Positions 1 through 64,000 of a DNA stretch of 64,000 nt are shown piece after piece. The translations under genes and the position numbers were made by a program. The number at the start of each line of letters is the position of its first letter. Position 1 is the stretch's first letter. Source of the stretch: Eledone cirrhosa (lineage: Eukaryota). The stretch is taken from the NCBI GenBank assembly GCA_964016885.1, contig CAXHJY010001034.1:20207-84206 (forward strand), read 5' to 3'. The notes under the pieces are model-generated. The model was not told the origin of the DNA, searched no databases, and saw only the letters and a program-made list of their open reading frames with translations.

Positions 1-53
1 TGATTTGTGAGTGAAATTTGGTAGATGGAAACTATAGAAGACCATTGTATATA
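1..53 (+). mobile_element. Internal fragment of a cephalopod-type SINE
   Basis: TTGTGAGTGAAATTTGGTAGATGGAAACTATAGAAGACCATTGTATATA resembles, from memory, the mid-body of an abundant Octopus SINE that precedes a TA tract; truncated by the window edge. Confidence 0.45.
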
Positions 54-510
54 AATCCGCCTCTTCATTGCTGTAGTGGAGTCTGTGCTGCTGTATGGGT
101 CTGAGACTTGGACACTGACCAAGAGACTCACTCAGATGGTGGATGGGTGCTACACGAGAATGCTGAGGATGGCTCTGAACATTAATCAGTATACACTGAG
201 GATGAAAAACTCAGAGCTGTATGGGAGCATCCCAAAAGTCAGCTCAAAAGTGATACAGAGGAGACTGAGGTTGGCTGGACATGCTCACCGACATCCAGAG
301 TTGACATTGCACTCAGTGCTCCTTTGGGAGCCCCTACATGGACACACTAGAAGGGGAAGACCAAGGTTAACATATGTTGATGCCCTAAGGACAGACACTG
401 GTCTGTTGGAGATGCAGGATATGGCAGCGATAATGAGGGACAGAGACCGCTGGAGAGAACTCGTCCATGGATCTCGGGAATTTTACCCGCCTTAGATAGA
501 TAGATATATA
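54..510 (+). mobile_element. RTE-clade LINE 3' fragment (ORF2 C-terminus plus (TAGA)n tail)
   Basis: ORF 76-495 has LLYGSETW, RRLRLAGH, RGRPRLTY and DRDRW motifs; the stop is followed by TAGATAGATAGA. Confidence 0.85.
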
Positions 511-546
511 TATCCTGACTTCTGTTTTTTTTTATTGTTCTATGTA

Positions 547-2426
547 CAAACAAGAGAGAAGCTAGACGTCAGGTGTACTTAGCACGCAAGGAGACTGAGA
601 GTAGGAGGTTTGCCAATGTTCTGCGACGGGAAGATCAGAGACGGGCGGTGTTCCGCATTGCAAGGCAGTGTGTCAGTGCAAATCAGGATGTTGTTGGAGA
701 TAAGTGTGTCCGGAATGATGCCAGTGTACTTAGTATCACGAATGATCAAAAGAAGGAGGCCTGGAAATGTCATTATGAGAGACTGATGAATGTAGAGAAC
801 GAATGGGACAGAGGAATTACCCACAGTAGACCCGACAGAGGGACCAGCTATTGAGATTGACGAATATAGGGTCCAAGAGGCAATTAAGGAAATGAAGAAT
901 GGTAAGGCTGCTGGGCCGTCGGGGATAGTTGCTGAGATGCTGAAGCCTTCAGGAGTAGGCACTAAACTAGTTGCACGCATCATTAATCAAGCTATATATG
1001 GTCGTATCATACCCAAAGACTGGTGCAGCAGTATTCTCATAAATTGTTACAAAGGTAACGGGGATTCTCTAGAGAGGAGCAATTATAGGAGCATAAAGCT
1101 GATGGATCAGGTTATGAAAGTGGCAGAGAGAATATTAGTGCAACTAATTAGAGAAAGGGTCAATTTAGATGAGATGCAGTTTGGTTTTGTGCCTCGGAAA
1201 AGTACAACAGATGCCCTCTTCATAGTAAGGCAACTACAAGAGAGGTTCTTAGAGAAGAATAAGCCACTATACTTAGCTTTTGTTGACCTAGAGAAGGCTT
1301 TTGATAGGGTACCTCGATCTGTCATCTGGTGGTCCCTAAGGAAACTAGGTGTAGAGGAATGGCTTGTGAGGACAGTGCAAGCTATGTACAGGGGTGCTGT
1401 CAGTAAAGTGAGAATAGGAATGGAGTTTAGTGAGGAATTCCAGATACAAGTAGGAGTAATCAGGGTTCGGTCCTCAGCCCACTCTTGTTCATTATAGTCC
1501 TCCAAGCCATAACGGAGAAGTTTAAGACTGGATGCCCTTGGGAACTTCTCTATGCTGATGATCTGGTTCTTATAGCAGAATCAGTAGAGGAGCTAGAGAA
1601 TAAATTCTGGCTATGGAAACAGCAATTGTAATCAAGGGGCCTGAGAGTGAACATAACTAAAACAAAGGCGTTGATAAGTAGAAGAGAGGACAATACTCTG
1701 ATTCCATCAGGGAAATGGCCATGTTCGATATGTAGGAAAGGAACTGGCATAAATTCTATAAAATGTACGCAATGCAGATCTTGGGTACACAAGAGATGTA
1801 GCGGGATAGTAGGCAAACTAACAGGTAGGGAAAACTACGTATGCAGTAGATGTACAGGGAAAGTTGGCAGTAGTAATCGATGTGATAGACTCATTTTTCC
1901 AATGCAGGTGGGTTCTATAGAAGTGGTTGATAGCTTCCTGTACCTAGGTGATCAGATTAGCATGGGGGGGGGGGTCCGAGGCCATAGTATCTAGAATAAG
2001 GATGGGTTGGAAGAAGTTTAGGGAGCTGCTTCCTCTGTTGACAAAGAGGGGTTTCTCCCTGCGTACGAAAGGACGGTTATATGATGCTTGTGTGAGATGC
2101 ACGATGCTGCATGGTAGTGAGACATGGACAGCAACTGCAGAAGATATGCGACGGCTGGAGAGAAATGAAGCAAGTATGCTTCGTTGGATGTGCAATGTCA
2201 ATGTGCGTGAACGACCAAGCATAGACGAGTTGAGAAAGAAACTGGGTATAAGAGGGATAAGTTGTGGTGTGCAGGAGAGAAGACTGAGATGGTATGGACA
2301 TGTGATGGGCATGGAGGATGACCGATGGGTGACGAAGGATCGTGACGGGTGGAGAGATGCTGTGCTGAATAGCACCCGTCCAACCCTTGCAAGCAGGGAA
2401 AAGCGGACGTAAAATGAAGATGATGA
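547..2426 (+). mobile_element. Decayed, 5'-truncated RTE LINE with a PHD finger within the RT region
   Basis: KAAGPSGI, NYRSIKL, QFGF, FVDLEKAFDRV, YADD (~1551), PHD-like C4HC3 (~1720-1853), MLHGSETW, RRLRWYGH; frameshifts and stops; (GAT)n tail. Confidence 0.9.
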
Positions 2427-2682
2427 TATATATATATATACACACATATGTTTTGCAAGGTTTTTAATATGAAATCGTGTGTCGAAACAAATATTGTTAT
2501 ACTTGGGGAGGGTCATATTGTTGTAATAATATTGCCAGAAACAATAACAGAACACACTCACTGTTTGGTTGGTTTTCGCTTCTGTATCTTTTATATCTCC
2601 ATAGTTAATTTATTCGGCAATCAATGTTTATCATTGATTGACCAAGGTTAAAAATACAGATATAAATATATATATAGTCTAT

Positions 2683-2720
2683 CAAAGTTCTTTCGTTGCA
2701 CATCTGCAACATCATCAGTG
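2683..2720 (-). ncRNA. Minimal hammerhead-like motif in the Naiad pLTR
   Basis: CA-CTGATGA-T-GTTGCA(gatg)TGCAAC-GAAA-GAAC-TT-TG; strong stem II, only about 2 bp of stem I resolvable. Confidence 0.5.
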
Positions 2721-2757
2721 TTTCCCCCTTTGTATTGTATGTCTACGCCATTTTTAT

Positions 2758-2959
<202 letters not shown>

Positions 2960-4075
2960 GTCTCCGTCTCTGTGAATGCGTTTACGTGTGTGTATAATGT
3001 TTGGTGTGTGTTTGAGTGTATGTATTTTTGTTTTTGTATTCTATCTTTGTTTACTAGTGTGTGTTTATGTGTTTGTTGTTATTGTGTATATATTTATTTA
3101 TTTATTTATATTTCCCTTAAGTCAGTATTGTTTGTTTGGGTATGGTTGTTGTTGTTATTCCATTCATTTTTTCTGTTTAACTTCGGTCTTCTTAGCTCTA
3201 TCTCAGTTGCTTCTCTGATTTGTCTCTGATTGAGTCATTTCTATGTTTAGATATTATTTTAATTTCTATATTGTCTATGTTACCGTCATGTCTTTGTCTG
3301 GTGTGTTCGTATAGTACTGAACCGTTTTTTTTTTTGTCCTTTTAGTTCCCCCCAGTGTTGGTCTATTCTTTCTCCTATACTTCGAGCTGTCTCACCTATG
3401 TATGTTGTTGTCATGTTTCTGCAAGTACCCCCTGTACATCTTATGCTATAGACTACATTTCTAGTTTTAAAATTTATCCGGGGGTTCATTTACATTTCTT
3501 ATTTTTACAGTGGGTTTTCTTAAAGGGGTATGTTTTGCTGGTCAGGGATTTTATGGTAGTTCCTGGCTTTTCTACCACTTTAATCTTTAAATGGGTCTTT
3601 CTTAGGGCATTTCTACATTGGTTAGCTAATTTCCCTCCAGGGGTAGCATCCTATCTTATGTTTAGTCCTATCTAAGCTATTCCATGATTTGCTTCTGTAT
3701 AATGGGAAAATTCCTTTCATGTCCAGTTCTATTAGGGTCTTATATTTCTCCGTGGCTCCTTTGTATACTCTGATTCTGTCTCTTTGGTTGTAGCCAGAGA
3801 ACTGCATGCGGTTGATGAAGTGTTGAATGTGTCTTTCCATTTCTGTTGGGTCGCACATGCGGGACACATTCTTCATCACTCTTACCAAAGAAAGAACTTT
3901 GATAGACTATATATATATTTATATCTGTATTTTTTAACCGTTGGTCAATCAATGATAAACGTTGATTGCCAAATGGAGATATAAAAGATACAGAAGTGAA
4001 GATCAACCAAACAGTAAGTGTGTTCTGTTATTATTTCTGGCAATATCATTAACACAATATGACCCTCCCCAAGTA

Positions 4076-4079
<4 letters not shown>

Positions 4080-4131
<52 letters not shown>

Positions 4132-4134
4132 CAC

Positions 4135-4168
<34 letters not shown>

Positions 4169-4430
4169 ATATACATACACATATATATACATATATTTAC
4201 ATATATATATATATACATATATATATACATATATATACATATATATATACATATATATATACATATATATATACATATATATATACATATATATATACAT
4301 ATATATATACATATATATATACATATATATATACATATATATATACATATATATATACATATATATATACATATATATATACATATATATATACATATAT
4401 ATATACATATATATATACATATATATATAC

Positions 4431-4500
<70 letters not shown>
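4080..4500. repeat. (TA)n/(TACA) microsatellite
   Basis: Direct inspection; similar tracts at 4680-4870, 5740-5993 and 7458-7655. Confidence 0.95.
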
Positions 4501-4503
<3 letters not shown>

Positions 4504-4679
4504 TGAGATTCTACAGGACTAGAACTGTTTCATTCTTCAGAAATCATCAGAGATTCCTGATGATTTCTGAAGAATGAAAGTTCTAGTCCTGTAGAATCTC
4601 ATCTATATTAAAACCTTTATACTCTATGTATTGAGTACCTTACTTACTGTGGTTACCTCCGATTCAACCCGGAATAACG

Positions 4680-4680
<1 letters not shown>
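4499..4680 (+). mobile_element. PLE pseudo-LTR remnant with fold-back
   Basis: Inverted arms 4499-4550 / 4557-4607, hammerhead motif, TATTGAGTAC motif, TA flanks on both sides. Confidence 0.65.
4550..4600 (+). ncRNA. Type I hammerhead ribozyme motif (stem III damaged in this arm)
   Basis: GAGATTC-CTGATGA-tTTC(tgaa)GAAt-GAAA-[CA]G ttctagtc CTG-TA-GAATCTC; 7-bp stem I; the missing CA is retained in the inverted arm. Confidence 0.65.
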
Positions 4681-4713
<33 letters not shown>

Positions 4714-4867
4714 CACATATATATACATATATATATATACATATACACATATATATACATATATATATATACATATATATATATATACATATACACATAT
4801 ATATACATATATATATATACATATATATATACATATATATATACATATATATATACACATATATATA

Positions 4868-5740
4868 CATATTTCGTTATCGATCTATGTAGGGTTAGTT
4901 ACAAAATATTACAAAATATCAGATAAGGAATATATTTACTTACAGCCGTTGTCAAAAGCAATGAGAATTTGACTCAATATCAATAGTAAATTGAGTTCTA
5001 TGATCTTATTTGGAGGTAGCTGAAGAACAAACCAATCAAATGGTATTTTGCCATATGATGTTAAGATGAAGTATAACTCACTTTAGTTGAGGTCATAACC
5101 CTTTGAAAGGAATGGTTGAATGGTGTTTTACTTATCTATATTCACCTAAAAATTCCATACAACACAACTCAACATTTAATTTTTACATTCCTTTTTAAAC
5201 TTCACTCCACCATCTACATTCCACTATCATTATATCAATCCCTTTTTCCTCATAGGTTCTTTATAGTAATTCTATTTTTAACACGATTCAACCATTCTTT
5301 TCAAAGGGTCATGACCTCAACTAAAGTGAGTTTTACTTCATCTTAACATCATATGGCAAAATACCATTTGATTGGTTTGTTCTTCAGCTACCTCCAAATA
5401 AGATCATAGAACTCAATTTACTATTGATTTTGAATAAAATTCTCATTGCTTTTGACAACGGCTGATGATATACATGTAAGTAAATATATTGCTTATCTGA
5501 TAACGAAATATGCGTACGATGTATTATTATCACCTAGAAACGATCGTAAAGCAGTGAAGTATATTTCTAATGACTTGAATTTTTATTTCATTGTTTTAAC
5601 TTATATCATAACTCTGTTTTCCTTTTGATGTTTTATTGTTTTCCGGGATTTATTTTAACCTACAACATTTTCAACATATGGATTACATTGAGTCCTTCAT
5701 GCAGACTAGACCCCAAAACTTACCGTGGATATCTCTGTAC
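4868..5740 (+). mobile_element. PLE pseudo-LTR with a long inverted duplication
   Basis: Arms ~4868-5121 / 5286-5511; related to the element at 30260-30705; TA flanks. Confidence 0.7.
5443..5557 (+). ncRNA. Type I hammerhead ribozyme, U3-A8 core variant, long stem II
   Basis: TCATTGCTT-TTGACAA-cGG...CCta-GAAAC(gatc)GTA-AAGCAGTGA; 9-bp stem I; palindromic ACGATCGT stem III. Confidence 0.7.
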
Positions 5741-5950
5741 ATATATATATCGATATATATATACATATATACATACATATATATCTATATATATATCTGT
5801 ATGTCTATATACAAACACATATATATATATATACATATATACACACACACACACACACACATTGTATATATATATATGTATATATGTATATATACTCACA
5901 TATCCATTTGTTATTAGCACAGATTAACAGTTTCAGCAAACAATTTCTGA

Positions 5951-5997
<47 letters not shown>

Positions 5998-6098
5998 GTT
6001 TGAATATGTATAATAAAGCCAAAACAATGCAGGTATGGACATAGAAAAAAGAATGCAATTGCAAAAGATATTGTTGACAATTCGTCTTTTACGTTAGA

Positions 6099-6155
6099 TT
6101 TATTTTAAACGTCCTTAATTTTCGAGATAATATCTCTTCTTCAGAGGGAAATAAA
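6099..6155 (-). ncRNA. Minimal type I hammerhead motif (sense to the PLE ORF)
   Basis: TTTATTTc-CCT-CTGAAGA-a-GAGAT(att)ATCTC-GAAA-AT-TA-AGG...AAATAAA; palindromic AATT in stem III. Confidence 0.6.
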
Positions 6156-6534
6156 GGTCTCAAACCAGCGTTCTAAATATCTTGCCAAGCCATGCTGGCA
6201 GGAAATAGTATAGAGTATCTGTTCTATCTCTAATGTCAAAGAGTTAAAATTAGGTGGATAAAGAGTAGTCTCCCTTTAAAAGGGGTTTGTTTAGGTTTTT
6301 TTAAAAAATATACATGCCTGTTTAAGTGTGTGGGAGAATGCATGAAGGTGTAAGTATGTGAGTGTGTGTGTGAGAAGATAAGTCTATTCGTAAATGTGGG
6401 GGATAGGTGTTATCTGGTGTTAGAACTGGTTTTGTGTGTGTATGTGTGAGAGAGAATAAGTGGAGGTGTAAGCGTGTGTGTGTGTGCGTGCGTCTGTGTG
6501 TATGGGGTGTGTAAATATGGGGCTAGAAGCCCTA

Positions 6535-7227
6535 TCAGGTTATAAATTGGGTGTTGAGTTCTAGTCTATTATTGATAGGTGGTTGTGTTTTATTTATAAT
6601 TAGTGCTTCCTTAATTCTAAGATTGCTGAGGTTTCTTTCCTTAGTTTCTATCCTAACTGTTATGGTTTTGTCGGTGTTTTTGCATTTAACTAGGTGTTTC
6701 TTAAATGAGGAAGCGTTAGTATTGAGGTGTTCTTTTATTCTTATGTGGAGTGGTCTGGTGGTGCTACCTACGTAGAAGTTGTTGCATTTGTCACACTCTA
6801 GTCTGTATACAACGTAAGCCTGGTGGCATAGGTCTGTGTCGTTGATGGGGCAGTTGGCTAGTCTGCAGCAGTTGTCATGTCTGGTGGAGTGTCTTTTGGC
6901 TAGCTGTCCGCGCAGAGAAGGACCTGAGTGGGCCAGTTGGATATTTAGTCCTTCTCGTCTGATGGCTCTGCGGATGGCTGTTGTTGTTTCTTCACTGAAG
7001 TGTGGGAGCTTCAGGAAGCAAGTGTTAGTGCCTCGGGTGTGGTGTCCTCTGTTCTTTCTGGCACGGTTTGTGGTGGATGTCGTGTATCCGTTCAGTTTGA
7101 GTACTTCCAGGAAATGGGTGGTGTGTGTGTCTCGGTCTCTAGCGTCGGTGCATTTGTTCCGGATACGTGCCAGTTCGTTCCTTATGTATCCGAACTTGGC
7201 ACCGAGTGGGAGAGCCGATCTGGCAAG
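6535..7227 (-). CDS. PLE polyprotein C-terminus: RT thumb, Cys-rich linker and GIY-YIG endonuclease (no start codon, so missed by the ORF track)
   Basis: Hand translation is open for 230 aa: SALPLGAKFGYIRNELARI...NGY...LPHFS...CRLANCPINDTDLC...VVYRLECDKCNNFYVGSTTRPLHIRIKEH...KH...IKEALII...PPIN. Confidence 0.88.
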   Translation of the reverse strand, partial: LARSALPLGAKFGYIRNELARIRNKCTDARDRDTHTTHFLEVLKLNGYTTSTTNRARKNRGHHTRGTNTCFLKLPHFSEETTTAIRRAIRREGLNIQLAHSGPSLRGQLAKRHSTRHDNCCRLANCPINDTDLCHQAYVVYRLECDKCNNFYVGSTTRPLHIRIKEHLNTNASSFKKHLVKCKNTDKTITVRIETKERNLSNLRIKEALIINKTQPPINNRLELNTQFIT

Positions 7228-7252
7228 ATATTTAGAACGCTGGTTTGAGACC

Positions 7253-7309
7253 TTTATTTCCCTCTGAAGAAGAGATATTATCTCGAAAATTAAGGACGTT
7301 TAAAATAAA
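7253..7309 (+). ncRNA. Inverted copy of the 6099-6155 hammerhead motif
   Basis: Same sequence in the inverted arm; CTGAAGA at 7264-7270. Confidence 0.6.
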
Positions 7310-7495
7310 TGTAAGGTAAAAGACGAATTGTCAACAATATCTTTTGCCATTGCATTCTTTTTTCTATGTCCATACCTGCATTGTTTTGGCTTTATTATAC
7401 ATATTCAAACGTTTATACCTCATTACACAATGCTTCAAGTGAACTATAACCTCCTCCATATATATATATGTACAAACACACATTATATATATATA

Positions 7496-7537
<42 letters not shown>

Positions 7538-7587
7538 CGCACACACAACCTTTATCAAGCCATCTCTGGATTTTGGTGTCTAGTATT

Positions 7588-7634
<47 letters not shown>

Positions 7635-7654
7635 TATATATATATATATATATA

Positions 7655-8379
7655 TAACTACTTTTCCCATCTTGACGTTATAGTCGCATATATGTTATAG
7701 AATGCCGTTAGCTTCTTGCTAAAACAATCTCTATACCTCTCATTTATATTTATACTCGGATTCTTTTCCTAGAGTGCTTAAACTATCTGTGACTAATCCC
7801 GGTTTTTTTCATAAAAACTGTGATAATTATTGCTATTTTGCTGAACTCCTTTGTAGAGTTTTTTTCAGAATGTATTTGACTGCTATTTCTTGTAAATAAA
7901 CATTCACTTCCATCCTGACGTCACTAGCCCCGTTTTTTCCTCATGTGCTTTTCCATAAATACACATGAAGGCGAACTAGCCAGTTTTAGAATTCCCTTTT
8001 TCGGATTATATTACTGTGAGAGCCCTGGTTTTCTGTTGAGGTCTACTGATGAATGAAATTCCAACCGTGACCATCTCCACTGAAAGTTTTCATGAAATAG
8101 TCTTTTAAGACTATACAGAGCATTTGATGTTATTCCAAATTGAAGGATAAGTGTTTCAAACTTTATTTTATCATGAGTTAAAGGTCTATAGATTTTTCCC
8201 TGGATTTTACTAAATTCTGTGGATGAATTTATATCCTGATTCTCTTTTGAGATGAGTTTGAGTTATTTTTCCTAAATCTTTCGTTAACTACTTTTCCCAT
8301 CTTGACGTTATAGTCGCATATATGTTATAGAATGCCGTTAGCTTCTTGCTAAAACAATCTCTATACCTCTCATTTATAT
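7655..8379. repeat. Pair of ~95-bp direct repeats 630 bp apart (7655-7749, 8285-8379)
   Basis: TAACTACTTTTCCCATCTTGACG...CCTCTCATTTATAT occurs twice, apparently identical. Confidence 0.9.
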
Positions 8380-8413
8380 ATATATATGCACACACACACA
8401 TCAACAAAAAGTG

Positions 8414-8535
8414 TGGATAGGATCGATAAAATAAGTATCGGACTTGAAAATAATAAGTACTGGGGTTGATATGATCAACTAAATCAAGGGAGTGCCCCAG
8501 CATGGCCACAGTCTGGAGATTGAAACCATCAAAAT
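8414..8535 (+). mobile_element. SINE 3' fragment with a CR1-like tail
   Basis: GATCGATAAAATAAGTA...ACTGGGGTTGAT...GTGCCCCAGCATGGCCACAG...TGAAAC. Confidence 0.7.
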
Positions 8536-8589
8536 AATATTTGTTCAAGTTCTTCATATATCTGAGCATGCAAAATAATTGACACATCA

Positions 8590-11500
8590 TCAGTGTTGTA
8601 TTCTGGAGTCACTGGATGTTTCAGGTCTTACAGCATAGTCACCCTCAACCAGGTGACCCAACTACAGAACATTATCAGTGTTGTATCCTGGAGTCACTGG
8701 GTGTTTCAGGTCTTACAGCATAGTCACCCTCAACCAGGTGACCCAACTACAGAACATTATCAGTGTTGTATTCTGAAGTCTCTGAGTGTTTCAGGTCTTA
8801 CAGCATAGTCACCCTCAACCAGGTGACCCAACTACAGAACATTATCAGTGTTGTATTCTGAAGTCTCTGAGTGTTTCAGGTCTTACAGCATAGTCACCCT
8901 CAACCAGGTGACCCAACTACAGAACATTATCAGTGTTGTATTCTGAAGTCTCTGGGTGTTTCAGGTCTTACAGCATAGTCACCCTCAACCAGGTGACCCA
9001 ACTACAGAACATTATCAGTGTTGTATTCTGAAGTCTCTGAGTGTTTCAGGTCTTACAGCATAGTCACCCTCAACCAGGTGACCCAACTACAGAACATTAT
9101 CAGTGTTGTATTCTGAAGTCTCTGGATGTTTCAGGTCTTACAGCATAGTCACCCTCAACCAGGTGACCCAACTACAGAACATTATCAGTGTTGTATTCTG
9201 AAGTCACTGGGTGTTTCAGGTCTTACAGCATAGTCACCCTCAACCAGGTGACCCAACTACAGAACATTATCAGTGTTGTATTCTGAAGTCTCTGAGTGTT
9301 TCAGGTCTTACAGCATAGTCACCCTCAACCAGGTGACCCAACTACAGAACATTATCAGTGTTGTATTCTGAAGTCTCTGAGTGTTTCAGGTCTTACAGCA
9401 TAGTCACCCTCAACCAGGTGACCCAACTACAGAACATTATCAGTGTTGTATTCTGAAGTCTTTGGGTGTTTCAGGTCTTACAGCATAGTCACCCTCAACC
9501 AGGTGACCCAACTACAGAACATTATCAGTGTTGTATCCTGAAGTCTCTGGGTGTTTCAGGTCTTACACCATAGTCACCCTCAACCAGGTGACCCAACTAC
9601 AGAACATTATCAGTGTTGTATTCTGAAGTCTCTGGGTGTTTCAGGTCTTACAGCATAGTCACCCTCAACCAGGTGACCCAACTACAAAACATTATCAGTG
9701 TTGTATTCTGAAGTCTTTGGGTGTTTCAGGTCTTACAGCATAGTCACCCTCAACCAGGTGACCCAACTACAGAACATTATCAGTGTTGTATTCTGAAGTC
9801 TCTGAGTGTTTCAGGTCTTACAGCATAGTCACCCTCAACCAGGTGACCCAACTACAGAACATTATCAGTGTTGTATCCTGAAGTCTCTGGGTGTTTCAGG
9901 TCTTACAGCATAGTCACCCTCAACCAGGTGACCCAACTACAGGACATTATCAGTGTTGTATCCTGAAGTCTTTGGGTGTTTCAGGTCTTACAGCATAGTC
10001 ACCCTCAACCAGGTGACCCAACTACAGAACATTATCAGTGTTGTATCCTGAAGTCTTTGGGTGTTTCAGGTCTTACAGCATAGTCACCCTCAACCAGGTG
10101 ACCCAACTACAGGACATAATCAGTGTTGTATCCTGAAGTCTCTGGATGTTTCAGGTCTTACAGCATAGTCACCCTCAACCAGGTGACCCAACTACAGAAC
10201 ATTATCAGTGTTGTATTCTGAAGTCTCTGGGTGTTTCAGGCCTTACAGCATAGTCACCCTCAACCAGGTGACCCAACTACAGGACATAATCAGTGTTGTA
10301 TCCTGAAGTCTCTGGATGTTTCAGGTCTTACAGCATAGTCACCCTCAACCAGGTGACCCAACTACAGAACATTATCAGTGTTGTATCCTGAAGTCTTTGG
10401 GTGTTTCAGGTCTTACAACATAGTCACCCTCAACCAGGTGACCCAACTACAGAACATAATCAGCGTTGTATCCTGAAGTCACTGGGTGTTTCAGGTCTTA
10501 CAGCATAGTCACCCTCAACCAGGTGACCCAACTACAGGACATAATCAGTGTTGTATCCTGAAGTCTTTGGGTGTTTCAGGTCTTACAACATAGTCACCCT
10601 CAACCAGGTGACCCAACTACAGGACATAATCAGTGTTGTATCCTGAAGTCTTTGGGTGTTTCAGGTCTTACAGCATAGTCACCCTCAACCAGGTGACCCA
10701 ACTACAGAACATTATCAGTGTTGTATTCTGAAGTCTTTGGGTGTTTCAGGTCTTACAGCATAGTCACCCTCAACCAGGTGACCCAACTACAGAACATTAT
10801 CAGTGTTGTATCCTGAAGTCACTGGGTGTTTCAGGTCTTACAGCATAGTCACCCTCAGCCAGGTGACCCAACTACAGAACATTATCAGTGTTGTATTCTG
10901 GAGTCACTGGGTGTTTCAGGTCTTACAGCATAGTCACCCTCAACCAGGTGACCCAACTACAGAACATTATCAGTGTTGTATTCTGAAGTCACTGGGTGTT
11001 TCAGGTCTTACAACATAGTCACCCTCAACCAGGTGACCCAACTACAGAACATTATCAGTGTTGTATTCTGAAGTCTCTGGGTGTTTCAGGTCTTACAGCA
11101 TAGTCACCCTCAACCAGGTGACCCAACTACAGAACATTATCAGTGTTGTATCCTGAAGTCTCTGAGTGTTTCAGGTCTTACAGCATAGTCACCCTCAACC
11201 AGGTGACCCAACTACAGAACATTATCAGTGTTGTATTCTGGAGTCACTGGATGTTTCAGGTCTTACAGCATAGTCACCCTCAACCAGGTGACCCAACTAC
11301 AGAACATAATCAGTGTTGTATCCTGAAGTCTCTGAGTGTTTCAGGTCTTACAGCATAGTCACCCTCAACCAGGTGACCCAACTACAGAACATTATCAGTG
11401 TTGTATTCTGGAGTCACTGGATGTTTCAGGTCTTACAACATAGTCACCCTCAACCAGGTGACCCAACTACAGGACATAATCAGTGTTGTATCTCAAGTCT

Positions 11501-12045
11501 TTGGGTGTTTCAGGTCTTACAACATAGTCACCCTCAACCAGGTGACCCAACTACAGAACATTATCAGTGTTGTATTCTGAAGTCTTTGTGTGTTTCAGGT
11601 CTTACAGCATAGTCACCCTCAACCAGGTGACCCAACTACAGAACATTATCAGTGTTGTATTCTGGAGTCTCTGGGTGTTTCAGGTCTTACAACATAGTCA
11701 CCCTCAACCAGGTGACCCAACTACAGGACATAATCAGTGTTGTATCCTGGAGTCTCTGGGTGTTTCAGGTTTTACAACATAGTCACCCTCAACCAGGTGA
11801 CCCAACTACAGGACATAATCAGTGTTGTATCCTGAAGTCTTTGTGTGTTTCAGGTCTTACAACATAGTCACCCTCAACCAGGTGACCCAACTACAGGACA
11901 TAATCAGTGTTGTATCCTGAAGTCTTTGGGTGTTTCAGGTCTTACAACATAGTCACCCTCAACCAGGTGACCCAACTACAGGAAATAATCAGTGCTGTAT
12001 CCTGAAGTCTTTGGGTGTTTCAGGTCTTAAAACATAGTCACCCCT
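8590..12045. repeat. 85-bp tandem minisatellite, about 40 copies
   Basis: Unit CAGTGTTGTATTCTGAAGTCTCTGAGTGTTTCAGGTCTTACAGCATAGTCACCCTCAACCAGGTGACCCAACTACAGAACATTAT; period 85 (8591, 8676, 8761...). Confidence 0.97.
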
Positions 12046-12282
12046 GATCTAGGTTACCCAACAGAGATTGATAAAACTTCTGCCCGTGCCCATGTCGCAA
12101 CCGATTCGCCGCATCATGTCTGAGATATCTAGTTGCCCTATTTCCTGGTCGAGGCATCGTTGCCAAATCCCTGTGCTAATGGCAAGAGTTCCGTAAGTCT
12201 TACTAAGGGAACCACCTGCCAACTCACCACACCACACCTCCACTGGTATATACCTGCCGTATAGACACACTTAAAACTATTA

Positions 12283-12449
12283 ACTGTTTCTACTTTTGGC
12301 ACATTACTGGTACTTTATTTTATTGACCTCATAAGGATGAAAGGCAAAGTTAACCTCGGCGGGATTTGAACTGAGACCGTAAAGGGACGTAACTATGCTG
12401 GAAAGCATGGCGTCCGACTCTCTACCGATACTGCCAATCCACCGCCCCT
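12283..12449 (-). mobile_element. tRNA-derived SINE with a Deu/Nin-like central domain
   Basis: Reverse complement of the 12991-13176 family; A and B box-like motifs; GCCTTTCATCCT...AAATAAAGTACCAG. Confidence 0.8.
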
Positions 12450-12544
12450 TAAAACTATTAAGTGTCAACAGTGGGTTATATAGTATCAGTGTTTAGTCAT
12501 CTTAATGAATTAGTCGTAAAATCTCTCGCAGATACTGCACGCAT

Positions 12545-12782
<238 letters not shown>

Positions 12783-12990
12783 TAAACATACATAGATACA
12801 TACATACATACATGCATACACACATGCATACACACATACATACACACATATATACATTTATACATACGTATGCATATATGTATCTATGTGAATACATATA
12901 TGCATACGTACATACATACATACATGATGGCTGGAAACTCTGCTAAGAGTACTGCAATCTCTTGTCAGATTATAGTATTTGGCTACGGCT

Positions 12991-13176
12991 AAGGGCGTTG
13001 GATTGACAGTATCGGTAGAGGGTCGGACGCCATGCTTTCAAGCATAGTTACGTCCCTTTACGATCTGAGTTCAAATCCCGCCGAGGTTGACTTTGCCTTT
13101 CATCCTTACGGGGTCGATAAAATAAAGTACCAGTAATGCACTGGCTAATTGCTGGCCTTGTGCCTAAAGTAGAAAC
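12991..13176 (+). mobile_element. tRNA-derived SINE with a Deu/Nin-like domain
   Basis: A box-like TGGATTGACAGTATCGG, B box GAGTTCAAATCCC, GCCGAGGTTGACTTTGCCTTTCATCCTTACGGGGTCGATAAAATAAAGTACCAG. Confidence 0.82.
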
Positions 13177-13409
13177 GAGTATTTGGCTACGGCCAGTCAC
13201 ACAAACCTACAACAGATCCCGAACAAGGAATGCCTCTGCTTTGAAGGTTTTTTTAAGTGGAGAAAGGCCTTGCACTCGACCAATCCCACTCTCTGAGTAT
13301 CGAAAACACTACCCCAAAAGGAGAACTGGTCAACATCATTGGATGCTTCCGAAGCCACAGGTTTTTTCTCAGAGTATATACATACATATACTCATGCATA
13401 CACACATAC

Positions 13410-15565
13410 ATACATGGTGGCTGCCAACTCATTTTCGAGTACGGCCACTACTTTATATCCATGTAGGAGAACCCCTACCGAAGCGCTCAACGACTGTGAC
13501 TTTTTAGTCCAGCCAGCGACTTGAAAACTCTGGTACAAGCACTACACTTGTGCCGTGAAGCTTTTATAGTGAGCAAAGGCACTGCACAAAGCCAGTCCAA
13601 CCCAGTACAACCCAGTACATACATACATACATACATACATACATACATACATACATACATACATACATACATACATGGTGGCTGCCAACTTGTTTTCGAG
13701 TACGGCCACTACTTTATATCCATGTAGGAGAACCCCTACTGATGGGCTGAACGAGTGTGACTTTTTAGTCCAGCCAGCGACTTGAAAACTCTGGTACAAA
13801 CACTACACTTGTGACAATTATTGACACATAGTATTGGGCCCATGGCACCATGTGACGACAAGTGCAGAGAGATCTCCAGATATAAAGCAATGCCTGTGCC
13901 GTGAAGCTTTTATAGTGAGCAAAGGCACTGCACAAAGCCAGTCCCACTCTCTTAACCAAGATGATATTTACGAAAAAGAAGAACATGTCAACATCATTGG
14001 ATACCATCAGGGTTGCAGGTGTTATATCAGAGTTTTCCTTCTCCTAGAATTCTGCCTTGACAAAGGCTAAGGGGTCATCTCTCCCGGTGATTTTGGATGG
14101 CCATTGACTCTTAAGAGCTCCTTTGCTCTTTGACAGGTTTTGTTTTTAGTTCTGCAGGATGTCCAAAGTCATCCTCCTCACCAAGAAACCTTGGTGGGGT
14201 TGCCAGTTTAGTCGCCAACGACCCGACCATGAGACAGGTTGTACTGGGATACATGTTACCAGTAGCACCAACTGGTGACCTGACATACATACATACATAC
14301 ATACATACATACATACATACATACATGGTGGCTGCCAACTCGTTTTCGAGTACGGCCACTACTTTATATCCATGTAGGAGAACCCCTACCAATGCGCTAA
14401 ACGAGTGTGACTTTTTAGTCTAGCCAGCGACTTGAAAACTCTGGTACAAACACTACACTTGTGACAATTATTGACACATAGTGATGGGCCCATGGTACCA
14501 TGTGACGACAAGTGCAGAGAGATCTCTAGATATAAAGCAATGCCTGTGCCGTGAAGCTTTTATAGTGAGCAAAGGCACTGCACAAAACCAGTCCCACTCT
14601 CTTAACCAAGATGATATTTACGAAAAAGAAGAACATGTCAACATCATTGGATACCATCAGGGTTGCAGGTGTTATATCAGAGTTTTCCTTCTCCTAGAAT
14701 TCTGCCTTGACAAAGGCTAAGGGGTCATCTCTCCCGGTGATTTTGGATGGCCATTGACTCTTAAGAGCTCCTTTGCTCTTTGACAGGTTTTGTTTTTAGT
14801 TCTGCAGGATGTCCAAAGTCATCCTCCTCACCAAGAAACCTTGGTGGGGTTGCCAGTTTAGTCGCCAACGACCCGACCATGAGACAGGTTGTACTGGGAT
14901 ACATGTTACCAGTAGCACCAACTGGTGACCTGACATACATACATACATACATACATGGTGGCTGCCAACTCGTTTTCGAGTACGGCCACTACTTTATATC
15001 CATGTAGGAGAACCCCTACCAATGCGCTAAACGAGTGTGACTTTTTAGTCTAGCCAGCGACTTGAAAACTCTGGTACAAACACTACACTTGTGACAATTA
15101 TTGACACATAGTGATGGGCCCATGGTACCATGTGACGACAAGTGCAGAGAGATCTCCCGATACAAAGCAATGCCTGTGCCGTGAAGCTTTTATAGTGAGC
15201 AAAGGCACTGCACTAAGCCAGTCCCACTCTCTTAACCAAGATGATATTTACCAAAAAGAAGAACAAGTCAACATCATTGGATACCATCAGGGTTGCAGGT
15301 GTTATATCAGAGTTTTCCTTCTCCTAGAATTCTGCCTTGACAAAGGCTAAGGGGTCATCTCTCCCGGTGATTTTGGATGGCCATTGACTCTTAAGAGCTC
15401 CTTTGCCCTTTGACAGGTTTTGTTTTTAGTCCTGCAGGATGTCCAAAGTCACCCTCCTCACCAAGAAACCTTGGTGGGGTTGCCAGTTTAGTCGCCAACG
15501 ACCCGACCATGAGACAGGTTGTACTGGGATACATGTTACCAGTAGCACCAACTGGTGACCTGACA
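13410..15565 (-). mobile_element. Head-to-tail array of a ~610-bp bipartite non-autonomous RTE derivative (full units 13675-14285, 14325-14935, 14955-15565; partial 13410-13615)
   Basis: Each unit has the RTE 5'UTR-like motif CTAGGAGAAGGAAAACTCTGA, a zinc-finger remnant ([10 protein letters not shown]) and a 3' stem-loop plus (TATG)n tail; no RT. Confidence 0.75.
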
Positions 15566-15593
15566 TATATACATACATACATACATACATACA

Positions 15594-16345
15594 TAAACAT
15601 CGTTTTACCTCAGCTTTTCCACGTTAGCAAGGTTTGGACGAGATTTTTCCAATACAGCATCCCTTCACTCATTGACGTCCTTCGCCATCTCCTCTTTGAA
15701 CTTCAGTCGTTTAAGATCATTTCCCTCTTCCACTACCCGGGTCTTCCTTCAACTCCCTCTACTATAGCTCCCTTCCACTGGGATTTATTGGTACTTCTTC
15801 AACCAACGATTATCTCTATACCTCACATGTCCCCACCAGCGCAGTCTTCACTCCTGCACAGGTATACGAGCTTTTCTCTCTGCTCATCCATGCTTTGTCG
15901 TTCAAGCATGTTAAGATTGCACATCCAGCGAAGCATGCTTACTACATTTCTCTCCAGCCACCATATATCCTCTGTCTTCACTACCCATGTTTCATTGCCA
16001 TGCAACGCACGCAGGCCACATACAGCCAGCCTTTTGTTCATAGTGAGAAACCTTTTGTTGTCAACAGAGTTAGTAGCTCCCTGGACATTTTTTCCATTGT
16101 TCTTATTCTACCTACTATGCTCTCAAAGCAACCCCCTTTACTGCTAATTAGAGCACCTAGGTAATAGTAGCTATCAACTACATCTATGGATCCTTAACGG
16201 GATTGGAAAATGTTTATTTCACTGATGCTTTTATCATTGTACATCTACTATCCTTGTAGATCTGTCACATACAAAGTGTATCTCTTCTTTTAGTCTGCCT
16301 GCTATCCCACTACACATCTTGTGTACACAAGATTTACATTGTGTG
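15594..16345 (-). mobile_element. Old RTE (PHD-type) 3' fragment
   Basis: LHGNETW...MLRWMCN; PHD half at ~16260-16345; 3' end similar to 2375-2426. Confidence 0.8.
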
Positions 16346-16550
16346 TGTTATCTATGTAGCTATGTCAGCACAATGGTTAAACACCTAAATATTCTAAGGC
16401 AAAGGTGAAAGAATACAGTCTCTGTTGCACATTTTGTGGATGAAGGATGCGGTTTGGTTTTCTAAAGTAGAGCAGGTTTAGTGTTTCCCAGAAGAAAAAA
16501 AACACACTCATGCACGGAAAACGACGAGACTTACTTTGACTTAGAAGCTC

Positions 16551-17251
16551 CCATGTCTTGAGACACATGTAGCAGCCAAAGTGCTCCAATGACCACGGTC
16601 AGTTGTATCTATCAATATATCCATGTCTTGAGACACATGTAGCAGCCAAAGTGCTCCAATGACCACGGTCAGTTGTATCTATCAATATATCCATGTCTTG
16701 AGACACATGTAGCAGCCAAAGTGCTCCAATGACCACGGTCAGTTGTATCTATCAATATATCCATGTCTTGAGACACATGTAGCAGCCAAAGTGCTCCAAT
16801 GACCACGGTCAGTTGTATCTATCAATATATCCATGTCTTGAGACACATGTAGCAGCCAAAGTGCTCCAATGACCACGGTCAGTTGTATCTATCAATATAT
16901 CCCATACCTTGAGACACATGTAGCAGCCAAAGTGCTCCAATGACCACGGTCAGTTGTATCTATCAATATATCCCATACCTTGAGACACATGAGGCAGCCA
17001 AAGTGATCCAATGCCCATGGTCAGTTACACCTATCAATATATCCCATGTCTTGAGACACATGAGGCAGCCAAAGTGCTCCAATGACCACAGTCAGTTACA
17101 TCTATCAATATATCCTACATGTTCAGACACATGAGGCAGCCAAAGTGCTCCAATGACCACGGTCAGTTACACCTATCAATATATCCTACATGTTCAGACA
17201 CATGGGGCAGCTAAAGTGCTCCAATGACCACCACAGTCAGTTACATCTATC
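16551..17251. repeat. 70/71-bp minisatellite, about 10 copies
   Basis: Unit CCATGTCTTGAGACACATGTAGCAGCCAAAGTGCTCCAATGACCACGGTCAGTTGTATCTATCAATATAT; first 5 copies identical, later copies diverge. Confidence 0.95.
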
Positions 17252-17289
17252 AGAAGATCAATCCAACTTTTGTTGACAGATTTCAGGTC

Positions 17290-17400
17290 CCTGTCGATTG
17301 CCTGCTGCCAGTTCATCTTGGGACGTCCTCTTCGCCTCTTTCCATTGGGTTGGAGTGCGTGTACCACTACAGGCCCTCATTAGCATGTATCTCACTCTCA
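17290..17400 (-). mobile_element. Short RTE ORF2 C-terminal remnant
   Basis: Translates LQPNGKRRRGRPKMNW. Confidence 0.55.
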
Positions 17401-17484
17401 TTTGGGAGCCATGTGACGTGTACGTGATTATTTGATATAGAGTGATTTCGTTGGAGTCAGTGTTTGTTCATATATTAGTTTCTG

Positions 17485-17692
17485 ATTTAGACACAAGGAC
17501 AATAATTTTAGGAGGAGGGAAAGTCGATTAAATCGACCCCAGTGCATTACTGGTGTTTTATTTTATCGGCCCCGTAAGGATGAAAGATAAAGCTATTCTC
17601 GGCAGGATTTGAACTCAGATGGTAAAGGGGCATAACTCAACGCCATAAAGCTTCTTGCTCAATGCTCCACCGATTACTGCCAGCCCACCACC
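17485..17692 (-). mobile_element. tRNA-derived SINE (diverged)
   Basis: Reverse complement similar to 12991-13176 (GAGTTCAAATCC, CTTTCATCCTTACGGG.CGATAAAATAAA). Confidence 0.75.
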
Positions 17693-17813
17693 CTTGTATT
17701 TGTTCATATATTGGGACTTATATTTGTAAGTATACATGTTTAGGTTCGTATTGGTATTTGTACTAGCATTTGTGTTTGTATATATGTTTGTATATATATA
17801 TATATATATATAT

Positions 17814-18007
17814 AACGAACGAAACGTGGTAAGGAACCAGGTGGACCATAACGCACCAAAGTACTCAATACTTAGGGTAGTAGAGTGGGTAATAGGAACG
17901 AGTAGGACCCTGACGGCTGAGCTCAAGCCGTTTCGATGGCTAATTCTGGACTGATTTAGCCGTCGAAACGGCTTGAGCTCAGCCGTCGGGATCCTACTAG
18001 TTCCTAT
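17814..18007 (-). mobile_element. PLE pLTR remnant folded back within hammerhead stem II
   Basis: Arms 17892-17943 / 17956-18007; GAAA-CGGC-TTGAGCTCA-GCCG-TC half ribozyme; TATTGAGTAC motif; TA flanks. Confidence 0.65.
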
Positions 18008-18017
18008 ATATATATAT

Positions 18018-18285
18018 GTCAGCTCAAAAGTGACACAGGGGAGACTGTGGTTAGGTGGACATCCTCACCGACATCCAGAGTTGACACTGCACTCAGTGCT
18101 CCTGTGGGAGCCCCTGCATGGGCACACTGGGTAGGAAGACCAAGGTTAACGTATGTTGATGCCCTGAGGACAGACACTGGTCTGTTGGAGATGCAGGACA
18201 TGGCAGCGATAATCAGGGACAGAGACCAATGGAGAGAACTCGTCCATGGATCTCGGGAATTTTACCCGCCATAGATAGATAGATA
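18018..18285 (+). mobile_element. RTE 3' fragment, same family as 54-510
   Basis: Near-identical C-terminus ...RELVHGSREFYPP* plus (TAGA)n. Confidence 0.85.
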
Positions 18286-18546
18286 TATTTGTATCTATAT
18301 TTGTGTCTATGAGGATATTTCTGTTTGTTAACATTTCGGGCATGCCTCTATAGTTACATAAAAAAAGGGATTCGTTGTGGGGTTCTTCAGAACACCGGCC
18401 CCCCCCCCTGTTGTACTCAACTTTCGTTTATTCCTTTATAGCAAAGTCTATTGTATACATGTGTGGTACCGTAACTCTTGATGGAGTCCTAGGGGCACTT
18501 TAGTAGCATAGGGCATTTTAAGCCAGACAGAGCCCACCCTTCTCCA

Positions 18547-18730
18547 GCGGTGGATTGGCAGTATCGGTAGAGGGTCGGACGCCATGCTTTCCAGCATAGT
18601 TACGTCCCTTTACGATCTGAGTTCAAATCCCGCCGAGGTTGACTTTGCCTTTCATCCTTACGGGGTCGATAAAATAAAGTACCAGTAATGCACTGGGTAA
18701 TTGCTGGCCTTATGCCTAAAGTAGAAACAA
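18547..18730 (+). mobile_element. tRNA-derived SINE, very similar to 12991-13176
   Basis: Near-identical sequence. Confidence 0.82.
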
Positions 18731-19807
18731 TTATGAAGTATAAAATAATTTCGTCTCACTTTGGTGTCCTGGTCACTGACACAACTACATCTGTAGAAAA
18801 TCAACCTGTCTCTCAGTCAATGTCTATTTTTCTTTCTCCTCCCCCCTCTCTCTCTCTCTCCAAATCTCCCCTTCCTCCTGCACTCTACTTAGCTCTTTCT
18901 CTCATTACCCCTCTCTCTCTCTCGCTACCCCCCTCTCTCTCTCGCTATCTCTCTTTTTCTCGCTACCACTTTCTCTCTCGTCAACGCTCATCTTGAAAGA
19001 ATTTAGTCTATTAAATCGAACCAGGATTTTTTTGTTCAAGTCTAGTACTTATTTTATCGATCTCCTTTTGTCGAACCAATAAGTTAGAAGACAAAAATGT
19101 TTTTAATTTTATTTTTACTTTAGTTCGATTTATATTTTTGGCAACTATGCCTTTGTTCTTTACTTTATTAGCCTATTTGAGATTTTTAGCTTGTATTAAA
19201 CTTTTGAATTTCCCGCCACCGTGTCCCCGCCCCTGACGGCCAGTTTTTCACCGCCATACCAGGATTTTACCAGGATTTTACACCACGGATCCATCGCTCC
19301 AGTTATCCAACCTGCAACACTCAGAATCTCCAACAACTGGTCTCACAGTCCGTGGAAAAACCCCAGGAACACACAAACACTTAAACTGTTTTCGCACCAT
19401 GCCTCCATACATCCACACCACATATAAACACACACACACACGTGCGTATCCTCACATACACACACTCAGCCTCCGGACTCCACACGCCCCCTCTCCCCCA
19501 CCCCCTCTGACCCCTCTCCATCCACACGCACACACACACACTCAGACTTACACCACACCCCATGTACACACCGGTTTCCCTATTACCCGAACATGGAACC
19601 TCGTTCTTCCCCCAACTCTCACATTCACACACACCTTCAGCACCTCACGCCCAGACACCCCGTCTCCCTCTCCCCTCTCTACCACCTCCACCCACCACCA
19701 CCCCTACACGCCTCCCACCCTTTCACCACTTGTTTCTTTTTAATTTTAATTTTTTTTACTCTCTAATAAAATGTTTTTCCTCCCTTTTCTCTCCGCCCAC
19801 TTTTCTC

Positions 19808-19833
19808 CTGATGAAGGGCTTATGCCCGAAACG
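19808..19833 (+). ncRNA. Truncated hammerhead core in a probable old PLE remnant (~19200-19935)
   Basis: CTGATGA-A-GGGC(ttat)GCCC-GAAACG; stem III and cleavage site absent. Confidence 0.5.
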
Positions 19834-19932
19834 CCCCCCAACCCCCACTCTCAAGCGTGAAACTAATACTAACATTTGTACTGCCTCTTCGCTTCCTCGT
19901 TTTTTTTTGTTTTCTGTTTACTGTCTCAACTT

Positions 19933-20010
<78 letters not shown>

Positions 20011-20039
20011 CTATACACACACACACACACACGATAACA

Positions 20040-22348
20040 ACTAACATTGCTGCAATCAAATGTGGCTTTTTAGCCCAGCCAATTATCTAAAATGTCTTGC
20101 ACAGAGTTGGCAACCAAAACATTCGCTGGGAATAGTCGGCTGTGGTTGGAGTTCATGTACTTTTGCATGTCGCTTGAGCCCTCCTGCTGATTTACATTCT
20201 CTACCACATGTTTGGCAAGCATGATGAGTAGCATCTCCAACAGCAGCCTGGTAGTCAACCACTGGTAGTCAACCACTGGTCTTACTTTATGACTGCGAAG
20301 ATGACTTTTGAGTCCAGCTTTGCTTAGGCAGAGTCTCGCACAGACGCTGCATGTCAGCACCATAGGAGGACCCTCTCCGTCTGGAAGTGCAACAGCAATG
20401 CCCTTCCTCACACCCCGCTTTACTTTCTCGTATGCGATTCGAGATGCCTCAAAGGCAACTTTCCCCTCATATACAACCTTTCTCCATTTATTACGATCAG
20501 CAGCAACATTTTCCCATGTCAGCAGAGATGTTAGCGTTTTTCAAAGTGGCTTTCAAGGAATCCTTATACCTCTTTTTTGGTTTATGTGGATGTCGTTTTC
20601 CTTTAACCAACTCTCCATAAAAGAGTTGTTTTTGGTATTCTAGAATCCTTCATCCTGGCAAGGTGACCACTCCAACGGCGTCTTTGCTTAAGCACAAGAG
20701 CTTCTATACTGTCACACTTTCCAAAATCTTGACTACACTGATGTTGTCCCTCCAGTGAACGCCATGGATCCATCTGAAACACATCTGATGGAAACGCGCC
20801 AATTGTTTAAGGTGGTGTCGATATGTGACCCAGGTCTCGCAGGAATAAAGAAGAGAGCACACATACCTTGTACACCTTTACCTTTGTCTTCTTGCATATG
20901 TCGCGCTGACCCCAGAGTCGCCTTTCTAACTTTCCGAAAGCATCACTTGCTTTCCTAATCCTGAATGGAATTTCATTATCAAGATTGCTGCATCGATTGA
21001 CAGTGATTACCATGTAGACAAACTGATCAACCACTCCAAGTCGTTTACCATACACATAGATATTTGGCTCACTGTACTGCTTACCAGGGGAAGGTTAGTA
21101 CATGACGACGGTTTTCTTGAGACTGACAGTCAATCCTAGGGCAGTACAAGCATCAGAAAATGCATTCAAAATGTGCTGCATATCACTCTCTGTGTGCGCT
21201 ACAAGATCGTAATCATCTGCATACAAGAGGTCTCTTATGATTGATGTAAATACTTTTGTTTTGCAGCAAAGCGCCTGATGTTAAATATGCTGCCTGAGGT
21301 TCGATATTGGATGTAAACACCATGCTAGCAATTCCTGAATGCAATATAGAAAACCATTGCAAAGTATATGGCAAACAGAGTCGGTGCTGGAATATGCCCC
21401 TGTTCCACTCCATTTTTTACTGAGATAGGCTCCGACATGTTATCTCTGACATTAACCCAAGCCTTCATGTCGTAATGGAAAGACCTAACCAAAGCAAGGA
21501 ACTTATCAGGGCAACCAAGTTTCTGCAGAACCTTCCACAATGCATTTCTGTTAACAGCATCGAAAGCTTTTGTCAGATCGACAAAAACCTGATGCAGATC
21601 CGAACCTTGTTCCATGCACTTCTCCTGGAGCTGTCTAGCTGAGAAGATCAGATCAGTAGTGCCGTGTCTAACACGAAAACCAGATTGACTTTCAGGAAGA
21701 ACACAATCTGCAATGTGTGTCAGAAGACGGTCCAGAAGTACCCTACATAAATGTTTTTCCTACGACAGAAAGCAATGATATATCTCTATAGTTTCCACAA
21801 TCGTTCTTGTTACCCTTTCCCTTGTACAAGACCACCATTACTGCATCTCTCCAGTCCTCAGGTACGGATTCACTAGCCCATATCCTGCCAACCAAAGCGT
21901 GAAGATATTACAGAAGTCTCTCACCACCATATTGCAGGAGATCTGCATGTATGCCATCCATACCTGGAGACCTTCTACTTTCAGCTTCGAGATAGCTACT
22001 GCAACCTCCACAAGCGTCGGTGGTTCTGCGAGAGCTACTTTCACAGGTTTTTCTGGAATGAGATTGAGGAAATCTTCATTGACGACAGACGGCTGATTCA
22101 AAAGTTCATCAAAGTGCTCTCGCCACCTTCGTAGAATTCCCTGTGAGTCACGAAGAAGTTCTTTGCAATCCTTGCTGCGAAGCGGTGTCACCAGAGAAGA
22201 AGACGGTCCAGAAACTTCATGCAAGAGACTGTACAGCAGCTTTGTGTTATTGGAATCGGATTCAGCTTGTATCTCATCAGCCTTTTCACTCCACCTCTTA
22301 TCCTTCATCTGAGAAAGACGCCGCCTAACACGTGATTTCACATCCTTG
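20040..22348 (-). mobile_element. Decayed RTE (BovB-like) LINE with C-terminal C2H2 fingers
   Basis: RWREHF, FVDLTKAFD, YADD-like, C2H2 motifs (CLSKAGLKSHLRSH); many frameshifts. Confidence 0.9.
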
Positions 22349-22349
22349 A

Positions 22350-25300
22350 AAAGCAAAAACAGAGGATGTAACAAAAAAAGAAACAATGAAAAATTCCCCA
22401 ATAGAGGGAAACTTCCGAGGGCCATTCGTGGAGAAAGCCCATTAAAAAAGCCCCGGTGACCCTGACCACCAGGTCAAGTGCCCTCTCCCAGTTTTCCACC
22501 TTCAATTTACAGGCGCATACTCAGAGTAGGCCCATTTTCTGGGGCCATGCTTGCCTCTCTCACCCATCTTTCAACAAAATGCTGGGAAGTGAGTAGTTCC
22601 CTTTCTACCCTGATTTTCCTTTTCAAATGAAATTTGAAAAAGTTAATCGGGCCATCACCGAAGAGGTAAGTACTCGTCTTCAGCCCTTTCAAACGCGTCC
22701 ACCATACTATCTCTTTCGCCATGGCTACCAAACAGATAAAAACTGCCTGCCCTTCCCGGCTAAAGGAAGAGGGCGGGTCACTCCTTACGATGGACTCAGC
22801 TGATAGCTGGATGCGTCCTACACGCGACAGCAGGTGTTCGACATAAACCCACAAGTCAGCAATGCTCGGACACTGGACGAGTGCGCGCAGGACGGTTTCG
22901 TCGCCCTGCGCGCATCTCGGTCATGTCCGGCTGACGGCACCTCCATGCCTGGCAAAACTCCTTGGTAGCACTGCCAGGCCAGGGATTTCTGGAAGTTGTC
23001 CATAGGCCCCGGCCCGAAAGTTCTCCTGAACAGATTGGCTAGTTGATTTTCGTCGACGCCTAGAGTCTCCCCAAGTATGTCGTCGCTCTTTCCCTCCACT
23101 AATCCTCTTTAGAATGCCGAGGTGGAGTTTCCACCGATCGCATTGCCCGACTGGTCGAGGGCTGTGAGGGCCTGAAGACATTCCAGTCTCCAAGCGCTCC
23201 CTCTCGGTCTTCGCTTGACCCAGGACTGCAGCTCTGTTAAGGAGACGAGCTGGGGAAACACGCGTCTAGCAAACGGCGACCACGACTGATCACCGTCGAG
23301 GAAGAGGTGGAGATGTTGTAGCCTGAGCGCGTGTGTGCGCATCATCAGCCACGGCATGGCCAGCCATCCACGTAGCGGGTGTTGACAGCAGATGGACTGC
23401 CTGACCATCAGAGCGCGCCCCTTCCACAAAAAGTGAAAGAGCAAACGCTCCAGCGCAGTCAGGCGGGGCTTAGTACAAGGCACGACGGTCAGGCGGTAGT
23501 AGATGACAGACGCGATGTACGCATTCGCCACCTCCACTCGACCTTTCAGGGATAGCTTCCTCTCTGCCCATTTCTGGGTGAGAGAAGCCATCCTGCTCGT
23601 CAACTCGTCCCAGTTTTTGTCCGTCTGGAGGTCTAGACCGAAACAGACCCCTAGGAATTTAATCAGTCCGTCCGTCCAGCGCCCGACGACGCTGTTGGAC
23701 GGCATGGACCTGCCTCTCCAGGTGCCGAGCTGCAGGCCCACCGACTTTTACTGGTTGATCATTGCTCCTGTCACCGCCTCGTATTCTCTTAGTGTAGTGC
23801 CGATTGCCTCGATGTGTTTGGCGTTCGACACCACTACGATGACATCGTCTGCATATGCTGACACGGTTATTCTGCATCCCAGTTCGCGCGGGACCCCCCT
23901 CAACGGCTCCAGTTTGTGCAGTAGTGGGTCGAGAGTCAATACGTACAACAGGGACGAGAGGGGACATCCTTGGCGGAACGAGCGCATGATGTTGAACAGT
24001 TCCGAAAGGTGACCGTTCACTCTCACCACAGAGCAGATGTTGTGCATGGCAACGATCCAGCCTCTGAAGACGGGCTAAAGCCAGCCGCCCTCAGGACTGT
24101 CGCCAGATAACGATGGTCGACCCTATCGAAAGCTTTCGACTGATCTAAATTGATCAAAGACCCACCCATGGATCTGTCTGGGATGGCGTATGCCTGCGCC
24201 TCTCCCACCAGACAATCAACGACAAGCGCCAACCTCTTTGCTTGTACCTTGGCCAAAATCTTGAACTCTGTGTTTAGCAGAGTTATGGGCCTGAAATTAT
24301 CTATGTTATCCCCCTTGTTCGGATGCTTTCTCAGCAGTGCCATTGCTCCTCGGCTCACAGAGCTAGGAATTCTCCCGTTCTGTCGCCAGTTGCAGTAGAC
24401 GTCCGCCAAGAGGTCTCCGAACAAGTCTGGCATGTGTACGTAAAGTTCGAAGGACAGACCATCCAAACAAGGCGATTTACCCCTTTTGCAGCCAGTCATT
24501 GCCTCCCGTCATTCAGCGCTGTTATCGGCTTTTCGCAACACTCCACCTCAGTGGCCGAGAGCCGCGGCAGTCCGTCGAGGTAGGTGCTAAAGTCCATCCC
24601 GCGATCCGTCCCGCCGCTGCCCCCGAAAGCTGGGCGAAATGTCGCTGAAAAGCTTCACATATTTGCTCGGGATCGAGTAGCATACGCCCGTCGTGGTCCA
24701 CCAAAAACCGGATCGTGGCTTTGTTGCCACGACGCGCCTCCGCCACTCGAACGGCTTTCGTGCCCTCGTGTCTGACAGCACGCAGCCTACTCTGACAACG
24801 CAGAGAAGAATTTTGAATTGTGGACAGCCTATGCTAGACCTATCTATGTCCCTACAACATAGCCTATCTAGATATGATCTGGATGACCTGATGCGGTTTG
24901 TCCATGTTCACATTGACATATTCGGGAAATCCAGACGGTACTTGTCAGACAGTTGAAACCGTCTGAGCAGGTTTGCGGGGCTTTTACACCCTCCTCCCCT
25001 ATCCACTAATCCCACACAGCCCCAGCGTGCATCTAAGATCCCGTTCCAGTCGTCCACTAACACTGAAGAGCGGGACGTTCCAAGAAAGGTCTCCAGACGC
25101 CAGAAGAAATCAGGCCGCCCTGCTCCTGGCGGGGCATAGACGGCCACTAGCCTGAAATCTTAACCGTCTCCGCTGGTCGCGTTCAGCACCACCAACTTAC
25201 CTTCTAGGTCCAGGAAGATGGCCCGTATGACGAGATCCAAGCCTCTCCGAAAAAGCACAGCAACTTCTCCCCCCGATTCTGGACGGCTGGGAGATCCGTA

Positions 25301-27330
25301 TACATCGTAGCCGCCGAAGGTCGGTGCGAAGGCTCGTGCTTGGGAGATTCTGGTCTCGCTGATGGCCATCACATCTATGTTTAGTGATCTGAGGTCGTTG
25401 AGCAGCCCTGCTTCCATGACGACCCCAGGCCACGCGCATTTATGCTGCCTATTCTGAGTAATGTCATGTTGAAAAGGAGTGGAAAAAGATGGGAAAGACC
25501 ACTTACCTCTTCTTGTGGAGAAAGGATGGTTTTTCCGTCCTTCTCACTGCTTGTGGCCCCCTTCGGAAGGATGTCTTTATAAATCCTCCTGGAGAGTGTT
25601 TGTCGGAAGTCTCCGATGTCCTTGGGGAATTTTAATTTTAGTGTCGTGTACGTTTTCTGTGTGATGCGAGTGATTTGTATGTGTGGAGGTGGTGTGAATT
25701 TTTTGGGTGTTGTATAGTCTTTTTCTGTGATGCTGGTGTTGTGTTAGATGTAGTGTAATAATTGGTTGTTCAAATTTAATGCTGTGTAGTGTGTATCGTT
25801 TTGATTGCTTTGTTTTGTTTGCGTTTGTTGTCAGTTTGTTTGTTTCGCATGGTGGTGATGGGGCTGGTGATGCTGGTGTGGGTGGTGACATAGCTGTCTT
25901 AACTTTTTTGTTAGCTTGTTTGTTTGTTTCGCCCTGCATTTTGTTTTCGGGGGGCTAAGGAAGAGGATTTTTTCTTTTGTGGTTTCTTTTTTTTTTCTTT
26001 TTTCCAAATACAGTTTCCCACTCCTCTTCGTCGTCACAATCTGTCTCCAGTTGCGATAGGTCGGGGAGTGGAAAATCCTCCACAAGCGTTGGTTTGGGTT
26101 GTGGCGTGGTGGAGGCGCTGGTGCTAATTCTGGCACGGTGGGTGGTGGTGGTGTTGGTTTTGCTACTGTTGCTGCTACAGTTGCTGGGGTTGTTGCTGCT
26201 ACAGTTGCTTCTGTTGTTGCTGCTACAGTTGTTGCTGCCATTTCTGCTGCTGGTTTTGATGGTTGAGTCACTGGGGTGGGTAGGAGAGGGGGCCTCAACT
26301 TTTTAGCCTGAGAGCAGAAAGCCTTTAGGAGGGTTCCTTCGCCACAAACGACACACCTAGGCCTTCTTCCCTCAACGATTACGGTGAGGTGGCTGCCGTC
26401 ATTGAGGTCTATCACCTCTGGAATTTCCTGTATGTTTCTTTGGTCCGCTTGGATCAGGAGCTCCATCCCAGATTCGGACCAGTTCTCCTGCTTTACTTTT
26501 ATCACCTCAATTACTTTAGTGTCGGCCTCGATGTCGGCGAGGACGGCAGCCATTAGCCAGGGAATTTCAATGGCCGGCGGAACCTGGGTCACCCTGATCC
26601 TTACCAGCCTCTGACCACAATAGCTTGGGACGAGTGTGAACTCGTCACTTTTTAATGAGGCCATGGAGTGCTCTCTGGCTTCCTGTCGGGTTTCAAAGAA
26701 CACGTCCACGGTTCCATATTTTTGCCCATTTCTGATGTGAGTTTTTTGAGCCCACACATGTCAAAGCTTTTTGTATCTGGGAGTCGGATGCCCGTTCCAC
26801 TCGGATGCCCGTTCTACTCAGATGCCCGCGTTTTAATGTTTATCGTGCGATATGACACAGTGCATAGGCGCCGATGCTCCATGGTATTAGATGGGAGTGT
26901 GAGGCTGGCCCTGTAACCATATGTTTTTAACATTCGCCTGGCTTCATTCAATTCTTCCTGGCTAACCTCAACCGTTTCATTTTTTGCCGCTTTAGCAAAC
27001 GACACATTTGGTTTTGCGCTGGTGTTGATGTTGTTGTTGTTATTCTTATTGTTGCTGTTGTTGTTATTCTTATTTTTGTTATTATTATTTTTAGTTTCAG
27101 TTGTGGTGGTGGTGGTGGTGTCAGTGGCGTAAGGCGTGGAAGAGTCGATTTTAGGAGAATCCATTTCGATATCATGAGATAGTAATTTATTTCTTGTTTT
27201 AGTTGTTGCTGTGGTGGTATCAGTGGTGTTGGTTGTTCTTTTTGACATTGTGGTGGGGATGGCGGCTTTAACACCCGTGGGCATTGGTAATGGCGGGAAA
27301 TCTATGTCTGTATGCGGCAAATCTAAATAA
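22350..27330 (-). mobile_element. Near full-length decayed L1/Tx1-like LINE: ORF1 ~25831-27320, ORF2 ~22507-25467
   Basis: ORF1 with a degenerate zinc knuckle (CVVCGEGTLLKAFC); ORF2 APE endonuclease (SINARGL, ISET, VYAP), NFRPITLLN, LDQSKAFDRVDH, RQGCPLS, AYADD; T-rich 3'UTR; internal deletion near 24790. Confidence 0.88.
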
Positions 27331-27356
27331 TTGAGACTGCTATTAATTATATTTTC

Positions 27357-27928
27357 AGTGTTGGCAACCGTGGCAAGGTTTACACTCTATCTGAGCAATA
27401 AAGGAGCTAGTATCCTGTGGGCACTTACTACTTATTGCACCTGAGCATCGGCCACATATAAAATCTACGTTCTTAGATAGCTTACCTGTAATTCCACTAC
27501 ATCTTTTATGTACCCATAGTTTGCATTTGGGACATGAAATGGAATTTCTGCCTACTCCTTTCCTACACACAGAGCATGGCTATTTCCAAAAGGGTACCTT
27601 TCTACATACTAGAACTTTGGTCTTAGACAAATTAACTTTAAAGCCTTTTGATTCTAGGCTATGCTTCCATGTTTGGAATTTCTTCTCTAGTTCAGCCATA
27701 GTTTCAGCTATGAGCGTTAGATCATCTGCATATAGAAGTTCCCATGGGCAGCCGGTCTTAAACACCTCTGTTATAACCTGAAGGCAATAATAAATATGAG
27801 GGGGCTAAGGACAGAGCCTTGATGAACACCAACTTTTACGCTAAGTTCTTCACTATATTCATTGTTAATTCTAACCTTACTGACTGTATCTTTATACACA
27901 AACCCAAACTGCATTTCATCTAGATCAA
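27357..27928 (-). mobile_element. RTE (PHD-type) internal fragment
   Basis: QFGFV, QGSVLSP, LLYADDL, CRKGVGRNSISCPKCKLWVHKRC...CGRC. Confidence 0.88.
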
Positions 27929-27929
27929 T

Positions 27930-28508
27930 TCGAGTCCGTGTAGTTTGTGACATATCATTCCGTGGTCGACCTTGTCAAAGGCCTTCGCAAAGTCAAGATA
28001 TATCACGTCCACATGTGAGCTGTCGAGCAGTTGTTTCAGTACCCAGTCGTAATGATGTAGCAGCTGTGTAAGGCAGCTTCTTTCTGGGCGGAAGCTATGC
28101 TGCGTGTTAGTCAGGCGGTCATTTTCCTCGAGGAAAGTGATCAGTTTCTTTCTGACGATTCGCTCCATGACCTTACTGATATGCGACGTCAGGGAGACTG
28201 GCCTATAGTTTTTGGCCTCCGCTCTGCTACCTCCTTTATGGATAGGGCATATTGTGCCTTCTTTCAGCTCTCTGGGTAGTACACCGCTAGCCAAGGAGCT
28301 TCTGAAGAGCGTCTTCAGTGGAGTTGCTAAGACCCGCTTACATGTTTTTAAGAGGACTGCTGGGAATGAATCAGGTCCAGCAGCCGAGTCTGTTCTAATT
28401 TCATCAATGGCGTACACCACATTCTCCTCCGGTATGTCTATGTGGTTGATGGTTGCCATTTCTTCATGTAGTGTTGTGGCATCAACGAACTCCTCTGGCT
28501 TTGTTATT
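27930..28508 (-). mobile_element. CR1-clade LINE RT fragment
   Basis: [43 protein letters not shown]. Confidence 0.88.
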
Positions 28509-28509
28509 T

Positions 28510-29940
<1,431 letters not shown>

Positions 29941-29943
29941 ACA

Positions 29944-30018
29944 GCTTGTCTGATGATGTCACGACACTCGCACACAGAACAGTGTGGCCAGTGTCGTCAC
30001 TGAAATATATATCACAGC
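29944..30018 (+). ncRNA. Type I hammerhead ribozyme in a ~200-bp solo pLTR (29941-30144)
   Basis: GCtTGT-CTGATGA-t-GTcACGACACTcgCACAC(agaaca)GTGTGgccAGTGTCGTcACt-GAAA-tatata-TC-ACAGC; palindromic stem III, AUC triplet. Confidence 0.75.
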
Positions 30019-30221
30019 ATTATTATTAAAGAAATTCAACATCTGAAACTACTTCGCTTTTCCTTATTCGATATTTACAACGTCACTCCTATGTGGAAAA
30101 AGTACGTTGAGTGCTTGATTGAATTGTATCAATGTTTACCCTAATATATATATACATATATATATATATATAGATACATACATATATATATATAGATACA
30201 TACATATATATATATATATAG

Positions 30222-30259
<38 letters not shown>

Positions 30260-30260
<1 letters not shown>

Positions 30261-30704
30261 TAAAATATTAAACAAATAATGAATAAAACAATGAAACAGT
30301 TCCTTATATTAAACAAAAAAAGTTCATTATTTAACGATCGTTTCTAGGATATATATATTATTTCTGAAGACGGCGTATATGTGTGTTTGGTATGTATATT
30401 TAATCTTGATAGTTTGTATAATTTTGTATAATTTTGTACATAGATCTGTTGAATATGCATGCCAATTCTAACACATATATATCCTAGAAACGATCGTTAA
30501 ATAATGAACTTTTTTTGTTTAATATAAGGAACTGTTTCATTGTTTTATTCATTATTTGTTTAATATTTTATCTTGACTCTGTATACCGTTTATCTTTCAC
30601 CGAAAGTGATTTTTCATTACATCTCTTCTTTCCATGATATCCGGAATACATTGAGTTCTTCATACGGATTGGACACTACCGTAAACTCTTGGTAGATTTA
30701 TCTA

Positions 30705-30705
<1 letters not shown>
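30260..30705 (+). mobile_element. PLE pLTR with fold-back (arms 30260-30356 / 30475-30571)
   Basis: Perfect inverted arms; the same 3' end recurs at 42404-42593 and 55168-55224. Confidence 0.75.
30357..30505 (+). ncRNA. Type I hammerhead ribozyme with extended stem II
   Basis: ATTATTT-CTGAAGA-cGG..TATATGTGT..TTGG..TATGTATATT / AATATGCATG..CCAA..ACACATATA..CCta-GAAAC(gatc)GTT-AAATAAT. Confidence 0.72.
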
Positions 30706-33258
<2,553 letters not shown>

Positions 33259-33261
33259 ATA

Positions 33262-36200
33262 AGTTTCTTTTATTTGCCACTAGGGCATCAAAAGTGGGAC
33301 AAGTACAAAGGGGGGAGTTTACACAAAAAGGCGTCCTCAATAAGGAGGAGGCAATAACAAAATATAAAAATAAAATAAGATATAACAAAAAATTAAATTT
33401 TTAACAAAATCCTCAATAGAGAGGAGGCGCCTTGGGGGGTCGCACACACCCCCGAAAAAAGTGTGCAACCCTTTTCCTCAGGAGCACAGAGAGGGGGTGC
33501 TCCCTCGTTCCTTCCTCTTTTCCACCTACAGGCTTATGTAAAGAGAAGGCCCATTCACACGGGCCATTCTCGCCACTTTCACCCACCTTTCATAAAAACG
33601 ACTGGGGTGCAGCACCTCTCTCTCCATCCTGATCCTTCTTCCGAAATGATATCGGAAGAAACGGACCAGTTGTTGGCCAGAGAGAAAGGTGCCTGACCTC
33701 AGTCCTTTCAGACGCGTCCACCATACAACCTCTTTCGCCATGGCTATTACGCACAGAAACACCGCCTCTGCTTCATCTTTGAAGGGGGGAGGCGGCTTGA
33801 TCATTACAATAGACTCGGTGGTCAACCGGATCGGTCCCACCCTTGACAGCAGTTGTTCGACATAGCCCCACAGATCGGCTACGCCCGAGCAGTGTACCAA
33901 TGCGTGTGCAACGGTTTCCTCGTCGCACACGCATCTGGGACAGATCTTTTTGGCGGGGTCCCTACCCGGGCGCCCGTGTCTGTAGAGCCTTTCTCGAACG
34001 GGTAAAGCCCCTCGGTAGCACTGCCAGGCCAGGGACTTCTGGAAGTTGTCCATAGGTCCCGGGCTGAATGTCCTACCGAACAGGCTGGCCAGTTCGTCCT
34101 CCTCCATGTCTAGGGCTTCTCCGAGGGCGTCGTCGCACCTGCTGCGTACCAGCCCTCTATAGAATGTTGCGGTGGAGTCTCCACTGATAACCGGATCCGC
34201 CTGCCAGAGGGCGGTGAGCACCTGGGCACACTCAGTGTGCCAGGCGCCCAGTTTTCTCGGTCTTTGCTTGACCCAGGATTGCAGCTCGGTGAGTGAGACG
34301 AGTCTGGGAAAGGTTCGTCTCACAAACGAGGCCCACACCGGTTGTCCGGTGAGGAATACGTAGAGGTGCCGTAGCCTTAATGCGTGTTTACGCATCATTA
34401 GCCACGGCATCCCCAGCCCTCCTTTCGAAGGGTGTTGACAGCAGATGGATCTCCTCACCATAGGAGCCCGCCTCTTCCAAAGGAATTGGAAGAGCGCGCG
34501 CTCCATCTTGGTGAGGGTTTCCCTTGGGCAGGGCACTACGGTCAGGCGGTAGTAGATGACGGACGCTATATAAGTGTTCGCCACCTCCGCCCGACCTTTC
34601 AGGGATAGTTTGCAACTGGCCCACTTCTGGGTCAGTGCAAACACCCTGTTCGTAACCTCCGCCCAGTTTTTCTCCACCTGGAGGTCCGGTCCGAACCAGA
34701 CCCCGAGCAACTTCACCGGGCCCTCCGTCCAGCGTCCGACGACGCCATCGGAGGGCATCGGTCTGCCCCTCCACGTGCCGAGTTGCAAACCGATCGACTT
34801 GTCCCGGTTCAGCTTAGCCCCTGTGAACTTTTCGTACTCCTCCAGTAAGGTGCCGACCGCCTCGATTTCGGAGGCCGTCGACACCATTACTGTCACATCA
34901 TCGGCGTAGGCTGACACCGCTTTCCGCAATCCCGGTTCCAAAGGGATGCCCTGCAACAACTCCAACTTCCGCAGTAGTGGCTCGAGAGTCAACACATACA
35001 GAAGGGAGGAGAGAGGGCACCCTTGTCGGATGGACCGCGCGATTTTGAACGGCTCCGAGAGGTAGCCGTTCACCTTGACCCTAGAGCAGATGCGGCTGCT
35101 GTGCATAGCAGTGATCCAGCCCCTGAAAACGGGTCCGAAGCCTGCCGCCGCTAGCACCGCATCCAGGTAACCATGGTCGACCCTATCGAACGCCTTTGAT
35201 TGATCCAAGTTGATCAGAGCCCCACCAAAGCCGGGTTCGTTCCCAACCCTCTCTATGATGTATCGCATGAGGTGGAGGTTGTCATGGATGGTCCTGGACG
35301 GGATAGCGCATGTCTGCGCATCTCCCACCAGGTTGCCCACGACAAGCGCCAACCTCTTTGCTAGCACATTGGCCAAAATCTGTAACTCTGTATTTAGCAG
35401 AGTTATGGGCCTGAAGTTACTTATTTCGTCCCCCTTGTTCTCGTCCTTCCTCACTAGCGTGACTACACCCTTGGTCACAGTACAGGGAATTCTCCCGTTC
35501 TGTTGCCAGTTGCAGTAGACCGCCTCGAGGAGATCGGGGAACAAGTCCGGCATAGCTAGATATAATTCGTAAGGAAGACCATCGAGACCCGGGGATTTGC
35601 GTTTGCCGCATTGGCTCAGCACGTCCTCTATCTCAGCGGCCGAAATCGGCTCCTCGCAGGACTTCGCCTCCCTGTCCGAGAGGCGCGGCAGGCCGTCGAG
35701 GTATGGACCGAAGTCCACGTTCCCAACCGGCTCCCCGCCCCTCCCGAACAGTCGGGCAAAGTGCCTTTGAAAGGCCTCACACATCTGCTTAGGCTCAAGA
35801 ATCGCCCGTCCATCCAGGTCTCGCAAAGACCGGATGGTGGATTTAGTTCCACTGTTGGCCTCTGTCACGCGGGCCCAGCTAACAGCTTTGGCCCCCTCGT
35901 TCCCTAGAGCACGTATTTTACTTCGGACAACGCAGCCTTCGTGCTTCGCGTCGAAAAACTGGCTCAAAGCCGTTCTCGACGCTAGCACTCTGGCCACGTC
36001 GCCGCTTCTAATTGCCTCTTCTACTCTATCTATTAGCTCCCTTTCCTTCCTATTCCTATCCGCAGCTAGAACCTTACTAAATTCAATCGAGACTACTCTA
36101 ATCTCTCTCTTTAGAGATACCCACCACCTGCTGTTGACGATCGCTCCAGTCAACCGTTCCTTAACTAACGTACTAATCCGATTCCTGTAGGCTCTACTTG

Positions 36201-36731
36201 CCGGCAAGGACAAGTTGAGCTTCCAGTAACCGGGGCCCTGTCTATGAGTTCTGTCAAGGTTGACCATGCAGGTCACTAATTTGTGGTCTGAATAGCCAAC
36301 CATGCGCATTTTTGGACAACTTAAAAAGTCCTTATCCTTAATTCTAACTAAGAACCTATCTAGGTACGACCTAGATGATCCGCTACGATTTGCCCAAGTC
36401 CAGGTTGGCGCAGTCGGAAAGTGGCGAGAATGGCCCGTGTGAATGGGCCTTCTCTTTACATAAGCCTGTAGGTGGAAAAGAGGAAGGAACAAGGGAGCAC
36501 CCCCTCTCTGTGCTCCTGAGGAAAAGGGTTGCACACTTTTTTCGGGGGTGTGTGCGACCCCCCAAGGCGCCTCCTCTCTATTGAGGATTTTGTTAAAAAT
36601 TTAATTTTTTGTTATATCTTATTTTATTTTTATATTTTGTTATTGCCTCCTCCTTATTGAGGACGCCTTTTTGTGTAAACTCCCCCCTTTGTACTTGTCC
36701 CACTTTTGATGCCCTAGTGGCAAATAAAAGA

Positions 36732-36734
<3 letters not shown>
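33262..36734 (-). mobile_element. Young 5'-truncated L1/Tx1-like LINE with an inverted duplicate of its 3' end
   Basis: Open ORF2; arms ~33263-33580 / 36417-36734; AATAAA just before each TA junction. Confidence 0.92.
33526..36420 (-). CDS. L1/Tx1-like ORF2 (endonuclease C-terminal part, RT, Cys/His C-terminal domain), 5'-truncated
   Basis: SYLDRF, SDH, WKLN, SPGLDGLP, NFRPITLLN, LDQSKAFDRVDH, RQGCPLS, AYADDV, CPRC..EETVAHALVHC; the first ~38 aa of the tracked ORF come from the inverted arm. Confidence 0.9.
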   Translation of the reverse strand, partial: FPTAPTWTWANRSGSSRSYLDRFLVRIKDKDFLSCPKMRMVGYSDHKLVTCMVNLDRTHRQGPGYWKLNLSLPASRAYRNRISTLVKERLTGAIVNSRWWVSLKREIRVVSIEFSKVLAADRNRKERELIDRVEEAIRSGDVARVLASRTALSQFFDAKHEGCVVRSKIRALGNEGAKAVSWARVTEANSGTKSTIRSLRDLDGRAILEPKQMCEAFQRHFARLFGRGGEPVGNVDFGPYLDGLPRLSDREAKSCEEPISAAEIEDVLSQCGKRKSPGLDGLPYELYLAMPDLFPDLLEAVYCNWQQNGRIPCTVTKGVVTLVRKDENKGDEISNFRPITLLNTELQILANVLAKRLALVVGNLVGDAQTCAIPSRTIHDNLHLMRYIIERVGNEPGFGGALINLDQSKAFDRVDHGYLDAVLAAAGFGPVFRGWITAMHSSRICSRVKVNGYLSEPFKIARSIRQGCPLSSLLYVLTLEPLLRKLELLQGIPLEPGLRKAVSAYADDVTVMVSTASEIEAVGTLLEEYEKFTGAKLNRDKSIGLQLGTWRGRPMPSDGVVGRWTEGPVKLLGVWFGPDLQVEKNWAEVTNRVFALTQKWASCKLSLKGRAEVANTYIASVIYYRLTVVPCPRETLTKMERALFQFLWKRRAPMVRRSICCQHPSKGGLGMPWLMMRKHALRLRHLYVFLTGQPVWASFVRRTFPRLVSLTELQSWVKQRPRKLGAWHTECAQVLTALWQADPVISGDSTATFYRGLVRSRCDDALGEALDMEEDELASLFGRTFSPGPMDNFQKSLAWQCYRGALPVRERLYRHGRPGRDPAKKICPRCVCDEETVAHALVHCSGVADLWGYVEQLLSRVGPIRLTTESIVMIKPPPPFKDEAEAVFLCVIAMAKEVVWWTRLKGLRSGTFLSGQQLVRFFRYHFGRRIRMEREVLHPSRFYERWVKVARMARVNGPSLYISL

Positions 36735-36785
<51 letters not shown>

Positions 36786-36848
36786 TACATACATATATAT
36801 ATACATATATAGATACATACATATATATATACATATATATATATATAC

Positions 36849-36881
<33 letters not shown>

Positions 36882-36914
36882 CATATATATATACATATAT
36901 ACATATATATATAC

Positions 36915-36952
<38 letters not shown>

Positions 36953-37002
36953 ATACATATATATATACATATATATATATATACATACATATATATAAAT
37001 AC

Positions 37003-37043
<41 letters not shown>

Positions 37044-37090
37044 CATATATATAAATACATATATATAAATATATATATATATATACATAC

Positions 37091-37143
<53 letters not shown>

Positions 37144-37146
<3 letters not shown>

Positions 37147-37749
37147 GGTGGCTGCCAACTCGTTTTCGAGTACGGCCACTACTTTATATCCATGTAGGAG
37201 AACCCCTACCGATGCGCTGAACGAATGTGACTTTTTAATCCAGCCAGCGACTTGAAATCTCTGGTACAAAGACTACACTTGTGACCATTATTGACACATA
37301 GTGCAGGGCCCATGGTACCATGTGATGACAAGTGCAGAGAGATCTCCAGATATAAAGCAATGCCTGTGCTGTGAAGCTTTTATAGTGAGCAAAGGCACTG
37401 CACAAAGCCAGTCCCACTCTCTTAACCAAGATGATATTTACCAAAAAGAAGAACAAGTCAACATCATTGGATACCATCAGGGTTGCAGGTGTTATATCAG
37501 AGTTTTCCTTCTCCTAGAATTCTGCCTTGACAAAGGGGTCATCTCTCCCGGTGATTTTGGATGGCTATTGACTCTTAAGAGCTCCCTTGCCCTTTGACAG
37601 GTTTTGTTTTTAGTCCTGCAGGATGTCCAAAATCACCCTTCTCACCAAGAAACCTTGGTGGGGTTGCCAGTTTAGTCGCCAACGACCCGACCATGAGACA
37701 GGTTGTACTGGGATACATGATACCAGTAGCACCAACTGGTGACCTGACA
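37144..37749 (-). mobile_element. Dispersed copy of the ~610-bp non-autonomous RTE derivative
   Basis: Same boundaries and high similarity to the units at 13675-15565. Confidence 0.8.
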
Positions 37750-37754
37750 TATAT

Positions 37755-37793
<39 letters not shown>

Positions 37794-37877
37794 CATATGA
37801 TGGCTGCCCCCTCGTTATTGAGTATGGCCATTGCACGAGGAGAAAAAAAAATTAATAAATAAATAAAAAAAAAAAAG

Positions 37878-37936
<59 letters not shown>

Positions 37937-39656
37937 CATACACATATACATACACATATACACACACACACATATATACACACACACATACATTAATAAC
38001 AATAATAATAACGACAACAACAATAATAATATACATATACATATATATATACACATACACGCACACACATAAACATATCTATACACACACACACACACAC
38101 ACACGCAACTAACAGCGCTGCGATCGAATGTGGCTTTTTAACCCAGCCAATGATCTAAAATGTCTTGCACAAAGTCGGCAACCAAAACATTCACTGGGAA
38201 TAGTCGGCTGTGGTTGGAGTTCGTGCACTTTTGCATGTCGCTTGAGCCCTCCTGTTGATTTACATTCTCTACCACATGTTTGGCAAGCATGATGAGTAGC
38301 ATCTCCAACAGCAGCCTGGTAGTCAACCACTGGTCTCACTTTATGACTGCGAAGATGACTTTTGAGTCCAGCTTTGCTTAGGCAGAGTCTCGCACAGACG
38401 CTGCATGTCAGCACCATAGGAGGACCCTCGCCGTCTGGAAGTGCAACAGCAATGCCCTTCCTCACATCCGGCTTTACTTTCTCGTATGCGATTCGAGATG
38501 CCTCAAAGGCAATTTTTCCCTCATATACAGCCTTTCTCCATTTATTACGATCAGCAGCAATATTTTCCCATGTATCAGCAGAGATGTTAGCGTCTCTCAG
38601 AGAGGCTTTCAAGGAATCCTTATACCTCTTTTTTAGTTTATGTGGCGGTCGTTTTCCTTTAACCAACTCTCCATAAAGGAGTTGTTTTGGTATTCTAGAA
38701 TCCTTCATCCTGACAAGGTGACCACTCCAACGGAGTCATTGCTTAAGCACAAGAGCTTCTATACTGTCACACATAGAGCTTTCCAAAATCTCGACATCAC
38801 TGATGTGGTCCCTCCAATGAACGCCATGGATCCGTCTGAGACACATCTGATGGAAACGCTCCAATTGCTTAATGCATTCGCATTAATTTTCAAATGTCAT
38901 GATTATCTGTTCGCATTATTTTGAGTTAATCAAACTCAAGAGGGTTATCAATTTTATTTGTTTGTAATTTTCTTAATTTTCTATGTGCAGGCTTGAAATT
39001 TTGTCAGATGTTTAAGGTGGTGTCGATATGTGACCCAGGTCTCGCAGGCATAAAGAAGACAAGAGAGCACACATGCCCTGTACACCTTTACCTTTGTCCT
39101 CCTGCATATGTCTCGCCGACCCCAGAGTCGCCTTTCTAGCTTTCCGAAAGCATCACTTGCTTTCCTAATCCTAAGTGAGATTTCACTATCAAGGTTGCTG
39201 TATCGATTGACAGTGCTTCCCAGGTAGACAAACTGATCAACCACTCCAAGTCGTTTGCCATACACATAGATGTTTGGTTCAGTGTACTGTTTACCAGGGG
39301 CAGGTTGGTACATGACGACGGTTTTCTTGAGACTGACAGTCAATCCTAGAGCAGTACAAGCGTCAGAAAATGCATTCAAAATGTCCTGCATATCACTCTC
39401 TGTGTACGCTACAAGATCGCAATCATCTGCATACAAGAGGTCTCTTATGATTGATGTAAATACTTTTGTCTTCGCAGCAAAGCGCCTGACGTTAAATATG
39501 CTGCCTGAGGTTCGATATTGGATGTAAACACCATGCTCGCAATTCCTGAATGCAATACAGAAAACCATTGCAAAGTATATGGCAAACAGGGTCGGTGCTG
39601 GAATATCCCCCTGTTTCACTCCATTTTTTACTGAGATAGGCTCCGACATGTTACCA

Positions 39657-39657
<1 letters not shown>
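37794..39657 (-). mobile_element. RTE LINE 3' half (same family as 20040-22348) with three C2H2 fingers and a 3' tail at 37794-37842
   Basis: [27 protein letters not shown]2H2 x3; microsatellite in the 3'UTR; ~140-bp insertion at ~38870-39008. Confidence 0.9.
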
Positions 39658-40745
<1,088 letters not shown>

Positions 40746-41369
40746 TTTTTTTTTTTTGAAAGTGTTCGTTGTAAGAAACGAGAAACATATATATATATAT
40801 CGTGAAATGCGACAGTTAGTTGATGCGTGAGAGAAAAAGTCTGTCTGAACGCGAATTTCACATCTGCGTGGTGTGTTCGTTTCTTTGACCGAGTATTTTC
40901 ATAGTTTGTCAATAAATTTGCTGTGTATTCGTAATGTTACTCACACACCACCAGATTCTGCTATTTTTTTCTTTTTTCGGGGTGACCACTTATAACAATG
41001 AACGGCTGCGTGTTGGTATCACGTCAGGGTTACCAATATGGTGAAGATACTGGGTTGTATGAATGTAACAAGGAGACATGGTTTGTGTGTATAATATTTA
41101 ATCAACAATTTAACAGTATAGTTGACATGTCAATGAATAAACGAAAGAATGAAGCAAAGTTAGTAGTTACCGTTTTGATTGCCAGGCAAACGCTGCTGGC
41201 AGAAGACGCCTGGCAAAGGCCAGGCGCCGGAAAGGCAAATGAGAGAGTGAGAACTTAAAGTTGTTAGTTTTATAGGGTTCTGACCGGAAGTTACAGAAAG
41301 GGTTCTACTTCCCGTCTAGATGTTGTTAATCTATTGGGGTTGTGAGTCACAACAAGGGAGGCCACTGCT

Positions 41370-41407
<38 letters not shown>

Positions 41408-41531
41408 GTAAGAAACACAGTAAACCGTGTGTCTAAAATTACAAGGGTTGAAAAACCACATTTGTTTGAAATATTTAACCAAGAAGCAGACAGAATGATA
41501 AAATATACAAACCGCCTCAATAACCATTATA

Positions 41532-41611
41532 TCTCTCGGACAGATTATCCCTAATCTGTTTCGCCCTGAGTGTGTTTGTAACAGATAATCCTGGGCTTCA
41601 TCAGCGAGAGA
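41532..41611 (-). ncRNA. Canonical full-stem type I hammerhead ribozyme in a ~360-bp solo pLTR-like unit (41408-41765)
   Basis: TCTCTCG-CTGATGA-a-GCCC...GGGC-GAAA-CAGATTA(ggga)TAATCTG-TC-CGAGAGA; GUC triplet, cut predicted between 41539 and 41538. Confidence 0.9.
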
Positions 41612-41788
41612 ATCTGATTAAATGCCACAAACACTATTTGCCAACGTTCACACAGAAAGATGAATTTGTCACCTCGTGCGCCGCTAGTCAAACGTGGTAA
41701 GCGTGTATTGAATAGAAATAACAGTCAAACACACACAACTTAATAAGCTAAACTCTAATTTTCATTATACATATATATATGTATATAC

Positions 41789-41829
<41 letters not shown>

Positions 41830-41934
41830 CATTTATATATATACATATATATATACATATATATATATACATATATATATATACATATATATACATTTAT
41901 ATATATACATATATATATACATATATATATATAC

Positions 41935-41979
<45 letters not shown>

Positions 41980-41980
41980 C

Positions 41981-42025
<45 letters not shown>

Positions 42026-42220
42026 CATATATATATATACATATATATATATACATATATATATATACATATATATATATGTATACATATATATATATAC
42101 ATATATATATACATATATATATATACATATATATATATACATATATATATACATATATATATATACATATATATATACATATATATATATACATATATAT
42201 ATACATACATATATATATAC

Positions 42221-42265
<45 letters not shown>

Positions 42266-42355
42266 CGTATATATATATACATATATATATATATACATAT
42301 ATATATATACATATATATATATACATATATATATATACATATATATATATACATA

Positions 42356-42391
<36 letters not shown>

Positions 42392-42403
42392 CATACATAT
42401 ATA

Positions 42404-42593
42404 TTGTTTAATATAAGGAACTGTTTCATTGTTTTATTCATTATTTGTTTAATATTTTATCTTGACTCTGTATACCGTTTATCTTTCACCGAAAGTGATT
42501 TTTCATTACATCTCTTCTTTCCATGATATCCGGAATACATTGAGTTCTTCGTACGGATTGGACACTACCGTAAACTCTTGGTAGATTTATCTA
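42404..42593 (+). mobile_element. 3' end of the 30260-30705 pLTR family
   Basis: Near-identical to 30516-30705. Confidence 0.8.
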
Positions 42594-43248
42594 CATATAT
42601 ATATACATATATATATATATATATTTTTTTTTTTTTGAAAGTGTTCGTTGTAAGAAACGAGAAACATATATATATATATCGTGAAATGCGACAGTTAGTT
42701 GATGCGTGAGAGAAAAAGTCTGTCTGAACGCGAATTTCACATCTGCGTGGTGTGTTCGTTTCTTTGACCGAGTATTTTCATAGTTTGTCAATAAATTTGC
42801 TGTGTATTCGTAATGTTACTCACACACCACCAGATTCTGCTATTTTTTTCTTTTTTCGGGGTGACCACTTATAACAATGAACGGCTGCGTGTTCGTATCA
42901 CGTCAGGGTTACCAATATGGTGAAGATACTGGGTTGTATGAATGTAACAAGGAGACATGGTTTGTGTGTATAATATTTAATCAAGTATTTAACAGTATAG
43001 TTGACATGTCAATGAATAAACGAAAGAATGAAGCAAAGTTAGTAGTTACCGTTTTGATTGCCAGGCAAACGCAGGCTGGCAGAAGACGCCTGGCAAAGGC
43101 CAGGCGCCGGAAAGGCAAATGAGAGAGTGAGAACTTAAAGTTGTTAGTTTTATAGGGTTCTGACCGGAAGTTACAGAAAGGGTTCTACTTCCCGTCTAGA
43201 TGTTGTTAATCTATTGGGGTTGTGAGTCACAACAAGGGAGGCCACTGC

Positions 43249-43287
<39 letters not shown>

Positions 43288-43411
43288 GTAAGAAACACAG
43301 TAAACCGTGTGTCTAAAATTACAAGGGTTGAAAAACCACATTTGTTTGAAATATTTAACCAAGAAGCAGACAGAATGATAAAATATACAAACCGCCTCAA
43401 TAACCATTATA

Positions 43412-43491
43412 TCTCTCGGACAGATTATCCCTAATCTGTTTCGCCCTGAGTGTGTTTGTAACAGATAATCCTGGGCTTCATCAGCGAGAGA
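43412..43491 (-). ncRNA. Second, identical canonical hammerhead ribozyme
   Basis: Duplicate of 41532-41611. Confidence 0.9.
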
Positions 43492-43667
43492 ATCTGATTA
43501 AATGCCACAAACACTATTTGCCAACGTTCACACAGAAAGATGAATTTGTCACCTCGTGCGCCGCTAGTCAAACGTGGTAAGCGTGTATTGAATAGAAATA
43601 ACAGTCAAACACACACAACTTAATAAGCTAAACTCTAATTTTCATATACATATATATATGTATATAC

Positions 43668-43708
<41 letters not shown>

Positions 43709-43765
43709 CATTTATATATATACATTTATATATATACATATATATATATACATATATATATATAC

Positions 43766-43812
<47 letters not shown>

Positions 43813-43889
43813 CATATATATATATACATATATATATATACATATATATATGTATACATATATATATATATACATATATATATGTATAC

Positions 43890-43958
<69 letters not shown>

Positions 43959-44317
43959 TATATATATATATACACATATATATATATATATACACATATA
44001 TATAAATATACATACACATATATATATATATACATATATATATAGCGGCGATGAATTAGTTTTGCGAGGTTTTTTATATGAAATCGTGTGTCGAAACAGA
44101 TATTGTTATAGTTGGGGAGGGTCATATTTGCGTAATATTGCCAGAATTAATAACAGAACACACTGTTTGGTTGGTTTTCGCTTCTCGCTGTCTTTTATAT
44201 ATATATATCTGCGATCTAACTTACTCGGTCCTCAATGTTGCCATTGACTGACCGGCGGTCAAAAATAATACAGATACAATATAGACAAACACATATATAT
44301 ATAGTTTACATAATTTA

Positions 44318-44355
44318 CATAAATCTTTCGTTGCACATCTGCAACATCGTCAGTG
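44318..44355 (-). ncRNA. Minimal hammerhead-like motif in the Naiad pLTR
   Basis: CA-CTGACGA-T-GTTGCA(gatg)TGCAAC-GAAA-GATT-TA-TG; core and stem II conserved versus 2683-2720 except at free position 7, while the flanks diverge. Confidence 0.55.
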
Positions 44356-44626
44356 GTGTTATATTCATTGTTCCTCCTGTTGTGTTGTATGTCTAGGCCA
44401 TTTTTTTTTGTTCAGTCTGTCTATATATTTATTTATTTATTTGCTTGTTTGTTTATCTTATTTTATTTTGTCTTCTTTGCGCATGCGTTTGCGTGTGTGT
44501 ATAGTGTTATGTGTGATGTGTGACTAGTGTGTATAGTGTTGTGTCTGCTGGGTGACTAGTGTGTGTTTATGTGCTTGTGTATGTATTTATTTATCTTATT
44601 TTATTTAATTTAATTTACTTATTTAT

Positions 44627-47600
44627 TTATACTTCTCTTAGGTCAGTGTTGTTTGTTTGGGTGTTGTTGTTGTTCCACTCATTCTTTCTGTTTAGCTTTG
44701 GTCTTCTAATTTCTATTTCACTGGCCTCTCTGATTTGCCTATCTGCTGGGTCATTCCTATGTTTAGATATTATTCTAATTTCTATGTTGTCTATGTTACC
44801 GTCATGTTGTTGTCTAGCATGTTCGTATAGTACTGACCCGTTTTTTCGTCCTTTTAGTTCCCCCCAGTGTTGGTCTATCCTTTCACCTATGCTACGAGCT
44901 GTCTCACCTATGTATGTTGTTGTCGTGTTTCTGCAAGTACCCTCTGTACATCTTATGCTATAGACTACGTTTCTAGTTTTACAGTTTATCCGGGGGTTCA
45001 CCTTACATATGATACATTTCCTATTGGTACAGTGGGTTTTCTTAAAAGGGTAGGTTTTGCTGATCAGGGATTTTATGGTGGTTCCTGGCTTTTCTACCAC
45101 CTTTATTTTTAAGTGGGTCTTTCTCAGGGCCTTTCTACACTGGTTAGCTAATTTCCCTCCAGGGGTGGCGTCCACAAACATGACACTCTGATATCTCTGG
45201 TTGTCGTACCATGATGTGGCCTTCCCTATCTTATGTCTAGCCCTATCTAAGCTATTCCATGATTTGCTCCTGTATAGTGGGCAAATTCCTTTCATGTCCA
45301 GTTCTATGAGGGTCTTATACTTTTCCATGGCTCCTTCGTATACTCTGACTCTGTCTCTTTGGTTGTAGCCAGAGAACTGCATGCGGTTGATGAAGTGTTG
45401 GATGTGTCCTTCCATTTCTGTTGGGTCGCACATGCTGGACACATTCTTCATCACTCGTACCAAATCTGCGATCAGAATATTAAACTTAGCACTACTGGAC
45501 ATTGCTGAGTTTTTGAGTATCAGGTATTTGGAGGCCATGGGTTTAGCATAGTGTGAGTGGAGAATTTGGGCTCTCTCGTCTATAGTGTTAATCCAGAGTT
45601 CTGTGTCTAATACAGGTAGTCTATTGTTAGGGTGTTTGGAAGGGAAGTCTATAGTTACAGTTATACTCTGGTGTATGGAATTAGCTATCTGCTGGATGCT
45701 TTCCATCGTGCTACGTTCTAAATCAAACTTGTTAGTGCTCTCTAGTGGGGGTGTTCTTATAACTATATTGATATCGTCTACATAACGAGAGTACATGATG
45801 AGGTCTATGGAGCTTTCATTAAGGAGATCTTTAAGTCTCCTTTCCCACCATACCATGAAAAGGTTGGCAACATCACCAGCTATGCTGACGCCGATGGCTG
45901 CTCCCTCATTTTGGGTGTAGATTTTCTCATTGAACTTAAATATGTGGCCCTTTAGGGTAGTTTTGATACTAGCCCCTATTGCATGTGCGACCATTTTTCT
46001 TACCTGATCAGTGTTTTGGGGGGTCCGTATAGCTTTGGTCCACCCAATCCACCTTCCTATGGGAGTCTTTTTAGCCATTGAGGTTATGGTGGGGCGTCTA
46101 CCTCTTATAGGTCTACTAGGGCAGAAACATCTAAGGTCATGGCTGTCTAGGTAGTCAGTGTCGTAGGTAAGTCTAAGTAGGAGGCCCAGTTCGTCTGTGT
46201 CGACGTCGCAGAACTCCACCTCACTCTCAATGATCATCTCCACACATCTTTTCACAGCAAAATCAATGTTAATGGATAGGTACAGTGACACCACATCCAT
46301 GCTGCCTATTATGCAGTTGGATAGGCTCCTGTTTTTGTTGCACTCACTGATTCTGCTGAGGAGGTCCTCTGTACTTTCACATACATCTGGGGACATCTTG
46401 ATTATGGGGCGTATAACCATTGAGAGGAAGTAGGAGATCCTGTAGTTGCTAGCTATATTAGCTCCGCATACGGGTCTTGTTGGTGGTCCTGTTGTCGGGT
46501 CGTCGACTGTCTTGTGGTCTTTGCGGAGCCCATACAAGGGTGGTATGCCATTGTTAGACGCCTGGAAGTTGTTGGCAGTGCGTCTGCTTGGCTTTAGGAT
46601 GTCAGTCCACATCATCATGTGAGCGTTGAGGATTTTTTCTCTCCCATCGTGTGTTAGTTGTGCAACTTCGCTCGTGTTGGTGATGTGGGGTTGCATTGCC
46701 TCGATGTAGTTCGGCATGCTATCTATTGACATCCTACCAGACTTATCTGTGGGTAGACACACTACCTCACCATCCCTTGTGCGCTGCTTGAGGCTAACCA
46801 AGCCTTCTACAGGTTTTATCCCAAGTTGTTGGGCCTCTGGTCTGCTCTGTCTCATAGTGTACCTGTCTACTACTTGTCTAATCTTATTTCTAGCTATGGT
46901 GAACTGTGCCTCCGTCTCGTCATCTATTTGCTGTGGTATGCAAACTCTTTTATTAAAGGGTAACCTCGTAGGATAGATATTACCCATCTTATATGTTTTG
47001 TCAGCTGGGTTGAAAAATAGTTTCTCTAAGGGGTTGTCGTTATTTCTATCGTCATAGTTGTGTGTGTTGCTATTATTGTTATCATGGTGGTTGTTGTTGT
47101 TTCTATCATTAGCATTAATATTATTATTGTTATGATTGCTAGATGTATTGTTGTTTACTTCACCGTTATTGTTGTTGTTGTTACTGCTATTTCTACCATT
47201 GTGGTTGTTACTATTATTATGTTTCTTGTTTTTGTTGATGTTGCTACATGTACTATTTCCATTATTACCACTGTGGTTATTGTTGTTGTTGTTGTTCGTA
47301 TTGTTACCGTTATTACTACTGTGGTCACTGTTGCTGTGTCTGTGGTTAACGTTTCTATTATTATTATTATTATTGTGGTTGTTGTTGTTCTGTCTATCGC
47401 TAGTATTATTACCATTATCACTATTTCTCACTTTCCTGCCATTGTTATGGTTATGGCTGTTATTTCTATACCCAGAGTTATTGTTTATATTACTACTACC
47501 GTTATTATTGTTGTTGTTGTTTACCTTTGCATTCCAACGTATTTTTGTGAAACACTTTTCCAGCTCCGTTTTGCATTCCATAGGGTTAATCTTTTTGTAG

Positions 47601-47653
47601 ATGGCAAATTTTGGTGGTAACTTTAGGATTTGTTGTTCTTGTTCACTGATTAA
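44627..47653 (-). CDS. PLE reverse transcriptase plus GIY-YIG endonuclease
   Basis: PPKF, KIRW, Asn-rich tract, [22 protein letters not shown], long insertion in fingers, [25 protein letters not shown] linker, VVYSIRC...YIGET. Confidence 0.92.
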
Positions 47654-55167
<7,514 letters not shown>

Positions 55168-55342
55168 GCTAGATAAATCTACCAAGAGTTTACGGTAGTG
55201 TCCAATCCGTATGAAGACTCAATGATCTGTTAAATATGCATACCCACATTATAACACATATATACCCCTAGAAACCGATCGTTCATAGTGAACTTTTGTT
55301 CAATCAAGAGAATTGTTTGTTCATTATTGTTAATATTTTATC
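55168..55342. mobile_element. Rearranged remnant of the 30260-30705 pLTR family (inverted 3' end joined to a forward half-hammerhead)
   Basis: 55170-55224 is the reverse complement of 30649-30704; then ATCTGTTAAATATGCA...CCTAGAAACCGATCGTT. Confidence 0.7.
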
Positions 55343-55382
55343 ATATATATATATATATATATAATATATAATATATCTAAAT

Positions 55383-55429
<47 letters not shown>

Positions 55430-55437
55430 TATATATA

Positions 55438-55593
<156 letters not shown>

Positions 55594-55600
55594 GTATATG

Positions 55601-55631
<31 letters not shown>

Positions 55632-55632
55632 G

Positions 55633-55694
<62 letters not shown>

Positions 55695-55698
55695 TGTA

Positions 55699-55733
<35 letters not shown>

Positions 55734-55747
55734 TGTATATAATATAT

Positions 55748-55834
<87 letters not shown>

Positions 55835-55837
55835 TAA

Positions 55838-56004
<167 letters not shown>

Positions 56005-56064
56005 TGTATAATATATATATATTATATAGTATATATATATATTATATATATATATAATATATAT

Positions 56065-56163
<99 letters not shown>

Positions 56164-57632
56164 TATATATATATATATATATGTGTATATATTATATATA
56201 TATGTATATATATTATATATATATATATATATATGTATATAGATATAAATATATATGTATTATATACAATATTATATATATACTATATTAATTATGAAAC
56301 TATATATATAACCATATCTATGCATCAAAATACAGCCCCCTCAACATACCAATATACTATACAGTTTCATCATACAATATCAATAGCACATCACCTCCTA
56401 TAATAAACTATATTCGACATACCGTAATAAACATCAACTTCATTTGAAGAGGTTCCTCTAGCAGTGGAAATACAGAGGAGAGAAAGAAAGAGAGAGAGAA
56501 AAGAGCCACTTCCCGCCCGCCCGTGCCCCCCCTAGAAAAGGAAGAAAAGAAGAAAAAGAAAAAGAAGAAATGCATGGGACAAAATAGAGAGATGGAAAAA
56601 TAGATAAAGCGAAGAGCTTCATGTAAGAGACAGGAGAATTAAGAGAGAGAGAGATACATATATAAATATAGATATAGAAAATAGTAGTGGGAGTCATTTT
56701 GAGTAAGTGTATCAATGATGCATTATTTATTTATATGTATTTATTTATTTATTTATTTAGCTCAAGTATTAATGTAAGGGAGATATATAGAAGAGATATA
56801 GAGAGATTATAGAGAGATATAGAGAGAGAAAAAAATTTAAAAATAGCCAGACATATTCGAGGCGTAGAGAACCTAGTTAATTATAGTATTATAACTTACA
56901 CTTATTCTATATTGTAATATCAGTATTCCGAATGAAACAAGTATTCACAATGCGTGAAAATTCATTATCTTATGTTTAGTTTTTTAAAAAATTCATATGT
57001 CTATGTGAATCCAACTGATTCACTCCGCAAATTCAAAGTTACCGGAAACATTCTCAATGTGGTATAAAAATTGAGCGTATTATTATTCTTGCGATTACTC
57101 TACAAGATTATCTATCAAGCAGAAATAGAGAGCAGATTTCAATATACTAATCGAAAATATATATTATATTATAAGCAGAGATAACAATAATAATGATAAT
57201 AAGTAAAAATATATAAAATATAAAAATATAGAATAGAAAACTAAAAAAGAATATTACGAAAGAATATTACATAATAAAAATATTGCATATTAAAAATACT
57301 ACGTATTAAAAATATTACGTATTAAAACTTTACATATAAAAATATTAAAAATAAAAATTTACATATAAAAAAAATTTACATATAAAAAAATATTTACATA
57401 TAAAAAAATATTAAAAATAAAAATAGATAAATAAAAAATAAAATTATAGATACTACAATACTAAAAGAATAAAAATAAAAATAAAAATAAAAATAAAAAT
57501 AAAAATGAAAATAAAAATAAACCACAAAGAACAACCCTTCAAAGTTAATTGACAATATATTGCCAAGTTCACTACAAGACAAAGCCAAAAATTATCTATC
57601 AAATCACATCTAGCAAGGAATATCGCAAAAAA

Positions 57633-60542
<2,910 letters not shown>

Positions 60543-61295
60543 CTCTTTTACTCTTTTACTCTTTTATCTGTTTCAGCCATCCGGCTGAGGCCATGCTGGG
60601 GCACCGCCTTTGTTGCTACACATTTTATCTCCAGCCTGTATAGGTTGGCCACTGGTGTAGGAGGGAGTTTGTTGCTGCTGCCCTTAGGTTTCCCTCGTGT
60701 CTTGCTGTGGGCTCATCCGGGATCCTGGATAACAAGTTGTCCAGATGTTTCTTAAAGACATCCACCTCCACGTCATGCAAGTCTCGCAGATGCCTCGGCA
60801 GCCTGTTGAAGAGTTGAGGGCCCTTGAATCCCAGGCTATTGCAATACCTGCTCCTTATTCTAGATGTGGAAGACGGGACCTTTGGCACCACACAGTGACG
60901 TCCTGTTCGACGGTTGGTCCAGCTCCCAATGCCAAAGTTTGGTGCTAGTCCCTCCAGGATTTTCCACATGTAGATCACTGCGTATCTCTCCCGTCTTCGC
61001 TCCAAGGAGTAGAGGTTCAGTTCCTTCAGCCTCTCCCAGTAGCTTGTCTCCCTCATCTTGGCAATCCTCTTGGTGTAGCTTCGCTGGATTGCCTCAAGCT
61101 CTGTGGTTAGTTTGACACTATGGGGTGACCACAGCTGGGAGCAGTAGTCCAGCGGCTTAGGACAAAAGTCCTCCACAGTGTCAACATGGTGTCTCGATCT
61201 CTTGTAAGGAAAGTCCTCAAGATCCAGCCAGCGAATCGTCTACATGCTGTCGCCACCTTCATGATGTGTGAAGAAAAAGATGCATCATCGCTCGT
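60543..61295 (-). mobile_element. CR1-clade LINE 3' end with a short repeated AAAAGAGT tail
   Basis: LDYCSQLWSP, LEAIQR, YWERLKELNLYSLERRR, FNRLP, FKKHLD; 3'UTR GCGGTGCCCCAGCATGGCC. Confidence 0.88.
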
Positions 61296-61426
61296 GTGTG
61301 TATTCATATACACACTAGTATTTCAGTATGCATATGTAGATGTAATTTTTTAACTTAATTGTTTAAGCGTCAGTCATACAAAAGTGAGTTACAAACGAAA
61401 CGAAATTTAATTTCGTTTCGTTATTT

Positions 61427-61574
<148 letters not shown>

Positions 61575-61598
61575 ATATATATATATATATATGTATGT

Positions 61599-61730
<132 letters not shown>

Positions 61731-61757
61731 ATATATATATATATATATGTATGTATA

Positions 61758-61810
<53 letters not shown>

Positions 61811-61811
61811 A

Positions 61812-61868
<57 letters not shown>

Positions 61869-61899
61869 GTGTATATATATATATATATATGTATGTATA

Positions 61900-62091
<192 letters not shown>

Positions 62092-62128
62092 AACAAATAT
62101 ATATATATAAACATATATACATATATAT

Positions 62129-62174
<46 letters not shown>

Positions 62175-62175
<1 letters not shown>

Positions 62176-64000
62176 AACAAATTAACAACACACCAAAACA
62201 ATTAAAACCATCCACTCTCGCCTCTACATTTTTGCTTAACGCCCAAGGCATCAGCCCTTCCACCAATACTCAAAAATGGAAGATCAAATTCCTGGAGGAC
62301 TGGATTGATGTCCATCCAAACCACATCCCTTTCTTCGTCCTCACTGAAACCCATCTCAGTAACCTCCACTTGGAAGCCGAGGTGAAAGTGAAAAATTTCA
62401 AAGCCATCCGTGCTGATCGCGCTGGCAGAAGAAAGGGCGGAACTGCCATTTATGTCCATAATTCTTTCTCAACAGAGGCTATGAACATATTCACTAATGG
62501 ATACTGTGAGGCAGTCACTGTATTCAGTCAAACCAACAACCTATTAGTAGTTGGGCTCTATAGGCCACCCCAAACGCCTGTACCATGCTTCAAGGAATGC
62601 CTCAACAGCATAAAGTGTTTCATCCAAGAGTGTCACCCTGACAACATCTTAATGATGGGGGACTTCAACCTCCCCGGAGTTGACTGGTCCACAAACACCC
62701 TGCCACCAGGTTCTTCTGCCTCAACCTCTGACAGGGAAGCTGTGGAATCGCTTCTTGACTTCATGGATGATTTCTTCCTATCCCAACTAGTGCTCGAACC
62801 AACGAGGTGCCACAAAAACGTCCTAGACTTAATTTTCAGCAATCACACTGACAATATCCACAATATTGCAGTGGAGAAAACTCTACTCTCTGATCATGAC
62901 ATGGTTCTCTGTGATCTGAGATTCCACCGTCCAATATACAAACCCAATGTCATTTCTCCTGTCCATCCGTTTGACGCTATGGATTTCCACAATGCAAACT
63001 GGGAAGCGATCAGTCATGATCTTGCACATGTCGACTGGTCCTTCACGCACACTCATACACCCACTAACATCAAAAAGTCCTGGCAGACATTTGTGGACAC
63101 TGTTACAAACATATGTGCTAAACACACCCCATTAAGAACTATAAACAAATCTAAGAGCAGAATCCCTAGAAATAGAAAAACACTCATCAGAAAAATTAAG
63201 AGAACGAACAAAAAAATCAACAAGCTGAAATACTGTCAGCAGCAACACATCAACTTGACTGCCATTTCATCACTAGAGATTAAAAAACATAACCTCCAAA
63301 ACAACATAATGTCCCTCATCAACAATCAGAGAAGAGCTGAAGAGGCCTGGGCCATTGAGAAGATCAAACTCAATCCCAAAGTGTTCTTTTCATTTGCAAA
63401 AAAACACAAAATCACTGGCTCTACTGTTGGCCCTCTAATTGATGAAAATGGCACTCTTCAAGACAATGCTAAAACCATGGGTGAGATACTGCAGAAACAA
63501 TACTGCTCTGTTTTCAGCAATCCTGATATGGCCGATCTGGGCTGTATCGGCGATGTTACTCCCCATTACACCTTATCGGACATAACGTTTGGCGCCCCTG
63601 ATGTCTTGGCGGCAATAAAGGAAATCAAGCATAATTCAGCAGTAGGTCCCGATAGGTTCCCTGCTTGTGTCTTGAAGGCGTGTCAACACCAACTTGCTTC
63701 TCCTCTTGCCAATCTGTGGCGGAACTCACTGGATGCTGGATATGTGCCAGAAAACCTTCTATCCCAGTCTGTTGTCCCAGTTTTCAAAAAGGGAAACAAA
63801 TCCCTTGCCGTGAATTACCGTCCAATCTCACTCACCTCTCATATCATTAAGGTATTTGAGCGAGTGGTGAGATCGCGAATGACCCACTTCCTTGAGAGTA
63901 ACAATATGCTGAACTCCAACCAGCATGGATTCCGTAATGGAAGGGATTGCCTGACGCAACTACTGCATCACTTTGATGACATTTTGAGAGCCTTGGGAGA
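62175..64000 (+). CDS. CR1-clade LINE ORF2: APE endonuclease plus RT N-terminus, runs off the window
   Basis: [68 protein letters not shown]; first and last motifs are in the same frame; absent from the ORF track, presumably because there is no stop. Confidence 0.85.

What the first reader, a model, noticed from the sequence alone, without database searches (positions are those of the whole stretch)
33262..36734. L1/Tx1 element with two 3' ends: tail-out, head-to-head insertion in (TA)n
Seen: the last ~320 bp (ORF2 end, 3'UTR, AATAAA) is duplicated in inverted orientation at the truncated 5' end. I saw one internal mismatch. The junction has a short apparent microhomology (CTTTC, ~36417-36421). 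Both ends run into (TA)n without poly(A). Established: L1 twin priming inverts an internal 5' segment but does not duplicate the 3' terminus. Inference: (TA)n is self-complementary, so both ends of a cut may each prime reverse transcription from the RNA 3' end, with the two cDNAs then joined.
Basis: partly seen in the sequence, partly recalled or inferred. Interest (0 to 1): 0.72.

Follow-up and report, generated by a model that had tools for sequence, protein, structure and literature searches.

The report
LINE copy with mirrored tail end
One broken copy of a common jumping gene carries a backward duplicate of its own last 318 bases at its front end, likely made when its freshly copied DNA folded back on itself while landing in a TA repeat; it looks like a rare accident rather than a regular behaviour of the family.

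Summary
The structure is in the assembly: a 5'-truncated L1-clade (Tx1-like) LINE on the minus strand (33263-36420) is joined, through a 4-nt microhomology (GAAA, 36417-36420; not 5 nt), to an inverted copy of its last 318 bp (36417-36734, one mismatch); both ends run into (TA)n. It looks like a one-off: the junction occurs once in the 3.0-Gb assembly, and 0 of 190 other copies examined (98 picked for a TA flank) have an inverted arm at the 5' junction, in a family with at least 1,927 3' ends that mainly targets (TATC)n. Both arms share a base found at only 2 other places genome-wide, both in the other subfamily. Closest known: R2 'snap-back' junctions and head-to-head L1 bridges in tumours. 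No read or contig spanning the junction was seen. The scan noted SINE snap-backs in this genome before (unchecked).

The parts
28510..33261 (.). Left (TA)n array with AGAT/ACAT interruptions; target of the primary 3' end
33263..36420 (-). Body: 5'-truncated Tx1-like LINE, the last 3,158 nt of a 5.7-5.8-kb element, cut inside the endonuclease domain; 3' part of subfamily r2, first ~174 nt of subfamily r1 type
33526..36420 (-). ORF2 remnant, open for 964 codons: end of endonuclease, RVT_1 (E 4.8e-25), zf-RVT (E 3.1e-5, below curated cut-off)
33263..33580 (-). Left arm: true 3' terminal 318 nt (ORF2 end, 3' UTR, AATAAA), followed by TT then TA repeats
36417..36420 (+). Junction microhomology GAAA shared by the truncated body end and the start of the inverted arm
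36417..36734 (+). Right arm: inverted copy of the 3' terminal 318 nt, followed directly by (AT)24
33394..33394 (-). Rare variant (sense A, family T) in the left arm, shared with the right arm
36603..36603 (+). Same rare variant in the right arm
36491..36491 (+). Only internal difference between the arms: CpG-type G>A in the right arm
36735..37143 (.). Right (TA)n array; interruptions lie on the same strand as in the left array, so the flank is not a mirror image

Best explanation
A LINE copy carries an inverted duplicate of its own last 318 bases, likely made by cDNA snap-back during insertion into a TA repeat. Inferred steps: the nicked (TA)n strand primed reverse transcription at the RNA 3' end, and synthesis stopped after 3,158 nt. 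The free cDNA end (GAAA) paired with TTTC 2.84 kb back on the same strand and was extended, by the RT or a host polymerase, along the cDNA through the element's 3' terminus into the TA flank. Only there did the new strand acquire (AT)n that can pair with the (TA)n of the other cut end, which closed the gap. In the family's usual (TATC)n target the two ends would be identical rather than complementary and could not pair this way. Shown: arm limits, 4-nt microhomology, shared rare base, unmirrored flanks, rarity. Inferred: the timing, the polymerase and the pairing step.
For: Both arms carry 33394/36603 A; every other haplotype printed has T or a gap there, and the exact 31-mer occurs at 4 places genome-wide: the two arms and two copies of subfamily r1. 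The closest sibling found (L279, 99.7%) is not among them. Both arms are of subfamily r2 (r1 differs at 14 diagnostic positions of the 318 nt), the minority type (43 against 109 of 153 typed). 4-nt microhomology, p about 0.016. The arm ends exactly where a copied strand first becomes complementary to the other TA end. Snap-back junctions are described for R2-mediated insertions (PMC11371274, PMC11331408; passages). The family's cDNA ends do re-pair on short homology: 7 of 190 copies have same-direction internal jumps.
Against: The shared base must then be an RT error or source-borne. A toy likelihood (RT error rate of 1 in 7,000 recalled, not from a call) gives 0.014 for snap-back, 0.031 for later repair and 0.007 for priming on RNA, so it favours later repair 2:1, and one base carries the whole argument. 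One of the six variants that looked private in my sample (35197) turned up at 13 other places, so a variant can be lineage-borne. The right end lacks the TT of the left end; this needs a mispaired TA primer or later slippage (6 of 23 TA-picked r2 copies end this way). 0 of 190 other copies show any inverted element piece at the 5' junction. The loop is long and the RNA must be removed first. No read spans the junction.
Confidence: 0.45

Rival explanations
1. Fold-back repair after insertion: an ordinary copy later broke at or near its 5' side, a resected end folded back at the 4-nt homology, copied the 3' end and re-annealed to the TA array. Same chemistry as the best explanation, later and without the RT.
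For: Explains the shared base with no extra event: this copy has 1.9 single-copy substitutions per kb, typical of the family, and such variants look unselected (173 of 511 synonymous, 34%, against 31% expected and 26 of 34 among widely shared variants). Highest toy likelihood. Inverted duplications from self-annealed 3' ends are described at L1-made breaks (10.1101/2024.12.14.628481, passages).
Against: Needs a second rare event at the same copy; the junction looks like an ordinary 5' truncation point. The right arm has its own CpG change and a different terminus, so the duplication is not recent. The low prior is my judgement, not a measurement.
Confidence: 0.25
2. Double priming at the RNA 3' end: both cut TA ends primed reverse transcription at the tail of one RNA, or of two RNAs from one source, and the two cDNAs joined at GAAA.
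For: The right end is a normal family terminus: GAAAC-(AT)n at 59 places, against 20 for GAAAC-TT-(AT)n and 43 for GAAA-(TA)n. Both arms are of one subfamily. Lineage-borne rare variants exist. Extension of both break ends, also on different RNAs, is described for L1.
Against: The shared base would have to be in the RNA, yet no other r2 copy with the exact 31-mer exists in the assembly. If TA symmetry drove this routinely it should recur: 0 of 98 TA-picked copies and no tail-out pair within 20 kb among 121 other TA-flanked ends. The family shows no classical 5' inversions either (0 of 190), against 18-22% in human L1 (PMC12016303).
Confidence: 0.17
3. Two insertions at separate TA sites or times, joined head to head by a deletion or as a bridge between two insertion intermediates, with later conversion between the arms.
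For: Head-to-head bridges of two 5'-truncated L1s, each with its own tail, occur in tumours (10.1101/2024.08.27.596794, passages). No target duplication is visible here. The two arrays differ in make-up (AGAT-rich left, ACAT-rich right).
Against: The shared rare base and shared minority subfamily need conversion or coincidence. Target duplications were detected in only 35 of 102 informative copies by my crude test, so their absence says little. No empty allele was found to test whether the flanks were once adjacent.
Confidence: 0.07
4. Library or assembly chimera on a small unplaced, TA-rich contig.
For: Junction seen once, on contig C1061; no spanning contig or read among the rows shown for four runs; identical arms would share the rare base.
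Against: The right flank is not a mirror of the left (TACAT/TAGAT 44 against 3 reverse on the left, 27 against 0 on the right). The arms differ at a CpG and at the terminus. The runs laid seem to lack this copy altogether (36603 reads T in all covering contigs and reads of X7, X1, X14), so they do not test it.
Confidence: 0.06

Closest known systems
'Snap-back' 5' junctions of R2-protein-mediated insertions (PRINT; PMC11371274 and PMC11331408, passages read)
   Same: The cDNA 3' end is joined to the antisense of its own cDNA before the junction to the target forms.
   Different: Natural germline copy of an APE-type LINE; the copied stretch runs through the element's own 3' terminus so that both ends look like 3' ends; 2.84-kb loop; resolved in a self-complementary repeat.
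Head-to-head L1 bridges with two tails from synchronous insertions (10.1101/2024.08.27.596794, passages read)
   Same: Two 5'-truncated pieces in inverted orientation, joined at their 5' breakpoints, each with a 3' tail.
   Different: There the pieces come from two events at two loci and mark translocations or inversions; here both arms share a rare base and no rearrangement is shown.
L1 twin priming (as described in PMC12016303 and 10.1101/2024.08.27.596794, passages; the original 2001 paper not read)
   Same: Inversion with microhomology at the junction.
   Different: The inverted piece there is an upstream segment, with overlaps of median 12-22 bp; here it is the 3' terminal 318 bp, 2.84 kb away from the breakpoint.
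Inverted duplications at L1-made break ends (10.1101/2024.12.14.628481, passages read)
   Same: A self-annealed 3' end primes synthesis at a short homology and yields an inverted duplicate.
   Different: There genomic DNA at the reciprocal end is duplicated through small hairpins; here the element's own tail is.
Tx1-clade microsatellite targeters Kibi (TC)n and Koshi (TTC)n (PMC4494074, passages read)
   Same: L1-type ORF2, insertion into microsatellites, no poly(A).
   Different: Target is (TATC)n and (TA)n; no tree against named Tx1 elements was built.
Penelope-like elements with inverted pLTRs (PMC3846280, passages read)
   Same: Retroelement bounded by inverted copies of a terminal segment.
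   Different: Regular feature of another class; here a single accident in a LINE family.

Membership tests
L1 clade / Tx1-like LINE | ORF2 with AP endonuclease, RT and C-terminal zinc motif, closest to L1 ORF2p | tested here: met
   Full-length copy L204: Exo_endo_phos, RVT_1, zf-RVT (the last below its cut-off); best solved relative L1 ORF2p E 2e-48 against R2 6.5e-19
L1 clade / Tx1-like LINE | Two ORFs in the full-length element | tested here: met
   ORF1 frame of about 590-640 codons followed by a 1,153-codon ORF2 frame in L206, L230, L204; ORF1 has no Pfam match
L1 clade / Tx1-like LINE | Microsatellite target preference | tested here: met
   5' flank is (TATC)n in 57 and (TA)n in 7 of 92 unselected copies; target duplications of median 20 bp where seen
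L1 clade / Tx1-like LINE | Phylogenetic placement with named Tx1 elements | not tested
   No reference Tx1 proteins were fetched; 'Tx1-like' rests on architecture and target
Classical twin-primed 5' inversion | Inverted piece is the segment just upstream of the non-inverted piece | tested here: not met
   Arm maps to reference 5487-5803, the body starts at 2647
Classical twin-primed 5' inversion | One target-site duplication around the whole insert | tested here: inconclusive
   None visible here; seen in 35 of 102 informative copies
cDNA snap-back junction | cDNA end fused to the antisense of its own sequence at a microhomology | tested here: met
cDNA snap-back junction | Inverted piece copied from this copy's own strand | tested here: inconclusive
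   One shared rare base supports it; a single base cannot exclude an RNA-borne variant or conversion
cDNA snap-back junction | Formed during insertion | not testable with these tools
   Needs alleles from a population or an insertion assay
Two-event head-to-head L1 bridge | Two independent RNAs or insertion events | tested here: not met
   Arms share subfamily and a rare base
Two-event head-to-head L1 bridge | Flanks come from two different loci | tested here: inconclusive
   No second allele of the locus among the best 40 matches for either flank
Penelope-like element with inverted pLTR | PLE-type RT with GIY-YIG endonuclease (recalled) | tested here: not met
   AP endonuclease and L1-type RT instead

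The most novel reading that the evidence does not exclude
Target symmetry opens a second route for LINE integration: in self-complementary (TA)n, both cut ends can engage the element's 3' tail, so a LINE with no terminal repeats yields tail-out copies bounded by long inverted repeats, a product that directional targets such as (TATC)n or poly(T) cannot give. In the boldest form both ends prime reverse transcription at the RNA 3' end.
Probability: 0.17. Interest if true: 0.55.

Novelty: new variant of a known kind. Interest (0 to 1): 0.3.

Why it matters
How non-LTR retrotransposons start their second strand and close the 5' junction is still open. This copy looks like a natural record of a cDNA end priming on itself across 2.8 kb, a product so far seen mainly in engineered R2 insertions, and it suggests a testable rule: tail-out products should form on self-complementary targets only. 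As a single case in a family of about two thousand copies it changes little by itself, and it has no sign of function or of further mobility.

Tried and rejected
A unit that moves with its inverted repeats: rejected, the junction occurs once. Two arms from different subfamilies: rejected. A genome-wide search for tail-out pairs in one pattern could not be run; the count rests on 190 fetched copies and on the positions of 100 and 121 listed ends, about a tenth of the family, and exact patterns miss mutated ends. The inversion filter was faulty (it also dropped the window's own arm); one search repeats it correctly and recovers the arm. Reads: (four runs, two samples) showed 15 of 61 joints, none changing strand; one search showed no spanning record among 24 of 715 pieces; alleles of this copy are absent or nearly so in those runs, so neither call tests the junction. 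An empty allele was sought with both flanks; both are repeats, and the best other hit (L247) does not share the wider flanks. A mutational hot spot at the shared base: 2 recurrences in about 1,900 copies are not clearly above background, so not claimed. The TT/AT difference between the ends does not separate RNA from DNA templates: a TA primer ending in T mispairs the same way on either. PMC1190285 (Gilbert 2005) is not held.

Full report
Observation. The window holds a LINE on the minus strand from 33263 to 36420 and an inverted copy of its last 318 bp at 36417-36734, with one mismatch at 33506/36491. The ORF on the minus strand is open for 964 codons and matches RVT_1 and, weakly, zf-RVT. 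The left end reads GAAAC-TT-ATATATA, the right end GAAAC-(AT)24.

The family. The window lies on contig C1061 of a 3.0-Gb assembly. An exact 29-mer of the 3' end occurs 1,927 times. Full-length copies are 5.7-5.8 kb with two ORFs and fall into two subfamilies, r1 and r2, about 87% alike overall. ORF2 has endonuclease, RT and zinc-motif matches and is closest to human L1 ORF2p among solved structures. The 5' flank is (TATC)n in 57 and (TA)n in 7 of 92 unselected copies; no poly(A) is the rule. This fits a microsatellite-targeting Tx1-like element (compare Kibi and Koshi, PMC4494074, passages); I built no tree. Earlier notes of the scan call the genome octopus-like; I did not check this.

How common is the structure? 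The junction 30-mer occurs once. I fetched 8 kb around 190 other 3' ends: all 58 others of type GAAAC-(AT)6, all 20 of type GAAAC-TT-(AT)6, 20 of 43 of type GAAA-(TA)n, and 92 of the first 100 listed on the largest contig (7 of those were already in the first two sets and one lies inside another region). None has an inverted family piece at its 5' junction; the only inverted neighbours are old relatives (65-85%) 650 bp or more away or beyond the 3' end, and short matches inside the element; the same script recovers the window's arm. Among 121 other TA-flanked ends no tail-out pair lies within 20 kb. Classical 5' inversions are absent too (0 of 190), against 18-22% for human L1 (PMC12016303, passages). 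Same-direction tandem neighbours (23 of 190) and internal jumps (7 of 190) are common. This covers about a tenth of the family.

Where did the arm come from? Both arms are r2 at the diagnostic sites, and both carry A at arm position 187 (33394, 36603), where the other copies printed have T or a gap. The exact 31-mer with this base occurs at four places: the two arms and two r1 copies that share none of the body's other rare bases in the stretch held. The body has six substitutions unique in my sample, 1.9 per kb, typical of the family. Across the family such single-copy variants are 34% synonymous (173 of 511) against 31% expected without selection and 76% (26 of 34) among widely shared variants, so most arose at or after insertion rather than in a working source. 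Against this, one of the six (35197) occurs at 13 other places, one of them a close sibling, L279, of the same r1/r2 mosaic type: some rare bases are inherited. L279 is not among the carriers of the arm base. A toy calculation for the pattern 'one shared, one right-only, none left-only' gives 0.007 for two primings on RNA, 0.014 for copying from the cDNA at insertion and 0.031 for a later duplication (the RT error rate in it is recalled). With my priors this gives about 0.45 for snap-back at insertion, 0.25 for later fold-back repair and 0.17 for double priming. The argument rests on one base.

Why the arm stops at the 3' terminus. Inference: a strand copied back along the cDNA has nothing to pair with at the other cut end until it runs off the element into the target. 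In (TA)n it then ends in (AT)n, complementary to the other end. In (TATC)n both ends would read the same. The loss of TT at the right end follows if a TA primer ending in T mispairs with the first T or U; 6 of 23 TA-picked r2 copies end this way, and the geometry is the same on RNA and DNA.

Artefact? Interruptions of the TA arrays lie on the same strand on both sides, so the flank is not mirrored, and the arms differ at a CpG and at the terminus. No public run tested the junction: no spanning record was among the rows shown, and the runs seem to lack this copy. No second allele of the locus was found. A target duplication is not visible, but my test found one in only 35 of 102 informative copies (median 20 bp).

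Comparison with the literature. Snap-back junctions, in which the cDNA 3' end primes synthesis on the cDNA before the target junction forms, are a named low-frequency class in R2-mediated insertions (PMC11371274, PMC11331408; passages). Two-tailed head-to-head L1 bridges arise from synchronous insertions in tumours (10.1101/2024.08.27.596794; passages); recombination between two insertion intermediates was shown with reporters (10.1101/2025.09.17.676864; abstract only). Inverted duplications from self-annealed ends occur at L1 breaks (10.1101/2024.12.14.628481; passages; also PMC10191854, passages). Inverted terminal copies are regular in Penelope-like elements (PMC3846280; passages). In seven searches I saw no description of a single-site LINE insertion with an inverted copy of its own 3' terminus, but I read passages only, saw no supplements (those of the two tumour preprints may list such cases), and the 2001 and 2005 L1 papers were not read.

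Verdict. Real in the assembly, probably biological, rare, and best read as a fold-back product of a known kind with one unusual feature: it copies through its own tail and closes in a self-complementary repeat. Interest 0.3.

Noticed in passing
window 36247-36420 (body positions 1-174); L126, L279, L134: The body is a mosaic of the two subfamilies (r1-type towards the 5' side, r2-type after); L126 and L279 share this build, so a recombinant lineage has spread.
   Followed up: partly
L077, L154, L167, L199, L201, L202, L222: 7 of 190 copies have same-direction internal jumps, the six inspected with short homology at the join, while 0 of 190 have twin-priming inversions: this family seems to jump forward but not invert.
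   Followed up: partly
L140-L231: Copies stack head to tail: 22 of 92 unselected copies have another 3' end within 300 bp upstream, against 1 of 97 TA-picked ones, as expected for a directional (TATC)n target.
   Followed up: partly
L206, L230, L204 (full-length copies): ORF1 stop is followed directly, in the same frame, by the ORF2 frame; ORF1 has no Pfam match.
   Followed up: no
L262, 5' flank next to the junction and about 300 bp beyond the 3' end: A 33-34-bp inverted match between the two flanks: a short snap-back on target DNA or an older element with inverted ends.
   Followed up: no
window 22523-24803: An older relative of the same LINE group, about 71% identical, on the same strand.
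   Followed up: no
window 37144-37740, 13375-15595: A roughly 600-bp repeat that sits in TA/TACA arrays, several times in the window and with over 2,500 candidates in the genome.
   Followed up: no
reference positions about 5358-5471 of subfamily copies (L264): A weakly self-complementary stretch (70%) just before the ORF2 end and the start of the arm; possible RNA hairpin.
   Followed up: no
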